Made by a program: the position numbers and the translations under genes. A stretch of DNA of 64,000 nucleotides, from the NCBI GenBank assembly GCA_019652555.1, contig BPAJ01000001.1:272762-336761 (forward strand), in the 5' to 3' direction. The stretch comes from Gammaproteobacteria bacterium. GTDB lineage: Bacteria > Pseudomonadota > Gammaproteobacteria > Magnimaribacterales > AG-339-G14. Below, piece by piece: positions 1 through 64,000 of the stretch. The notes under the pieces are model-generated. The model made no database searches. It saw nothing but the letters and a program-made list of their open reading frames with translations, and had not been told where the DNA came from. How positions within the stretch are numbered: position 1 is the stretch's first letter; every line of letters begins with the position of its first letter.

Positions 1-380
1 CAATCTGTTTCTCCAGTGGAAATTTTAACTAGAGCATCCTCCAACAATACTTGAGGGCTGTTACCACCCATCGGCGCATAAACTTCATTTTTTGCTGAGA
101 TATTTAGTTTATTGGCAAGAGTTCTTGGAAAATTTGAATATTGAAAGTTTGATTGGTTGGTTGCGGTAAGAAAATCTACGGTAAATCTAACTACGCCCAC
201 ATAATCAATGTGCTTATTCAATTCTTTGATACCAGAGTCTTGAATCGCATGCTCACAGGCTTTTGCAAGTAGCTCTTGAGGGTTTAACCCATCTTCTTTG
301 GATCTATCAACTAAGTCACCGACACCAACGATGACAGGAGCTCTTTTATCAATTTTTTTATTTTGCTTACGTTCTGACAA
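1..380 (-). CDS. thiolase-like (acetyl-CoA acetyltransferase / SCP2-thiolase family) protein, N-terminal part, open at window edge
   Basis: Absent from the ORF track because it runs off position 1. My reverse-strand translation from TTG 380..378 gives LSERKQNKKIDKRAPVIVGVGDLVDRSKEDGLNPQELLAKACEHAIQDSGI...YAPMGGNSPQVLLEDALVKISTGETD, a typical thiolase N-terminal layout. Start codon is uncertain (no ATG, weak SD). Confidence 0.5.
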   Translation of the reverse strand, partial: MSERKQNKKIDKRAPVIVGVGDLVDRSKEDGLNPQELLAKACEHAIQDSGIKELNKHIDYVGVVRFTVDFLTATNQSNFQYSNFPRTLANKLNISAKNEVYAPMGGNSPQVLLEDALVKISTGETD

Positions 381-438
381 GATGTAATATTACCGACTTG
401 AATTAATCAAACGCATATTAAATAACAAGGAGAACTAA

Positions 439-1347
439 ATGACTATTAATTTTGATGGAAAAGTTGCCATTGTAACTGGAGCTGGTGGCGGATTAGGAAG
501 ATGTCATGCTTTAGATTTAGCAAAGAGAGGGGCTAAGGTTGTTGTAAACGATCTTGGTGGAAACGTAGATGGTTCTGATGATGGTTCTTTATCGGCAGCA
601 GAAAAAGTTGTAGAAGAAATTAAAGCAGCTGGTGGAGAAGCAATGGCGAATGGAGCAAGTGTCACTGATGTTGCTCAAGTCGAGGAAATGGTTAAACAAA
701 CTATGGATGCTTACGGCAGAATAGATATCTTAATTAATAATGCCGGAATCCTAAGAGATAAATCTTTTTCAAAAGTTACTGATGAAGATTTTCGTATGGT
801 CTTAGAAGTTCATTTAATGGGAACAGTGAACTGTACAAAGGCAGTTTGGGAAATTATGAAAGAACAAAATTACGGCAGAATTGTTGTGACTTCATCGTCT
901 AGCGGTTTGTACGGAAATTTTGGACAAACAAATTACGGTGCAGCAAAAATGGGAGTGGTTGGCTTAATCAATACCCTTAAACTAGAAGGCGCTAAGTACA
1001 ATATTAAATGTAATGCTCTTGCTCCTGTAGCAGGAACTCGAATGACTGAAGATTTAATGCCTGGAGAAGTTTTAGATCAGATTCAACCTGATCACGTAAC
1101 TCCAGCAGTAACCTATATGGTCTCTGAAGATGCACCGACAGGAGTCATCATGTCAGCGGGTGCTGGAGTTTTTGCAAGAGTTTTTGTTCATGAAACTATG
1201 GGTGTCAACTTAGGTACTGGTGAAGACATGACTGCAGAAAACATTGCAGAGAAATGGGATGAAATCTCTGATATGAAAGACGCAAGACCTTGTTACCAGG
1301 GCGGTGAACAATCACAAAAAATCTTTGAATTGATAATGAAAGGCTAA
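439..1347 (+). CDS. short-chain dehydrogenase/reductase, MFE-2 / 3-hydroxyacyl-CoA dehydrogenase type
   Basis: TGAGGGLG Rossmann motif, NNAGI, catalytic YGAAK. N-terminus resembles the dehydrogenase domain of peroxisomal-type multifunctional enzyme 2. AAGGAG SD upstream. Confidence 0.8.
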   Translation: MTINFDGKVAIVTGAGGGLGRCHALDLAKRGAKVVVNDLGGNVDGSDDGSLSAAEKVVEEIKAAGGEAMANGASVTDVAQVEEMVKQTMDAYGRIDILINNAGILRDKSFSKVTDEDFRMVLEVHLMGTVNCTKAVWEIMKEQNYGRIVVTSSSSGLYGNFGQTNYGAAKMGVVGLINTLKLEGAKYNIKCNALAPVAGTRMTEDLMPGEVLDQIQPDHVTPAVTYMVSEDAPTGVIMSAGAGVFARVFVHETMGVNLGTGEDMTAENIAEKWDEISDMKDARPCYQGGEQSQKIFELIMKG

Positions 1348-2258
1348 GGCTCACCAGCCCTTTCATAATCAACTTCAACTTTATAAATCTCTCCAGTTTT
1401 GTTTTCTTTGCAAAACTGGGGATTTGAAGATTCAGCAGTCAAAATATAAAGTTCTTTTTCGTCTTTGCCGCCTAACATACATGCATAAGCAGGCTGAGGA
1501 GTTGCAATACGATCGGTAATTTTTCCTCCTTTCTTATATCTAATCACCTCCGCAGTTGTCGGAGAAGCAACCCAAATTCCATTATCTGAATCCAAACATA
1601 TGCCATCCGGTACAGGAAAAGGTGTGCTGTTTGATTCTTTTAGAGGAATATTTAGAAACCTAATGATGCTTGTGATAATTTTAAAGTGAAGGGGCATGAC
1701 TCTTGCCCAAATGGTTTTATGAGACAATTCACCAGATTCATTAATTTGAAAGGAAGTTAAATTTCCTCCAAACGTCTCTCCAACGATTAATTCTTTACCA
1801 TCTGGTGAAATAACAGTTCCATTTGGAAAGAGTAGGCCATCAGCGCATATTTTTGTCTCTCCTTCTTGTGTTACAGAAATCAAGCAAGTTTTATGAATCT
1901 TGCCTTCAACACTGTCTGTTCCAAAGTTTCCTACATAAGCGGTTCCATCTTTAGCAATAACCATATCGTTACATTGATAAGGAGTAAGATGTGACATGTC
2001 GGCATGAATCGAAAGCTCTCCGTCTTTAAGTTTCATGAGTTTTCGATCAAGCATAGAAACGATAATCAAACTCCCATCCGGCAACCATCCAAGCCCAGAG
2101 GGTTGTTCCGGTATTTCTGCGAGAGTAGATATATTTCCATCAGCATCAAGATTGTGGACTTTATAGCCATGCATATCTGAAAACCATAACTTATTTTCAT
2201 GCCATCTTGGGCCTTCTAAAAAATGAAAACCCTCTGCAACTTTTATTAAATTATCCAT
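1344..2258 (-). CDS. SMP-30/gluconolactonase/LRE-like beta-propeller protein
   Basis: 304-aa ORF with the FLEGPRWHENKLWFSD start typical of the SMP-30/gluconolactonase family. Its 3' end overlaps the convergent SDR by 4 nt. Confidence 0.7.
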   Translation of the reverse strand: MDNLIKVAEGFHFLEGPRWHENKLWFSDMHGYKVHNLDADGNISTLAEIPEQPSGLGWLPDGSLIIVSMLDRKLMKLKDGELSIHADMSHLTPYQCNDMVIAKDGTAYVGNFGTDSVEGKIHKTCLISVTQEGETKICADGLLFPNGTVISPDGKELIVGETFGGNLTSFQINESGELSHKTIWARVMPLHFKIITSIIRFLNIPLKESNSTPFPVPDGICLDSDNGIWVASPTTAEVIRYKKGGKITDRIATPQPAYACMLGGKDEKELYILTAESSNPQFCKENKTGEIYKVEVDYERAGEP

Positions 2259-3009
2259 TTCTTTTTTCTTTTATTACTTTCATCAATTTTTTAGGATTAT
2301 CAGTGATAATTGCATCCACACCAAGCTCTATTAGATCTCGCATGTATTTCTTATTATTCACAGTCCAGGTGATGCAGTACTTACCTTCCTCCTTGAATTT
2401 TTTGATCAAATTCATACTTTTTTTTGAATCAATATGCTGACTGATACCAAACGATTTACTTTTTTCTAAAAAAGAGCTTATCTTTTTATAATCGTAATCA
2501 AAAAAAGCAGGGATGATGCTCAGCGTCGCAGGGATATCAAATCTCTTGATTAAACTTCTCACAACGTTTGGGTAAAAACCCAAAAAATGAGTATTCAATT
2601 TTGAAATAACACCGGTTTCAACCATCTCTTTCAATTCATTAAAACTAATTTTACTTGGCTTTATTTCAACAAAAATTTTTGATTTTTCCGGCTTACAATC
2701 AAACGCTTCTTTAAGTAAAGGTATATATGTATTTGCAAACTTTATTGAACGAGAGCTGCCTACGTCTACAGTTTTTAAAGCAGCAAGAGTTTCTTGCGAG
2801 ATTGTATATTCGCTTTCACTGACTCTCGCAAGACTATCATCATGAATACAGATCAATCGCTTGTCTTTTGTTTCTCTGACATCAAGCTCGACAGCGTCAA
2901 CTCCTTGTTCCCAAGCTTTGATATATGCTGGAAGTGTATTTTCGGGAGCTTCCATCGAAGCTCCACGATGCGCAACTATTAAAGGATAGTTCTTTTTTTT
3001 TAGTCCCAA
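2251..3009 (-). CDS. glycerophosphodiester phosphodiesterase (GDPD family, cytoplasmic UgpQ-like)
   Basis: [14 protein letters not shown] and ELDV motifs of GDPD enzymes. No signal peptide. Overlaps nrdB upstream and the SMP-30 gene downstream. Confidence 0.8.
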
Positions 3010-4238
3010 CTCAAAGCGCCACCAGTCTGGTACTCAATGACGCGAGTTTCAAAGAAATTCTTTTCTTTACGCAAGTCCATGATCTCAGACATCCAAGGAA
3101 AAGGATTAGTTGCATTAGGAAATTCTTCTTCAAGTCCAATTTGGGTAAGTCTTCGGTTTGCAATGAATTTTAAATAATCAGACATACTCTCTGCATTCAT
3201 CCCTAAAATACCACTGGGCATGGTGTCATGAGCGTACTCAATTTCTAATTGCGTTCCTTGCAGAATCATATTCCTTGCTTCGGTTTGCATAGCCTCATCC
3301 CAGAGCTGAGGATTTTCAAGTTTAATCTGGTTGATCATATCTATTCCAAAATTAACATGCATAGATTCATCTCTTAGTATGTATTGGAATTGTTCCGCCG
3401 TTCCTGTCATTTTATTTCTGTTACCCATGGATAATATTTGGGTAAAACCACAGTAAAAGAAAATTCCTTCCAATACACAGTAAAAGGCGATTAGATTTCT
3501 CAATAAAGTTTTATCATCCTCTAGAGACCCAGTTTTAAAATTTTGGTCAGCGAGAGATTCTGTAAAAGGGAGAGCCCAAGCAGCTTTTCTTGCTACCGAA
3601 GGGATTTCTTTGTACATATTAAAGATTTCTCCTTCATCCATACCTAAAGATTCAATAACATACTGATAGGCATGAGTATGAATTGCTTCTTCCAAAGCTT
3701 GTCTCAACAAGTACTGTCTACATTCTGGATTTGTGATGTGTCGGTATACGGATAGCACGATATTATTTGCCACCAATGAGTCAGCTGTGGAGAAAAATCC
3801 AAGATTTCTCATTACGATTCTCCTTTCGTCCTCGGTAAGGCCATTTGGGTCTTTCCAGAGAGCTACATCAGCAGTCATATTTATTTCTTGTGGCATCCAA
3901 TGATTGGCACTGCCATCAAGATATTTCTGCCAGGCCCAATCGTACTTGAAGGGAACCAATTGATTTACATCTGCACGACAGTTGATCATTTGCTTTTGAT
4001 CAACGTCGACTCTACTTGATGCACCTTCCAACTCCTCTAAGCCTTTTTCTATATCCAGATTATCCAGAGCTTCGGATACATCATTAATTGAGCCTGTACT
4101 TATTGGCGGATTTTTTGCTGGAGTTACAGCATCATCATTCACAACTGCAGTTTGTTGCATTGCGACTTGCGCTTTTGCTGGTTCAGCTACCGGCGTTTTT
4201 TGTGTTTCTTCTGAGTTAAAGTCATCCCAAGATAACAT
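3000..4238 (-). CDS. nrdB: ribonucleotide-diphosphate reductase beta subunit (class Ia), with long N-terminal extension
   Basis: Ferritin-like diiron R2 core ([17 protein letters not shown]). MLSWDDF... N-terminal extension resembles Pseudomonas-type NrdB. Lies directly downstream of nrdA. Confidence 0.95.
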
Positions 4239-4256
4239 AGCTACCTCCTTATAAAA

Positions 4257-7073
4257 TTACTGACATGCCTCGCAGTCAGGATCGTCAATGGAACACGCTT
4301 CTGGCTGATCATAGGTTTTAGGTTCAGTCTTGACAGCATTGAGCTCCATATTGGTTATTGTTGATTTTTCGGTTGTTGTGGCACTTCTTGATCTTAGATA
4401 GTAAGTCGTTTTCAAACCTCTCAACCATGCCATTCGATACATAACATCGAGTTTCTTTCCGTTTGGCTCTGAAACATAGAGATTCAACGACTGACTCTGA
4501 TCTATCCATTTTTGTCTTCTGCTTGCTGCTTCAATTAACCACTTGGGCTCTACTTCAAAAGATGTAGCGAACAGCTTCTTAATGTCTTCTGGTACTCTGG
4601 CTATACTTTCTAAGCTTCCGTTGAGGTTCTTAAGATCGTAAACCATAACCTCATCCCACATATCTATTTCTTTGAGTGCAGCAACTAGATGCATATTAAT
4701 TACAGTAAACTCTCCAGAGAGATTTGATTTCACAAACAGGTTTGAATAAGTAGGTTCGATTGATTGAGTTAAGCCTGTGATATTAGCAATTGTTGCTGTA
4801 GGTGCTATTGCCATTGTGTTTGAGTTTCTCATCCCTTGAGTTTTTACTTTTTCTCTAAGAGCGTCCCAGTCAAGACGAGTTGTCTTATCAACTTCGATGT
4901 AGTCTTTTCCTCTTTGTTTTTCAAGAATTTCAATTGAGTCAAGTGGTAATATTCCTTGACTCCAAAGAGAACCCTCATAAGAAGAGTAAGAACCCCTTTC
5001 TTTAGCTAAATCAGAAGATGCGTTTATTGCCATATAGCTCACTAATTCCATTGACTCATCGGCAAAATCAACTGCTGCTTCTGACGCGTAAGGTATTTTC
5101 TTAATGTAAAGCGCATCTTGGAAACCCATGATTCCCATGCCTATAGGTCTGTGCTTAAAGTTAGAGTTTTCTGCCTGAGGCACCGCGTAGTAATTTATGT
5201 CTATCACGTTATCGAGCATTCTTATTGCAGTGGTTACGTTCTTTTCCAGTTTCTCTTTGTCTAGGTTTCCTTCTGCATCAAGATGATTAGGAATGTTTAT
5301 TGAACCTAAGTTACAAACTGCAATTTCATCATTTGAAGTATTAAGGGTAATTTCTGTACACAGGTTTGATGAATGAATTACCCCAGTATGTTGTTGCGGA
5401 GATCTGAGGTTACAAGCGTCTTTAAAGGTTATCCAAGGATGACCGGTTTCAAAAAGCATGGACAATATTTTTCGCCATAATTCTTCCGCTTCCACTTCTT
5501 TATATGCTTTAAGCTTTCCTTCCTGAGCAAGCTTTTCATATTCCTCATACTTTTCTCTGAAGGCTTCCCCAGAAAGATCATGCAATTCAGGTGTCTCATT
5601 TGGAGTGAAGAGGGTCCACTTTTTCCCTTCAAACACTCTTTCCATGAATAGGTCTGGAACCCAATTGGCTGTATTCATGTCGTGTGTTCTTCTTCTATCG
5701 TCTCCAGTATTTTTTCTCAGCTCAACAAATTCTTCGATATCCAGATGCCAAGTTTCTAGATATGCACAAACAGCTCCCTTTCTTTTTCCACCTTGATTTA
5801 CAGCAACTGCTGTATCGTTTACTACTTTTAAAAATGGAACCACCCCTTGAGATTTCCCATTTGTGCCTTTTATATGGGCTCCCATTCCTCTTACAGGCGT
5901 CCAGTCGTTACCTAGACCGCCTGCCCATTTTGAAAGCATGGCGTTATCTTGAAGTGCACCATAAATTCCATGCAAGTCATCGGGGACAGTAGTCAAATAA
6001 CATGAGGACAATTGAGAATGCATAGTTCCTGCATTGAATAGGGTAGGCGTTGAACTCATATAATCGAACGAAGAGAGCAACTCATAGAATTCTAGGGCTC
6101 GTTGTTCTCTGTTTTCCTCGTTAAGGGCCAAGCCCATGGCTACTCTCATAAAGAATACTTGCGGAAGTTCAAATCTTATTTCATTTGAGTGAATGAAATA
6201 CCTATCGTAAAGAGTTTGAATGCCTAAGTAAGAAAAAAGTAAGTCATTGTCTGGAATCATCGCTTTACCGAGTAAATCCAGGTCATAGTTTGCTAGCTCT
6301 GGGTTAAGAAGCTCTAGCTCAATTCCTTTTTTTACAAATGCATTTAAAGCCTTAGGGTAGAGAGCTGACATTTCCTCATGAGTTGCATTCTCTGTTATCT
6401 CTAGGAAAGAAAGAGCCTCTGACCTTAGACTGTCTAATAGAATTCGTGCTGTTGCAAAAGTATAGTTTGGTTCCACCTCAACAAGTGAACGCGCGGAGAG
6501 CACCAATGCCTCTTTTACTTCATGTTCTGGCGCTCCTTCATAGAGGTTTTTGTTTGCTTCTGAAATTATTTTTTCACTGTCTGTTCCCTCTAAGCCGTTG
6601 CAAGCTTCTTTTGCTATAACCTCAATTCTTTCAGAAGTTTCAAGCTCCTCCTTTTCTGGACGATCGTGAATATGAGTTTCTATTGCTCTTTGATTTGCTC
6701 TTTCAGCACGGTATAAAACATATTCTCTTGCTACCTTGTGTTCTTCAGAGCGCATCAAAGCCAGTTCTACCTGATCTTGAATTTCTTCTATATGTATGGT
6801 TCCGCCAGATGGCATTCTCTTTCTAAAGATATCTTCAACTTGGCTACTTAAAGCCGATACTCTGCTATGAACGCTTGAAGATGCTGCTGCAGCACTGGTA
6901 TGTACTGCCAGAAAAGCCTTTGTAATGGCAATTTCTATTTTAGAACCATCAAAATCAACTACGGATCCATTTCTCTTTATAATTCTTAGCTGACCTGGCG
7001 AAACCATAGCTTTTTTTGGTTCCGATTGAACTGATTCTTGCTTCTTCTCTTCTATTGTTCCTGTTGTTTCCAA
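4257..7073 (-). CDS. nrdA: ribonucleotide-diphosphate reductase alpha subunit (class Ia)
   Basis: 938-aa ORF with an ATP-cone (IIKRNGSVVDFDGSKI ... YVLYRAERA), the NLCTEI active-site loop and a C-terminal CxxxxxxCxxC tail. Confidence 0.95.
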   Translation of the reverse strand: METTGTIEEKKQESVQSEPKKAMVSPGQLRIIKRNGSVVDFDGSKIEIAITKAFLAVHTSAAAASSSVHSRVSALSSQVEDIFRKRMPSGGTIHIEEIQDQVELALMRSEEHKVAREYVLYRAERANQRAIETHIHDRPEKEELETSERIEVIAKEACNGLEGTDSEKIISEANKNLYEGAPEHEVKEALVLSARSLVEVEPNYTFATARILLDSLRSEALSFLEITENATHEEMSALYPKALNAFVKKGIELELLNPELANYDLDLLGKAMIPDNDLLFSYLGIQTLYDRYFIHSNEIRFELPQVFFMRVAMGLALNEENREQRALEFYELLSSFDYMSSTPTLFNAGTMHSQLSSCYLTTVPDDLHGIYGALQDNAMLSKWAGGLGNDWTPVRGMGAHIKGTNGKSQGVVPFLKVVNDTAVAVNQGGKRKGAVCAYLETWHLDIEEFVELRKNTGDDRRRTHDMNTANWVPDLFMERVFEGKKWTLFTPNETPELHDLSGEAFREKYEEYEKLAQEGKLKAYKEVEAEELWRKILSMLFETGHPWITFKDACNLRSPQQHTGVIHSSNLCTEITLNTSNDEIAVCNLGSINIPNHLDAEGNLDKEKLEKNVTTAIRMLDNVIDINYYAVPQAENSNFKHRPIGMGIMGFQDALYIKKIPYASEAAVDFADESMELVSYMAINASSDLAKERGSYSSYEGSLWSQGILPLDSIEILEKQRGKDYIEVDKTTRLDWDALREKVKTQGMRNSNTMAIAPTATIANITGLTQSIEPTYSNLFVKSNLSGEFTVINMHLVAALKEIDMWDEVMVYDLKNLNGSLESIARVPEDIKKLFATSFEVEPKWLIEAASRRQKWIDQSQSLNLYVSEPNGKKLDVMYRMAWLRGLKTTYYLRSRSATTTEKSTITNMELNAVKTEPKTYDQPEACSIDDPDCEACQ

Positions 7074-7115
7074 AACAATTCCTTCTTAAAAAATTAACTA
7101 AAATGGGTATAAAAA

Positions 7116-7131
7116 ACACAATATGTTGTGT
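7116..7131. promoter_or_regulatory. candidate NrdR box upstream of nrdA
   Basis: ACACAATATGTTGTGT is a 16-bp near-palindrome inside the 9-bp inverted repeat AAAACACAA/TTGTGTTTT. It matches the NrdR-box consensus acaCwAtATaTwGtgt as I recall it. It lies 43 nt upstream of the nrdA start. I could not find a convincing second tandem box. Confidence 0.55.
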
Positions 7132-7211
7132 TTTCTTAACAATGGAGTACAAGATAAAGGGTTTTTAACAAAAAAGCAATACAACAATTTATGAAAATTT
7201 AGTGGATAGGC

Positions 7212-7220
7212 TGTGTATAA
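7212..7220. promoter_or_regulatory. DnaA-box-like 9-mer in the nrdA/glpK divergent spacer
   Basis: TGTGTATAA is the reverse complement of TTATACACA and fits TTATNCACA. A weaker AGTGGATAG lies 2 nt upstream. DnaA boxes are known at the E. coli nrdAB promoter. Confidence 0.3.
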
Positions 7221-7238
7221 GTGTATATAAATGTGTTC

Positions 7239-8681
7239 ATGTCTAAGTATTACATCTCAATAGATCAAGGCACCACGAGTTCTAGGGCAGTTCTATACGA
7301 CAGCTCCTTTAACCAAATAACTCAAGAACAACAAGAATTCAAACAACACTATCCCGCAGAAGGATTAGTTGAGCATGACCCTGAAGAAATTTGGACTTCA
7401 GTGCTTAATACAGTGAATTCCTTGATGAGCAAGAAAGGCATCAAGAGCTCAGATGTGATCTCCATTGGCATAACCAATCAAAGAGAAACGGTAATGCTTT
7501 GGGACAAAGATGGCAAAGTTTTGGATAAAGCCATTGTATGGCAAGATCGCAGAACAACAGAATTTTGTGAAGAACTCAAAGCCAAAGGTGTTGAGTCAGA
7601 AGTAACAAAAAAAACCGGTCTTTTACTCGATCCTTACTTTTCCGCAACCAAAGCTCGTTGGTTATTAAAAAAACACAAAATTGATCCAAACAAATATTTT
7701 TTTGGCACTATAGATACTTTTCTTGTTTGGAAGTTAACAGAAGGAAAAAGCTTCAAAACAGATGTAACCAATGCATCAAGGACATTATTATTGAATATTG
7801 ATTCTGTCGAGTGGGATATGAACTTGATAGACATATTTGAGTTAGGCGGCTTAAATTTACCTGAAGTAACAAAGAACACCGCAGATTTTGGCTCAACCAA
7901 GCTTTTTGGCGGAGAAATAAAAATTTCTGGCATTGCAGGAGACCAACAAGCATCTCTAATAGGACAAGGTTGTTTTGCTAAAGGACAGTTAAAAAGTACC
8001 TACGGCACAGGATGTTTTTTAATGGCAAACACAGGCAAAAAAAGACAGAACTCCTCAAATAAGCTTCTATCAACGATAGCCTACCAAGTGGACGATTTAT
8101 GCTATGCCTTAGAAGGAAGTATTTTTATGGCTGGAGCTAATTTTCAATGGCTTCGAGACAAAATGAATTTTTTCGAAGACGTCAGCGAATCTGAAGAACT
8201 GGCTAAAAGAGCAGATCCCAATACCAACGTTTTTCTCATTCCTGCTTTTGTGGGTTTAGGAGCACCGCATTGGGTTCCTGATGCCAGAGGAGCCATTTTT
8301 GGACTAACAAGAGACTCCGGAAGAGAAGAATTGAGTTTAGCTACCCATGAAGCAGTCGCTTTTCAAACCAAAGAGATCATATCTTCTTTAAAAAATGACG
8401 GCGTAAAAGTGGATAGTGTAAGAATTGATGGTGGTTTAACGAGAAATGCTTTTTTTAATCAGATTTTATCCAGCGTCATCGAATTGGAAGTTTTGTGCTC
8501 CAAAACGGTTGAATCTACTGCTTTAGGGGCCGCTTATCTTGCTGGTATTGGAGCTGGGGAAGTTTCTTTGCAAGACGTTTCCAAGAATTGGTCTCCCAAG
8601 GCAGAGTACAATCCGGATTCCAACTATGATTTAGGACGCTACGATACCTGGAAAGAATTTTTAAACAGATTAATCAGCTAA
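7239..8681 (+). CDS. glpK: glycerol kinase
   Basis: YISIDQGTTSSRAVLYD and the rest of the FGGY kinase fold. I prefer ATG 7239 (MSKYYISID) to the GTG 7221 of the track ORF. Confidence 0.95.
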   Translation: MSKYYISIDQGTTSSRAVLYDSSFNQITQEQQEFKQHYPAEGLVEHDPEEIWTSVLNTVNSLMSKKGIKSSDVISIGITNQRETVMLWDKDGKVLDKAIVWQDRRTTEFCEELKAKGVESEVTKKTGLLLDPYFSATKARWLLKKHKIDPNKYFFGTIDTFLVWKLTEGKSFKTDVTNASRTLLLNIDSVEWDMNLIDIFELGGLNLPEVTKNTADFGSTKLFGGEIKISGIAGDQQASLIGQGCFAKGQLKSTYGTGCFLMANTGKKRQNSSNKLLSTIAYQVDDLCYALEGSIFMAGANFQWLRDKMNFFEDVSESEELAKRADPNTNVFLIPAFVGLGAPHWVPDARGAIFGLTRDSGREELSLATHEAVAFQTKEIISSLKNDGVKVDSVRIDGGLTRNAFFNQILSSVIELEVLCSKTVESTALGAAYLAGIGAGEVSLQDVSKNWSPKAEYNPDSNYDLGRYDTWKEFLNRLIS

Positions 8682-9566
8682 CAAAAATTCAAGAAGGCTT
8701 TGCTGAGCATGCAATCTATTTTCTGCCTGGTCCCAGACCGCACTTTGAGGATGTTCTAGCATTGTGAAGCTTATTTCTTCGCCCCTGTGAGCAGGCAAGC
8801 AATGCAAAAAGATTGCATTGTCATCAGCAAGATCCATGTCTTCTTCTTCAACAAAGAAATTTTTAAAGGTTTTTCTTCTCTCTTTTGCAGAGGTTTCATT
8901 ATTCATGGAAGTCCACACATCAGTCGTGACGATTTGGGCTTTTTCAAGGGCTTCTTTTTTCGAGGATGCTAATGTTATGAAATCTTTAGCCTTATTTAGC
9001 AATGGCTGATAAGGCTCACAACCTTTAGGACAAAAAATACTAATTTCAAAATCAAAAATAGAGGCAGCTTCAATATAAGAATTGCAAACATTATTTCCAT
9101 CTCCAATCCAGCATACTTTGCTAAGAATTTCTCCCTCATTTTTCTCTTTGAAAGTCATCAAGTCAGCAAGAATTTGACAGGGATGAAATAAATCAGTTAA
9201 ACCGTTAATCACAGGAACAGAGGAGTTTTCTGAAAAAAGCTTCAATTCTTCATGACTGTCGTTTCTAATTACCACGGCATCAACCATGGAAGACAATACT
9301 TTAGAAGTATCTGCAATTGGCTCACCTCTGGACATTTGTAACTCAGATGAACTTAGGAAAATTGTGTTACCCCCCAATTTATTCATAGCTACTTCGAAGG
9401 AAACTCTCGTTCTAGTTGAGGGTTTTTGAAAAATTAAACCTAGAGTTTTTTTATCAAAAAGATTTGATGTTTCTGATTTTGATTTTATTTCTATTGCTCT
9501 ATCAATGATATTGCTGAGGTCTTGTCTCGAAAAATTTTCAAAATTTAAGAAATGCTTTGGTCTCAT
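8670..9566 (-). CDS. argF: ornithine carbamoyltransferase
   Basis: STRTRVSFE, HPCQILADL, DVWTSM and HCLPAHRGEE motifs. The 3' end overlaps glpK by 12 nt (convergent). Confidence 0.9.
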   Translation of the reverse strand: MRPKHFLNFENFSRQDLSNIIDRAIEIKSKSETSNLFDKKTLGLIFQKPSTRTRVSFEVAMNKLGGNTIFLSSSELQMSRGEPIADTSKVLSSMVDAVVIRNDSHEELKLFSENSSVPVINGLTDLFHPCQILADLMTFKEKNEGEILSKVCWIGDGNNVCNSYIEAASIFDFEISIFCPKGCEPYQPLLNKAKDFITLASSKKEALEKAQIVTTDVWTSMNNETSAKERRKTFKNFFVEEEDMDLADDNAIFLHCLPAHRGEEISFTMLEHPQSAVWDQAENRLHAQQSLLEFLLAD

Positions 9567-9638
9567 TTAATTTAAGTTATAGAATTGCAGATTCAAAAAA
9601 CTAATACTAATAGACTTCATTAAATAAATAAAATTCAT

Positions 9639-10820
9639 ATGACGCAAAAAATTAAAACCTTCAATGCTATTGCTGAGAAGGGCCTAAATATCCTTCAAGA
9701 AAAAAAATTTGAGGTATCTGATGGTCTTTCTGATCCTGATGCAATTATTTTGAGAAGCCACAAACTCAAAAAGGAAGACTTTGGAAACAATCTAAAAGCC
9801 ATAGCCAGAGCTGGGGCAGGGGTAAATAACATCCCTGTCGAAGAATGTTCTGAGCTTGGAATTCCTGTATTTAACACTCCAGGAGCGAATGCTAATGCAG
9901 TTAAAGAAATAGTGTTAGCAGCACTTTTAATGTCTTCCAGAGGTCTTTTTCAAGGAGCTAATTTTGTAAATTCAATAGAAGAGTCAAATCAAGAAGAATT
10001 AAAACCTTTAATTGAGTCTGGAAAAAAAAGCTTTAAGGGCAGAGAATTAACCGGCGGAACTTTAGGCGTTGTTGGTATGGGGGCTATAGGCTCTAAAGTT
10101 GCTGATATGGGAGTAATGTTAGGTATGAATGTTATTGGCTATGATCCAGCTATAACTGTTGAAGCTGCTTGGAAATTGCCTAATAAAGTTGAACGAAAAG
10201 AGAGTATTGAAGATGTTTTCAAAGAATCTGACTACATCTCTCTCCATGTACCAGCAAATGATAAAACTAAGGGTCTTATAAATTCTGATTTACTCAAAAA
10301 TGCCAAAAAGGGCTTAAGACTTATAAATTTTGCGAGAGATGAGATAGTTGTCTCAAAAGACATCATAGAAAGCTTGGATAAAAACATCCTTAGCAAGTAC
10401 ATCACAGATTTTGCTGATTTAGACTTAATCTCTAGAGCCAAAATAGCTAACGATGTCATTATTTTGCCTCACATTGGAGCGAGCACAAGCCAAGCAGAAG
10501 AAAATTGTTCTGTCATGGCCGCTGAACAGCTCGATGATTTTTTAAATAATGGAAACATTAAAAATTCAGTGAATTTTCCTGAGTTAATTGAACCCAGGCC
10601 TTCAGAATTTAGGATTACTCTTTCAAATAAGAACCATCCAGGAATGATAGGTAAAATTACCACCGTACTTGCCGATAATAAATTGAATATTATAGATATG
10701 GTAAACAAAAGTAGAGGTGATATTGCCTACAACGTAATTGATCTGGAAACCAAACCGCCGGAGAAGGTTTTGGTTGAGTTGTCTGCTCTAGATGATGTTA
10801 TTTCTGTAAGGGAGGTATAA
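9639..10820 (+). CDS. serA: D-3-phosphoglycerate dehydrogenase with C-terminal ACT domain
   Basis: D-isomer-specific 2-hydroxyacid dehydrogenase fold (GVVGMGAIGSKVA NAD site, HIGAST) plus an ACT-like C-terminus (RITLSNKNHPGMIGKITTVL). Confidence 0.85.
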   Translation: MTQKIKTFNAIAEKGLNILQEKKFEVSDGLSDPDAIILRSHKLKKEDFGNNLKAIARAGAGVNNIPVEECSELGIPVFNTPGANANAVKEIVLAALLMSSRGLFQGANFVNSIEESNQEELKPLIESGKKSFKGRELTGGTLGVVGMGAIGSKVADMGVMLGMNVIGYDPAITVEAAWKLPNKVERKESIEDVFKESDYISLHVPANDKTKGLINSDLLKNAKKGLRLINFARDEIVVSKDIIESLDKNILSKYITDFADLDLISRAKIANDVIILPHIGASTSQAEENCSVMAAEQLDDFLNNGNIKNSVNFPELIEPRPSEFRITLSNKNHPGMIGKITTVLADNKLNIIDMVNKSRGDIAYNVIDLETKPPEKVLVELSALDDVISVREV

Positions 10821-10822
10821 AA

Positions 10823-11584
10823 ATGACTAAACCAGTTGCAATTGTTACAGGTGGAAGTAGAGGTGTTGGCGCCGAGGTTTCAAAACTCCTTGCAAGCAAG
10901 GGTTGGAACATAGCAATAACTTGTTCAAGTTCAATAGAAGCAGCAAATGAGGTAAGTAAGGAGTGTGAAACATTAGGAGCAGAGACAATTGTTTTAAAAG
11001 CAGATGTTTCACAGCCCGATTCTTGTGCTCAAACAGTGAAAGAAACCGTAAAAAAATGGGGAAAACTGGATGCTTTGATTAATAATGCCGGCACTACTAA
11101 ATTCAATGCACATGATAATTTAGATGGTCTTTCCAAAGATGATTTTCTTGGATTGTATGCAACAAATACCGTGGGTCCTTATATGATGATTAAAGAAGCA
11201 AGAGAAAGCCTACTTAAGTCAGATAATCCATCAGTTGTGAATGTTGCCTCCATAGCAGGAGTTTTAGGAATAGGTAGTTCCGTAGCATATGCCGCATCTA
11301 AAGGAGCTTTAATAAATATGACCAAGTCTCTTGCCAGAGCTTTAGGGCCAATCAGAATTAACGCAATCTGTCCTGGATTTATTCAAGGAGATTGGTTGAA
11401 AAACGGCTTGGGTGAGGAAACTTATGAGTTTGTAAAAAAATCTACTGAAGACAGTGTTCCATTGAACCTAACTTGTACTGCAGAGCAGGTTGCAGAAACA
11501 ATTTGTTATTTCATAGAATCAGGATCAACAATAACAGGAGAAACTTTATTGCTTGATGGTGGAATGCATTTAGGCAATTATTAA
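10823..11584 (+). CDS. SDR family oxidoreductase (FabG-like)
   Basis: TGGSRGVG, NNAG and YAASKGAL catalytic motif. 253 aa. Confidence 0.8.
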   Translation: MTKPVAIVTGGSRGVGAEVSKLLASKGWNIAITCSSSIEAANEVSKECETLGAETIVLKADVSQPDSCAQTVKETVKKWGKLDALINNAGTTKFNAHDNLDGLSKDDFLGLYATNTVGPYMMIKEARESLLKSDNPSVVNVASIAGVLGIGSSVAYAASKGALINMTKSLARALGPIRINAICPGFIQGDWLKNGLGEETYEFVKKSTEDSVPLNLTCTAEQVAETICYFIESGSTITGETLLLDGGMHLGNY

Positions 11585-11587
11585 GCC

Positions 11588-12679
11588 CTAAAAATATTTT
11601 TCCACATATTCTTTTGTAAAACCTACAATCTCCTCTTCTCGTCCTTCTTTAACCTTCAAAACCCATTCTGGATCAGATAAGAGAGCTCTCCCTACGGCAA
11701 CCATATCGAAGTCTCCTCTTTCGAACATCTCAACTAAAGTTTTAATAGAAGAGGTATTAGCTTTGTCATTGCCGACATAGAGGCCTATAAAATCTGAATC
11801 CAGCCCCACACTTCCCACAGTAATAGTGGGCTTGTTGGTTATTTTTTTAGTCCAGCCTGCAAGATTTAAATCAGACCCCTCAAATTCTGGCTCCCAGTAT
11901 CTTCTTGTACTGGCATGAAAGACATCAACTCCAGAATCAGATATGGGTCCTAAAAAAGTTTCTAAGTCAGTAGGAGAGGGAGCAAGTCTTGCTTCGTAAT
12001 CTTGTTGTTTCCACTGAGAAAATCTCAGCATTATCGGAAAATCATTTCCAACAAGCTTTCTAGCACGTGAAACTATCTCGCAGACAAACTTTGTTCTTAA
12101 ATCTTCTTCTTTGCCGTATTCATCTTTTCTTACGTTAGTATCTCGCCAGAAAAATTGATCGATCATATATCCATGAGCTCCATGAAGCTCTACACCATCA
12201 AAACCTAACATTTTTATAGTTTCTATATCTTTTACATAGTTCTGAATGAGATCTTCAACATCGTTATCTGTCATTTCATAAGCTACTTTTTTATCTTTTC
12301 TGACTAAACCTGAGGGTGTATAACCAGGTACCTCAGGATTTGGGGGTTGACCGGGCTTTCTTATTCCTCCCACATGCCACAATTGACAAAATATCGTGGA
12401 ACCTTCTTCTTGAACCGAGGAAATTAATTTTTTCCAGCCTTCATGAGAATCTTGTCTTAAATTTGGAACATTAGGATAGCCACTCGATGCAGGATGACTT
12501 ACCTCAACACCCTCAGTAATGATCATCCCAACCTCTGCAGCCGCTCTTCGTTTGTAATATTCTAAATTCTGATCCGTTGGAATACCATTCGGAGACATAC
12601 TCCTAGTCATAGGCGCCATAGCGATTCTATTGGGTACTACTAAGTTGTTGATTTTTATTGGTTTAAATAATGCTTCCAT
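11588..12679 (-). CDS. NADH:flavin oxidoreductase, Old Yellow Enzyme family
   Basis: N-terminal PNRIAMAPMTR motif and GFDGVELHGAHGYMIDQF of OYE/NemA-like FMN enzymes. Confidence 0.85.
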   Translation of the reverse strand: MEALFKPIKINNLVVPNRIAMAPMTRSMSPNGIPTDQNLEYYKRRAAAEVGMIITEGVEVSHPASSGYPNVPNLRQDSHEGWKKLISSVQEEGSTIFCQLWHVGGIRKPGQPPNPEVPGYTPSGLVRKDKKVAYEMTDNDVEDLIQNYVKDIETIKMLGFDGVELHGAHGYMIDQFFWRDTNVRKDEYGKEEDLRTKFVCEIVSRARKLVGNDFPIMLRFSQWKQQDYEARLAPSPTDLETFLGPISDSGVDVFHASTRRYWEPEFEGSDLNLAGWTKKITNKPTITVGSVGLDSDFIGLYVGNDKANTSSIKTLVEMFERGDFDMVAVGRALLSDPEWVLKVKEGREEEIVGFTKEYVEKYF

Positions 12680-12953
12680 TTTTACCTCTATTTTTATTCA
12701 AAATTGATAAGACCTTATTGGAATAAGAATTTTTTTTATAGTAACTTTTATATGAGTTACACACAAAAGTTTATTTATTTTTTTTGAATTCAAGTTATGT
12801 CCATCTTTTACTGCATTATCTTGGTGCAATCCCAATAACTTTGTAAGTTATTGATTTTATTGAATAATTTTTAAGTGGTTAAAAATTAACCAATTTAGCT
12901 AAAACACTTCTGTTTAAAGGTTCCAATCAATCTTCCTTATTTTATCCAAAGAG

Positions 12954-12976
12954 TTATCCACAATTTCTGTGGATAA
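12954..12976. promoter_or_regulatory. inverted pair of perfect DnaA boxes (TTATCCACA-N5-TGTGGATAA)
   Basis: Read directly. TTATCCACA lies at 12954-12962 and TGTGGATAA at 12968-12976. One-mismatch boxes lie at 12942-12950 (TTATCCAAA) and 12757-12765 (TTACACACA). All sit in the 328-bp AT-rich spacer between the OYE gene and ung. Confidence 0.5.
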
Positions 12977-13007
12977 AAAAAATTGAATATTTGATAATAT
13001 TTCTCTT

Positions 13008-13676
13008 ATGGTGAAGTCATTAGAATCTTGGAAAGAAGTTGCTGCTGAATATGGCTTAAAAGAAATTTTGAAACCCATAAGAAAAAAAATATCTGAAGTT
13101 TCTTCAAAAAAAAAGAAAATTCATCCAAGTAGTAAGGATATTTTTAGAGCGTTTGAATTAACATCTTTTAAAAACGTAAAAATTATAATTCTTGGGCAAG
13201 ATCCCTATCACGGCCCAAATCAAGCAAACGGCTTAGCATTTTCAGTTAATTCAGAGGTTAGATTTCCTCCATCTTTATTGAATATTTTTAAAGAATACTC
13301 CACAGATCTAAATTTACCTATTCCAAGAGACGGAAATTTATCAGCTTGGGCAGAACGAGGGGTTCTATTACTAAATTCTATCTTAACTGTAGAATCCGGA
13401 TCTCCAGGATCGCATAAGAATTTTGGATGGGAAGAATTTACCAATCAGATTATCAAAGCTTTAAGTGATAAAAAATCAAATCTAGTTTTTATCTTGTGGG
13501 GGGCATATGCTCAATCAAAGAAAATTCTTATTGATCCTTCAAAGCACTTAATAATTGCAACTCCTCATCCATCACCATTGTCTGCTCATAGAGGATTTTT
13601 TGGATCAAAACCTTTTTCAAAATCTAATGATTATCTAAGGAAAAACAAAAACGAAGAGATAGATTGGAGAATATAA
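13008..13676 (+). CDS. ung: uracil-DNA glycosylase
   Basis: GQDPYHGPNQANGLAFSV and HPSPLSA motifs. Confidence 0.95.
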   Translation: MVKSLESWKEVAAEYGLKEILKPIRKKISEVSSKKKKIHPSSKDIFRAFELTSFKNVKIIILGQDPYHGPNQANGLAFSVNSEVRFPPSLLNIFKEYSTDLNLPIPRDGNLSAWAERGVLLLNSILTVESGSPGSHKNFGWEEFTNQIIKALSDKKSNLVFILWGAYAQSKKILIDPSKHLIIATPHPSPLSAHRGFFGSKPFSKSNDYLRKNKNEEIDWRI

Positions 13677-13679
13677 GGA

Positions 13680-14351
13680 TTACAGAATGTTTAAAATTTG
13701 TCCGTCTAGATAAACAGACTCAGTTTGATCATCTTTGTTTTTAAAAAAAATAAAGCCGTATTTACCTTCTCTAGATAAAATTTCTCCAACTTTCTTTCCC
13801 TCTTTGTTATGAAGCGAAGATTCCTTGACCTCATCTTTTAAATTATCTGCAATTTTGAGAGCAAATTTCAATTTCCCTCTATATTCCATTCTTGCAATTA
13901 CCTCTTGACCGTTAAAGCAACCCTTTGAAAAATCAATCAGTTTGTTATTTTGATAATTAAGTTCATGGGGGGTAAATTTTGAGGAAGTCTGTTTGTTAAC
14001 TTCCACTATTCCTTTATTAATTAGAAATTTCATCCATTCTGTTGAATCTAGATCTTTTTTAAAGTCATCTTGTACATCATTTTTTAATTCTGCATCAAAG
14101 AAAGGGATATATTTGTTCATATGTTCTTCAAAAGAGGCGATTAACTCTTCAAGGATGGCTATCTTAAATCCATTTTCTATCTTTTTAATCCAAAAAGTTG
14201 CCATGACTCTGCCTTTGTTGTTGCAAATGCAGGCAGGTTTAAAATCTTCATTAGAAATCTTTTCTGTATCTATCGTAATTTGTCCTTGTAGGAATTCAGC
14301 AGCTTGAGATCCCTGAACAGTGAGAGAAGTATGTTTTTCTGAAAAATTCAT
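13680..14351 (-). CDS. ygfZ: YgfZ-like folate-binding protein (short form)
   Basis: KGCFNGQEVIARMEYRGKLK matches the K-G-C-Y/F-x-G-Q-E signature of YgfZ/GcvT-like proteins. It is divergent from sdhE, as ygfZ/ygfY are in E. coli. Confidence 0.65.
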   Translation of the reverse strand: MNFSEKHTSLTVQGSQAAEFLQGQITIDTEKISNEDFKPACICNNKGRVMATFWIKKIENGFKIAILEELIASFEEHMNKYIPFFDAELKNDVQDDFKKDLDSTEWMKFLINKGIVEVNKQTSSKFTPHELNYQNNKLIDFSKGCFNGQEVIARMEYRGKLKFALKIADNLKDEVKESSLHNKEGKKVGEILSREGKYGFIFFKNKDDQTESVYLDGQILNIL

Positions 14352-14387
14352 GCTTTTTTATATTTTCCTGATTATATAATTCTTTCT

Positions 14388-14636
14388 GTGAGTGACCTAT
14401 TAAATAAAGCTAAATTTAAGGCAAGAAGAGGCTTGAATGAACTAGATAAAATCTTTGTACCTTTTGTAAATAAAAGGTTTTTATCTTTGAGTAATACTCA
14501 AGTTGATCAACTTTTTGAGCTATTTGAAATTGACGATGTTTCCCTAGCAGATATGATCATTTACAAAAAAATGGATTATCCAATTGAACTCAAAGAAATA
14601 TTTGAAGAAATTTTTGAATTTTATAGTGAAATTTAG
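14388..14636 (+). CDS. sdhE: FAD assembly factor SdhE (YgfY)
   Basis: 82 aa. The RRGLNELD motif corresponds to the conserved RGxxE of SdhE. GTG start. Confidence 0.75.
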   Translation: MSDLLNKAKFKARRGLNELDKIFVPFVNKRFLSLSNTQVDQLFELFEIDDVSLADMIIYKKMDYPIELKEIFEEIFEFYSEI

Positions 14637-14677
14637 CTGAACTTGTGGACAATACGCATGTCTATAAGGATTAGGAC

Positions 14678-15253
14678 ATGGAAAACGATATAAACATTAT
14701 TAGTCTTGTTAAAAAAGGGGATGTAAGAGCCTTCGATATCCTTGTGGTCAAATACCAAGATAGACTTGTTTATTCTGTTTTTAAGTTTTGTAAGGACTTT
14801 GAATTATCTCAAGATATTGCCCAAGAAGCTTTTGTTAAAGCTTTCAGAAATATTGATAAATTTAGAGGAGAAAGTTCGTTCTATACCTGGATTTACAGAA
14901 TTGCTATCAATACAGCAAAAAATTATTTTTCCAATAAATCCAGAGGAGCTGAAACTTACAATGAAGACGTTCTTGATGGCGCTTTATCTGATTTGTCTTT
15001 AAATTCTGATAATCCCGAAACTCTCTTAGCAGCCGAAGAAATGAAAGATGCTGTTAATCAGGCCTTTCAAAATTTACCTGACGAAATAAGATCAACCTTA
15101 TCTCTCAGAGAGTACGATGGATTGAGTTATGAAGAAATAGCTAAAGTCCAAAACTGTCCTATTGGCACGGTGAGATCTAGAATCTTTAAAGGAAGAGAGC
15201 TTATTAATGAAACTTTTTCTAAATTAGGACTGTCTAAAACCTGGAGTAATTAA
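14678..15253 (+). CDS. rpoE: ECF sigma factor sigma-E (RpoE/AlgU)
   Basis: Sigma-70 regions 2 and 4 (FYTWIYRIAINTAKN; LSYEEIAKVQNCPIGTVRSRIFKGRE). Followed by an anti-sigma gene and a DegP-type protease. Confidence 0.9.
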   Translation: MENDINIISLVKKGDVRAFDILVVKYQDRLVYSVFKFCKDFELSQDIAQEAFVKAFRNIDKFRGESSFYTWIYRIAINTAKNYFSNKSRGAETYNEDVLDGALSDLSLNSDNPETLLAAEEMKDAVNQAFQNLPDEIRSTLSLREYDGLSYEEIAKVQNCPIGTVRSRIFKGRELINETFSKLGLSKTWSN

Positions 15254-15254
15254 T

Positions 15255-15944
15255 ATGGAATCAAGTGTAGATCAAAGATTGTCTTTACTTTTGGATGGCG
15301 AAGCCTCCGAATTCGAAACTCGCAGGCTTGTTGAAGATATTTCTAAAAATCCTCATATTAAGAAGCGCTGGCTTGAGATGAATAAACAAAAATCAGCGCT
15401 TCGAAGAGAACTTTTAATGCCAAATCTCGACCTTTCTTCCAAAATCCAAAACGAACTCCAAAAATCCAAAAAACCAAATAACCAAAAACATCACGAAAAC
15501 CATTTTAGCTGGGGAAAAATTCCCTATATGAGGACCTGTTCTTATCTTTTTGGCCTCTGTTTTACTCTCACCTTTATATTTTTCGAATTCTCCTCCCAAC
15601 CCAATCAATCTTTCCTCCAAGTCTCAGCTCCAAAAACTCTAGTTTCTACAATAAACCCAGTTATCCTTGATGATTACGGTAGAAACTTTGATGGAAACCT
15701 TCGCAGTTATAAATTCATCTCCAATAATCAAGTAGAGGCTAATTACGGAATCAAAGGTTCAAATGCGAATCTAAAACTAAAATTTTTCCTCAAAGATGGC
15801 TCTAACAGTGTGAAACTGTCTTCTATTTCCAACGGCGTTACTATAAATACAAGGAAAGGCGACACACCAATGATTATAAATCTATCAAGTGATAAATTAT
15901 CCAACCAAAAATTGATAAGTATTTCTAATTTGATTTTAGAATAA
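15255..15944 (+). CDS. anti-sigma-E factor, RseA/MucA-like
   Basis: N-terminal LSLLLDGEASEFE... resembles the RseA N-domain (LSALMDGE). One central TM segment. Starts 1 nt after rpoE. The C-terminal domain is not recognisable to me. Confidence 0.55.
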   Translation: MESSVDQRLSLLLDGEASEFETRRLVEDISKNPHIKKRWLEMNKQKSALRRELLMPNLDLSSKIQNELQKSKKPNNQKHHENHFSWGKIPYMRTCSYLFGLCFTLTFIFFEFSSQPNQSFLQVSAPKTLVSTINPVILDDYGRNFDGNLRSYKFISNNQVEANYGIKGSNANLKLKFFLKDGSNSVKLSSISNGVTINTRKGDTPMIINLSSDKLSNQKLISISNLILE

Positions 15945-15957
15945 AAAAAATCTTACT

Positions 15958-17373
15958 ATGCAAAAAAAATTATTTGTATTTTTTACTCTTTTCCTCATTT
16001 CCAGCTCAGGATGGGGCCAGTTGAACCAAAACGTATCAGACCTTCCAAATTTTGCCTCTTTAGCTGAGAAAGTAACGCCTGCTGTTGTAAATGTAAGCGT
16101 CACAAAAGTTATTAAATCTCCAGCACAAAATGAAATGAGAAGAGGGCCATTTAACGATCCTTTTTTTGACGACTTTTTCGGGTCTCCCTACAACCCTCCA
16201 AACCGTGACAGAAAAGTAGCATCAGGAGGCTCAGGATTTATTATTTCGGCGGATGGTTACATATTAACAAATCACCATGTAATTGAAGATGCCTCCGAAG
16301 TTGTAATCAGTCTTCAAGATAGAAGAGAATTTTCTGCAGAGATAATTGGCAGTGATAAAAAGTCAGACGTTGCTCTTTTGAAGGTTAAAACCAAGGAAAA
16401 TCTTCCTTTTTTAAATTTAGGAGATTCCGAAAAAGTTCGAGTTGGTGACTGGGTAATGGCAATCGGATCTCCTTATAGGCTGAATGCAACAGTTACAGCA
16501 GGAATAGTGAGCGCAAAAGCTAGAAGCGTTCCAGGACAAAGCACTTCATATATACCCTTTATTCAGTCAGATGTAGCTATAAATCCAGGAAACTCAGGGG
16601 GTCCATTATTCAATCTTAATGGAGAAGTCATTGGTATTAACGCAATGATTTACTCAAATCGTGGCGGGTATATGGGTATTTCTTTCACCATTCCTATTAA
16701 CTACGCAGATGAAATAGTTACACAAATTAAAGAAAATGGGTTTGTCTCTAGAGGCTGGTTGGGTGTAGCAGTTCAGGAAGTAACTAAAGATTTAGCAGAT
16801 TCGTTTGGCTTGGATGTGCCTCGTGGGGCACTAATTGGCAGTGTTCTAAAAGATTCTCCAGCAGAAAAAGCAGGTCTAAAAAATGGTGATGTAATTATAG
16901 ATTTTGATGGGCAACAAATAATTTATTCAGGCGATCTTCCTTTGATAGTAGGAAGAATCCCTCCTGAAAAAAAAGTAAATGCAACAATATTCAGAGATGG
17001 AAAGAAAGAAACGGTTTCTGTGACAACTGGTAAATTAGATGAAAAAGTTGCGCAAGATACAACCGTTGATAAAAAAGAAGAGACCGGAAATATTTTGGGC
17101 ATTGCCGTTAAAGATATCGCTTCCTTGACGGATCCAGAACAAAAACAATTGGGCCAAGATAAAGGAGTAGTGGTATCAAGCGTTTTTCCTGGACCGGCGT
17201 CTGAAGCTGGAATCAGAAGAGGAGACATAATCGATAAAATACAGTTTAAGGATGTAAGTAATATCAAAGATTATGAAAAAATTTCTAAAACTCTAAAAAA
17301 AGGCTCTACCATTGCTTTAAGAATTATCAGAGATAAAAACGGTTCTTTTCTCACCCTTAAAATTCCAAAATAG
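15958..17373 (+). CDS. periplasmic serine endoprotease DegP/MucD family (two PDZ domains)
   Basis: Signal peptide. Catalytic His (TNHHVI), Asp (SDVALLKV) and GNSGGPL serine. Two PDZ-like segments. Confidence 0.9.
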
Positions 17374-17387
17374 GACATAATGCCCGC

Positions 17388-19187
17388 ATGTCGAGCCATG
17401 CTTCTATAAATCAGATAAGAAATTTTTGCATCATTGCACATATTGATCATGGAAAATCCACGCTTGCAGATCGTCTCATCGAAATATGTGGAGGCTTGAG
17501 CGAACGGGAAATGCAAAATCAAGTGTTGGACTCTCTTGATTTAGAAAGAGAAAGAGGCATTACCATCAAAGCTCAGTCGGTATATCTAGAATATGAGTTG
17601 GATGAAGAAAAATATCAGATCAACTTAATAGATACCCCTGGACACGTGGACTTTGCCTATGAAGTATCAAGGTCTTTAGCTGCTTGCGATGGTGCTATTT
17701 TACTAGTCGATGCTTCTCAAGGAGTTGAAGCGCAAACTCTATCTACTTGTTATAACGCTATCGATCAAGGACTTTCGATATTTCCCGTATTAAATAAAAT
17801 TGACCTAAAACAATCAGATCCAGAAAGAGTCAAACAAGAGATTGAAGAAATAATCGGTATAGAAGCTAGTGAAGCACCAGCCATAAGTGCAAAAGATGGA
17901 TTGGGCGTTAAAGATTTGTTGGAAAAAATAATTAGAGAAATACCTGCTCCAGAAGGCTCCATTTCAGAACCATTACAAGCTTTGATAATTGACTCTTGGT
18001 TTGATCAATACCTTGGAATTGTCTCTTTAGTGAGAGTAGTAAATGGCGAAATAAATCTTGGTGATAAAATTAAATTTTCCTCAAATAATAACGTTCACTT
18101 AGTTGAAAAATTAGGAGTCTTTACTCCCAAAAGATTAGAAAAAACTAAACTAGTTGCCGGAGAAGTTGGTTTTATCTGTGCCGGAGTTAGAAGTATTAAA
18201 GGCGCTCCTGTGGGAGATACCATAGTTCTGCCTGATAAAAGTAACTCTTTACCAGGATTCAAGCCAATAAAACCTCAAGTTTTTGCTGCTCTTTATCCTT
18301 TAGATTCTGGTGAATTTGAATCATTTAGAGAATCCTTAGAAAAACTAGCGTTAAACGATGCTGCTTTGCAATTTGAACCGGAGCAATCTCAGGCTTTAGG
18401 CTCTGGTTTTAGATGCGGTTTTTTGGGAACTTTGCATATGGAAATTATTATTGAAAGACTTCAAAGAGAGCATGGAATAGAGCTTTTAGCTACAGCACCT
18501 ACTGTCGTGTACGAAATTCTATTGAAAAACAATGATGTGATTGAAATTGAAAATCCAAGTAAATATCCTGATCCAAGTTCAATAGAGGAAGTCAGGGAGC
18601 CAATAGCTCTTGCAACTATTCTTGTTCCTGAAGATTACGTTGGAAATGTCATCTCTCTTTGCGTGGAAAGGAGAGGAAGTCAAAAGTCTCTCAGATATGT
18701 GGGTGGACAAATAGAACTAGTTTACGAAATGCCCATGAATGAAATCGTTCTCGATTTCTTTGATAAATTGAAATCAACCAGCAAAGGGTATGCATCTCTA
18801 GATTATGATTTTGTGAGATTTGACCAAAGTGATATTACTCGAATTGATATCTTGCTCAATGGCGAAAAGGTTGATGCTCTTAACTTTATGGTGCATCGCT
18901 CAAAAGCTGACTATAAAGGAAGAGAACTGACAAAAGCTCTTAGAGAGGTTATTCCCAGACAGATGTATGATGTTGCAATTCAAGCTGCAATTGGAAATAA
19001 AATTATTTCTCGTGAGACAGTCAAAGCCTACCGCAAAGATGTAACAGCTAAACTTTATGGCGGAGATGTAACGCGAAAGAAAAAACTTTTAGAAAAACAG
19101 AAAGCCGGTAAGAAAAAGATGCGGCAGATTGGAAAAATCGATGTTCCGCAAGAAGCATTTTTATCGGTTTTAAAAGTAAGCAAATAA
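17388..19187 (+). CDS. lepA: elongation factor 4
   Basis: [28 protein letters not shown] and a LepA-specific C-terminus. Confidence 0.95.
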
Positions 19188-19189
19188 TT

Positions 19190-20170
19190 ATGTATGAATC
19201 AATTTTAATTATTTCAGTAATCATAATTTCTATCTTGTTTGCAGCCTGGGTTTACTCAGAGAAAAAATTAGAAGGTAAATTTTCCAAGACCATCAGTACT
19301 GTCTCTTTCCCTTTTCCTCTTTTAGCTTTGTATGCGGTTTTCAAACTTAATATCAGTTTTGGTTATATTTTAGTTGGTTTAACTTTAGTTTCACTTGTAA
19401 TTTGGATCATCTCTCGACGAACCGATTTAGTGAATTTGCAAAAAGAGGCAAGATCTTTTTTCTTAATCCTACTTGGCATAACTATTTTTAGATCATTTAT
19501 TTATGAACCTTTCCAAATTCCTACAGAGTCTATGATTCCTCAGATACAAGTTGGAGATTTTTTGGTGGTTGATAAATTCTCTTATGGCTTAAAAAATCCT
19601 GTAGGAAAATCAACTTGGTTTGAAACCAGAGAGCCAAAAAAAGGCGAGATGGTTGCATTCATTCCTGAGCATACTATTTGCAGCTCACCAATTGAAAGTG
19701 CATATCCTGAAAAAAATTTCGATAGCTCTCAGGAGTATCTCTGGCAACGTTACAGCGAAGCTTGTACTCCCTTGGGCCTTACTTTTGTAAAAAGATTGAT
19801 AGCCAAAGAAGGAGATGAAGTTATTTATCGAAACAAAGAATTGATAGTGAATGGTGAAAAATTAAAAAGAGAGTTTTTATCTTCAGATAATGATGAAGTT
19901 TATTTAAAAGAGTTCTACCAAGATAAGTCTTACACGATAAGACTATTAGAAAACTATAGGAATCAACTTACATACGGAGCTGAACGTAAATGGGTAGTAC
20001 CAAAAGATTATTATTTTGTAATGGGCGACAACAGAGATAACAGCGCCGATAGCAGAAGTTGGGGCTTTGTGCCAAAGCAAAATGTGGTTGGCAAACCAGC
20101 TTTTATATGGATGCATTGGGAGTGCCTAACCTGTCTTCCATCTTTTTCAAGGAATAAATTTTTGAATTAA
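19190..20170 (+). CDS. lepB: signal peptidase I
   Basis: TM segments, SM catalytic Ser region (PTESMIP) and GDNRDNSADSR box. Confidence 0.9.
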   Translation: MYESILIISVIIISILFAAWVYSEKKLEGKFSKTISTVSFPFPLLALYAVFKLNISFGYILVGLTLVSLVIWIISRRTDLVNLQKEARSFFLILLGITIFRSFIYEPFQIPTESMIPQIQVGDFLVVDKFSYGLKNPVGKSTWFETREPKKGEMVAFIPEHTICSSPIESAYPEKNFDSSQEYLWQRYSEACTPLGLTFVKRLIAKEGDEVIYRNKELIVNGEKLKREFLSSDNDEVYLKEFYQDKSYTIRLLENYRNQLTYGAERKWVVPKDYYFVMGDNRDNSADSRSWGFVPKQNVVGKPAFIWMHWECLTCLPSFSRNKFLN

Positions 20171-20172
20171 GA

Positions 20173-20844
20173 ATGAGTCTTGCTGAGTTAGAAAATTCTA
20201 TTGGTTATAAATTTAAAAATAAGAAACTCTTGGATGAAGCTATTACGCATAAAAGCGTAAACTCTGATTTCAATAATGAAAGGCTAGAGTTCCTTGGCGA
20301 TTCAGTAATTTCACTTGTTGTTTCAGAGGCCTTACACTTTGAAGAGAGTTCTCTCGACGAAGGAAAATTAAGTATTTACCGCTCTAGAATCGTAAGCAGA
20401 TCTTCATTGAGTAAAGCGGGCCTGAAAATAAAATTAGATAAGTATTTGCATGCGGGTTCAGCGCTTAAGAATAATCAAAACCTAACAGAAACTATCATCG
20501 GAAACACTTTAGAAGCTCTCATTGGAGCTATTTTTCTTGATTCAGATTTTTTAAAAGCAAAAGAAATTACCTTGTCTATTTTAGATATAGATTTTTCTAA
20601 ACTTTTATTAGAAGAACAGAAAGATTCAAAAACTCTTCTTCAGGAATTTTTACAATCCCTAGATGAAGATTTGCCTGAATACGTAACTACTGAAAAAAAG
20701 CAAAATGGAGAAATTTATTTTGTCTCTAAGGTAACTTTGCCAATACATAATGTTTTTGGCGAAGGACAAGGAAAAAGTAAAAAATTAGCAGAACAAGAGG
20801 CCGCTTCTAACGTTTTAATCATGCTGAATAAAGATGGAAAATAA
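20173..20844 (+). CDS. rnc: ribonuclease III
   Basis: ERLEFLGDS signature and a C-terminal dsRBD. Confidence 0.95.
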   Translation: MSLAELENSIGYKFKNKKLLDEAITHKSVNSDFNNERLEFLGDSVISLVVSEALHFEESSLDEGKLSIYRSRIVSRSSLSKAGLKIKLDKYLHAGSALKNNQNLTETIIGNTLEALIGAIFLDSDFLKAKEITLSILDIDFSKLLLEEQKDSKTLLQEFLQSLDEDLPEYVTTEKKQNGEIYFVSKVTLPIHNVFGEGQGKSKKLAEQEAASNVLIMLNKDGK

Positions 20845-21727
20845 ATTTGGTTTTGTTTCGCTATCAGGCCGAACAAATGTTGGTAAATCAACCTTGCTAA
20901 ATGCTTTCTTTCAAAAAAAGATTGCCATTACTTCAAGAAAACCTCAGACCACACGCAATCGTATTTTAGGAATACTCACAGAAGAAAAATCTCAAATCGT
21001 TTTTCTGGATACTCCCGGAGTGCATCTTGGCTATAAAAGGCAGCTTAACAAAGTCATGAATAAAATCGCCTCTCACTGCTATGAAGAGGTAGATCTTGTT
21101 CTCTTTTTAATTGATCGTTTTAAGTGGCAAAAGGAAGAAGAAAATATTCTCAAAAGTTTAAAAAACCTCAATAAGCCTGTTGTTTTAGTCATTAACAAAA
21201 TAGACAGATTAAGAGATAAAACTAAGTTGTTAGCATTTATTAAAGATATCAGTGAAAAATTTAATTTTTTATCTATTGTTCCTATATCTGCATTGAAAAA
21301 AGATAATTTGATGGAATTGAAAAGTGTAATTTTGAACAATTTGGAAATTGGTCCATATCATTTTCCAGAAGACTCCCTAACAGAGTTTTCAGATAATTTT
21401 TTTATCTCAGAAATAATTAGAGAAAAAGCAATCAATAGGTTGGGTGATGAATTGCCTTATCGTCTGAATGTTGTGATTGAAAAAATTGATGATTCAAAAA
21501 AGCTTAAGACCATTTATGCAGCCGTCATTACTGAGTCCCAGAGTCAAAAAGGAATTATCCTTGGTAAGCAGGGCAGTATGATTAAAGCCATTGGAACAGC
21601 TGCCAGAAAAGAATTGGAAAAAGAGTTTTCAAAAAAAGTGAACCTTCAACTTTGGGTTAAAGCAAACAAAAATTGGACAAACGATATCAATAAGTTAAAA
21701 AAATTTGGTCTTGGAGTTGATTTTTGA
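20834..21727 (+). CDS. era: GTPase Era
   Basis: GRTNVGKSTL P-loop, DTPG, NKID and a KH domain. Overlaps rnc by 11 nt. Confidence 0.95.
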   Translation: MENKFGFVSLSGRTNVGKSTLLNAFFQKKIAITSRKPQTTRNRILGILTEEKSQIVFLDTPGVHLGYKRQLNKVMNKIASHCYEEVDLVLFLIDRFKWQKEEENILKSLKNLNKPVVLVINKIDRLRDKTKLLAFIKDISEKFNFLSIVPISALKKDNLMELKSVILNNLEIGPYHFPEDSLTEFSDNFFISEIIREKAINRLGDELPYRLNVVIEKIDDSKKLKTIYAAVITESQSQKGIILGKQGSMIKAIGTAARKELEKEFSKKVNLQLWVKANKNWTNDINKLKKFGLGVDF

Positions 21728-22414
21728 AGTCTTTAGGCGCAAACGAAACAGAAGCAATTCTTTTACTAAGTAGAAAGTTCTCAGAAACCAGTCTGATTTG
21801 CGAACTTTTTACCAGAAAAAATGGCAGAGTTTCTGTCATAGCGAAAGGAGCTCGATCAAAAAAAAACAAATTTCAAAATGTTGCTGCTCCAAACATTTTA
21901 GCCAATATTAATTATTCCGGTAAAAGCGAACTAAAGACCTTAACTTCTTGGGAAGAAATCAAATACTTTCAAATACTTGGAAAAAATTTAAAAATCTTAC
22001 TGTATCTCAATGAATTGATTTTCAAATTAATAGAAAAGGAAGTTAAACAAGAGAAAATTTTTGATGCCGTAATTAATTTTTACAAGATCTTAGAATTGGG
22101 AGAAGCTAAAAATATTGAGATATCTTTAAGAGAGTTTGAATATTTTTTAATTTGTGAACTTGGCTATGGTTTTGATTTTCAATTTGATGACAAAGGAAAG
22201 GGTATACAAAAAGACGGAATCTATTATTTTCATCCAGCTCAAGGATTTTCAGAAAAACCTTTAAATAATTTTTTAAAAGTCTCTGGAATTGATATCATAA
22301 ATTTTACCAATGGAAAAATCACTTCTTCTTCAGCAAGAAGTAAAATAAAAAAAATTATGCAACTTGCAATCACCTACATCGCTGAAAAACCTATGAATGC
22401 AGGAGCAATATTCA

Positions 22415-22422
<8 letters not shown>
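21724..22422 (+). CDS. recO: DNA repair protein RecO
   Basis: Follows era as in gammaproteobacteria. The N-terminal OB-fold-like sequence (AILLLSRKFSETSLICELFTRKNGRVSVIAKG) is typical of RecO. TTG start overlaps the era stop. Confidence 0.8.
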
Positions 22423-23445
<1,023 letters not shown>

Positions 23446-24117
23446 ATGACCAACATTTTAGCTATTGAAACCTCTTCGGTTTACTGTTCAATTGGCTTAG
23501 CAAAAAATAAAGAAATATATATCGAGCATTCTCAGGAAGAAAATACGCATGGTAAAAATATTTTTGGTTTTATAGACAACCTCCTTAAGAAATCTCAACT
23601 TGAAAAAGAAGAGCTAGACTTCATTGCCTTGAGTGTTGGCCCAGGATCCTTTACAGGATTAAGGGTGGGGTGTTCTGTAGCGCAAGGCCTTGCCTTTGGT
23701 TTGCAAAAGAAAATTTTACCTCTTTCCAGTCTTTTGGTTTTAGCTCAAACTGTTTTTTTGGAACAAAAAGCCAAAGAACTTTTTATTGTAAAAGAAGCAC
23801 ATATGAATGATTTATATATTGGTAAATACATAAGAAAAAATAATGATTTGGCTCACCCTTTAATCAACGATGCTGCCATTAAGAAAACAGAACTTTCTGA
23901 TTTTATTTCTTCAGATAATAAAGAAATCATCTGTAGCGATTGTCATGAGTTTTTAGACTACTTAATTAAGCCAACCCTTTTAGAAACAAATAATCATGCA
24001 AAAGGTCTATTACACTTAGCATGTTATCTCGATGATTTAGATGCCAGATTGAAAAATCCTGAAGAGGTATATCCCGCTTATCTTTCAGGCACCGATCAAT
24101 GGAAGAGAGTTAAATAA
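23446..24117 (+). CDS. tsaB: tRNA t6A37 biosynthesis protein TsaB (YeaZ)
   Basis: ILAIETSS start and GPGSFTGLRVG motif. Confidence 0.85.
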   Translation: MTNILAIETSSVYCSIGLAKNKEIYIEHSQEENTHGKNIFGFIDNLLKKSQLEKEELDFIALSVGPGSFTGLRVGCSVAQGLAFGLQKKILPLSSLLVLAQTVFLEQKAKELFIVKEAHMNDLYIGKYIRKNNDLAHPLINDAAIKKTELSDFISSDNKEIICSDCHEFLDYLIKPTLLETNNHAKGLLHLACYLDDLDARLKNPEEVYPAYLSGTDQWKRVK

Positions 24118-24894
24118 ATGGAAGTTTTGCAAATTCTAATTTTGTCAGTCATTCAAGGCTTGACAGAATTTTTACCTATTTCTAGCTCTGCACACTTGAT
24201 AATCACTTCCTCAATCTTAGGTCAAGAGACCCAATCAATCACTGTTGATATTTTTGCGCATGGTGGCAGTTTATTTGCAGTAATTATTTATTTTAGAGTA
24301 GAACTAGCTGACGCTCTAAAAGGTTATAAATTATCTTCAGGCGATTCATTTTTAAATAAATTATTGCTTGGATCCTTACCAATATTAATTACAGGATTTT
24401 TATTAAGAGATTTCATTTCAGAAAATTTAAGGACACTAGACATTATTGCGCTTTCAACTATTTTTTTTGGTATTCTACTTTGGATTGCTGATAGAGCTTC
24501 AAAAGAACAAACGCCTTATGAATCAGTAACCTTTAAACATGCTTTTTTCATTGGCTTAGCTCAATGCTTGGCCTTGATTCCAGGAACCAGCCGTTCAGCG
24601 ATCACAATAATTTGTGCTTTATTCTTGAGTTACTCTAGAACGGTTGCCTCAAAGTTTGCTTTCATGCTTGCAATACCTACTTTGGGTATTATTTTCTTCT
24701 CAGAAATTATCTCCTTAGGATTTACCTCATCAGAAATAAATTGGCTTGATGTTCTTTTGGTTTCAACCTTTTCGTTTTTAAGTTCTTACTTATGCATTGG
24801 AATTTTTTTAAACCTCATCGAACGAATAGGCTTTACACCTTTTGTCGTCTATAGAGTTTTACTCGGGATTTTTTTACTTTTTTTAGCCTACTAA
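24118..24894 (+). CDS. uppP: undecaprenyl-diphosphate phosphatase
   Basis: QGLTEFLPISSSAHL and PGTSRSA motifs of BacA/UppP. Polytopic membrane protein. Confidence 0.95.
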   Translation: MEVLQILILSVIQGLTEFLPISSSAHLIITSSILGQETQSITVDIFAHGGSLFAVIIYFRVELADALKGYKLSSGDSFLNKLLLGSLPILITGFLLRDFISENLRTLDIIALSTIFFGILLWIADRASKEQTPYESVTFKHAFFIGLAQCLALIPGTSRSAITIICALFLSYSRTVASKFAFMLAIPTLGIIFFSEIISLGFTSSEINWLDVLLVSTFSFLSSYLCIGIFLNLIERIGFTPFVVYRVLLGIFLLFLAY

Positions 24895-25734
24895 TTGTCT
24901 TTTGATGCTCCACCCACTATATTTTTGAACCACATAAAAGATATAGGATATGAATTTTACAATTCCAGGAATCTTTGTTTCTTTTGCAAAAACTTCTCTT
25001 TTTAATAAGCTTTCATACCAATCATTAACATTGGGATGAAGAATATGTATTGGATATCTCGCAGCCTTAAGTCTTGAAACATAAATAAACCATGCAATAT
25101 CAGGCAAGGTTAGTTCGTTACCCAAAATGTAGGTATGGTGAGTAAGTTTTTCATTTATTTCATCAAGATGGAGTTTGAGATTCAGTAAAGATTTGGTTGC
25201 AACTTCGTCTGTGATCCCTACTTTTTTATAATTCTCCCAAAACTTTCTATTTGCATCGTCTTCTGAGTCCTCACTTCCATGCAAGGTAGCCTTTGATGCA
25301 GACTTTTCTTGAATTTTTACGTTATTCAAGAATTTTGGAACTAAGAATTTAAAAGTAACATTTCGGATGTCTAAATGCAGGTCATTTTCTTCAATCATCA
25401 TTCGATTTATCTCTTCTTCTTTATCTTTAGGTATCAAACTCAAGGTGGGGAACTTATTATCCAAATACTTAAGGATGTCATTACTCTCGATATGAACTTC
25501 TCCGTCATCAACCAAAACAGGAACCAATGATCTAGGAGTAATACCTTGAAAGTAAGGAGAAAAGTTTTCTTTTTTTTGAAGATTTATATGATGGCCTGTG
25601 TAATCTATGTTTTTTAGACCCATAAAAATTCTTGTTTTCATTGAACAAGCAGAAAAAGTGAAATGAAAGAGATGGATTCCTTTCCAAGAAAGGACTTCTT
25701 TTGTTTTAATATCTTCTTGTCTGAGTTTAACCAT
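24883..25734 (-). CDS. glutathione S-transferase-like protein
   Basis: Thioredoxin-like N-domain (SACSMK..., VPVLVDDGEVHIESNDILKYL) plus a helical C-domain. Subclass not assignable by eye. Confidence 0.6.
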   Translation of the reverse strand: MVKLRQEDIKTKEVLSWKGIHLFHFTFSACSMKTRIFMGLKNIDYTGHHINLQKKENFSPYFQGITPRSLVPVLVDDGEVHIESNDILKYLDNKFPTLSLIPKDKEEEINRMMIEENDLHLDIRNVTFKFLVPKFLNNVKIQEKSASKATLHGSEDSEDDANRKFWENYKKVGITDEVATKSLLNLKLHLDEINEKLTHHTYILGNELTLPDIAWFIYVSRLKAARYPIHILHPNVNDWYESLLKREVFAKETKIPGIVKFISYIFYVVQKYSGWSIKRQLVG

Positions 25735-25748
25735 CGTTTTTTACTGAC

Positions 25749-26522
25749 ATGAATAATTTTACAGAAAGAAAGCCATTTGTATCCTATCTTTCCAAAAATG
25801 AAATCAGATTTGCAGAAAAATTTGCATCCAAACACGACTTGGAATTAATCACACCGAGAAACTTAAGGATTTCCAAAACACACAAGCAAGTCATTTGGGC
25901 ATCAGCCAAAAACCTTGCATTGCAAGATTTGGCAATAAAAAACTCAAAACCTTTTGTCATAGATTACATGGACTTTAAAAAAATTATGGCCAAATCATCT
26001 TTGCTAAAGAAATGTTTTTCCAAAAAAGATATTGGGAGAAAGGTGATTGATTTGACCGCAGGATATTGTATAGATGCTTTAGAAATAAGTTTCCTTGGAT
26101 ATTCAGTCACTGCTATAGAGAAAAAATCTTGGCTGTATGAATTTACAAATCAATGTCTGCAAAACTCAAAGCATAAAGATTTGCAACATGCTATTAATCG
26201 AATAGATTTTCTAAATGGCGATTCTTTGGATCTCTTAAAAAAATATTCAGATCATGAGATTGTCTATCTGGATCAAATGTTTGAACAAAAAAATGATGCA
26301 AGAGCCAAAAAAGAAATACAATTCTTAAGAAATTTAGATTTTGAAGAATTTGATTTAAATAGATTTAAAAAGTCTCTGAAACAAAACAATTTCAAGAAAA
26401 TCATTTACAAATCAGCTCTGTATAGCAACATGAACTCGCTTATCAACTTAAAACCTTCCCGTGTTATAAAAGGCAAGGCATTTAAATACAATATATTTAC
26501 CATAGACCAGGAGAGCGAATGA
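25749..26522 (+). CDS. rsmJ: 16S rRNA m2G1516 methyltransferase RsmJ-like class I SAM methyltransferase
   Basis: VIDLTAGYCIDALEISFLGYSVTAIEK and IVYLDQMF..K...AKKEIQFLR align with E. coli RsmJ VVDATAGLGRDAF.. and [24 protein letters not shown]. Confidence 0.7.
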   Translation: MNNFTERKPFVSYLSKNEIRFAEKFASKHDLELITPRNLRISKTHKQVIWASAKNLALQDLAIKNSKPFVIDYMDFKKIMAKSSLLKKCFSKKDIGRKVIDLTAGYCIDALEISFLGYSVTAIEKKSWLYEFTNQCLQNSKHKDLQHAINRIDFLNGDSLDLLKKYSDHEIVYLDQMFEQKNDARAKKEIQFLRNLDFEEFDLNRFKKSLKQNNFKKIIYKSALYSNMNSLINLKPSRVIKGKAFKYNIFTIDQESE

Positions 26523-26887
26523 ATTATCAAAATGATGTATCTAACTTTATGATCTTAGGAGAACAAAAAATAGCTTCAGATCTTAATCTTAAAAATGAAC
26601 AAACTCAGCTTTATATGAATTTGATCAAAGAGGAGTTTGAAGAGACTGCGAAAGCATTTGAAGAAGAAGACTTGGTTGAGGTTGCCGATGGTCTTGCAGA
26701 TATGGTTTGGGTCATCATGGGTATGTGCAATAGTGTGGGCATAGATTTTGATAAGATTTGGGAAGAAGTGAAAAGCTCAAATATGAGTAAATTTGTTGAT
26801 GGAAAATTCATCAAAAATGATGCTGGGAAAATTATGAAGCCAGAGACTTATTTTAAGCCAAACATCAAAAAAGCTTTGGGTTTATAA
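26519..26887 (+). CDS. MazG-like nucleotide pyrophosphohydrolase (small all-alpha NTP-PPase)
   Basis: 122 aa. EEFEET ... E..ADGLADMVWV acidic helices typical of the MazG/HisE superfamily. Confidence 0.6.
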   Translation: MNYQNDVSNFMILGEQKIASDLNLKNEQTQLYMNLIKEEFEETAKAFEEEDLVEVADGLADMVWVIMGMCNSVGIDFDKIWEEVKSSNMSKFVDGKFIKNDAGKIMKPETYFKPNIKKALGL

Positions 26888-26889
26888 TC

Positions 26890-26916
26890 CATGCCGCCTT
26901 GACGGCGGCATGTTTT
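26890..26916 (+). terminator. rho-independent terminator
   Basis: CATGCCGCC-ttgac-GGCGGCATG 9-bp GC-rich stem followed by TTTT, between convergent genes. Confidence 0.75.
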
Positions 26917-26924
26917 AGGGGAGA

Positions 26925-27371
26925 TTATTCTGTAATTAATTCGCCTGAATTAATTTGAATAACTTTTGCTTTTTCCGACTCTGGAATAATCCTTTCTAGA
27001 TTTATTTTTAATAAACCATTCTTAAGGTCAGCTGTTTTGACAACAACTTCAGGCGCAAGAGAGAATTGCAATTTAAAGGCCCTCGCAGCAATACCCTGAT
27101 GTAAGACTTCTCCAGAAGAATTTTTAGAACCTTCATGAGTGATGCTCAAGTTGTTTTCCTTAGTTTCGACGGTTAAATCTTCTTCGCTAAGACCTGCAAC
27201 TGCGACCTCGATGGTAATATCATTGCCTTCACGTTTGATGTTGTATGGAGGATAAGATCTTGAATCTTCTCCTATCTCACTGAATGTTCTCAATGAATCG
27301 AACAAACTATCGAATCCCAAAAACCTCGTTGAGAAGAAAGGATCTGATAAATTTAATACACTATTTTTCAT
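26925..27371 (-). CDS. ibpA: small heat-shock protein (Hsp20/IbpA family)
   Basis: Alpha-crystallin domain (YPPYNIKREGNDITIEVAVAGLSEEDLTVE...GLLKINLER). I start at ATG 27371 (MKNSVLN), preceded by AAGGAG, rather than track start 27416. Confidence 0.9.
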   Translation of the reverse strand: MKNSVLNLSDPFFSTRFLGFDSLFDSLRTFSEIGEDSRSYPPYNIKREGNDITIEVAVAGLSEEDLTVETKENNLSITHEGSKNSSGEVLHQGIAARAFKLQFSLAPEVVVKTADLKNGLLKINLERIIPESEKAKVIQINSGELITE

Positions 27372-27375
27372 AATA

Positions 27376-27398
27376 AACTCCTTAAATTTAAGCAAGTT
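27376..27398 (-). promoter_or_regulatory. ROSE-like RNA thermometer hairpin masking the ibpA SD
   Basis: Minus strand reads AACUUGCUUAAAUUUAAGGAGUU. UUGCU pairs across AGGAG with a bulged G, the ROSE signature known for ibpA 5' UTRs. Confidence 0.55.
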
Positions 27399-27470
27399 AA
27401 TAAAAAGACACCTCATTCGAGCATGTCAACCTATGGAAAGATCCCATCACGGCAACCTTTCTCAATATTT

Positions 27471-27498
27471 ATATGGAGGTATTTTTTGTTTTTTCAAG
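27471..27498 (-). promoter_or_regulatory. sigma-32 type heat-shock promoter of ibpA
   Basis: Minus strand reads CTTGAAA-N13-CTCCATAT, against consensus CTTGAAA-N13/14-CCCCATnT. Confidence 0.6.
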
Positions 27499-27501
27499 AC
27501 T

Positions 27502-29871
27502 TTAAGTAGTACTTTTGGAAAGTTCTTTCAGCCAATTTGGCTCTAAAAACTTATTGGCATCTTTTTCTAATCGTTGAGTTATTCTGGTGGGATAAAGCAT
27601 TCCCTTATCATCCTCGCGGACATATTTATTTTCTATTAACCGATTTAAGAAAACATCAAACATCCATTTTTCAGAAAATTCTGGAGTCAGTCTTGCTTGA
27701 GTTTTTTCTAAATTTTTAAGTATTTCTAGAGAATTTCTTTCCAATTCATTTTTTGAAATATGTTCTGCTGAATTTTTCCATAATTGAGAAATCAAAACGT
27801 AAAATCTATCAATGGATGGTTGGACAAGTTTTCCCAGCGATTGAGTTTCATAAAACTCCCTTGATTTGAAATCAGGTCTCTTGTAATTATTGGAATCTTC
27901 AAGAATGAGATTTTTATTTATAAGTTTGTTTAGCTTTAAGTTAATTAATTGATCCAAATCTGCTTCATCCCATTTAAGAAAAAATTCTTCTTTTAAAAAG
28001 GGATAAATCATTTTTATGGACTGCAACAAATCTTCCTTAATGATTTCTTTTTGGTACTGAAAAAAACCGCATATTAGTGACTCAAAAATAAGTAGGTGAG
28101 AAATATTATTTCTGTAAAAGCTAAGCTTAGCCGCCTCTAAATTTGTCAAAGAAATTCTGTCGTTTATGTCTTCCTTAGAAAGGAAACCTAACTTTCTCAT
28201 TTGATCAATTATCTCTTCTCCAGTTTTTTCACAAATCAAAGTTTTGGCAGAATATTTATCTTCTACAAGCAAGGACTTCAACAATTCAATTCTTGAAACA
28301 AGTTCTCGATTTGAAATCGAGAAACCATCACTATTTAAAATTGCCAGAGAAAACAATGCGGTAGAAGTCACAACAGTTGAATCGTTGATAGTAGTCATGA
28401 TTTTCTTACCTAGAACGGGAGTAACTTTAAAGAGCCAATCCTTCTCAGATGAGTAGTCACTCAGTGGATATTCTTTTAACAGGGCATTCAAATTTATCGG
28501 TTCTCCAAATTGCAAATAAGCCTCTCCAAGATAATTTCTGAAATCTCTAAATACCGAAAAGATATCTTTTAAATTCTCTTTTTTCTTCTCTGCACCCATT
28601 ACTTCGTTGATATAAGAATTTCCTTCAAGGACTTTTTCATAATTAATAGAAATTGGTACGAAACTAACTTGTTTTTCATCCATACCCAAGAAGGATCTGA
28701 GAATCATCGAAATAATTCCAGGTCTTGGCGGCATTAATTTTCCCGATCTAGATCTTCCTCCTTCAGGAAAAAATTCTATCGAATGTCCTCTTTGCATTAA
28801 TTTTTTTAAATGCTCATAAAACACTACTGAGTAAAGACGATTGTTGCTAAAAGAGCGCCTCATAAAAAAAGCTCCTCCTTTTCTCAAGAGTGGACCAACC
28901 AGCGGTAAATTTAAATTTTTACCAGCAACGATTTGAGGCAGCATCAAATCTTTGTAGTAAAGCAAATAAGATAAAGCTAGATAATCGATATGGGAACGAT
29001 GACAAGGTGAAAAAATTAGAGAGGTACTCGGCGCAATTTTTCTAATCTCTTCAAAATTTAATACCTCCAAGTTCTCATATCTCGAGTTCCAAAACCAAGT
29101 TAGGGCTCTATCGTAAAGATAGATAAATGGATAAGACATATCCGAGCAAATTTCCCATACATATTTACTAGCTTTTTTTTGTAATTTAGTTGATTTTTTT
29201 TGACTGCCCTCAGATTCAGATTCAATATAACTTTTAATCGAATGAGAATTTAAAATGCTAGTCACCAATGTTCTTCTATTGGAAATATCCGGTCCTAAGT
29301 GAGCTTTTCGATTTTGTCTGAATCTAGCTCTCAAAAGCCTTTCAGTTTTTAAAACAAGATTTTTATCTGATTCGGGACTGTTGAAAATATCGTCTACTTC
29401 AAGGGGTTTGTGAAAAAATATTTTCACATTTCTACCATTAAAAAAAAGTTTGAATAAATTTCTAATAAAACTGGTTCCCTCCCAAGATTCTCTAAATAAA
29501 AGCTTGAGCCAGTTATCTTGCCGTTCTGGCGATTTTCCCCAAAAAACATCTACAGGGATGATGATCGCTTTTTTTGAAAAATTTCGATTCTCAGCAAGGA
29601 TGCCTAATTCTTTTGGATGCATCCTTTTTGGAGTTTGCCAGGGAAATTTTCTTTTTGGATTTCTAATTTGAAAATAATTTTTCTTAATAGGAGATTTTTC
29701 ATTTTTTAATTTAAGTTCAGTTAAATTATTTTGCTTAGTAAGGATTTTTAAAGCCTGATAATCTATTCTTGAGGTTGAGGAAAGCGCGTAGATAATATCT
29801 TCATTTTTCAAGAGTAATTCGGTTTTTTTCGATTCACTTTCGTGATTGGCTTTTATTAGAAAATTAAACAT
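27502..29871 (-). CDS. plsB: glycerol-3-phosphate 1-O-acyltransferase
   Basis: 789 aa. HRSHIDY (HX4D) and FFPEGGRSRSGK acyltransferase blocks. Confidence 0.9.
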   Translation of the reverse strand: MFNFLIKANHESESKKTELLLKNEDIIYALSSTSRIDYQALKILTKQNNLTELKLKNEKSPIKKNYFQIRNPKRKFPWQTPKRMHPKELGILAENRNFSKKAIIIPVDVFWGKSPERQDNWLKLLFRESWEGTSFIRNLFKLFFNGRNVKIFFHKPLEVDDIFNSPESDKNLVLKTERLLRARFRQNRKAHLGPDISNRRTLVTSILNSHSIKSYIESESEGSQKKSTKLQKKASKYVWEICSDMSYPFIYLYDRALTWFWNSRYENLEVLNFEEIRKIAPSTSLIFSPCHRSHIDYLALSYLLYYKDLMLPQIVAGKNLNLPLVGPLLRKGGAFFMRRSFSNNRLYSVVFYEHLKKLMQRGHSIEFFPEGGRSRSGKLMPPRPGIISMILRSFLGMDEKQVSFVPISINYEKVLEGNSYINEVMGAEKKKENLKDIFSVFRDFRNYLGEAYLQFGEPINLNALLKEYPLSDYSSEKDWLFKVTPVLGKKIMTTINDSTVVTSTALFSLAILNSDGFSISNRELVSRIELLKSLLVEDKYSAKTLICEKTGEEIIDQMRKLGFLSKEDINDRISLTNLEAAKLSFYRNNISHLLIFESLICGFFQYQKEIIKEDLLQSIKMIYPFLKEEFFLKWDEADLDQLINLKLNKLINKNLILEDSNNYKRPDFKSREFYETQSLGKLVQPSIDRFYVLISQLWKNSAEHISKNELERNSLEILKNLEKTQARLTPEFSEKWMFDVFLNRLIENKYVREDDKGMLYPTRITQRLEKDANKFLEPNWLKELSKSTT

Positions 29872-29956
29872 TAGAAGTTATTCTTTCTTTATGGTGATAA
29901 AATGCGGATTTTAACAAAACAAATCTTATTTTTTTTGAATTTTACCTTGTAATATA

Positions 29957-30042
29957 GCCGGAGTGGCGGAATTGGTAGACGCGTTCGATTCAAAATCGAG
30001 TGCCCACAAGGCGTGAGAGTTCGAGTCTCTCCTCCGGCACCA
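29957..30042 (+). tRNA. tRNA-Leu (anticodon CAA)
   Basis: Hand-folded. Acceptor GCCGGAG/CTCCGGC, anticodon loop TTCAAAA, long variable arm, GTTCGAGTC T-loop and encoded CCA. Confidence 0.9.
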
Positions 30043-30056
30043 AAGGAGAAGTTAAT

Positions 30057-30371
30057 ATGAAAGAAACCGAAATAGTCATGGCCCAACAAGCTCCAAGTTT
30101 TTTTGGCCCGCAATTAATTTTGTTAATTGGTTTTGTCGCCATAATGTATTTTTTAATCATCAGGCCGCAAAACAAAAGGCTCAAAGCTCAAAAAGAAATG
30201 ATTGAGTCACTCTCTGTAGGAGATGAAGTTATTGCTTCGGGCGGTATGGTCTGTGTAATTACAAAGATGAATGATGATTTTTTAACCGTTCGAGCTAATG
30301 ACACAGTTCTTACAATCCAGCGAGAATCTGTAAGTAACGTTTTGCCTAAAGGAACAATTAAATCTCTCTAA
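30057..30371 (+). CDS. yajC: preprotein translocase subunit YajC
   Basis: One TM followed by IIRPQNKR and GDEVIASGGM motifs. ATG 30057 has AAGGAG just upstream. The track ORF start (30000) lies inside the tRNA. Confidence 0.9.
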   Translation: MKETEIVMAQQAPSFFGPQLILLIGFVAIMYFLIIRPQNKRLKAQKEMIESLSVGDEVIASGGMVCVITKMNDDFLTVRANDTVLTIQRESVSNVLPKGTIKSL

Positions 30372-30374
30372 AAA

Positions 30375-32195
30375 GTGCTCAGATTTCAGCTCTGGAAAAT
30401 AATAATAATATTGTTTGTCATTACCATTGGCATTACTTATGCCTTGCCTAATTTTTATCCGCCAAGTCCAGCAATTCAAATCACCTTGGATAGTTCTTTG
30501 GGAAAAATATCTCCTAATATTGCGAAACGAATCGAACAACTAGCAACAGAAACAGAAATCAGTTTCTCCTCCAATCTTGCTGAAGATCTTGATGGATATG
30601 ACTCAATTTTATTTAAAGCAGAGAATTATCAAGATCAAGTTAAGCTCAAAGAATATTTAGAACAAAACCTAGAGAGAGAATTTGTAATAGCTTTGAACTT
30701 AGCTCCAAATACTCCTGCCTGGTTATCAGATATTCAAGCTTCGCCAATGAAATTAGGCTTAGACCTTAGAGGAGGAGTTCATTTTTTAATGGAAGTAGAT
30801 TCCGAGTTACTCATTTCAACTCGCTTAGAATCCTATTTGGCTGATATCAAAAGAAAACTCAGAGAAGAGCGAATTGGAATTAGTCGTTCTGAAATTACTG
30901 ATAACAGAATAATTTTTACTACCAGAACGGATGCTACAGATCAGTTAGACGACTATTTGAAAAGCAACATTGATCTTGAGTATAGAAAGCAGGACAACAA
31001 TCAATTTATTGTCGAGTACAACGAACAAGGTCTTGATGATTTAATAGATTACGCAGTTTCCCAAAATTTAGTGACTCTAAGAAATAGAGTTAATGAGCTT
31101 GGAATCTCCGAGCCTGTCGTAGTTCGTCAGGGAAAAAATAGAATTTCTGTTCAACTTCCAGGTGTCCAAGATACAGCTGAAGCTAAAAAAATCATTGGAA
31201 AAACTGCAAATTTAGAGTTTCGTCTTGAAGCTGAATCCAATAGTTTGCTATCTAGAACAGATCAATTTGATTTTTCCGGACAACGCGTGAGGTTATTGAA
31301 GCAGGTCATCATTACCGGTGACAAAGTAGCAGATGCCAGCGTTGGTTATGATGAAAGTGGGTTTCCACAAGTAAATATTTCTTTAGACGGCGAGGGCGGA
31401 ACAAAAATGCATCGTTCAACTCGAAATAATGTGGGCAGAAAGATGGCTGTAATTTTTGTTGAACGCAAAATCAAAACATCCAATACGAGCAATGAAATAG
31501 AAAGTTACTTTGATAAAAGAATCATCAGCTTAGCAACCATTCAATCAGCTCTTGCAAACCAATTTAGAATTACCGGCTTGGATAGTCCCAATGCAGCCTC
31601 TGAGTTGGCCTTGCTTCTGAGGGCGGGAGCGTTAGCTGCGCCGATGAATTTTGTTGAAGAAGGCACAGTTGGCCCATCTTTAGGAGCTGATAATATTCGC
31701 GTTGGAGTGCAATCTTTAATACTAGGACTTTCTTTAGTTCTGATTTTTATGATCTTTTACTACAAAGTTTTTGGTGTCATTGCCAATATTGCAGTTGCAT
31801 TAAATATTGTTTTGATTAGTGCCATTATGTCAATTTTATCAGCAACCTTAACGTTACCCGGCATTGCAGGAATTGTTTTGACAATCGGAATGGCAGTAGA
31901 TGCAAATGTCTTAATTTTCTCCAGAATCAAAGAAGAGTTGAAAAATAGACTTAAACCTTTAGATGCAATAAATGCGGGATACGATCGAGCATACATAACT
32001 ATTGTAGATGCAAATTTAACTACTTTAATCGTAGCACTGATTCTTTACACGATTGGCACAGGACCGGTTCAAGGCTTTGCGATTACCTTATCGGTTGGAA
32101 TTTTGACCTCAATGTTTACTGCTATCTTGGTTACTAGATTTTTAGTTTGGTTAATTTATCGAAATCGAAAAAATCTCGATACGCTCTGGATATAA
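30375..32195 (+). CDS. secD: protein translocase subunit SecD
   Basis: 606 aa with a large periplasmic domain and a C-terminal 6-TM SecD/F domain. GTG start. Confidence 0.95.
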   Translation: MLRFQLWKIIIILFVITIGITYALPNFYPPSPAIQITLDSSLGKISPNIAKRIEQLATETEISFSSNLAEDLDGYDSILFKAENYQDQVKLKEYLEQNLEREFVIALNLAPNTPAWLSDIQASPMKLGLDLRGGVHFLMEVDSELLISTRLESYLADIKRKLREERIGISRSEITDNRIIFTTRTDATDQLDDYLKSNIDLEYRKQDNNQFIVEYNEQGLDDLIDYAVSQNLVTLRNRVNELGISEPVVVRQGKNRISVQLPGVQDTAEAKKIIGKTANLEFRLEAESNSLLSRTDQFDFSGQRVRLLKQVIITGDKVADASVGYDESGFPQVNISLDGEGGTKMHRSTRNNVGRKMAVIFVERKIKTSNTSNEIESYFDKRIISLATIQSALANQFRITGLDSPNAASELALLLRAGALAAPMNFVEEGTVGPSLGADNIRVGVQSLILGLSLVLIFMIFYYKVFGVIANIAVALNIVLISAIMSILSATLTLPGIAGIVLTIGMAVDANVLIFSRIKEELKNRLKPLDAINAGYDRAYITIVDANLTTLIVALILYTIGTGPVQGFAITLSVGILTSMFTAILVTRFLVWLIYRNRKNLDTLWI

Positions 32196-32196
32196 A

Positions 32197-33096
32197 ATGC
32201 AAATAAACTTCATGCGACCAAGGAAGATAGCCTCAGCGTTATCAATTTTACTGGTTGTCCTTTCAATTTTTTCGCTTTCTTTTAAAGGATTGAATGCTGG
32301 ATTGGATTTTACCGGTGGAACTTTGATTGAGATCAAGTTGTCACAATCAACCAACTTAGAAGAAATCAGAGAAGTGCTTAGCTCTAAATTAGAAGATGAT
32401 TTTCAGGTTTCTTATTTTGGTTCAGAGCAGGATGTTCTGATTAAGATTCCAGGAGGCTCAGAAAACAACTTGTCAGATGAGATAGTTGCTGCATTGAAAA
32501 ATTCATTTCAGTTTGATTTGAGACGTAAGGATTTTATCGGTCCGCAAATAGGTGAAGAATTACGAGATCAAGGAGGTCTGGGGATACTAGCAGCGATGTT
32601 GGTAATGATGGTCTACATCATGTTTAGATTTCAGTTTAAGTTTGCCATCGGAGCTCTCTTAGCTCTCGTTCATGATGTCTTGATAGTATTAGGCTTTTTC
32701 TCAATATTTTATATCGGTTTTAACTTGACTGTACTAGCTGCCATATTGGCAGTAATTGGTTACTCCCTTAATGACACAATAGTAGTTTCAGACCGAATTA
32801 GAGAGAATTATCGAAGGAAGAGAAAATCAGATAATGTAGATGTCATCAACAGATCCTTAAATCAAATGTTAGGAAGAACTTTAATCACCTCTTTAACAAC
32901 TTTGTTGGTTCTATTTGCACTGCTAATTTTGGGTGGAGATTTCATTCAGAATTTTGCCATTGCTTTAATATGCGGCGTCATTGTTGGTACTTATTCATCA
33001 ATTTATGTTCTTTGTAATAATTTAATTTTAATGAATTTAAATTTTGAGGATCTAGCCATCAAAAAGAGCGAAACTTATGATGATGGCATGCCATAA
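32197..33096 (+). CDS. secF: protein translocase subunit SecF
   Basis: GLDFTGGT motif and the SecD/F membrane domain. Confidence 0.95.
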   Translation: MQINFMRPRKIASALSILLVVLSIFSLSFKGLNAGLDFTGGTLIEIKLSQSTNLEEIREVLSSKLEDDFQVSYFGSEQDVLIKIPGGSENNLSDEIVAALKNSFQFDLRRKDFIGPQIGEELRDQGGLGILAAMLVMMVYIMFRFQFKFAIGALLALVHDVLIVLGFFSIFYIGFNLTVLAAILAVIGYSLNDTIVVSDRIRENYRRKRKSDNVDVINRSLNQMLGRTLITSLTTLLVLFALLILGGDFIQNFAIALICGVIVGTYSSIYVLCNNLILMNLNFEDLAIKKSETYDDGMP

Positions 33097-33131
33097 AAAA
33101 AAGGGAGGCCCGAAGACCTCCCTAATTTTTT
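33095..33131. terminator. bidirectional rho-independent terminator (secF / small ORF)
   Basis: GGGAGGCC-cgaa-GACCTCCC hairpin (33103-33122), flanked by an A8 run on one side and a T-run on the other. Confidence 0.8.
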
Positions 33132-33144
33132 AACTATTCCTCAA

Positions 33145-33309
33145 TTAAGCAGAATGTTTTACGCCACGGTAAACACCGTTTTGTAACTTTCCTTGCTTAT
33201 CTGACTCAATAGCATCATGCTTTACGCCTCTGTAAACGCCCGGTTGAGTATTTTTGTTCTCAACGTGAAGGTTGTTTTCAGTGACTTTGATACCTCTGTA
33301 AGTAGACAT
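33145..33309 (-). CDS. 54-aa YRG-repeat micro-protein (DUF4278-like), not in ORF track
   Basis: My translation is MSTYRGIKVTENNLHVENKNTQPGVYRGVKHDAIESDKQGKLQNGVYRGVKHSA*. GGAGG lies 4 nt upstream of the ATG. A terminator follows immediately downstream and a riboswitch-like element lies upstream. Confidence 0.65.
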   Translation of the reverse strand: MSTYRGIKVTENNLHVENKNTQPGVYRGVKHDAIESDKQGKLQNGVYRGVKHSA

Positions 33310-33370
33310 ATCGCCTCCAGTTTTCGTTTCGATTATGTTTCATGTGCCTCACGGCATACACCCTCGTAAC

Positions 33371-33504
33371 GCGTTCCTTCGGTAGATATTCGGTCTCGTT
33401 CCCCATAAAAGGTACTTGCTAGCCTTTCTACACTTTGTGTAGAAAGAGGTTTTCCTATCTTCCTACTTCCGTTCAATGCACTAAAAAAGAGCATTGAATG
33501 AACG
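33371..33504 (-). promoter_or_regulatory. glutamine riboswitch-like aptamer (glnA RNA motif) with enlarged third helix
   Basis: Minus strand reads CGUUCA-[UUCAAUGC..GCAUUGAA]-CGGAAGUAGG...(about 70-nt insert with perfect hairpin 33424-33446)...CUACCGAAGGAACGC. P1 is CGUUC/GAACG. The conserved blocks match the glnA motif core as I remember it. Confidence 0.65.
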
Positions 33505-33547
33505 ATTAATGTGCATTTTATCAAAAAAAAGGGAGAGTTGTAAACTT

Positions 33548-34339
33548 TTAGATAAAAGATTTTTTTATTTCTTGATTAATTGCTTTTACACAAGACATAT
33601 TTCCAGCCACTATGTTGTGCGTTGAGAATACGTCTTCCTCTCCATTAAAGTCATTGATGAAACCTCCGGCTTCTCTTACCAATAGAGCTCCAGCAGCAAA
33701 ATCCCAAACTTTCATTCCATATCCTAAAAAGGCATCAAGTTTTCCTGAAGCAACAAAGGCAAGGTCTAAAGCTGTTGACCCAGTTCTTCGAAGAGTTAAT
33801 GAATTAGCGTAAAGATTTCTTATAAGAGTAAGTTGATCAAACTTAGGTTCTAAGTCAGGACCCCCATGAAAAGAATTACATATCAAAGAGTTTTTTAATC
33901 CTTTAATCTCTGAAACTCTAATTCTAGTTTTGTTACAAAAAGCACCTTTGCCTTTTGAAGCATAATACTCATCATCACGAGCAAGGTCATAAATCAAACC
34001 ATGCTCTATTGAGCCTTTATAGAAACAAGCAATTGAAATTGAATAAAAAGGAAAATCATGAATGAAATTAGTGGTGCCGTCCAAGGGATCTATTACCCAG
34101 TGATAATCAGCATTCTCATTTCCTTGACGACCAGATTCTTCTCCCTCAAAAGAATGATCAGGAAAAGAGGTCTTCAATGTATCTATTATTATGTTCTCTG
34201 CAATACTATCTACTTGAGTTACAAAGTCAGTAGGCCCTTTTTCAAAAACATTTATTTTATCTCTACGTCGAGAAAATTTATGAATTTCTTTTGCAGCAAG
34301 TCTAGCGGCATTTATCGCAATAGTTACTTTCGGTTCCAT
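33548..34339 (-). CDS. suhB: inositol monophosphatase family protein SuhB
   Basis: WVIDPLDGTTNF and the GEESG / WD.AAG motifs. Divergent from trmJ as in E. coli. Confidence 0.9.
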   Translation of the reverse strand: MEPKVTIAINAARLAAKEIHKFSRRRDKINVFEKGPTDFVTQVDSIAENIIIDTLKTSFPDHSFEGEESGRQGNENADYHWVIDPLDGTTNFIHDFPFYSISIACFYKGSIEHGLIYDLARDDEYYASKGKGAFCNKTRIRVSEIKGLKNSLICNSFHGGPDLEPKFDQLTLIRNLYANSLTLRRTGSTALDLAFVASGKLDAFLGYGMKVWDFAAGALLVREAGGFINDFNGEEDVFSTHNIVAGNMSCVKAINQEIKKSFI

Positions 34340-34372
34340 GGTGTTTTAAAAAAAGAATTGTAAACTATTAAA

Positions 34373-35116
34373 GTGTCTGATTCTTCACTTAAAAATAAAA
34401 TTGAATTCATTTTGGTTGAGCCCTCTCATCCTGGAAATATTGGAGCTTCCGCGAGAGCTATTAAAAATATGGGATTTCAAAATCTTACTTTGATAAATCC
34501 AAAAGATTTTCCTAATGATGAATCTTTTTACAGAGCCAAAGGAGCAAAGGACATATTGGAGAATGTAAAGATTTATCAAGATCTAACTGATTCTTTAAAA
34601 GATGCTACTTTAATTTTCGGTACTAGTGCAAGAACCAGAACAATTCCATGGCCCACAAAAAACTCATCAGAATTAAGTGAGATTTTGAAAAAAGGTCTAG
34701 AAAATATCAACGTAAAAATTTGCTTTGTTTTTGGAAGAGAAATTAGCGGACTTAGTAATGAAGAACTGCAGATGTGTGACTATCATATAAAAATTCCAAC
34801 CGATGAAGATTTTTCTTCTTTAAATTTGTCTCACGCGGTTCAAATAATTTCTTATGTATTGAAAATGGAAATAGATAATATTGATTCAATACCAGAAATA
34901 ATAGATGAGACTCCAACCTTTGAAGATAATGAATACCTAATTGAACATTTTGATAAGGTCATGAAAAAAATTGATTTTTATGATCAGGAAAATCCTAAAC
35001 AAGTAAAAACTAGGGTTCGGAGATTAATCAAACGTTTGCAACCTGATAAATTAGAAATGGGTATCCTTAGAGGTTTTTTGTCTAAGATAGAACAAATACT
35101 TAACAAAAAAAATTAG
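34373..35116 (+). CDS. trmJ: tRNA (cytidine/uridine-2'-O)-methyltransferase TrmJ (SpoU/TrmH class)
   Basis: SpoU motifs (EPSHPGNIGASARA; FGREISGLSNEE; IPT...SLNLSHAV). Conserved suhB neighbourhood. Confidence 0.85.
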   Translation: MSDSSLKNKIEFILVEPSHPGNIGASARAIKNMGFQNLTLINPKDFPNDESFYRAKGAKDILENVKIYQDLTDSLKDATLIFGTSARTRTIPWPTKNSSELSEILKKGLENINVKICFVFGREISGLSNEELQMCDYHIKIPTDEDFSSLNLSHAVQIISYVLKMEIDNIDSIPEIIDETPTFEDNEYLIEHFDKVMKKIDFYDQENPKQVKTRVRRLIKRLQPDKLEMGILRGFLSKIEQILNKKN

Positions 35117-35141
35117 TCTGATAAAATCATTTTTTTTCTGT

Positions 35142-35216
35142 GTCCCCTTCGTCTAGCGGTTAGGACACCGGGTTTTCATCTCGGCAACAGGGGTTCGATC
35201 CCCCTAGGGGACGCCA
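35142..35216 (+). tRNA. tRNA-Glu (anticodon UUC)
   Basis: Acceptor GTCCCCT/AGGGGAC, anticodon loop TTTTCAT, GTTCGATCC T-loop and encoded CCA. Confidence 0.9.
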
Positions 35217-35394
35217 GAAAATACTCCGTTAATCCTTAATCAAACTGCCCATACTTGGTGCAAATTTAATTTAAAATTATCAAGTTTTGAAAACTTTTAG
35301 TGCAAAAACACGTTTTTTTTGTAATTTATCACCAAAAAACTTTTATTTACATCGCTCTATAATTCATGGAATTAATCTTTAATTAGGTGAAGAT

Positions 35395-35751
35395 ATGAAA
35401 CTTTTAACAATTGTTGTTAAGCCTTCTAGATCTGATGGGGTCAAGAGAGCTTTATCTACAATTGGTACTGGTGGAGCTACTATTGTTTCTGCCCAGGGTT
35501 TTGGAACTCAGAAAGGTCATTCTGAAACATACCGTGGTGCAAGTTATGAAGTAGATACAAAACCTAAAACGATGTTCAAAGTTGCTTGTAAAGACGATGA
35601 TGTCGAAAACATTATCAGAGCGGTGCGAGAAGTCGCAAATACCGGCGAGATTGGTGATGGCAAGATTTTTGTAACAGAACTTAACGAAGTCGTTCGAATC
35701 AGAACAGGAGAAACTGGTGAGGACGCTATAAAGGAGAATATAAATGAGTGA
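35395..35751 (+). CDS. glnK: nitrogen regulatory protein P-II
   Basis: P-II fold with T-loop GFGTQKGHSETYRGASY (Tyr51 equivalent present). Overlaps amtB by 8 nt. Confidence 0.85.
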   Translation: MKLLTIVVKPSRSDGVKRALSTIGTGGATIVSAQGFGTQKGHSETYRGASYEVDTKPKTMFKVACKDDDVENIIRAVREVANTGEIGDGKIFVTELNEVVRIRTGETGEDAIKENINE

Positions 35752-36970
35752 ATTAGAGTATGCCTTAAATACTTTTTATCTATTGATCTCTGGAGCTTTC
35801 GTAATGTGGATGGCTGCAGGTTTCACTATGCTAGAGGCTGGTTTAGTTAGAGCTAAGAACGTATCTGAAATTGTTACTAAGAACTTAGGTCTTTATTCAA
35901 TTGCGTGTGTCATGTACTTGGTATGTGGCTTCTTTTTGATGTATCCAGGCGATAGCGTTTACAACGCATATTTCCCAATGCTAGGTAGCACATGGGGAAT
36001 GTCTTTAGACGGTTTAACTTTTAATACGGATTTAGGTTATTCAGATGCAGCTGACTTTTTCTTCCAGGTTGTTTTCGTTGCTACTGCAATGTCAATCATT
36101 TCTGGTGCTGTAGCTGAAAGAATGAAACTTATACCTTTTTTCCTATTTGCAATCGTCTTAACAGGATTTATTTATCCAGTTCAAGGTTACTGGAAATGGG
36201 GTGGCGGATGGTTAGATGCTATCGGCTACACTGATTTTGCAGGTTCAGGAGTGGTACACCTTTGTGGTGCTGCTGCTGCTTTAGCTGCTGTAATCATCTT
36301 AGGTCCTAGATCTGGAAAATACTCTGCTGATGGGTCAGTCAGAGTTATGAGAGGTTCGAACATTCCAATTGCAGCTTTAGGTGCACTAATCCTATGGTTA
36401 GGTTGGTTTGGTTTCAACGGTGGATCTCAACTTGCAGTAAATGATGCTGCAAATGCAAATGCCGTTGCTCAAGTTTTCCTAAACACTAATGCTTCTGCAG
36501 CAGGTGGTGTAATAGGAGCTTTACTAATTGCTAAAGTCTTAACTGGTAAGGCTGATGTAACAATGGCAATAAATGGAGCCATTGCAGGTTTGGTAGCAAT
36601 CACAGCTGCACCTGACACTCCATCTGGTGGGCTAGCTACCATCATTGGATTCATAGGTGGAATCATTGTTTACTTCTCAGTTGTTTTCTTAGACACAGTA
36701 TTGAAAATAGATGATCCAGTAGGTGCTATTTCTGCTCACGGTACAGTAGGTATATGGGGAATCATGGCAACTCCGCTTTCTGGTGCAGGAGCTTTTGGTA
36801 CTCAAGCAATTGGAGCTATCTCAATATTCCTTTGGGCTTTCATAACTAGTGCAGGAACACTACTTGTTCTAAATGCAATACTTGGTTTGAGACCTTCAGA
36901 GGAAGAAGAAACTTCAGGATTAGACGCTTCAGAAATTGGAGTAGAAGCTTACCCTGAATTTAAAGATTAA
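35744..36970 (+). CDS. amtB: ammonium transporter
   Basis: Amt family signatures (DFAGSGVVHLCGA, twin-His context, WGG). 11-TM-like profile. Confidence 0.95.
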   Translation: MSELEYALNTFYLLISGAFVMWMAAGFTMLEAGLVRAKNVSEIVTKNLGLYSIACVMYLVCGFFLMYPGDSVYNAYFPMLGSTWGMSLDGLTFNTDLGYSDAADFFFQVVFVATAMSIISGAVAERMKLIPFFLFAIVLTGFIYPVQGYWKWGGGWLDAIGYTDFAGSGVVHLCGAAAALAAVIILGPRSGKYSADGSVRVMRGSNIPIAALGALILWLGWFGFNGGSQLAVNDAANANAVAQVFLNTNASAAGGVIGALLIAKVLTGKADVTMAINGAIAGLVAITAAPDTPSGGLATIIGFIGGIIVYFSVVFLDTVLKIDDPVGAISAHGTVGIWGIMATPLSGAGAFGTQAIGAISIFLWAFITSAGTLLVLNAILGLRPSEEEETSGLDASEIGVEAYPEFKD

Positions 36971-36990
36971 TTAATTATCCTCCCCCTAAA

Positions 36991-37021
36991 AGCAGGTAAG
37001 GAAACTTACCTGCTTTTTTTA
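36991..37021 (+). terminator. rho-independent terminator after amtB
   Basis: AGCAGGTAAG-gaaa-CTTACCTGCT followed by T7. Confidence 0.85.
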
Positions 37022-37032
37022 TATAATCTCTC

Positions 37033-38061
37033 ATGCCTTTTGTTTTCTTTTCATTATTATTCTTTTCTAGTTTTTCCTTTCTTACAGAAACGAATGAAGA
37101 GCTTACGGTCTCTACCAATCAAAATTGGAACTTTAAGCCTTCTTTAGAAACAATCTCATCTGACGAAATTAGTTTTTTAAACGTTACTCACAACAAAGAA
37201 CTTTTCAATTCTTCAGCAGGTAGTTGGATCAGTAGAGGATCGGGTCAAGAAAGCTTAATTTCCTTAAGATCGCCAGTATTAACTGGTTCAGGAGCTTGCG
37301 GGTCTTTCTTGATTTTGGAGGATGGTTTGCCAATCAGGCCAGCCGGATTTTGTAACGTCAACAATCTTTTTGAAGTTTCCACAAACTTAGCCTCTAAGGT
37401 TGAAATTTTAAAAGGCCCATCTAGTGCCAGGTTTGGTGGTAATGCTTTGCACGGGGCAATCAATTTTCAATCACTTGAAATTGATGCAAATAATTATCTA
37501 AAGACAGAAGTAAATGATGACGAGTCTTTCAAAGCATCTTTTCAATATCAGGAAGCAACCAATTGGTCCTTGGGAATTGCATTAGACAGAGATCAAGGAT
37601 TTAGAGATTCCAGTGGGTTTGACCAACAAAAATTAGCCTTTAAATCAAAAAATAATATTAAGAACTGGCAAGCTACAACACTTTTAAACTTAACCAACCT
37701 CAATCAAGAAACGGCAGGTTATATCAGCTCTTATAAATCAAGTTTAAGATTAACGAATGTCAATCCAGAAGCCTATCGGGATGCTAAGTCATTGCGCTTA
37801 AATACGCTTTTAACTCAAATTAAAGATAATTTTGAATTTCAGCTAAGACCTTACCTTAGGCACAGCAAGATGGATTTCATCCAGCACTATTTGCCTGGCA
37901 AGCCTTTAGAAAAAAACAGCCAAACCAGTTCGGGTCTAAATTTTTTAATGGACGTAAAAAGCTTTCCTAACCACAAACTTTCTTTTGGAATTAATTTTGA
38001 AATGGCCAATTCAATTAGAAGAATTTCAGGAAAACAAACTAACAACCAGTTCAGCTTTTAA
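37033..38061 (+). pseudogene. TonB-dependent receptor, fragment 1 of 3 (signal peptide, plug, start of barrel)
   Basis: Plug-domain motifs (VEILKGPSSARFGGNALHGAINF). Reading continues in another frame from about 38010. Confidence 0.75.
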
Positions 38062-38797
38062 CAATGCGGTAAGGCCTCAAGGCCTACATTACGACTTTGA
38101 AGTCGACACAAATTTATTTGCTGTATTTTTGTCTCATGAATTTATAACTGATGATGATTTTAAAATTTTTTCAAATGTTAGAACTGAGAGACTCAATTAC
38201 GATTACGATAATCTGATGCTTGACGGCAGAACCAGAGCCGATGGCTCGGCATGCGGATTTGGCGGATGTTATTACTCAAGACCTGCTGATACTGATATTT
38301 CATTTTCTGATAATTCTTTTAGGTTTGGTTTTTCCAAGAAAGTAATGACAAATGAATTCTTTTTGCAGTTCAGCAAAGGTTTTAGACCACCTCAAATAAA
38401 TGAGCTTTTTAGACTACAAAAAGCACAAACTTTGGCGGACTTAAATTCTGAAAAAATAGATTCCCTAGAATTTGGAATTCTTTCAACTGGAGATAACTTT
38501 TTAAATAAATTTGTTCTATTTTCTTCAAAGAAAAATAATTACATCTATAAAGATAATGATGCATCAACTGTAGCTGGAGGAAAATCAAAACATCAAGGCA
38601 TTGAAATTTCTGGGTCAGTGGATGTAACTCCTATGCTAATGATCAAATATGCTTGGAGCTTTGCTGAACATCTTTATGATTATTCCTTTTCATCCATTGG
38701 AGTTTATGAAGGTAATTTGATTGATACGGCGCCTAGAGTACAAGGAAGTTTATTTTTTAATATCTTTCCGCTTGAAAAGCTTAACCCTTCAAATTGA
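37985..38797 (+). pseudogene. TonB-dependent receptor, fragment 2 of 3 (barrel)
   Basis: Beta-barrel-like sequence from about QLEEFQENK onward. The frame breaks again near the T6 run at about 38750. Confidence 0.7.
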
Positions 38798-39038
38798 AGA
38801 AGAATATTTAGGCAAATACTTTACCGATCCTGCAAACCAATATAGCTATCCTGGACATTATTTAACCAACTTTAGAGGTTTTTATAATTTGACCTCAAAC
38901 CTTGATATCAACTTCAGTATTCTCAACGTATTCAATAAACGTTATGCCGAACGTGCAGATTACTCCTCTTTTTCTGGACAAAGATATTTTCCAGGTCTTC
39001 CGATACAATGGCGATTCGGATTTAGTTATTCTTTTTAA
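38721..39038 (+). pseudogene. TonB-dependent receptor, fragment 3 of 3 (C-terminal barrel strands)
   Basis: Ends ...FPGLPIQWRFGFSYSF*, the terminal aromatic residue typical of TBDRs. NVFNKRY motif present. Confidence 0.75.
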
Positions 39039-39065
39039 ATAATATATATCCCCTAATTTTTTAGC

Positions 39066-40439
39066 ATGCAAGAATCTACTGCTCGTACAGATATTGACGA
39101 TGAATCAACCGAAAAGGTAGCTAGTCCTGAAACACTTTCTGTATGGGGCCTTGCATGGCCATCAATATTAGCAAACATTCTTTATGCTTCCGTTGGTGTG
39201 GTTGCATTAAAAGCCGTGGGAAATTTAGGTACAGATGCAGTTGCTGCTGTCGGCACAGGCGGTCGAATCTTTTTTGTAATTCAATCCATCATGATGGCAA
39301 TTTCAACTGGGACTACTGCTTTGGTTGCAAGAGCTTATGGCGCAAGACGATATCAAGAAGCTAGCCAAGTCTTATATGACTCAATTTTAATAAGTATCTT
39401 TTTAAGCTTTATCTCCATTTTTGTCATTTGGGTCGCTGGGGAAGATTTAATGAGTCTTTTTGGTTTGGAGGCAGAAGCAAAAGATTTAGCTGTAGATTAT
39501 TTAAAAGTACTTATTTTGTTCGCTCCTGCTTTTGGAGTTTCGATTGTTCAAGGTGCGGCAATTAGAGCTGCAGGGGATGTGAAGACGCCTCTTTATTTAG
39601 GCTTAATTCAAAACATAATAAATATTTTTCTCTTGATTGGATTTGTGAATGGACGGTTTGGATTTCCCGAACTTGGCGTTGTTGGAGCAGCATATGCTGG
39701 AGGTATATCTTTTGCTATTGGCGCAATATTGGGAATTTTAGTTTGGGTCTCTAGAATCATTACAATTCCTCTACCAAAACTTGCTAGTTTTTCTTTTTCT
39801 CGGTTTAGAGAATTGATTCATGTATCTACTCCGGCTGGACTAGAGCAGGGCGTGTTTCAATTGGGCCTTCTTCTTTATTTTTGGATTATTTCCTTGTATG
39901 GAAACGCACCAATTGCTGCTTACAATGTCGGTATAAATATTTTGATGCTCTCTTTCATGGTTGGCCAAGGCTTTACGGTCGCTGGCGCTACATTAACTGG
40001 ACAATTTATTGGTGCAGAAAATCCTAAAGAAGCAAAACGAAGTGGTTGGCGTTCTGCAGGGCTGACTATGGTTTCCATGGGAATTTTAGGGATTGTTTTA
40101 GCTTTAGCATCTCGCCCAATTGCCAGTTTTTTTGTCGATGATCCTGAAGTCATTCGTTTGACGGTTTTATTTGTCTGGCTCCTGGGGATAATGCAGCCCT
40201 TAATGGCTTTGGAATTTGCTTTGGGCGGAGCTTTACGCGGCGCGGGGGACACAAAATCTCCGCTCTACATCGTTACAATAAGTCTAATTTTTTTCAGGCT
40301 TACCTTTGCCGGCCTTTTTGTTTGGCTGAATTTTCCAATTGAATACATTTTTGGTAGTTTGATTATCGACTATATTGTTAAAGGAATTCTCTTTACATAT
40401 CGCTTTGAATCTGGTCGGTGGATAAAACTTAAAACCTAG
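39066..40439 (+). CDS. MATE family efflux transporter
   Basis: 457 aa, 12-TM profile and the typical MATE N-terminus (LAWPSILANILYASVGVV...). Confidence 0.85.
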   Translation: MQESTARTDIDDESTEKVASPETLSVWGLAWPSILANILYASVGVVALKAVGNLGTDAVAAVGTGGRIFFVIQSIMMAISTGTTALVARAYGARRYQEASQVLYDSILISIFLSFISIFVIWVAGEDLMSLFGLEAEAKDLAVDYLKVLILFAPAFGVSIVQGAAIRAAGDVKTPLYLGLIQNIINIFLLIGFVNGRFGFPELGVVGAAYAGGISFAIGAILGILVWVSRIITIPLPKLASFSFSRFRELIHVSTPAGLEQGVFQLGLLLYFWIISLYGNAPIAAYNVGINILMLSFMVGQGFTVAGATLTGQFIGAENPKEAKRSGWRSAGLTMVSMGILGIVLALASRPIASFFVDDPEVIRLTVLFVWLLGIMQPLMALEFALGGALRGAGDTKSPLYIVTISLIFFRLTFAGLFVWLNFPIEYIFGSLIIDYIVKGILFTYRFESGRWIKLKT

Positions 40440-40525
40440 AGTTTTTCAAAAATTACGTATATCATCTAGGACATAACTCATTTAGGAGAGTTAATTTATA
40501 AATTAAATCACTTTTGGGAGGATTT

Positions 40526-41212
40526 ATGAGCTATTTAGCTACAAATGATTACGTAGGTATCTCGTTCTGGATTGCGACTGCTATTATGTTAGCGTCGACA
40601 GTATTCTTCTTCGTAGAAAGACAAGACGTATCGGGTAAGTGGAGAACTTCTCTTACCGTTGCTGGTCTTGTTACTGGTATTGCTTTCTGGCATTACCTTT
40701 ACATGAGAGGAATGTGGTCAGACATGGGAGCTTCCCCTACGGTATTTAGATACATTGACTGGTTAATCACAGTACCACTTCAAATCATTGAGTTTTACTT
40801 AATTGTTGCGGCTGTTACGGTTGTAAGTGCAGGTATATTCTGGCGTTTACTTATCGCATCAATAGTAATGCTTGTTGGTGGTTATCTTGGTGAAACTGGA
40901 CTATGGGCACCTTCAGTAGGTTTTGCTGTTGGAATGATTGCTTGGATATACATCATCTATGAAATATTTCTTGGTGAGACTGCTGCAGCCAATGCCTCTA
41001 GTGGAAACTCTGCAAGTCAAAGCGCATTTAACACAATTAAATGGATTGTAACTGTAGGTTGGGCAATTTACCCAGTTGGTTACGCGCTTGGTTACTTCGC
41101 AGGTGGAGTTAATAACGAAGCATTAAACATTGTTTATAACCTTGCTGACTTAATTAACAAAACAGCATTTGGTTTAGCAATTTGGGCAGCTGCTAAAGCA
41201 GATTCAGCTTAG
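40526..41212 (+). CDS. proteorhodopsin, blue-absorbing type (Gln at the position-105 tuning site)
   Basis: RYIDWLITVPLQIIEFYL carries Asp97, Gln105 and Glu108 equivalents (CAA at 40781-40783). FWHY His75 and retinal Lys in DLINKTAFG are present. I start at ATG 40526, preceded by GGGAGGA; there is no signal peptide. Confidence 0.95.
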   Translation: MSYLATNDYVGISFWIATAIMLASTVFFFVERQDVSGKWRTSLTVAGLVTGIAFWHYLYMRGMWSDMGASPTVFRYIDWLITVPLQIIEFYLIVAAVTVVSAGIFWRLLIASIVMLVGGYLGETGLWAPSVGFAVGMIAWIYIIYEIFLGETAAANASSGNSASQSAFNTIKWIVTVGWAIYPVGYALGYFAGGVNNEALNIVYNLADLINKTAFGLAIWAAAKADSA

Positions 41213-41228
41213 TATCAGCCTAATAAAG

Positions 41229-41261
41229 AAAAACCCTAGCTTTTCAGCTAGGGTTTTTTTT
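41229..41261. terminator. bidirectional rho-independent terminator (proteorhodopsin / cobB)
   Basis: CCCTAGCT-tttc-AGCTAGGG flanked by A5 and T8. Confidence 0.85.
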
Positions 41262-41371
41262 AGAGCCCCTTGCACATGTCTCCCCCAAGAGCACAAGGGA
41301 CAAAACGAAATATATAAAATTCTTCCCCAGCGGTCAAAAGAAAATAAAAAAAAATATAAGGAAGAAAGTCT

Positions 41372-42109
41372 TTAGAGAATGGCATCAAAAGTTTCACTGA
41401 TGCTGGCATTGATGACTAAATCTGCAAACTGATCCATTTCGGTAGGCTCATTATTTAAAATGACAAACTTGGCACCGCTTTGTTTGCCGAGCAAAGGAAT
41501 CGTTGCAGCTGGATAAACTACAAGTGACGAACCTACTGCAACCATGAGATCGCAATTTGCTGCCTCATTTTGAGCACGCATCATTTCTTTCTCTGGCATG
41601 GGCTGACCAAAAGATATGGTTGCCGTTTTTATAAAACCTTTGCAATCCTGACAGGTGGGAGGCTCTTGATTTTCTTTGAATGCCAGATGAATGGGTTCAA
41701 GCTCAAATTTCTTTTCACAGTTTAGGCATACCGCATAAGTAGCATTACCATGTATTTCTGTAACCTGATCATCTGCGAGACCCGCTGCTTGATGTAAATT
41801 ATCTACATTTTGAGTAACACAATGCCCGTTCTCTTTCGAATTGATAATGGTCGCTATTGCTTCGTGCCCTTTATTGGGTTTGAATGTTGAGAAATTACTT
41901 TTGAAATTCACACTTTGTTCCCAATATTTTTTTCTCATATCATCGGATGACATAAAATCTTGATAATAAATTGGTGTATTTTTTTTCCAGAAGCCATTCG
42001 GCCCTCTGAAATCTGGAATTCCGGAGTCGGTACTTATGCCAGCACCTGTAAAGAATACTGGGTAAGATGAATTTTCTACAAGCTTTTTAAATTCTGTAAG
42101 ATTCGTCAT
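41372..42109 (-). CDS. cobB: NAD-dependent protein deacylase, Sir2 family
   Basis: GAGISTDSGIPDFRG, HG and a Zn ribbon (CLNCEKK...CQDCKG). Confidence 0.9.
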   Translation of the reverse strand: MTNLTEFKKLVENSSYPVFFTGAGISTDSGIPDFRGPNGFWKKNTPIYYQDFMSSDDMRKKYWEQSVNFKSNFSTFKPNKGHEAIATIINSKENGHCVTQNVDNLHQAAGLADDQVTEIHGNATYAVCLNCEKKFELEPIHLAFKENQEPPTCQDCKGFIKTATISFGQPMPEKEMMRAQNEAANCDLMVAVGSSLVVYPAATIPLLGKQSGAKFVILNNEPTEMDQFADLVINASISETFDAIL

Positions 42110-42202
42110 AAAATTAATCTACCATCTCAAGATAAACTTTTCCTTAAAAAAAATTCTATCAAACTTGAAATAACTTATTTCTCAGAGTAAATTGAATTTC
42201 TT

Positions 42203-42278
42203 GCGAGTATAGCTCAGCTGGTAGAGCGCGACCTTGCCAAGGTCGAGGCCACGGGTTCGAACCCCGTTACTCGCTCCA
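42203..42278 (+). tRNA. tRNA-Gly (anticodon GCC)
   Basis: Acceptor GCGAGTA/TACTCGC, anticodon loop TTGCCAA, GTTCGAACC T-loop and encoded CCA. Confidence 0.9.
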
Positions 42279-42294
42279 TTTTAGGAGTGCTGTT

Positions 42295-43224
42295 ATGAAA
42301 TACCTTTTAATTGCTTCCGTATTCTTGTTTAACACCTTATTAGCATCCGAATCTTGTGAACATTCAAAATGGGGTAAAGGCGATGAAATTGGAAACGCAA
42401 ATCTAATTACCAATAAGTCTGTTTTAAATGCAGCAAAACTTATAAAAACTGGAAAAGTTTATAGTTTGGGTTTGACGCTTGATTCAAATACGCCTGCCTA
42501 TCCGCCTAGAAGCTTAAGTCTTCAGGTAGTTCAGCCAACTCAGCAATTTGGTGAGAAAGCTTTTCCGAATTCAACCTACAATGATGATATCTTCCAAGGT
42601 TGGTTTGGTATAGGTTCTCAACTTGATGGCTTGGGCCACATTGGCCGACCCGATGGTAAGTTTTACAATTGTTTTGATGGAAAAAAAATTGCTCCCATCA
42701 CAGGACTTACAAAATTAGGAATTGAGAAAGTACCTCCGATGGTAACTCGCGGAGTACTTTTTGATATGACAAAAGTTTTAGGCGTTGAATACCTTAAGGC
42801 TGGGCAAACTTTTTCGATTAAAGAATTACAGTTGGCAGAAAAATCACAAGGTGTAAAAGTTCAAAAAGGCGATGTGGTTTTTTTTCATACAGGTTGGACA
42901 GATGCAATGTTGGAAAAATTTCCAGAAAAATGGGGTGCAGAAATTCCTGGTCTGACACCAGAGTTAGCGCAATACTTAGCAGATTTGGAGGTAATTGCAG
43001 TAGGTTCAGATACTTACGGATTGGATGTCATCCCACCGGTCAATCCTGAAGAACCTTTTCAAGGACATGTTATTTTGTTGCAACAAAATGGAATTTATAT
43101 TTTAGAGGCCATGAATACTGGACCACTAGCTAAAGACGAGACTTTTGAATTTTTATTTGTTTTGGGACAAGCTAAAGTTAGGGGTGCAGTTCAGATGTAT
43201 GTCAATCCGATCGCAATCAGATAG
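42295..43224 (+). CDS. secreted cyclase-family protein (kynurenine formamidase-like fold)
   Basis: Signal peptide. GSQLDGLGHIG and FFHTGW resemble putative-cyclase/arylformamidase family blocks. SD AGGAG lies immediately after tRNA-Gly. Confidence 0.6.
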   Translation: MKYLLIASVFLFNTLLASESCEHSKWGKGDEIGNANLITNKSVLNAAKLIKTGKVYSLGLTLDSNTPAYPPRSLSLQVVQPTQQFGEKAFPNSTYNDDIFQGWFGIGSQLDGLGHIGRPDGKFYNCFDGKKIAPITGLTKLGIEKVPPMVTRGVLFDMTKVLGVEYLKAGQTFSIKELQLAEKSQGVKVQKGDVVFFHTGWTDAMLEKFPEKWGAEIPGLTPELAQYLADLEVIAVGSDTYGLDVIPPVNPEEPFQGHVILLQQNGIYILEAMNTGPLAKDETFEFLFVLGQAKVRGAVQMYVNPIAIR

Positions 43225-43225
43225 A

Positions 43226-43867
43226 TTAGATTTGGTCAGCAAATTCGTGATTTTTATCACGATGACCCGCTTCATCAGCTCTAACTGCAATGACTACATC
43301 TCTAAGGGATGCGTCAGAACCAAGATTCCAATAATCAATAGCTATTTGAGGAGCAGGGCGATTTAAAATTTTACCATTATCTATTTCAGCTAAATATTCT
43401 GAATAAGACATAACTGCTTCTTCTTCAAAATAACCAATCATTCTGTGAGCAGTTTTTTTAAAAAAGATATAAAGAAAAGTATAGAAAATTCCAAAAAATA
43501 TTTGTGCTAAAAGAATTAAAAACCTTTCAAATTTTGAAGGCTTGGCAATTTCAATGAAAGTCATCAAATGCATTCTTTCGTTTTCTGCCTCATCAAGTAG
43601 TTCTTTTATCATGCCATTATCGTCTTTCATATTCCTAAGGGATCTAAGGTGATGTACCACACCAGCAACCATTCCAGGTACGCCAGCAACAGTTTCTAAC
43701 ACAACGGCACGATGACCATATCTTTTACGAAAAAGAGTATCGGCAAAGAATCTTAATGATTTTGTAATAAAGAGCGCGAACGAATCACTGAAGCTCTCAG
43801 GGGGAGTATGAAGCTGAGCTCCAATTGATTCGTTCGATACAAATTTGTTGTCATCTGTATTTAGCAT
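43226..43867 (-). CDS. alternative oxidase (diiron ubiquinol oxidase, AOX)
   Basis: All four AOX iron-ligand blocks are present: LETVAGVPGMV, ENERMHL, FEEEAV and RADEAGHRDKNH. Confidence 0.9.
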   Translation of the reverse strand: MLNTDDNKFVSNESIGAQLHTPPESFSDSFALFITKSLRFFADTLFRKRYGHRAVVLETVAGVPGMVAGVVHHLRSLRNMKDDNGMIKELLDEAENERMHLMTFIEIAKPSKFERFLILLAQIFFGIFYTFLYIFFKKTAHRMIGYFEEEAVMSYSEYLAEIDNGKILNRPAPQIAIDYWNLGSDASLRDVVIAVRADEAGHRDKNHEFADQI

Positions 43868-43977
43868 GTGTGTACTATATATATTTCAAAGTTATATAAA
43901 ATATTTCAAACCTAATTATTAGATATATATAGCTTTTTTGCATAAGTGCTAAAGTTTGAATAAATATAGAGGTAAAG

Positions 43978-44787
43978 ATGAATACATTGAAAACTGAAAT
44001 AAAAGAAAAGGGAGTCTTTGTGATTACCTTAAATAGACCTAAAGTCTTAAATAGCCTTAACAAAGAAATCATTGATGAGCTGCTTGAAGCATTCGATAAA
44101 GCTTATGAAGATCAATCAATTAGAACAGTAGTTCTTACTGGAGAAGGCAGAGGATTTTGTAGTGGAGCTGATCTTGCGGGCGGTGGTTGGCCCAGTGATC
44201 CTAAATGGTCTCCCGGTGAATCAACGGCAAATGCCATGGAAATCGGTTTCAACCCTTTGGTCAGAAAGATAGTAAATTGCCCCAAACCCGTAGTGAACGC
44301 TATTAACGGTATTGCTGCTGGAGGTGGCGTCGGTTTGGCTCTCTGTGGAGATTTAATTTTAGCTGCCGATTCAGCAAAATTTAAATTGGTATTTGGCCCG
44401 CAGCTAGGCATTATTTCCGATGTTGGAGCCTCCTGGTTGGTACCTAATCTTTTGGGTCGAGCTAAAGCTAATGGCATGGCTTTATTAGGAGAGGATATCA
44501 GCGCCTCTCAAGCAGAAGCTTGGGGATTGATTTGGAAGGTTTTTCCTGAAAAAGACTTATTGGATGAAGCTTGTAAGTTAGCCGGCCAAATGGCAGATGG
44601 AGCCATTACAGGCTTGAAAGCGATCGTTAAAGCTCACGATAATGCTCTTCAAGTATCTCTATCTGATCAATTGGATTATGAGAGAGATACGCAACGTGTT
44701 TTATGCGATGGAGCGGTTTTCAAAGAAGGCGTGCAAGCCTTTTTGGAAAAGAGAAAACCAAATTTCAGAGATATTGAAGAAGTTTAG
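43978..44787 (+). CDS. enoyl-CoA hydratase/isomerase (crotonase superfamily)
   Basis: Oxyanion-hole motifs (FCSGADL; GIAAGGG). Confidence 0.85.
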   Translation: MNTLKTEIKEKGVFVITLNRPKVLNSLNKEIIDELLEAFDKAYEDQSIRTVVLTGEGRGFCSGADLAGGGWPSDPKWSPGESTANAMEIGFNPLVRKIVNCPKPVVNAINGIAAGGGVGLALCGDLILAADSAKFKLVFGPQLGIISDVGASWLVPNLLGRAKANGMALLGEDISASQAEAWGLIWKVFPEKDLLDEACKLAGQMADGAITGLKAIVKAHDNALQVSLSDQLDYERDTQRVLCDGAVFKEGVQAFLEKRKPNFRDIEEV

Positions 44788-44793
44788 CTTTGG

Positions 44794-45923
44794 CTAATTC
44801 GAATTGAGTCTTTCTAAGAGATTCGTATAAATTCCTTTAAGCGTTTCTAAGTCTTGGAGACTGACATTCTCATCGGTTTTGTGAATGGTTTCGTTTAAAG
44901 GACCGAGCTCAACAATTTCTGATCCCATAACCTGCAAGAAACGTCCGTCAGAAGTTCCACCCCCGTTATTGATGATAGGTTCATAGCCCGTGATGGATTT
45001 AACCGAGTCTACAATCTGTTCGATAAAATATTTTTTTTCAGTTAAATAAGGAAGACCGCTTAACACCCATTCCACTTCATATTTAAGATTCAGCTTTTTA
45101 AGCACAGCCTCAAAAGTTTCTTTCAAGTAAGCTTCATTGGATTCAGAACAAAATCTAAAATTGAACATCATCTCTAAAACTCCTGGCACGACATTGGTGG
45201 CTCCGGTTCCAGATTTGATATTGGAAATTTGAAAAGACGTAGGTTGAAAATGTTCATTACCTTCATCCCAAGTAATGCTTTCCAGTTCAGAGATTAATTT
45301 GGCACTGGTAAAAATAGGATTTTCTACTTTTTCAGGATAGGCAACATGGCCTTGTTTCCCTAAAACTTTTAATGTTCCGCTTAACGAACCGCGCCTACCG
45401 ATTCTGATGGTATCGCCAACTTTTTTATTTGAAGAGGGCTCACCAACCAAGCAAAAGTCAATATGTTCACCATCATCCATGAATTTTTTAATGATGACAT
45501 CGATTTTGCCGTCTTCAGGTTCACCTTCTTCATTGGAAGTAAGTAGCACTGCCAATCGATAATTCAAGGTAGGATTTGTGCTTAAGAAATCTTTTAAAGC
45601 CAAGAGGTAGGCGGCAATGTTTCCCTTCATATCCGCGGTACCGCGACCGTACATATGACCATCAATGGTGACTGCTGAAAAAGGCGGTTGACTCCAATTC
45701 TCAACTGGCCCAGTCGGTACCACATCGGTATGTCCCAAGAAACACATCAAAGGGCCTTCATTACCAAGCACGGCATAGAGATTTTCGACATTGTCATAAT
45801 CAATACGTTCGCATTTGAAGCCCAAATCTTTTAAAAACGGCTCGATAAGATCAAAACAACCTTCGTCTTTAGGGTGATCGATTCAATTTTAATTAAGTCT
45901 CTTAATAAAGTTTCTATTTCCAT
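44794..45923 (-). CDS. dapE: succinyl-diaminopimelate desuccinylase, reading frame broken by an apparent 1-nt deletion
   Basis: The track ORF (44794..45825) begins mid-protein at ..LGFKCE. Upstream, ATG 45923 gives MEIETLLRDLIKIESIT. Adding one C to the C3 run (plus-strand GGG 45872-45874) yields ..ITPKDEGCFDLIEPFLKDLGFKCE.., a full-length DapE with GHTDVVP and GRGTADMKG. Confidence 0.85.
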
Positions 45924-46018
45924 TTGGCGCTATTATAAGTCGTTTCACAAACTAGTTTTAAATTTTATTACTGCTGCTAAAATCATTCTTTTATTAGAAC
46001 TAAATCATAGGAACCAAT

Positions 46019-48175
46019 ATGACAAATCGTATCCAAAGAGGCGATCTTCAAGTAAGTGAAGAATTAGACAAATTAATCAGTGAAAAAGTTTGTGTGAATA
46101 TCGATGTGGAGCCTGAGCAATTCTGGAATTCTTTTAACGAAGTTGTCAAAGAATTTACTCCTAGAAATAAAGCTTTACTGGCTGAAAGAGAAGAGCTGCA
46201 AACCAAAATAGACAATTGGCATAAAGAAAATAAAGAATTCGATAAAGAAACATATAAGTCCTTTTTAAAAGAAATTGGCTACTGGGTCGACACCAATGAG
46301 GATTTTGAAATAGAAACCACTAATGTAGATGCTGAAATATCCACCATCGCAGGCGCGCAACTGGTAGTGCCTGTCATGAATGCTAGATTTGCTTTGAATG
46401 CTGCCAATGCCAGATGGGGCAGTCTTTACGATGCGCTTTACGGTACGGATATGATCTCAGAAGATGGTGGGGCAGAACGTGGAGGCGCTTATAACCCTGT
46501 CAGAGGAGATAAAGTCATTGAATTTTCCAAAAACTTTATGAATGAAAACTTTCCTTTGAGTAATGGTACTTATCAAGAAATTGCTGCATTTCAAATTGCT
46601 GACGGCAATTTGGAAATTACCCTCAAAGATCAGACCAAAGTGACTTTGGCAGATAACGATAAGTTTGTTGGCTATTCTGGAGATGTTGAAAATCCCTCAG
46701 GGATTTTAATGAAAAATAACAATCTTCATGTCGAGGTGCAAATCGATCGTGAAGACTCGGTCGGTAAAGACGACTTAGCCGGGATTAAAGATATCTTAGT
46801 CGAGTCAGCAGTTACTACCATCCAAGATTGTGAAGATTCGGTTGCCGCTGTTGATGGCGAAGACAAAGCTACTGTTTACAGTAACTGGCTTGGCTTGATG
46901 CAAGGTAATCTAGAGGAAACTTTTGACAAAGGGGGTAAAGCCATGACCCGAAAGCTCAACCCTGATAGAGATTATTCCAATCCTGAAGGTGTTGGATTCA
47001 CTTTGCCAGGTAGAAGCACGATGTTGGTTAGAAATGTCGGACACTTAATGACTACTCCTGCCATTTTGGATGCTGAAGGCAATGAGATTTTTGAAGGCAT
47101 CATGGATGCTATGTTTACCATCACCATTGCCAAACACGATTTGCTCAGTAACGGTACTTTCAAAAACAGTCGTACTGGAAGCATTTATATTGTTAAGCCC
47201 AAAATGCATGGTCCAAAAGAAGTGCAATTAACTTGTGATTTATTTGCTGCGGTTGAAAAAGCGGTAGGCTTAGCGCCACTGACAGCAAAGATTGGCATCA
47301 TGGATGAAGAGCGTCGTACGACAATCAATTTAAAAGAATGCATTAAAGTTGCCAAAGATCGAGTGATCTTTATTAACACTGGCTTTTTAGATCGTACCGG
47401 TGATGAGATTCATACTTCCATGGAAGCAGGCCCAATGATTAGAAAAGCGCAAATGAAGCAAGAGCCTTGGATCTTGGCTTACGAAGATTGGAACGTCGAT
47501 AAAGGTCTGCAAACTGGCTTCAAAGGCAAAGCGCAAATTGGGAAAGGGATGTGGGCAATGCCAGATGAAATGCTTGGTATGTATGAAAACAAAACCGTAC
47601 ATCCAGAAGCAGGTGCAAATTGTGCATGGGTACCTTCGCCTACTGCTGCAACCTTACACGCGCTGCATTATCATCAAATCAGCGTGCCAAGTGTTCAGGA
47701 AGATTTACAAAAAAGAAAAGAAGCAAACATGGATGAAATCCTGGAAATTCCTCTTTTAAAAGAAGAGTTATCAGCTGAAGAAATCCAAGCTGAGTTGGAT
47801 AACAATGCTCAGGGCATCTTGGGTTATGTGGTTCGTTGGATTGACCAAGGCGTGGGATGTTCCAAAGTTCCGGATATCAATAATGTGGGCTTAATGGAAG
47901 ACCGAGCAACTTGTCGAATTTCCAGTCAGCACATTGCCAATTGGCTGCATCATGGTTTGTGTGATGAAACGCAAGTTTTAGAGACCATGAAAAAAATGGC
48001 TGTCGTAGTCGATGACCAAAATTCTGGTGATCCAGAATACGAAAACATGGCGCCTGGTTATGATGGGGATGCCTTTCAAGCGGCTTGTGACTTGGTTCTA
48101 AAAGGTCGGGTTCAACCTAGTGGTTACACCGAGCCGATTCTCCACGCGCAACGATTGGTTAAAAAAGCTCACTAA
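46019..48175 (+). CDS. glcB: malate synthase G
   Basis: 718 aa, with the G-type N-terminus and catalytic region. Confidence 0.9.
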
Positions 48176-48181
48176 AGCAAG

Positions 48182-49195
48182 ATGAGCAATCTTTCTCAAG
48201 CAGAATGGTTGGCTCAAATATCTGAAGAGATCATTGATCCTGAACAAAGGATCATTGATCCACATCATCATCTTTGGCCTGGTAGTGCAGGTGGCAGTCA
48301 ATATCTGTTAGATGATCTTTGGGCTGATACCGGCTCTGGACATAACGTGACGAATACGGTTTTTATCGACTGCAGTCAGTGCTATTGGAATTTAGAAGAT
48401 GCAGCATTAAACCCAGTAGGGGAGACGGAATTTGTCAAAGAATTGGCAGATGCTTCCAAAGCAGATTCAAACCAAGCAACCATTTCAGGAATCGTTGGAC
48501 ATGTAGATATGTTGTTGGGTTTTGAAGCAGAGAGAGTTTTGGAAAAGCATTTGGAAGTTGGCCAGGAATTGTTCAAAGGCATTCGTCATGCTGGCGGCTG
48601 GGATCCTCATTCCAATGTTCGCAATTCGCATCATGATGCTTGTGAAGGTTTGTATCTCTTGCCAAATTTTTTAGACGGCTTACAGACTCTTACCAAATTG
48701 GGTTATGTTTTTGAAGCTTGGCAGTATCACCATCAAATTCCGCAAATTACCGAGTTAGCCAAAGAATTTCCAGATCTCATTATTATCTTGAATCACTTTA
48801 GCGGCCCCTTAGGTATCGGACCTTATGAAAACAAACAGGCTGAAATCTTTCCTCAATGGCAAAAGGACCTGAAAGAACTTAGTCAACACGAAAATGTTTA
48901 TGCCAAGCTTGGTGGGTTAGCTATGCCGGTAAATGGTTTTGGGTTTCATACACAAGCCAAACCACCAACATCCGATGAATTTGTGAGTAAACAAAAAGCT
49001 TATTACGAAACAGCGCTTGAGTATTTCACACCTGCAAGATGCATGTTTGAAAGCAATTTTCCGGTAGACAAAGCTTCCATTTCTTATCCGGTACTGTGGA
49101 ATGCTTTTAAGAAGATAGCTAAAGACTATAGCTCAGCAGAAAAAGATCAGCTCTTTTATCAAACCGCTGCAAAGGTTTATCGAATTACTGATTGA
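48182..49195 (+). CDS. amidohydrolase-2 family metal-dependent hydrolase (LigI/lactonase-like)
   Basis: IIDPHHHLW metal-binding start and TIM-barrel hydrolase pattern. Starts 6 nt after glcB. Confidence 0.7.
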   Translation: MSNLSQAEWLAQISEEIIDPEQRIIDPHHHLWPGSAGGSQYLLDDLWADTGSGHNVTNTVFIDCSQCYWNLEDAALNPVGETEFVKELADASKADSNQATISGIVGHVDMLLGFEAERVLEKHLEVGQELFKGIRHAGGWDPHSNVRNSHHDACEGLYLLPNFLDGLQTLTKLGYVFEAWQYHHQIPQITELAKEFPDLIIILNHFSGPLGIGPYENKQAEIFPQWQKDLKELSQHENVYAKLGGLAMPVNGFGFHTQAKPPTSDEFVSKQKAYYETALEYFTPARCMFESNFPVDKASISYPVLWNAFKKIAKDYSSAEKDQLFYQTAAKVYRITD

Positions 49196-50279
49196 AGCCT
49201 TGAATTTCAGCTGCTTCTTCGCGAATCAATTCCGGACCGCCTAAAAGCTGACGGTTTAGACCAATTCTCTTGAACCAATAATGCAGCCCTAAAAGATCGG
49301 TGAAGCCCATACCACCATGCACTTCGGTAGCTTTTTTGGAAACCATTTTTGCAACTTCAGAAATATGCGATTTTGCCTGACAGGCTTGCAGACGAGCTTC
49401 ATCCGGCTCGTGATCGAAAGAGTGCGCTGCCTGCCACAACATGGCATAACAAGGTTCCAAATCCGAAGCCATCTCAGCACACATATGTTTTACTGCTTGA
49501 AACGAGCCAATTACTCGATTGAACTGTTTACGTTCTTTCGCATAAGAAACTGCTTTTTCGATCATACTTTCTGAGGCTCCTAAACTGTCGGCAGCAAAAA
49601 TGATACGACCAGCGTCTAAAACTTTTTTTGCAATTTCAGGATTGCTTTCCGAGCCTGGAAGAATTTCAGCGGCAACATTTTTTAGATTCAACTCCAAATA
49701 AGATCTGGTTTTGTCTACCGAAGTCAATTTGGTAATTTCAATTCCTTTATCTTTAGCGTCAACCAAAAATAAGACACCCCCTTTATTGGCGAGTAAAAAA
49801 TAATCCGCTTCATCACCATCAATAACAAACAATGCTTTGCCGTTTGCTTTACCACCAGACAAATCTATTCCTGCATCTTCTCGAGCTGCCACGTATTCAC
49901 TTAAACCCACTCCAAATTTAGTTTCATTAGAGACGATTTGTGGCAAGTATTTAGCTTTTTGCTCATCTGAACCTGCTAAGTTGATGGCAATTGGCGCCAT
50001 GACATAAGCACCTGCAAAGGGAATCGGTCCTACTCCAGAGCCTAAGCCTTGGGCAACTGCTACGGCAGATAATAAATCTGCTCCTAAACCGCCATGTTCC
50101 TCAGGAACCAAAAGTGCATTGATGCCTAAGTTGATGAGACCGCTGTAGATTTCTTTTGCCAAAGCTTCGTCTTCACCGTTGGCGATTTTCCTTATTTCAT
50201 CGACCGTAACGTTATCAGCCAAAAACTTTTTAACGTAATCTTGAAATTGTTCTTGTTCTTCCGATAAGCCAAAAAACAT
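49185..50279 (-). CDS. acyl-CoA dehydrogenase family protein (shorter partner of a coupled pair)
   Basis: ACAD C-terminal helices (SFQAVKHMCAEM, HGGMGFT). Its ATG shares one nucleotide with the TAA of the upstream ACAD. Confidence 0.8.
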   Translation of the reverse strand: MFFGLSEEQEQFQDYVKKFLADNVTVDEIRKIANGEDEALAKEIYSGLINLGINALLVPEEHGGLGADLLSAVAVAQGLGSGVGPIPFAGAYVMAPIAINLAGSDEQKAKYLPQIVSNETKFGVGLSEYVAAREDAGIDLSGGKANGKALFVIDGDEADYFLLANKGGVLFLVDAKDKGIEITKLTSVDKTRSYLELNLKNVAAEILPGSESNPEIAKKVLDAGRIIFAADSLGASESMIEKAVSYAKERKQFNRVIGSFQAVKHMCAEMASDLEPCYAMLWQAAHSFDHEPDEARLQACQAKSHISEVAKMVSKKATEVHGGMGFTDLLGLHYWFKRIGLNRQLLGGPELIREEAAEIQGFNQ

Positions 50280-51520
50280 TATGAGGCCTCTGTGACTTTG
50301 GGTTCTTTTGGCATTCCCAAACCACGTTCGGAAATGATGTTTTTTTGGATTTGATTGGTCCCTCCACCAATGATGAGACCAAGAAAATACATGTAAGTAA
50401 ATTGGAAAGAACCGTCTTCTTTTAAATAAGGACTGTCTTCGTACAAAGTACCGATTTCTCCAAGCACATCGATAGCAAGACCTTCAAGTTCGTGACGCAA
50501 CTCGGTTCCGACTAATTTTTGAATCATTCCGCCTAGTTTGACGTTTTGCCCTGGGTTGATTTTCGAAGAAAGCAATCTCAAGGAGTGCGCTTGACTGGCC
50601 ATGACTTTGCCTTGAACTTGCATCAAGCGATCGCGATAAGAAGGAATATCTATTAAGCGTCTCCCATCAATGGTTTGTTCTTTCATCATGTTGATTAAAG
50701 TATTCAATCTATTCATTGTGGCATTTGGATCGGCCAAAGAACCACGTTCGTGACCTAAAACCGAATTGGCGACTGACCAACCTTCACCACGTTTGGCTAC
50801 GATATTCTCCTCAGGAACCGTGACGTCATCAAAAAACACTTCATTGAAGCCAGCTTTTAAGGTCATATCTACTAAAGGTCTGATTTCAATACCTGGTGTA
50901 TCCATTGGAATTAAAATGAAACTGATACCGGAATGCTTAGGCGCTTGCGGCTCGGTTCTGACCAAACAAAACATCATTTGAGAGTACTGTGCCGTACTGG
51001 TCCAAATCTTTTGCCCATTGATGACCCAATTGCCATCAATGAGTTCGCCTTTGGTTTGCAGGCTAGCTAAATCACTTCCGGCATTGGGCTCTGAATAACC
51101 CTGACACCAAATCATCTCACCATGCAAAGTAGGGCGAATGTATTTTTGTTTCTGCTCTTCGCTACCCCATTCAAGTAAGGTTGGCACCAACATATCAATT
51201 CCCTGACCGCCCATACCGCCTGGCACTTTGGCTTTGGAAAATTCAGTCGCAATGATTCGACTTTTGATGATATCGGTTTCACCACCATAACCACCGTATT
51301 CTTTAGGGATGGCTCTTGCGATATAGCCTTTTTCAATTAAAATTTGCTGCCACTCAGAACGAGTGACCTCTTTTTTTGACTTTTTAGTTGTTGAAGAACC
51401 ACTTAGAGTATCAGCAACAACGTTGCTATCACTTTTGAAAGACACTCCTTGATATTCCTTACAAAAAGCTTGTACCTCCTTACGGAAATCTTCGTATTCT
51501 GCACCATAGTTTAAATCCAT
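50279..51520 (-). CDS. acyl-CoA dehydrogenase family protein (longer partner)
   Basis: The ACAD N, middle and C domains are all recognisable (WCQGYSEPNAGSD, GGGTNQIQKNIISERGLG). Confidence 0.85.
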   Translation of the reverse strand: MDLNYGAEYEDFRKEVQAFCKEYQGVSFKSDSNVVADTLSGSSTTKKSKKEVTRSEWQQILIEKGYIARAIPKEYGGYGGETDIIKSRIIATEFSKAKVPGGMGGQGIDMLVPTLLEWGSEEQKQKYIRPTLHGEMIWCQGYSEPNAGSDLASLQTKGELIDGNWVINGQKIWTSTAQYSQMMFCLVRTEPQAPKHSGISFILIPMDTPGIEIRPLVDMTLKAGFNEVFFDDVTVPEENIVAKRGEGWSVANSVLGHERGSLADPNATMNRLNTLINMMKEQTIDGRRLIDIPSYRDRLMQVQGKVMASQAHSLRLLSSKINPGQNVKLGGMIQKLVGTELRHELEGLAIDVLGEIGTLYEDSPYLKEDGSFQFTYMYFLGLIIGGGTNQIQKNIISERGLGMPKEPKVTEAS

Positions 51521-51647
51521 TTGTTTCTCCTTATTTTTAATGAATGGCGTTTAAATATTCTAAGGCTAAAAAACACAAACGCCAACCAGAGAGCTAAGAA
51601 AAAGTATTGTTGGCGCTTGGTAAGCAAACTCGCTAAAATCGAAAATC

Positions 51648-52330
51648 ATGTCCCGCTGGTTTCTAATATTTCTAACTTCTCTGCTCATTGTCTTAGGAGC
51701 TCGTTATGGTACTTATTCACCTCTTCCAACAGCAGTTTTTAGCGATTGCGAAACTCCAGTTGCTGAAAACAAATTTCAAGGTCTTTGGGAATTGGATCGA
51801 ATTGATAATTATGAAGCTTTTCACGAAGCACTTGGTCAAGACTCAGGATTTTTAAGCTTTATTGGAAGTACTTGCTTATCCATTTGTACTAGAACGCAGT
51901 CAGCTTTATCGTATCGAACAATGCGGTGCTGAAATTGCGCTTATCGGTAAATTATTTGAGAACATGGCTTGTCGCTCAGGCAGAAATAGAAGAACCCAAT
52001 ATTCAAGTGGAAATGAAAGATTTTTCAACCGAGCTGAAAGAAACTCTTGAAGAGACTTTTGAAGAAGTATTAACCGATGTCAAAGAGGCTCTTTCCATTG
52101 AACCAAAACCAGAGACAAATAAAGCTTTAAAATTTTTAAGAAAGTCAGACAATTTAAATATCTCTGCTGAACTTTTTCTCTCAGAAGAGGAAATAAAAAT
52201 CTATGGCACTCTCAATGGCAAGAACTACAAAGAAAAAATTTATTACGATGCCGGTGAATTGGTAAGAGAAATTGCTTTTGTTGATTCTTCTTTGGGTTCG
52301 ACGGATTTTATTTATCGTCGTTATCCTTAA
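51648..52330 (+). pseudogene. hypothetical membrane-anchored protein, split over three frames
   Basis: ORFs 51648..51932, 51862..52050 and 51926..52330 read through as one protein (N-terminal TM, ...GLWELDRIDNYEAFHEALG..., acidic C-half) if two frameshifts are allowed. No family recognised with confidence. Confidence 0.45.
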
Positions 52331-52363
52331 CTTCCCAGTGATGGGTCTCACTTAAAATTCTTG

Positions 52364-52951
52364 CTATGACAGCATCTCTTTGCTCATCTGGAATATCAAT
52401 ACGTTTACGTTTTTTGATAATTTTTCAAAAGCTTCGCGCTCAGATAATTCACCATCAACCACTTGTTGGACTGCACCCATTGCTGCCCATTGCATGTAAT
52501 GTCTTGCAGTTCTAAATTCAAGCAAATCTTCGATATCGGTATTTTGAATTTGCTTGGCTTTGACTGCATTTAAAAAGTTATTTTCCATATTGGGCTGAGA
52601 TGTTTCTTTGAAAACTTGAATAACCATTTGCACATCTTCCAAGAGCCAATTTATAGAAGGAGAATTGACCAATAAGTTGATGCCTCTGAGCAATGCCAAA
52701 TAGATGATGTAAACGTAGTCTTTCTCGTTTTTAACTCCCAACTTGAAGTCAATCAAAGTATTTTTAACAGTCTTGTTAAGAGCTTCGTATTGAATGGCTT
52801 CCACACTATCAAAATGGTTATAAAAGGTGCCATAGCCAACATCAGCAATCTTTATGAGCTTTTTTACGCTGATTTTTTCTTTTCCTTCGGAATTGAGATA
52901 GGTGATGGCAGCATCAATTAACTTTTCTCTGGTTTTACTCATTTCTGACAC
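52364..52951 (-). CDS. TetR family transcriptional regulator
   Basis: N-terminal HTH (KTREKLIDAAITYLNSEGKEKISVKKLIKIADVGYGTFYNHF). GTG 52951 or ATG 52942 as start. Divergent from the giant gene. Confidence 0.85.
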   Translation of the reverse strand: MSEMSKTREKLIDAAITYLNSEGKEKISVKKLIKIADVGYGTFYNHFDSVEAIQYEALNKTVKNTLIDFKLGVKNEKDYVYIIYLALLRGINLLVNSPSINWLLEDVQMVIQVFKETSQPNMENNFLNAVKAKQIQNTDIEDLLEFRTARHYMQWAAMGAVQQVVDGELSEREAFEKLSKNVNVLIFQMSKEMLS

Positions 52952-52994
52952 AGTGTACAGAAAATATGACAGACATCACAGTTTTTGCTTTAAT

Positions 52995-54080
52995 ATGATG
53001 CATATGAAGATAAAAATTAAATTTTTATCTCATCAAAGTACCAAAAACATCTTTTTAAAACTTTTTGTCACCTTGGTGGGATTGTCTGCGGGACTCTTTG
53101 CCTATGCCCAAGAAGAGATAGGTGTAGCTGCTGCAGTAAACACTACGACAACCGATAACTTTTACGATCCTTCGGGGATGTTCGCTGAACGTCGCCTGGT
53201 TGAAGAGGGTTATAAGATCATCCAAAACCGAACCATCGAAACCGATGAGAAAGGTAAGGCACAAATGATTCTTATCGATGGAACAGCCTTTACCATCGGT
53301 CCCAATTCCAAAGTTATCCTAGATAAATTCGTTTACAACCCGGAGACCAACGATGGATTCCTGGAAATGCAAGCTACCGGATTATTGCGTCTGGTAGGAG
53401 GAAAAGTAACCAAGAAAAATGCCGCAATGATCAATACCAGCGTTGCAACAGTTGGTATTCGAGGAGGAATCGTCATTGTTGATTCCGATGCTGAGACAAC
53501 CTCAGCAGCTTTTGTCTATGGTCAAGAAATGGAAGTGATTCCTCTTGAAAACCAAGCAGGCAGAACGCTTTTAACAGAAGACGGATTTGTTGTAGAAGTA
53601 AACGATCCATATGACGACATCGATACACCCGAACTTTTAACCGCTGAAGCTTTAGCAAGTTATTCAGCAGAACTTGAAGGAAGTGAGGAAGAAGAGGAAG
53701 AAGAGTCGGAAAGCGAATCGGAAGAAGAATCAGAAGAAGAGGAAGAAGAATCAGAAGAAGAATCTGAAGAAGAATCTGAAGAAGAATCAGAAGAAGAATC
53801 AGAAGAGAATCAGAAGAAGAAGAGTCAGAAGAAGAATCAGAAGAAGAATCAGAAGAAGAAGAATCAGAAGAAGAATCAGAAGAAGAATCTACAGAAGAAG
53901 AATCTACAGAAGAAGAATCAACTGAAGAAGAATCCACAGAAGAAGAATCAACTGAAGAAGAATCCGAAGGTTCTGAAGAAGGCGAATCAAGTGAAGGAGA
54001 TGAATCCGGAACAGAGTCTTCTGATGAAGGGTCTCAAGAAGATTCTTCTGAAGCAGAGCAAGAACTCCACCTGCAACTGA
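52995..54080 (+). pseudogene. giant gene 1, first fragment: signal peptide, FecR-like domain, (EEES)n tract
   Basis: Signal peptide ...GLSAGLFAYA|QEE. DGTAFTIGPNSKVILDKF resembles FecR-domain proteins. After about 53806 the listed ORF reads the acidic repeat in the wrong frame (NQKKKSQKK...). Confidence 0.6.
53683..53975 (+). repeat. 12-nt tandem repeat GAAGAAGAATCA and variants (codes EEES)
   Basis: Read directly. About two dozen units with TCA/TCT/TCG/ACA variants. Confidence 0.9.
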
Positions 54081-54150
54081 AGCAGAAGAAACTGAAACTG
54101 AGCAGCCTGCAGAAGCTGATACACCTGCTAGTGAAGAAAATGATGTTTCA

Positions 54151-55131
54151 TTGGATTCTACAGAAGAAAGTCCAGCAGCAGATTCCGAACCATTAGATGT
54201 GGGTACTGAAGGAGATTCGAGTGAAGTTGATCTTAATGATGAATTTACTGAAGTTTCAGAACAAGAGGAACCGGAAATAGAAATTGACGAGAATTCCCTT
54301 CTGACTGATGCAGGAATATCAGATAACAGTTCCAATGTTGCTCCAGACCAATTGACTACTTCCGATGATATTGGAGGTGAACTTGGCGGAGATTTATTTG
54401 AAATCGAACAGGAAGAGGAGGATGCTGTCGAAGAGACTACTGATGAGGTTCAAGATACGACTTCTGAAACAGTTCAACAAGAAGCCATTGAAGAAAAAAT
54501 GGCAGCAAATGTCACTGTGAGAGCAGAATCTTTTGTTGAAAGTTCTCCTAAAAATACTTTAATTGCGACTACCGCAGTTGAAGGTCAAGGTGTTACCTAT
54601 GCGCTTGAAAACGACTTTGGTGTATTCAAAGTCAATAAAAAGGGAAAAATCAAAACCAAAGGATTTTTGGATTTTGAGACAACTCAACAATACGATTTGG
54701 TTCTCCTTGTTACAAATAAAAGAGGAGAGGTTACCAGAGTTCCATTTAGAGTAGATGTTGCTGATGTTTCAGAATTAAGCGCATCTCATACAGTTCGAAA
54801 AAACGCTTTTCATGAAGGAACTACGCAAGTTGGCTCTATCGTTGCTGATATCTTGCCTGTCGCTGATGAAACACCCACATACGAACTTACTGGAGCAGGA
54901 AGTGAATATTTTCGAATCAACAACAATGGAAAAATCAAGGTTGATCAACCATTGGACTTTTCTGCATTCCAGACAATCGAGTTACAAGTTGTGATAACCA
55001 GCGGCACAGAATCAACCACCGAAACGGTAGTTATCAATGTGCAAGAAAACTTATCACCTGATTTCACTCATACTCTTTCGAATGCAAATGGAGTTTTCTC
55101 GAAGGCGCTGCCCTTGGAACGTCTATTTTAA
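54151..55131 (+). pseudogene. giant gene 1, acidic linker end plus first cadherin-like repeats
   Basis: The frame is open from about 54066 (TPPATEAEETETEQ...). Repeats carry G.I.TKGFLDFETTQQYDL and G.IKVDQPLDFSAFQ. Confidence 0.6.
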
Positions 55132-58100
55132 ATGTAACTCGAACAGATACCGACTCAGATGATCTGGTTTATTCTTTGGAAAATGATTTCTCGGGAACGT
55201 TTGCCATTGATTCAACCACGGGTGAGGTTTCTTTGAATAACTCTTTGGATTATGAAACCACAAGCTCTTACAACCTAAAAGTCATTGCAACGGATTCAAA
55301 AGGACTTACCAAAGAAATAATCGAACCTCTCCAAGTTGGCGATGTAGTCATTAGTTTTAATGGAGATCAAACCGATCCAAATGATACTTATTCGGAAGGG
55401 TACAGCCTTAGGTCACGTTATCGTTGATTCTTTCACAAGTAATTTTAGTAATGTCACTTATTCGCTTTTGCAGGATAACGATTCCAAATTTGCTATAAAC
55501 CCTTCAACTGGACAAGTCACTTTAGCTAGCAATTTTGATTTTGAAACAAGCCAATCGCATAGTTTTACCGTTCAGGCATCCGCACCCAATGAAGCTCCAG
55601 AGACCTTAGTTTTTGATGTATTTATAGTGATGTGTCTGTGGATTTTCAAATTAGAAACACCAACAATGCTGATATTACCGATTTAGGGAATTTAGCTTTT
55701 GGGAGTTTTTACCGGTTGGCACGAAATTGCCAATGTCTCTTCAAGTGAAACAGGTGCAACTTTTGCTTTAATCGATCCAGACAATAAGTTCAACATTGAT
55801 GCCAATGGTCGAATAACTTTAGCAAATGCTTTTGATTACGAGAGCGATGCAACACATTCATTGCAAGTGGAGGTAACGGCAAATGGCGAACCGGTCTTGG
55901 TAGGGTGATTCCCATACAAGTTAACAATCAGCAAGTCTCGAGAAACGTAATTTCAGCAAATGGAATAACCCTGAAATAGGTGTTACGGATTGAATAACTT
56001 TAGAATAGGAGAATTTTCTCCTGCAGGAACAGTAGTGAGTACGGCAAACGGTACTCCAGGAATTACTTGGAGCCTTTAAACACGATGATAATCCGCTTCA
56101 AATCGATCCTAATACTGGTACCGTAACTTTAGCCAGTCCTTTAGATTTTGAATCCGATAACACTCATATATATCAAGTAGTAGCTTCCTTTGACAACGAG
56201 CCAGATAGATATACTGGATATATAACCTTTAAAGTGGATGATGAGTCTTACAACAGCGTCATACCGTATTTTAATAGCACCAGCGTTACCAACACAAACT
56301 TCGTTGGAAATCGTATGCTTCAGGCAACCAATAATTGGATGCGCCAATCTGGTACTGCAATCAGTGCCTGGATTCCAAACAACATGGGTACAAAAGACGC
56401 AGCAGGAAGAGTCATTGCTGATTTTGGTCAAGGTCTCCCAGCGGGCACGACTTATGCGCTATCTTTCCTAGATACTACAGGTTGGCAAGTTTTAACTTGT
56501 GGCACTGGTGACTCTGCTGATTCTAGGCATGGTTGCTTTGACGTTGATTCTAATGGTGTTCTTCGAGTGGCTGCAGGAAAAACTCTCGAATCAGTTAACG
56601 CCGGAGTATTTAGAGGTAAAACTTTAGGTGGTTTAAATCGGGAACAGCAGATGATAGACAAATTAGCGGGCCATTCTCCAAATGGACATTGGGTGAGAGA
56701 TAATTATGCTAATACTATCTCGGTTGCAATCACGCCACCAAATGAGCCAACCACTTATAGCTCTATTAATTTAAAGCCTGTCAGGACTGAGGCTCAAGAA
56801 AACGTGGTCATGAAATTTTCTGAAACACTGGTTAAAACAGGTACTTTTCCTGGCGATAGGCCGTTTGAGCGCGGTCAAGGCTACTATTTCAAGCGAGAGG
56901 CTTCAATGGCTACGGCTAAAGGAGAACCCGGTGCAAATTAATGCAAGCCAATACGGTCACGGAGATTCCATTACTGAATCCGTTTTGGCATCTCATCAAT
57001 TGGAAGGCAACACCAAATTAGCATCGGCAACTACTATGGTAGGTGGCGGTACGGCTTATTATGGCCAATCCAATGGCGCCAAAACTTATTACCGAACCAA
57101 CACCGTCGCCAACGGTTTGAACGAAAACGATACGAATATTTTGGATTTTGAGTATTGGTTCCCAGTGGACAATGCTCATAATGGGCATTCTGTAACGGGT
57201 ACAGCCAAGACCATAGGAATTTATGCACCTTTGGCTGTTGCAAACGCCGATTGGGATAATGAAGCACATTCCAATGAAAGAGCTAAATACGGTTGTTACA
57301 ACTCTGGCAAAGCAGGTTTATGTGGTACTGGAACGCACGAATTGTCTATTTCGGCAGCATGGTGCAAAAGCACTGAAAGTTTTCAGGTTCAGGAACATTC
57401 AAAAATGTTCCGTCTAACCAGTTAGTACCGATACTTGCTTAATGCTGACATGGATGGAGTAATCTGGTAATGGAACTTTGGCTGGTTTACAATAACATTC
57501 TGGAGACCAGCTCTGTACTTTGGGGTCGGCTAGGATTAAATCTGGGTTCCGATAGATGAATTTATCAGAATTTGAAACCGTGAACTACCAGAGTTTAATT
57601 AATTTTGGACAAGATTTTCGCACATATACGTCAATGAAAATGGTTTTTTAACTTTTGGTAATGGCGGAGCGATACGATAAACCTGGGACAACATTATTTT
57701 TCTTCAAATAACCTAGTCCTCATTTGGAGGAGGAAGGTTTTGCATTATTTAGACGATGCGGTAGCCTATGAAATCTTACTTCAACAAAAACCCAAAGATG
57801 TTTAAATAGCTATCCGCAATTTATGGACAACCTAACCGACATTTAAAGGGAAAATTTTAAAGATAATTCGATTTTTGCGCTTTGGACATTACTTCAATGA
57901 CAGCACGAAATTGTCCGTTTGGGTCGATCAATGAAACTTGGGATGCATCTACTAAAATTCTACCATCGGTTGGTACAACATGAGATCTCTAATTCCAATA
58001 AAAGGTGGAAAAGAGGCTAATTTTGAAGTGCAATTAAATTTCAATAACAACGAATTTAGAATTGTTCATGGTGATTTTGGTAAAATTTCCGATACAGATG

Positions 58101-60791
58101 AAACAACGTTTTTACCGGTTTTAAAGATGTACCTGTGCATCAAGTGGTAATATCCAGGCTTGTGAAGGTAGATTACATGCAACTTTACTGGCAAAGACTC
58201 CGATTTTGGACCTTATGAGCAAGTTGATGATCAAAAAGGTGGCTTTTCGAACTCCATACATCGACGCCCGTTTATAACAACAGCATTAACAATCTATTTT
58301 ACAATCAAACGATAGGTAAAACAATATTGTTTTAGGCGGAGAGATAATGATTTTGGTGATTCTACTTCTTGTTCTATGGTACTAAATTGGAGTCTGCAAA
58401 GGCCAGACTACTCATAAGTTTTACTCGTGTGTGCCCAATAGCAAGTAATACAAAAATGTTCTCTTACCGTTTCCCACATCAAACAATCTTATAGCTTTTG
58501 GCACTCAAGCAGAATTCATGTGGATGGAATTAAGAAAACCATCGACTACTCTGACTTATACACCACCGGAAAATAACGCTACCGGTTTTATCACAAGGCG
58601 GGGCCAATAAAAACGCAAGCGTCACTACCGGTACTTTAACAGCAGGTTCTGCAGTTTCAACTACGACCTACGCCAATGAGGTGGTAATTGCCGGAGAAGT
58701 TTATAAAGACGAACAAATGGATGCGTTTTTGAATGGTACGAAAAAGGTTCTTGCATTTGCACCGATTCCAATCATTCACACCAACAAATATAGAATGACC
58801 CAACAGCCTACTGGTGCTACCGATGTGAGATTCAAACATACTCATACCATCATGCCGCATTTCATTTCCGAGGCTTTTATGGAAGATAAAGACAACGGCA
58901 CGGATTTGCGCTTTGATTTTCACCAATTGGTTGATCAAGATTATGCCGCTTCAGGTTATCACATGGTCTATGGTACAAGCGGAAGTAATTCTTTTGCCAC
59001 GCAAAACCAGTACGCCAACAGTATGCAAGAACTTAATATGGACGGAATGTATGCTTATACCGGAGATGTTTTGGCTCAGGATGGCTCCCTTGCAACCACT
59101 CGTTTCAATAATGGCAACGCAAGCAATTACAACACTCCCATAGGTCAATCTTTGTGGCAACAAGTATTCAATCCGAATGGCAGAGGTGCTGGAATTTTTG
59201 TCCAAATGAATTGGAGTTGCGGTGACGGGGGTAGCGTACGCTGTAATCAACCCTACAATGCTAAGGACGCAGGTCCACACAAAACGCAACAAAGTTTGTT
59301 CTCGGTATTAATCGCTGAAGTCGGGAGCAAAACCTTTTTCAAGATCAAACTCAAAGTCTTCAAGAACTAGAAAGCTATGACGGTTATGCCCAAGGCCATG
59401 TCATGCGAGGCGAACATTATTGGAGTTACAAAAGACGTTCTGGTCGAACTATCACTACCGATGGTGCATATGCTACGACTGACGCTTCACCGCAACTGAG
59501 TTTTGGGCAAAACCCCATTAATTGTCATTCTGGGGTAGACAATGGTTGTTTTTTTGGTGACGGGCAAAGTCCGGATTCCGCTACGATTGGTGCACCTCAA
59601 GTAGCAGTGGTAACAACCAGTGATTCTTGTAAACACGGGCTTATTCCAGGTAACGGTTGTAATAGTTATCATAATCCAGGAGTCATGCATTCCATGGCAG
59701 AAACAACCGATTCAACCGATCCAGAGTGGAAGGTTGGTAGTTTTAACCAAGGTATCGTTTTGCAAAAACAACGGGATGCCAACAATAATTTGGTAGAAGC
59801 CATTAATTTAGAAGGCGCTACCAACAGTTGGCGAGCCGGTCAAACCACAACTTCCGATACTTGGACGGGCAGCATGATTGGTTTATTGATGACCGATGTC
59901 AACGATACTTCTAAAATGCCATTCCACGATCTTTCAACGTCAACTCTTTACAAGTATTTTTTGATGATCGCAACGATCGAGTCAAATTCCTCGGTGAAAA
60001 CATCAACATCGAAAAGACCTCGGAAATGAATGTGAGACGAATGCTTTCTTTGCCTGTTCTGCTGCTCGAGGTGTAAATCATTGGTATCACGCCGTGGGCG
60101 GACAAACAGGAAGAAGTGCTGGATTGAACTTCAATAACATCTCTAACACCAACCCTATCCAATTTGGCGATGCCGACGATACCATTGATCAACCTTACGA
60201 TTCCGGAAGATATGATTTAACTCAACCTTGGACAGAATCAGCTTATTTAAATAAAAAGTATTCGGTGCAATTTTAAAAAAGGTATTACTTTTACTGCAGG
60301 ATCCAGCTGTGAGAATGTCAACGACTGTTCCGCTGGGACAGATTCTGTCAATGTTGCAGGAGCAATTGTCACTTGGGATACCATCGAGAAAAAAGATCGC
60401 GATTTCATGTCCGATACCACAACCGAACCTTCTTTGGACTATATGAGTTGGGGTATTTGGGCAATGGCCATGCTGATATTGAACAAAGATCAGGTACTAC
60501 AAAAGAGGCTGCAGCTGTGCACATGGGTACCTGGTATGCCGGTGATCTTCTGGATGCTTCCGATTGGCCTGTTGAAAGAACAGCCAGTTTAGCAGGGATG
60601 GCAATGTTTGATTATTTGCTCGTATTGAAGAGGGTGGCGTCACCAATTCTTATCATTGGACCGAAGGGGCAGCAGCCACAGGTTCAGTACAATTTCATTC
60701 AAACGGTAGCTATGATGTTGCGATTACAGTAGACAATCTTGGCTCAGAATATTGTCCATCAAGTTATTGTGGATCAACTTTTGATCAAAAT

Positions 60792-61085
60792 ATGAATAAA
60801 GGTCCTATGGGGAGCATCACCTGGAACGCATCTCAATCAGCAACGACTAAAAACCCTCACTTCTCAACTGCGCAATCTTCAACTGTTGCTGGTGGTTTTT
60901 CTCGGATAACCGAACGAGATAATGCCGCAGTTGCTGGTGGTCACAACGTTATTACATATAAAAATATGTCTGGCAGTCTTTACGGTACGGCAAACCATGT
61001 TGAAGTCGGTGCGCAGCTAGAATTCACCAGACAAAATATCAATGAAATGATCATGCTGCGTGGTACAGCAATTTTATCGGAGTAA
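60792..61085 (+). pseudogene. giant gene 1, C-terminal end (TbpB-like beta-barrel tail)
   Basis: ...SGSLYGTANHVEVGAQLEFTRQ....LRGTAILSE* together with upstream LDYMSWGIWA and TASLAGMAMFD. The pattern resembles TbpB/fHbp-type 8-stranded barrels. Confidence 0.4.
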
Positions 61086-61400
61086 TTATTGAATAGGGAG
61101 AAACAGAATTTGAATTGAGCATGAGAACGGAGATCAATAACCTTTCTTTTGGAACCTTCTTTGGTTCTTTGTTGTCTTTTTGGTACTTTGACAACAGAAA
61201 GGCTATTCATCACCCGATCTTGCTCGGCTGGGCTCGGTGGTTTCCATCGGGTTCAGTCCAAGTTATTGATTTTATTTGGAAAAAGCTAAGTAAAAAGATT
61301 GAAAAATGGGCATTTTTTGCTAATTTTCACCTTGGCTTTTTGCTAAAACCTCAAAAAATTCGTTTTTTTGGGGTTTTTGGCGTTGGTTATTGATATGTAT

Positions 61401-61730
61401 ATGAGACAAAAACATATGAATCTCTTGAAAACTGCACTCATTGCAGTGAGTTTCATCGTCTATCCGTTGTCTTATGCACAAGATGAAATTGGGGTAGCAG
61501 CAGCGGTAAACACCAAAACCGTTGATATGGTGGCCTATCCTGGGGGTAATATTGAAAACCGTAACGTTGATCCTGGTTACAAGATCATCTCGAATAGAAC
61601 CATTCAAACCAACAAGAGCGGAAAAGCTCAAATGCTCTTAGTTGATGGTACAGCTTTTACCATTGGTCCTAATTCAACAGTTACTTTGGATAAATTTATC
61701 TATGATCCAGAACAGCCTCTGGAAGTTTAG
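61401..61730 (+). pseudogene. giant gene 2 (paralogue), N-terminal fragment: signal peptide plus FecR-like domain start
   Basis: MRQKHMNLLKTALIAVSFIVYPLSYA|QDEIGVAAAVNTKT...DGTAFTIGPNSTVTLDKFIYDPEQ aligns residue for residue with gene 1. The start could be ATG 61401 or 61416. Confidence 0.65.
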
Positions 61731-61774
61731 AAGTTTCAGCTAAAGGCTTGTCAGATTGGTTGGAGGAAAGGTAA

Positions 61775-64000
61775 CCAAAAAAAAACCTGCCATTATTAAG
61801 AACAAGCACTGCAACTGTTGGAATCAGGGGAGGAATTGCAATTGTTGAGGCAACTGATGAAGAAACAACAGCATCTTTTGTTTATGGAGTTGAAATGGAA
61901 GTAGCTCCAATTAAAAATCCAGACAATAGTTTAGTTCTTACTCAAGTAGGATTAAGTGTTGAAGTGGAGGCAGATTCTGAAGAAGTTGAAGAGCCTGAAG
62001 TAATTACTTCAGAAGAGTTGGATGATTATGCCGATGACTTTGAAGGCAATGAAGAGCCCGACGAAGAGTCAAGTGATGATTCAGAATCTGAAGAATCAAC
62101 TAATGATTCTGAAGAGTCTTCAGAAAATGAAGATACCGAAGATACCGAAGAGACTGAAGAAACAGAAGAAAACGAAGAAGAAGCTGAAGAAAGCGAAGAA
62201 GAAGCTGAAGAAGCTGAAGAAGCAGAAGAAGCTGAAGAAAGCGAAGAAGAAACAGAAGAAAACGAAGAAGAAACAGAAGAAAACGAAGAAACAGATGAAC
62301 CGGAAGAAGCTGATGAGGCTGAAGAAAACGAAGAAGAATCAGATGAGGTAGAAAGTGAAGAAACTGAAGAGAATGATAATGAAGAAGCAGAAGAAACCGA
62401 AACTGAAAGCGAAGAAGTAGATGAAGAAACAGAAAACGAAGAGCTAGAAGACTCCGAAGAATCAACGGATAATTCGTCGGAAGAAGAGACTACAGAAGAA
62501 GAAGCGTCGACTGAGCCAGAAAACGAAGAAACATCAGAAGATGTGTCTAGTCCAGAAGAATCGTCTGAATCTGAAACTCAAAATGATGAGAACTCTTCCA
62601 GTGCTGAAAACGATTCTCCAGAGGAAACAGCGTCTCAAGAATCTACTGATACTGAAGACGAACCTTCAGAAAATGGTTCCCCAATAGAAACTTCAAGTTC
62701 AGATGAAGATTCATCATCCAGTGATACCAATGAGACAACCTCTATCGAAACAGAAGATGATTCTCAAGATCAATCTTCAGAAAACGTTGATTCAAATGGA
62801 GGACTATCTGGCGAAACAACATCGTCCGACACTTCAAGTAGTACTTCTAGCAATGAATCGTCAAACGATCAATTTTCAGGAGAGTCCGATGGCAATGTTG
62901 AATCTCAAGCAACATCTGAAGAGAGTCAAACAGCTCCAGAAGTTCAAGGTCCAACCGTTACCAGTTCGTCATCAAGCGATGACGTTAGTCGTCCAACACA
63001 ACCTAATGAAGGCAGAGAAATTGAGGAGCCGCCTTTAACAAGACCTACAGGAGAACCCACGACCTCACCAGAACCAGCGACAACAAGTCCATCTTCAGAC
63101 CCTGTTCCACTAACACAACCTGCAACCGCAACTTCTTCCTCGGATTCAGTACCATTGGTTCAACCTCCGACTTCTACCGCGTCTTCGGATTCAGTACCAT
63201 TGGTTCAACCTCCGACTTCTACCGCGTCTTCGGATTCAGTACCATTGGTTCAACCTCCGACTTCTACTGCGTCCTCAGACACGGTACCTTTGATTTTACC
63301 GCCTACAGCAACTTCTTCCTCTGATTCTGTGCCTTTGATCCAACCAGAAATTCAGGAACCGGAAGTAATTAATATCGAACCTATTAACAATGAACCCATT
63401 ACAGCATTACCTGAAATTGATGAAGGCTTGTTGGATAGCTTCGATATCACCACAAATACTTCAGACACTGGAATTGATGATCTCACAACGGCTTACGATG
63501 TGGGTGGAGAATTATTTATTGACGATACTCAAATTGAAACTCAAGAAGAAGAATTTATTGAAGAGGCTACTGAGGCCAACGAAGAAGTCCAGATAGATGA
63601 AGTTCAAGAAGAGCAAAAAGTAGAAGTGGTTATTGAAGCGCAGTTGACTACAAATGCCTCGTTTATTAAAACAAATATTGAAGAAAATCTCTCGGTTGGA
63701 GCATCTCTTGGAAAAATTGATGTCAATTATACTGGCTCGGAAAATCTTAGTTTTGTCTTAGGCGGCAATGGTAGTGAAAATTTTGAAATTGATGCCCAAG
63801 GAAATATTTCTTTAAAAAACAATCTCGATTACGAAGCTAGGACAACCTACAGTTTATTGGTATTCACTTTGTTGGGTGACAAACAAATTACCAATACCTT
63901 GGATTTTACTGTTGTAGATATCGATGAAGATCCGATTGTGGACTTAAATCTAGCGGTCAATTCTTTAGCTGAAAACACTGCAACGAATTTTAAAATCGGT
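61775..64000 (+). CDS. giant gene 2, main open frame (rest of FecR-like domain, about 330 codons of acidic/Ser-Thr tract, Pro-rich 15-aa repeats, cadherin-like repeats), open at window end
   Basis: Not in the track because it has no stop before 64000. My translation reads ..TSTATVGIRGGIAIVEATDEETTASFVYGVEMEV...EEAEESEEEAEEAEE...SDSVPLVQPPTSTAS x3...GNISLKNNLDYEARTTYSLLVF..DIDEDP. Confidence 0.7.
63126..63350 (+). repeat. 45-nt tandem repeat (about 5 units, 3 near-identical) coding SDSVPLVQPPTSTAS
   Basis: CGGATTCAGT recurs at 63141, 63186 and 63231 (period 45). Degenerate units flank the three near-identical ones. Confidence 0.85.

Follow-up and report, generated by a model that had tools for sequence, protein, structure and literature searches.

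Judged from its sequence, the minus-strand element at positions 33371-33504 of the window (the whole 64-kb stretch of DNA analysed here) is a genuine member of the type-1 glutamine riboswitch family (RF01739), putatively sensing glutamine and standing before a tiny YRG-repeat gene. Its third helix, P3, ends in a conserved junction with the order P3 stem, J1, hairpin A, J2 (..AGCAAGUA), hairpin B and J3, and the features of the whole cassette are collected in Table 1.

Identity and setting of the element

Rfam cmscan matched RF01739 (glutamine riboswitch, glnA motif) at 33368-33506 (-) with 43.4 bits against a gathering score of 35 (E = 3.9e-6), in an alignment that spans the full length of the model (positions 1-53 of 53) and holds 79 nt in place of the model's 6-nt P3 loop. 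The same family scores 38.5-50.5 bits in 15 related loci. When the whole 64-kb window was scanned with the Rfam 15 covariance models, three tRNAs and RF01739 were found and no further matches, and the pattern of two cores with a gap of 46-106 nt had a single occurrence in the window and none in 100 shuffles of it. The original prediction had named two Rfam models for comparison, of which glnA passes its gathering score, as just described, and Downstream-peptide fails: the Downstream-peptide/glutamine-II model RF01704 reached 9.7 bits against a gathering score of 33 (E = 4.8) and covered part of the aptamer only, thus the aptamer in the window is not a glutamine-II member. A permissive Rfam scan of 33290-33520 for other known RNAs in the insert or the tail gave noise only besides RF01739.

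The individual aptamer elements had been read accurately at the outset. The proposed P1 helix CGUUC/GAACG is present (33504-33500 with 33376-33372), as is the 8-bp hairpin after it (33498-33472), and the two strands taken for the glnA-motif core, ACGGAAGUAGG and CCGAAGGAACGC, occur exactly in the window, within the element that exceeds the RF01739 gathering score. These core strands, which carry the loop-E motif (AGUA/GAA), flank P3 and are invariant in alignments A1-A3. Conservation and covariation of P1 and P2 among relatives had also been proposed as a check, and this, like the other refuting outcomes examined, turned out in favour of the original prediction: P2 does covary, its first four pairs being formed in 26/26 representative leaders with 2-4 pair types each, and so does P3, whereas P1 is kept but invariant in all relatives, so that covariation there is uninformative. 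The distal pairs of P3 bring AGAUA (33460-33456) opposite UAUCU (33388-33384), beyond an A-A mismatch over two closing G-C pairs, and a duplex is formed in all 26 representatives despite differing sequences (AGAUA/UAUCU, AUAAU/GUUAU, AAAC/GUUU and UAAAGG/CUUUAU); in an unfitted MAFFT alignment, three of the seven P3 pairs were changed on both sides. The helices P2 and P3 of the three-way junction are therefore backed by covariation in relatives.

The window is collinear over 8 kb with the SAR86 single-cell genomes AG-422-E19 and AG-913-G18 at 93.6-93.8% nucleotide identity, thus the host is a SAR86 gammaproteobacterium, which agrees with the gammaproteobacterial context that the flanking genes had suggested. 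The cassette occupies the spacer between suhB and secF. It shares the strand of suhB (33548-34339; a member of the inositol monophosphatase family), which it closely follows, and is convergent with yajC-secD-secF. On the other side of suhB lie trmJ (SpoU methylase), a tRNA-Glu and the glnK-amtB pair, whose proximity had been pointed out and which we located at 35395-36970. Homologous suhB-secF spacers, in which conservation was to be expected if the original prediction was right, keep the element in every case, and so do distant relatives. The segment had further been described as visibly G+C-rich; a rise does exist, though a modest one (G+C 0.47-0.48 over 33300-33449, compared with 0.24-0.31 immediately upstream). 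Elsewhere in the window, a proteorhodopsin gene at 40514-41212 (+; Bac_rhodopsin, E = 1e-46) fits a SAR86 origin, and a TonB-dependent receptor at 37033-39038 (+) is split over three overlapping ORFs in different frames (Plug 37033-38061, beta-barrel 37985-38797 and tail 38721-39038), being either a frameshifted pseudogene or the result of sequencing or assembly errors.

The novelty implied for a glutamine riboswitch in such a host was overstated. The founding alignment of Weinberg et al. 2010 (glnA.sto) contains a row from GOS, JCVI_SCAF_1096627294440, which is the same locus nearly base for base and spans the stop codon of the upstream gene (suhB in the window), the riboswitch, the mini-ORF and the terminator, and RF01739 has been listed in SAR86 MAGs in a 2025 long-read metagenome paper (PMC12379486). 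Glutamine riboswitches have also been reported in OM43 and SAR11 myophages in a 2022 paper (PMC9004378), and a 2018 review described them as "restricted but common to cyanobacteria" (PMC6316151). In the 16% of glnA.sto covered, each of the three signature strings of the P3 module occurs at least a dozen times, and three rows were read. The basic identification is routine, as an Rfam match with a near-twin in the 2010 seed data, and the gene behind the riboswitch is of a kind usual for this family. Membership of the locus in RF01739 was already known, and what the present analysis adds is the constant link to a YRG mini-ORF and the extension by the P3 junction, P4 and hairpin C (hpC), for which earlier annotation is possible: in the literature apart from Ames & Breaker 2011 and the 2010 consensus-structure line, neither the P3 junction module nor P4-hpC was found described, nor was a YRG mini-ORF of heterotrophs.

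The P3 junction, the tail and the mini-gene

An oversized insertion with a perfect 10-bp hairpin at 33424-33446 had been noticed in the third helix. There are indeed 79 nt between the cores and the hairpin was found inside this stretch, but the insertion is no oddity of the copy in the window; it is a conserved and structured domain of a large marine subclass. The junction blocks are invariant from SAR86 to phage copies whose mini-proteins are only ~50-63% identical, and J1 together with the next bases, UC, yields ACCUC, which is complementary to the Shine-Dalgarno (SD) sequence. In hairpin A, six of nine pairs were changed on both sides and 96% of cells were paired; in hairpin B all three pairs were changed on both sides (e.g. 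CC/GG vs GG/CC), and this hairpin is ~20 nt larger in some relatives. Covariation was assessed in an unfitted MAFFT alignment of 20 diverse leaders, in which 90.7% of cells formed standard pairs against 76.3% in shuffles, with 0/500 shuffles reaching the observed value; sliding the partners dropped pairing to 35-51%, and twenty pairs were changed on both sides in the real alignment. By our reading, AGUA before and GAA after hairpin B look like the loop-E motif in the core of the aptamer. Hairpin B thus repeats AGUA...GAA, but the idea of a second glutamine aptamer nested in the module was rejected, because no P1-like strand was seen there when the aligned sequences were read. A free-standing motif was likewise rejected: a module-only pattern gave many chance matches in coding DNA of metagenomes, and every metagenome match with the AGC.AGUA signature sat within a glutamine aptamer.

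Since P3 is peripheral and tolerates replacement, the 79-nt insert might be viewed as a neutral expansion or a small mobile or repeat element in a tolerant loop, and its length does vary, from 67 to 98 nt overall and between 77, 78 and 79 nt in close orthologues. This reading is contradicted by invariant junction sequences, by compensatory changes in both hairpins across dozens of lineages and by a constant position, always in the same RNA, which rule it out so far that we would leave it a very slight chance.

The ~60 nt from the aptamer to the SD match the aptamer in degree of conservation and contain two further helices, P4 and, enclosed by it, hpC. Among 99 distinct leaders, pair 1 of P4 is formed in 99/99, pair 2 also in 99/99 (G-C in 62, A-U in 21 and U-A in 16), pair 3 in 97 and pair 4 in 61. 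At its base, hpC has a conserved segment, GGGUGU/AUG.AC, which includes tandem G-U pairs, and its upper stem covaries, with 6/10 pairs changed on both sides and 97% of cells paired. P4 ends 5 nt before AAAACUGGAGG, and 4 nt separate the SD from the ATG at 33309. Alternative long-range pairings (between J1 ACCU and GGGU of the tail, between GAAACGA of the tail and the 5' strand of P1, and between the region of the start codon and the 3' strand of P3) were dropped, as we read it, because none was conserved across subtypes or none was variable enough.

A sigma-70-like promoter found by consensus scan is predicted to start the transcript a few nt before P1, and the GOS row of the 2010 alignment has the same promoter hexamers. 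Downstream of the aptamer, the tiny YRG-repeat ORF that had been expected is found at 33145-33309, and its product is MSTYRGIKVTENNLHVENKNTQPGVYRGVKHDAIESDKQGKLQNGVYRGVKHSA. Compared with DUF4278 (PF14105), this mini-ORF scores 24.2 bits, just under the cut-off of 25.3 (E = 4.4e-5; 49/54 residues), several of its homologues with 87-94% identity have a precomputed PF14105 match, and a match was also obtained to the phage family PHROG 5049 of unknown function (1.6e-7). For the mini-protein, a search of PDB and NCBIfam gave no match and AlphaFold gave no confident fold (pLDDT 51, pTM 0.19). With a promoter-like site and a terminator-like hairpin, the cassette looks like a transcription unit of its own, and the arrangement of promoter-like site, aptamer, SD, 54-aa YRG ORF and terminator is that of the 5' leader of a DUF4278-like gene. 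On the coding strand, no terminator-like site was found between the aptamer and the mini-ORF, thus translational control is the economical reading. The G+C-rich hairpin at 33102-33123 has T runs on both strands and appears bidirectional, for the convergent secF and mini-ORF.

A 63-aa ORF (33333-33524) also runs over the region, and its frame is open in the window, so that the region might be taken to encode this ORF with an only incidental likeness to an RNA. However, many of the 26 representative homologous leaders are interrupted by stops in every one of the three frames, indels of 1-2 nt fall inside the ORF in close orthologues, and substitutions keep base pairs, which rules out a coding role; the frame is not conserved among homologous leaders, the ORF had rightly been called spurious, and the probability that it is real is practically nil.

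Table 1. Features of the riboswitch and mini-ORF cassette, in order of transcription
Feature	Position	Strand	Basis
Sigma-70-like promoter (predicted): TTTACA, 18-nt spacer, TAAAAT, upstream TG	33515..33544	-	consensus scan, 10/12
Glutamine-I aptamer including P3 extension	33368..33506	-	RF01739, 43.4 bits
P1 5' strand CGUUC, pairs with GAACG 33372-33376	33500..33504	-	Rfam alignment
P2 hairpin, 8 bp UUCAAUGC/GCAUUGAA, 11-nt loop	33472..33498	-	first four pairs covary
Core strand 1, CGGAAGUAGG, holds AGUA side of loop-E motif	33462..33471	-	invariant, alignments A1-A3
P3 stem 5' strand	33455..33461	-	duplex in all representatives
J1 GAAAACC	33448..33454	-	invariant, alignments A1-A3
Hairpin A, 11 bp including closing U-G, contains the 10-bp hairpin	33423..33447	-	covariation
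J2 CUAGCAAGUA, AGC and AGUA invariant	33413..33422	-	alignments A1-A3
Hairpin B (CCU...GGG)	33402..33412	-	covariation
J3 GAACGAGACCGAA, GAGACCGA invariant	33389..33401	-	alignments A1-A3
P3 stem 3' strand UAUCUA	33383..33388	-	duplex in all representatives
Core strand 2, CCGAAGGAACGC, includes P1 3' strand GAACG (33376-33372)	33371..33382	-	invariant
P4 5' strand CGUU, directly 3' of P1, pairs with AACG 33325-33328	33368..33371	-	covariation
Hairpin C (hpC), loop GUGA, enclosed by P4	33337..33363	-	covariation
P4 3' strand AACG	33325..33328	-	covariation
A-rich linker and Shine-Dalgarno AAAACUGGAGG, GGAGG at 33318-33314	33314..33324	-	invariant in 26/26 representatives
54-aa ORF, three YRG(I/V)K repeats, DUF4278-like	33145..33309	-	PF14105, PHROG 5049
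Intrinsic-terminator-like hairpin and T run	33102..33123	-	also an annotated terminator in the 2010 alignment row

Distribution among marine bacteria and viruses

A protein search with the mini-ORF identified 26 database homologues. Fifteen contigs encoding four of these 26 were examined. The neighbours suhB or secF were seen, completely or partly, in eleven of them; a T4-like phage fragment accounts for one more, and three are of other kinds or too short. All 15 contain an RF01739 match of 119-139 nt immediately upstream of the mini-ORF. A scan for loci in which the two core strands stand 46-106 nt apart was made in one genome per species and in IMG/VR, and gave 77 loci in the former and 93 in the latter. 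The signature GAAAACC(U/C)C ... AAGUA ... GAGACCGA was present in 121/186 extracted inserts, which come from 34 records titled SAR86, a further gammaproteobacterial MAG, a Halieaceae MAG and ~70 viral contigs. The remaining inserts form four groups, namely tandem aptamers (SAR86, Alphaproteobacteria and Pelagibacterales), other large-P3 designs (Halieaceae, OM182 and TMED69), long-P3 cyanobacterial copies and a few chance matches. The link with the mini-ORF is invariable: every one of the 120 module-class copies with a complete downstream region is followed by an ORF of 38-59 aa with 2-3 YRG repeats (76 distinct proteins), and the other large-P3 classes likewise precede YRG mini-ORFs.

One of the phage-like copies lies on a metagenome contig (JGI 3300012953; L012, 352-3016), where the riboswitch and YRG mini-ORF stand directly upstream of T4-like genes for tail tube, UvsY and UvsW helicase. 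Neither blastn with the cassette nor tblastn with the phage-type peptide matched any isolate phage in GenBank, thus the viral evidence rests on the IMG/VR contigs and this one metagenome contig with UvsY, UvsW and tail-tube genes.

Glutamine aptamers of other designs were encountered in the same surveys. In two single-cell genomes of Alphaproteobacteria (AG-426-C22, L027 936-1029; AG-447-O15, L029 6367-6465), the genes for an ammonium transporter of 426 aa and a glutamine synthetase of 471 aa are preceded by tandem glutamine aptamers. Tandem short-P3 aptamers in SAR86 MED-G83 (L037 1858-1940), in Pelagibacterales (L056 4306-4393) and at L022, L071, L100 and L118 precede small basic ORFs of 32-43 aa without YRG repeats, which appear to be a different family of regulated mini-genes. 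A large P3 ending in two hairpins with unrelated junction sequences was found in Halieaceae (L035, L038, L053, L059 and L067), in Pseudomonadota MAGs and TMED69 (L019, L025 and L065), in OM182 (L034) and at L047, and L034 and L047 share the tail GAGAAGGGUGU...AAAUCGAAACGAAAACUGGAGG; elaborated P3 junctions thus seem to be a recurrent design in marine Proteobacteria. Two SAR86 single-cell genomes (L080 and L085) align with 28572-37780 of the window at ~90-92% identity through secF; the alignment breaks inside the mini-ORF (33123-33197) and continues beyond at 82-84% identity, and the spacer holds a different type of cassette, with a P3 stem AAAACCU like that of many viral copies and an ORF starting with MYYRGIK. 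The pattern suggests a hot spot for divergence or exchange at the cassette.

Proposed function and alternative readings

The explanation that we favour, and consider probable, is that the element is the glutamine-I leader of an independently promoted and terminated SAR86 gene, in which glutamine would activate translation of a 54-aa peptide that damps nitrogen assimilation. Binding of glutamine would stabilise P1, P4 would stack on P1, and the A-rich linker and SD would remain single-stranded, so that the peptide would be made (ON) under ample nitrogen. Without ligand, masking of the SD would follow, putatively by ACCUC at the boundary of J1 and hairpin A, which is the sole conserved candidate. 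The peptide may in turn damp nitrogen assimilation, possibly by binding glutamine synthetase (GS) as IF17 does. It is by analogy that we propose the ON direction, because the DUF4278 leaders tested to date, those of Synechocystis gifB and Prochlorococcus PMM1846, both switch translation on with glutamine (PMC6212724). In its crystal structure, the glutamine-I aptamer has P3 projecting sideways and away from the ligand, which is bound at the top of P1 (PMC6698751), and an elaborated P3 is thus compatible with binding. As for the peptide, DUF4278 corresponds to the N-terminal part of IF17, which has been reported to be dispensable for IF17 function (PMC6316151); with this and with the PF14105 score below the cut-off, a role in GS inhibition is only a guess.

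The same switch could be wired in the opposite way, with glutamine turning the mini-ORF OFF. In thermodynamic models, enforcing P1 raised the mean SD accessibility over the 26 leaders from 0.49 to 0.66, a weak trend which on average frees the SD, while the window's own leader behaved in the opposite way, its SD being less accessible with P1 enforced (unpaired 0.26) than without constraint (0.61), as OFF control would predict. The predicted probability of pairing between SD and ACCUC is only ~0.1, in 13/26 leaders no other sequence forms a better duplex with the SD region than ACCUC(Y), and since both SD and ACCUC are invariant, covariation is uninformative on their pairing. OFF control would also be the logical role of the glutamine aptamers before glnA and amt in marine Alphaproteobacteria; as the same aptamer class stands there in tandem with OFF logic expected, the direction is not a property of the aptamer. 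On the other hand, both tested DUF4278 leaders are ON, and together with the average effect of enforcing P1 this leads us to regard glutamine-repressed translation as unlikely, and activation by glutamine remains our preferred direction.

The P3 module and P4-hpC may also be thought of as a second functional domain, which might dock a protein or second ligand, or else act as a tertiary clamp to tune the low affinity for glutamine, in which case the leader would integrate more than glutamine. The joining strands GAAAACC, AGC.AGUA and GAGACCGA are invariant from SAR86 to phage, the tandem G-U segment at the base of hpC is conserved, and neither element is explained by any Rfam family, all of which would fit such a domain. 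However, the module was never found outside a glutamine aptamer, and the two parts do not depend on each other: the L099 and L096 types keep the module with a different P4-hpC or with a tail that is almost absent, and L034 and L047 keep the tail with a different P3 insert. Module and tail are thus separable and neither looks like an autonomous aptamer, and we consider a second domain improbable. A wider proposal would hold that the P3 module and P4-hpC form an undescribed and functionally required extension (an embedded anti-SD or a tertiary or protein-binding domain) which defines a proteobacterial and phage subclass, and that the peptides with three YRG repeats are inhibitors of GS or of other steps of nitrogen assimilation, used by SAR86 and marine phages to reprogramme host nitrogen metabolism; taken as a whole, we find this combination doubtful.

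Among known systems, the leader belongs to the same family as glutamine-I riboswitches such as the Synechocystis gifB/IF17 leader, with a near-identical marine metagenome locus in the founding alignment, but it differs from the gifB type in several respects. Its host is SAR86, a gammaproteobacterium, rather than a cyanobacterium; its P3 carries a second three-way junction of ~70-100 nt instead of a short loop; a covarying P4 and a conserved hpC lie between P1 and the SD; and its product is a 54-aa peptide with three YRG repeats, far shorter than IF17. The glutamine-II class (RF01704, PMM1846/yfr6) of Prochlorococcus and marine Synechococcus shares with it the presumed ligand and very short DUF4278 ORFs, and likewise comes from streamlined marine bacteria, where it is an ON switch (PMC6212724); glutamine-II, however, is a pseudoknot, whereas the RNA in the window is a three-way junction. 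Records from Melnitz-like phages, pelagimyophages and SAR86 MAGs also place RF01739 outside cyanobacteria, in streamlined marine bacteria and viruses (PMC9004378, PMC12379486), but these are automated annotations without analysis of the P3 module, P4-hpC or the YRG mini-ORF, and the Melnitz copy has been reported beside ssrA, not beside a DUF4278 gene (PMC9004378).

In SAR86 the cassette of riboswitch and mini-protein is a syntenic feature, and copies of it occur in many viral contigs and in further marine Gammaproteobacteria. With its conserved P3 junction and P4-hpC, it offers a natural case in which to ask how a low-affinity aptamer may be tuned by peripheral domains. Provided that the peptide works as IF17 does, streamlined ocean bacteria would have a general device for nitrogen control in which glutamine sensing by an RNA is coupled to a small protein, and phages would have borrowed it.

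What the first reader, a model, noticed from the sequence alone, without database searches (positions are those of the whole stretch)
52995..61085. Giant secreted protein with an unusual domain order: FecR-like, poly-acidic spacer, cadherin repeats, nidogen-like segment, TbpB-like barrel
Twelve same-strand ORF pieces join into one reading of about 2700 codons. It starts with a Sec signal peptide (..LFAYA|QEE) and a FecR-like domain (DGTAFTIGPNSKVILDKF, VATVGIRGG). About 150 codons that are almost only E/S/T/D follow, then a conserved DIGGELGGDLFEIEQEEED junction. After that come several cadherin-like repeats with LDYE/FDFE signatures and a segment with nidogen-like words (VNENGFLTFGNGG, FEVQLNFNNNEFRIVHGDF). 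Two unassignable Gly/Asn/Thr-rich regions follow, and the protein ends in a TbpB/fHbp-like barrel.

I do not know a described family with this combination. It lies just downstream of, and divergent from, a TetR gene and is followed by a paralogue. In a tiny, streamlined genome, about 11 kb of such genes is a large investment, perhaps in a surface or particle-adhesion or cation-binding apparatus.
Basis: partly seen in the sequence, partly recalled or inferred. Interest (0 to 1): 0.65.

Follow-up and report, generated by a model that had tools for sequence, protein, structure and literature searches.

The report
Giant SAR86 surface protein, frames broken
The broken ORF pieces are one real gene of about 2,700 codons for a giant secreted protein found only in the abundant ocean bacterium SAR86; it is intact in single-cell genomes, its frame breaks here are most likely assembly errors, and its domain order, which ends in a TbpB-like barrel, has not been described.

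Summary
Window 52995-61085 (+) is collinear, end to end, with intact relatives. The break count is wrong, though: there are about 42 frameshifts and about 6 stops, not 12 pieces.

In Illumina single-cell genomes of SAR86 the orthologue is one ORF of about 2,380-2,680 residues from the start codon. It sits at the same locus: two acyl-CoA dehydrogenases, a 226-aa hypothetical, TetR, one or two giant genes, an ion channel.

The breaks are 1-2 base indels, several in short homopolymers. They also hit the neighbouring TetR and hypothetical genes. They differ in position from those in a contig about 98% identical over much of the gene. dN/dS is 0.13. I read them as long-read consensus errors in a strain-variable island, not decay.

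Domain calls:
- FecR: supported (Pfam, above cutoff).
- Cadherin, six repeats: supported.
- TbpB/fHbp-like C-terminal barrel: supported at fold level only (Foldseek E 1e-5). No Pfam hit.
- Nidogen-like: partly supported. The profile retrieves true NIDO proteins, and hhalign gives 96.8% over 31 columns only.

Best reading: a Sec-exported surface fibre with conserved ends and a hypervariable distal part. It may cross the outer membrane by a type 11 (Slam-like) route. That step is inferred, and no DUF560 gene was found.

The parts
51648..52330 (+). Conserved 226-aa hypothetical protein with an N-terminal hydrophobic segment. It is syntenic with the giant gene in all SAR86 loci. Here it is split by two +1 frameshifts (near 51863 and 51939).
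   Evidence: Frameshift-aware alignment to the intact L006 protein, 204/226 identical. Synteny.
52308..52942 (-). TetR-family regulator, 211 aa in relatives, transcribed divergently from the giant gene. Its start codon lies about 52-60 nt from the giant gene's start. One -1 frameshift lies near its 3' end (about 52397).
   Evidence: Pfam TetR_N 22.5 bits, just under the cutoff of 24. Alignment to L006 TetR. Sequence.
52995..53108 (+). Start codon region (orthologues begin at MKIKIKF, 53004) and Sec type I signal peptide, predicted cleavage AYA|QEE. No lipobox cysteine.
   Evidence: Direct reading. The same N-terminus is present in intact SAR86 orthologues.
53109..53675 (+). FecR-like domain (Pfam match 53232-53516). 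It is the most conserved part of the protein: 89-95% pairwise identity among orthologues.
   Evidence: PF04773 28.3 bits against a cutoff of 24. Precomputed PF04773 on most of the listed relatives. Conservation profile.
53676..54366 (+). Acidic Glu/Ser/Thr/Asp spacer of about 230 codons, built on a GAAGAAGAATCA repeat. It carries two frame breaks (near 53806 and 54061). Its length varies between orthologues.
54367..54423 (+). Conserved junction DIGGELGGDLFEIEQEEED. The 100-column alignment block that contains it shows 94% pairwise identity among orthologues.
54499..56236 (+). Six cadherin repeats with LDFE/LDYE/FDFE/FDYE signatures. The repeat number varies between orthologues. About 8 frameshifts fall here.
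   Evidence: PF00028 hits on each piece. PDB cadherins match the family profile at E down to 7.5e-31. Frameshifts. Occupancy drop in the alignment.
56237..57561 (+). Post-cadherin region with no assignable domain (conserved motif NTVANGLNENDTxILDFEYWFP).
   Evidence: No Pfam or PDB sequence hit. Collinear with P0001 and P0005.
57562..58219 (+). NIDO-like module with an insertion of about 55-70 residues. Together with its flanks (57352-58589) this is the most damaged stretch of the window.
   Evidence: Profile search retrieves true NIDO proteins. hhalign 96.8% over 31 columns. Pfam NIDO gives no hit. Frameshift map.
58220..59828 (+). Cys-containing and Gly/Asn/Thr-rich distal regions, unassigned.
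   Evidence: No Pfam or PDB hits. 92% identical to P0001 from 58588 onward.
59829..61085 (+). C-terminal TbpB/fHbp/NHBA-like beta domain. The best-modelled barrel core is about 60511-61082, and the protein ends ..GTAILSE. Stop codon at 61083-61085. Six single-base deletions fall here.
   Evidence: AF2 pTM 0.80. Foldseek top hits are TbpB 4o4u at E 1.2e-5, NHBA 6cuj, fHbp 2w81 and the TbpB C-lobe 5kkx. Coordinates.
61416..64000 (+). Start of the tandem paralogue, which runs off the window. It has the same signal peptide, FecR domain, a longer acidic and Pro/Thr/Ser spacer, and a first cadherin repeat. Three indels lie at 61711-61796.
   Evidence: The first 98 residues are 100% identical to P0004, which is intact at 2,481 aa in two Illumina contigs. 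Indels. Tandem repeats.

Best explanation
**What it is.** Window 52995-61085 is a single gene for a secreted protein of about 2,690 residues that is specific to the marine gammaproteobacterial clade SAR86. In nature it is an intact ORF.

**Why it looks broken.** In this assembly the frame is interrupted by about 42 small indels. These are most probably consensus errors of a long-read assembly in a strain-variable island where polishing failed. Shown: collinearity with intact relatives, intact orthologues, the SAR86 assignment and the synteny. Inferred: the cause of the errors.

**Architecture.**
- type I signal peptide;
- FecR-like domain, the most conserved part;
- an acidic disordered spacer of 200-500 residues;
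- a conserved junction;
- a variable number of cadherin repeats;
- a fast-diverging distal region of about 1,500 residues that includes a NIDO-like module;
- a C-terminal TbpB/fHbp-type barrel.

**Proposed mechanism (inferred).**
1. Sec exports the chain to the periplasm.
2. The C-terminal TbpB-like barrel targets it to an outer-membrane translocator of the type 11 (Slam/DUF560) kind, as for soluble TbpBBD cargo.
3. The conserved N-terminal FecR-like domain stays on the periplasmic side as an anchor or plug, and the acidic spacer spans the envelope.
4. The cadherin stalk holds the variable head away from the cell for adhesion or capture.
5. The head varies because it is exposed to phage or grazer selection.

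**Confidence by step.**
- About 0.85: it is one functional gene in nature and the breaks are artefacts.
- About 0.6: it is a surface-displayed fibre.
- About 0.35: the route is type 11 secretion.
For: **One gene, intact in nature.**
- Collinearity with intact relatives.
- The orthologue is a single intact ORF in ten Illumina SAR86 single-cell or MAG contigs (nine gene-1 copies beside TetR plus L020 of the gene-2 type). The nine gene-1 copies sit at the same locus.

**Breaks look like errors.**
- They are 1-2 base indels, mostly deletions, several in short homopolymers.
- L002, a pilon-polished contig about 98% identical over much of the gene, is intact where the window is broken. It is broken only in the NIDO-like stretch, and at other positions.
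- The neighbouring TetR and 226-aa genes are also frameshifted, and so is a TonB-dependent receptor at 37033-39038.
- A related MAG record title carries 'NP' (which I read as nanopore) and 'pilon', and its copy is equally fragmented.
- dN/dS against L001 is 0.13 over 826 codons.

**Domains.**
- FecR and cadherin by Pfam.
- TbpB-like fold.
- NIDO link.

**Conserved ends, variable middle.**
- FecR domain 89-95% pairwise identity, junction block 94%, repeats and middle 37-68%, last 250 columns 71-79%.
- The flanking acyl-CoA dehydrogenase A is mostly 95-100% identical across genomes, while the C-terminal 157 aa of this allele are only 36-44% identical to the single-cell alleles.

**Secretion route.** Type 11 cargo are defined by a C-terminal TbpB-type barrel. 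They include soluble proteins with a type I signal peptide and a single barrel (PMC8406197; PMC12282271).
Against: - No read data were available, so a true pseudogene in this one strain cannot be excluded.
- No DUF560/Slam gene is among the ten largest ORFs of the window. None appears in the Pfam listings for genes within 10 kb of the homologues in L001-L009. Whether SAR86 has one anywhere in its genome could not be tested.
- The barrel matches no Pfam barrel family, even at E<=10, in 52 family members.
- Foldseek TM-scores are modest: 0.40-0.46 normalised to the small targets.
- Described type 11 cargo are far smaller, and none carries cadherin or FecR domains.
- The role of the FecR-like domain as a periplasmic anchor is pure inference.
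Confidence: 0.6

Rival explanations
1. It is a genuine, decaying pseudogene in this particular SAR86 strain. The locus, including TetR and the 226-aa gene, has been inactivated and is eroding.
For: About 42 frameshifts and about 6 stops. Adjacent genes are also broken. The 52 kb upstream is largely intact.
Against: - dN/dS is 0.13 over the C-terminal 826 codons.
- The breaks are almost all 1-2 base indels, with a deletion bias.
- Break density jumps from about 1 per 350 nt to about 1 per 55 nt exactly where strains diverge most.
- Independent long-read, pilon-polished contigs show the same kind of damage at different positions.
- Illumina single-cell genomes and contigs are intact.
- A TonB-dependent receptor elsewhere in the window is damaged in the same way.
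Confidence: 0.1
2. It is a real giant surface protein, but not a type 11 substrate. The C-terminal barrel would be an outer-membrane anchor inserted by BAM, or the protein would leave through another route such as type 2 secretion. In that case the barrel would serve as a ligand-binding module only.
For: - No DUF560 gene was found in the window or in the annotated neighbourhoods of relatives.
- Low-probability Foldseek matches to porins and OccK-type barrels exist (ranks 23-50).
- There is no Pfam TbpBBD match.
Against: - All 22 top Foldseek hits are soluble Slam-cargo-type barrels: TbpB, LbpB, fHbp, NHBA. HpuA follows at rank 32. Probabilities are up to 1.0, against 0.1-0.4 for porins.
- The C-terminus ends ..AILSE, without the terminal aromatic residue typical of BAM substrates (direct reading; established knowledge of the beta-signal).
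- Type 11 genes need not be linked to their cargo.
Confidence: 0.25
3. The pieces are several unrelated short genes, and the apparent continuity is chance.
For: A mechanical ORF list shows only short ORFs.
Against: Every piece aligns in order to single intact proteins, with bit scores up to 2,268. Orthologues are single ORFs.
Confidence: 0.01

Closest known systems
Type 11 secretion (Slam/DUF560) cargo with a C-terminal TbpB-type barrel: TbpB, LbpB, fHbp, HpuA, NHBA, and soluble hemophilin/HrpC-type 'TbpBBDsol' proteins
   Same: A Sec signal peptide, and a C-terminal beta domain whose predicted fold matches TbpB, fHbp and NHBA best. It has a type I signal with a single barrel, as in soluble cargo (PMC8406197).
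   Different: - About 10 times larger than described cargo.
- Carries FecR, cadherin and NIDO-like modules that are not listed among known or predicted cargo architectures (PMC12282271).
- No Pfam TbpBBD match.
- No linked DUF560 gene found.
- The host is a free-living oligotroph rather than a host-associated bacterium.
Giant bacterial repeat adhesins exported by type 1 secretion (LapA, MpIBP and SiiE types)
   Same: A very large protein with a long stalk of Ig- or cadherin-like repeats. A conserved N-terminal module could act as a periplasmic retention plug. The distal ligand-binding region is variable.
   Different: It has an N-terminal Sec signal peptide. Pfam found no RTX or type 1 secretion signal. 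It ends in a TbpB-like barrel instead.
FecR-family anti-sigma regulators (PF04773)
   Same: The N-terminal domain scores above the Pfam FecR cutoff.
   Different: There is no cytoplasmic anti-sigma domain and no transmembrane helix; a cleavable signal peptide takes their place. The neighbouring regulator is TetR, and no ECF sigma factor was found next to the gene. So it shares the domain, not the system.
NIDO (nidogen-like, PF06119) domains of animal extracellular proteins and bacterial multi-NIDO proteins
   Same: The N-terminal motif FxYFGxxYxxIYVNxNGxLTF is significantly similar (hhalign E 2.9e-10). A profile of the segment retrieves multi-NIDO proteins, with one match per NIDO unit.
   Different: The Pfam NIDO model does not match. 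The second half is not significantly similar. A 55-70 residue insertion splits the module. The AF2 model is of low confidence.

Membership tests
Type 11 secretion (Slam) cargo | C-terminal TbpB-type beta-barrel domain | tested here: met
   Met at fold level only. The AF2 model has pTM 0.80. The Foldseek top hits are TbpB, NHBA, fHbp, the TbpB C-lobe and LbpB (HpuA at rank 32), with E down to 1.2e-5 and probability up to 1.0.
Type 11 secretion (Slam) cargo | Sequence membership in the Pfam TbpBBD / lipoprotein C barrel families | tested here: not met
   No such family at E<=10 in 52 family members, nor in full-length P0001, P0004 or P0007. The PDB sequence profile search was empty.
Type 11 secretion (Slam) cargo | Sec signal peptide (type I or II) | tested here: met
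   Direct reading: MKIKIKFLSHQSTKNIFLKLFVTLVGLSAGLFAYA|QEE. It is conserved in the orthologues. No signal-peptide predictor was run.
Type 11 secretion (Slam) cargo | A cognate DUF560 outer-membrane protein in the neighbourhood or genome | tested here: not met
   Neighbourhood only. None among the ten largest window ORFs, ten further ORFs, or the genes within 10 kb listed for L001-L009. Genome-wide presence in SAR86 could not be tested with these tools.
FecR domain (PF04773) | Score above the Pfam gathering cutoff | tested here: met
   28.3 bits against 24 for the window's own piece, and 31.9 bits for P0004.
FecR-type anti-sigma regulator system | N-terminal cytoplasmic anti-sigma domain plus transmembrane helix, with an adjacent ECF sigma factor and TonB-dependent transducer | tested here: not met
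   The protein starts with a cleavable signal peptide. The neighbours are TetR, a 226-aa hypothetical and acyl-CoA dehydrogenases.
Cadherin repeat proteins (PF00028) | Repeats scoring above the gathering cutoff | tested here: met
   46.3, 53.9 and 36.0 bits are above the cutoff of 28.8. Two further repeats score 25.8 and 23.6. The family profile matches PDB cadherins at E down to 7.5e-31.
NIDO domain (PF06119) | Match to the Pfam NIDO model | tested here: not met
   No hit at E<=10 in 13 family members.
NIDO domain (PF06119) | Profile-level homology to verified NIDO units | tested here: inconclusive
   The profile retrieves NIDO proteins: P0079 at E 2.4e-35 with 15 stretches for 15 NIDO units, plus P0088 and P0095. 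hhalign gives 96.8% but over 31 columns only. The second half gives E 0.19.
Type 1 secretion RTX adhesins / type 5 autotransporters | C-terminal RTX repeats or secretion signal, or a 12-stranded autotransporter barrel | tested here: not met
   No such Pfam families in the window pieces or the full-length relatives. An N-terminal Sec signal is present.

The most novel reading that the evidence does not exclude
SAR86, one of the most abundant free-living ocean bacteria, displays a 2,400-2,700-residue non-lipidated fibre by a type 11 (Slam-like) pathway. The C-terminal TbpB-like barrel leads export. A conserved periplasmic FecR-like domain, with its acidic tether, acts as the retention anchor in place of a lipid. 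It might dock to the signalling domain of a TonB-dependent transporter. This would be a new display mode for giant adhesins, and the first type 11 cargo of this size and ecology. Its hypervariable head would be shaped by phage or grazer pressure.
Probability: 0.15. Interest if true: 0.8.

Novelty: new variant of a known kind. Interest (0 to 1): 0.55.

Why it matters
SAR86 is among the most abundant bacterioplankton groups and has largely resisted cultivation. Its genomes are only about 1.1-1.7 Mb (my own knowledge, not tested here; contigs up to about 1.3 Mb).

- **Cost.** One or two of these genes take up 8-16 kb, about 1% of the genome, at a fixed locus.
- **Variation.** The distal part diverges to about 40% identity while the flanking enzymes stay mostly 95-100% identical. 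That pattern is expected for a major cell-surface structure under diversifying selection. It bears on phage susceptibility, particle attachment and the limits of metagenome assembly for this clade.
- **Secretion.** The TbpB-like C-terminal barrel gives a testable link to type 11 secretion outside host-associated bacteria.
- **Assembly quality.** Long-read MAGs can carry dense, localised frameshift errors in exactly such loci, and these mimic pseudogenes.

Tried and rejected
- **Pfam on the last ~1,500 residues** (pieces and intact relatives): nothing.
- **Pfam NIDO at E<=10:** nothing.
- **Pfam barrel families at E<=10** on 52 C-terminal sequences: nothing.
- **PDB sequence searches:**
  - the C-terminal profile gave nothing;
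  - the whole post-spacer profile gave cadherins only;
  - the FecR-like domain gave only chance FABP matches.
- **AF2 of the NIDO-like region:** pLDDT 45, and Foldseek was uninformative.
- **A profile search with the C-terminal domain** found only close family members, with no annotated distant relatives.
- **A profile search with the N-terminal domain:** the 120 listed hits are short fragments 49-98% identical, with no other architecture visible.
- **Literature searches** for SAR86 plus cadherin, giant protein or genomic island, and the SAR86 and type 11 secretion papers, gave no description of this protein.
- **Looking for a Slam/DUF560 gene:**
  - not in the window ORFs scanned;
  - I had no DUF560 sequence to search SAR86 genomes with.
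- **Phase variation** as the cause of the frameshifts: rejected. The homopolymers are only 2-6 nt and the breaks are far too many.
- **A diversity-generating mechanism** for the dense breaks at 57.4-58.6 kb: considered and not pursued. The changes are indels, and they occur in the long-read contigs but not in the Illumina contigs.

Full report
**1. What is in the sequence**

The mechanical ORF list for 52.9-61.1 kb shows only short same-strand ORFs in all three forward frames. The 52 kb upstream are densely packed with intact genes.

I joined the post-cadherin pieces roughly and searched the protein collection. This returned long intact relatives:
- P0001: 1,586 aa, 83% identity.
- P0004: 2,481 aa, with precomputed FecR and cadherin domains.
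- P0002 and P0007: more than 2,000 aa each.

I wrote a frameshift-aware protein-to-DNA aligner to test collinearity.
- P0001 aligns over all 1,586 residues to window 56315-61082 at 82% identity. The path crosses about 29 frameshifts and 6 stops.
- P0005 (928 aa) aligns to 54.67-57.4 kb at 95% identity, with 11 frameshifts.
- The intact 977-aa N-terminal ORF of Illumina contig L007 aligns from the start codon through the acidic spacer into the cadherin repeats. It is about 99% identical over the first ~270 residues.

So the pieces are one reading of about 2,697 codons. The number of disruptions is about 42 frameshifts plus about 6 stops, not twelve.

**2. Organism and locus**

A scan of one genome per GTDB species with the C-terminal alignment found 19 loci. 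Fifteen are titled SAR86 single-cell genomes or MAGs. Two more are Gammaproteobacteria MAGs with the same synteny. The two Opitutia contigs carry the SAR86 flanking genes at 91-95% identity, and those and the Flavobacteriales contig are probably mis-binned.

In ten Illumina-based contigs the gene is a single intact open frame of 2,377-2,714 aa (about 2,380-2,680 residues from the start codon). Nine are gene-1 copies and begin MKIKIKFLSHQSTKN...AYAQEE or a close variant. The tenth, L020, is of the gene-2 type.

Synteny is fixed: acyl-CoA dehydrogenase B, acyl-CoA dehydrogenase A, a 226-aa hypothetical, TetR (divergent), giant gene 1, a second tandem giant gene in about half of the genomes, then an ion-channel gene and a steroid-dehydrogenase-like gene.

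The window has the two-copy form. Its gene 2 starts at 61416. The first 98 residues are identical to P0004, which is intact in two independent Illumina contigs.

**3. Why the frame is broken**

- Against L002, a pilon-polished contig about 98% identical over much of the gene, the differences that break the frame are single-base indels. Most are deletions in the window, and several lie in runs of 2-6 identical bases.
- L002 is intact where the window is broken. It is itself broken 12 times, only in the NIDO-like stretch, and at different positions.
- An NCBI MAG has its copy shattered into about 15 ORFs. Its record title carries 'NP' (which I read as nanopore) and 'pilon'.
- In the window the damage is not confined to the giant gene. 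The 226-aa gene has two +1 shifts and TetR has one -1 shift. Gene 2 has three indels at 61711-61796.
- A TonB-dependent receptor at 37033-39038 is split into three ORFs.
- The damaged zone (51.86-61.8 kb) coincides with the stretch where contigs of this population diverge in a mosaic pattern of 50-99% identity.
- dN/dS between the window and L001 is 0.13 over the last 826 codons and 0.41 over the first 328 codons after the cadherin repeats.

Together this points to consensus errors of a long-read assembly at a microdiverse locus. A strain-specific pseudogene remains possible (about 0.1), because I had no reads.

**4. Domain assignments**

- **FecR.** PF04773 scores 28.3 bits against a cutoff of 24, at 53232-53516.
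- **Acidic spacer.** It runs from 53676 to 54366 and is built on GAAGAAGAATCA x21.
- **Junction.** DIGGELGGDLFEIEQEEED lies at 54367-54423.
- **Cadherin.** Six repeats between 54.5 and 56.24 kb. The family profile matches PDB cadherins down to E 7.5e-31.
- **C-terminus.**
  - No Pfam or PDB sequence match.
  - An AF2 model from a 52-sequence alignment has pTM 0.80, with the barrel part at pLDDT 80-92.
  - Its 22 best Foldseek matches in the PDB are all TbpB, NHBA C-domain, fHbp, TbpB C-lobe or LbpB N-lobe, with HpuA at rank 32. E-values go down to 1.2e-5 and probabilities up to 1.0.
  - Porins follow only at probabilities of 0.1-0.4.
- **NIDO-like segment.**
  - Pfam NIDO does not hit. AF2 gave a poor model, and Foldseek found nothing.
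  - A profile of the segment searched against 1.84 billion representatives gave 220 hits at E<=0.001.
  - Fourteen of them were scanned with Pfam. The Pfam-checked hits include P0079 (15 NIDO units, 15 matched stretches, E 2.4e-35), P0088 (8 units, 8 stretches) and P0095 (4 units, 4 stretches). Eight of the first ten scanned are Pfam NIDO proteins.
  - hhalign against an alignment of verified NIDO units gives 96.8% probability at E 2.9e-10. It covers only the 31-column motif ETVTLPETFDYFGQSFTHIYVNENGFLTFGN.
  - The second half is not significant, at E 0.19.
  - I call this partly supported: a divergent NIDO-like module with a large insertion.
- **Unassigned.** The regions 56.24-57.56 kb and 58.22-59.83 kb remain unassigned.

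**5. Evolutionary pattern**

Among the eight gene-1 orthologues that aligned in full (the start of a ninth was mis-parsed), pairwise identity runs as follows:
- 89-95% in the FecR-like domain;
- 94% in the alignment block that holds the junction;
- 82-86% in the first cadherin repeats;
- 37-62% with variable repeat number in the later repeats;
- 57-79% in the distal 1,500 residues;
- 71-79% in the last 250 columns.

The window's allele belongs to a different class. Its last 157 residues are 96-99% identical to L001 and L002. They are only 36-44% identical to the single-cell alleles, although acyl-CoA dehydrogenase A next door is mostly 95-100% identical. More than 20 short-read contigs that carry an identical dehydrogenase are all under 10 kb. 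The four examined end at or inside the giant gene. That is the classic behaviour of a hypervariable island.

**6. Mechanism**

*Shown:*
- a Sec type I signal peptide;
- conserved terminal modules with a variable middle;
- a TbpB-type C-terminal fold.

*From the literature:*
- type 11 (Slam/DUF560) cargo are unified by a C-terminal TbpB-type barrel;
- they include soluble proteins with a type I signal peptide and a single barrel (PMC8406197; PMC12282271).

*Inferred.* The barrel targets the chain to a Slam-like translocator. The FecR-like domain and acidic tether stay behind as the cell-proximal anchor. The cadherin stalk projects a variable NIDO-containing head.

*Not shown.* No DUF560 gene was found in SAR86. 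None lies near the locus, and I could not search whole genomes.

*Alternatives.* The barrel could be a membrane anchor, or only a ligand-binding module with export by another route.

**7. Novelty**

Sources name fragments only 'cadherin repeat domain-containing protein, partial', 'FecR domain-containing protein, partial' or 'hypothetical'. No paper I could find describes the protein. The type 11 cargo catalogue lists no such architecture. Giant surface proteins in hypervariable islands of streamlined marine bacteria are a known theme. I therefore rate this a new variant of a known kind, with moderate interest.

Noticed in passing
window 37033-39038 (+): A TonB-dependent receptor is split into three overlapping ORFs (342, 270 and 105 aa). 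The Plug domain is in the first and the beta-barrel in the second. That implies two frameshifts near 38,000 and 38,750. It is another surface-exposed gene with frame damage, outside the island.
   Followed up: partly
window 51648-52330 (+) and 52308-52942 (-): The 226-aa hypothetical gene has two +1 shifts (near 51863 and 51939). The TetR gene has one -1 shift (near 52397). The damaged zone therefore begins about 1.1 kb upstream of the finding.
   Followed up: yes
window 53008-53030: A perfect 11-nt inverted repeat, AGATAAAAATT / AATTTTTATCT, lies directly after the start codon of the giant gene, about 65 nt from the TetR start codon. It could be a TetR operator or an mRNA hairpin. The encoded residues vary among orthologues, so conservation is doubtful.
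   Followed up: no
window 63140-63273 (gene 2): Three copies, 98% matching, of a 45-nt tandem unit encoding SSDSVPLVQPPTSTA lie within a longer 90-nt periodic Pro/Thr/Ser-rich stretch of the paralogue's spacer.
   Followed up: no
window 51751-62000 versus L002, L006 and L007: Identity between contigs of this population switches abruptly between about 98-100% and 50-85% in blocks. For example 54.0-57.0 kb is 98% identical to L002, 57.5-58.5 kb is 50-68%, and 62-64 kb is 99-100%. This suggests recombination between allele classes, or chimeric assembly.
   Followed up: partly
L010 and L011 (NZKY01, 'Opitutia' MAG) and L012 (CAJWCX01, 'Flavobacteriales' MAG): These MAGs carry the SAR86 giant gene. 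L010 and L011 also carry the SAR86 ion-channel gene (and L010 the steroid-dehydrogenase-like gene) at 91-95% protein identity. These contigs are probably binning contamination.
   Followed up: no
L006-L009 and other contigs: An identical 413-aa acyl-CoA dehydrogenase is found on more than 20 short-read contigs, all under 10 kb. The four examined end at or inside the giant gene. Short-read assemblers break at this locus.
   Followed up: partly
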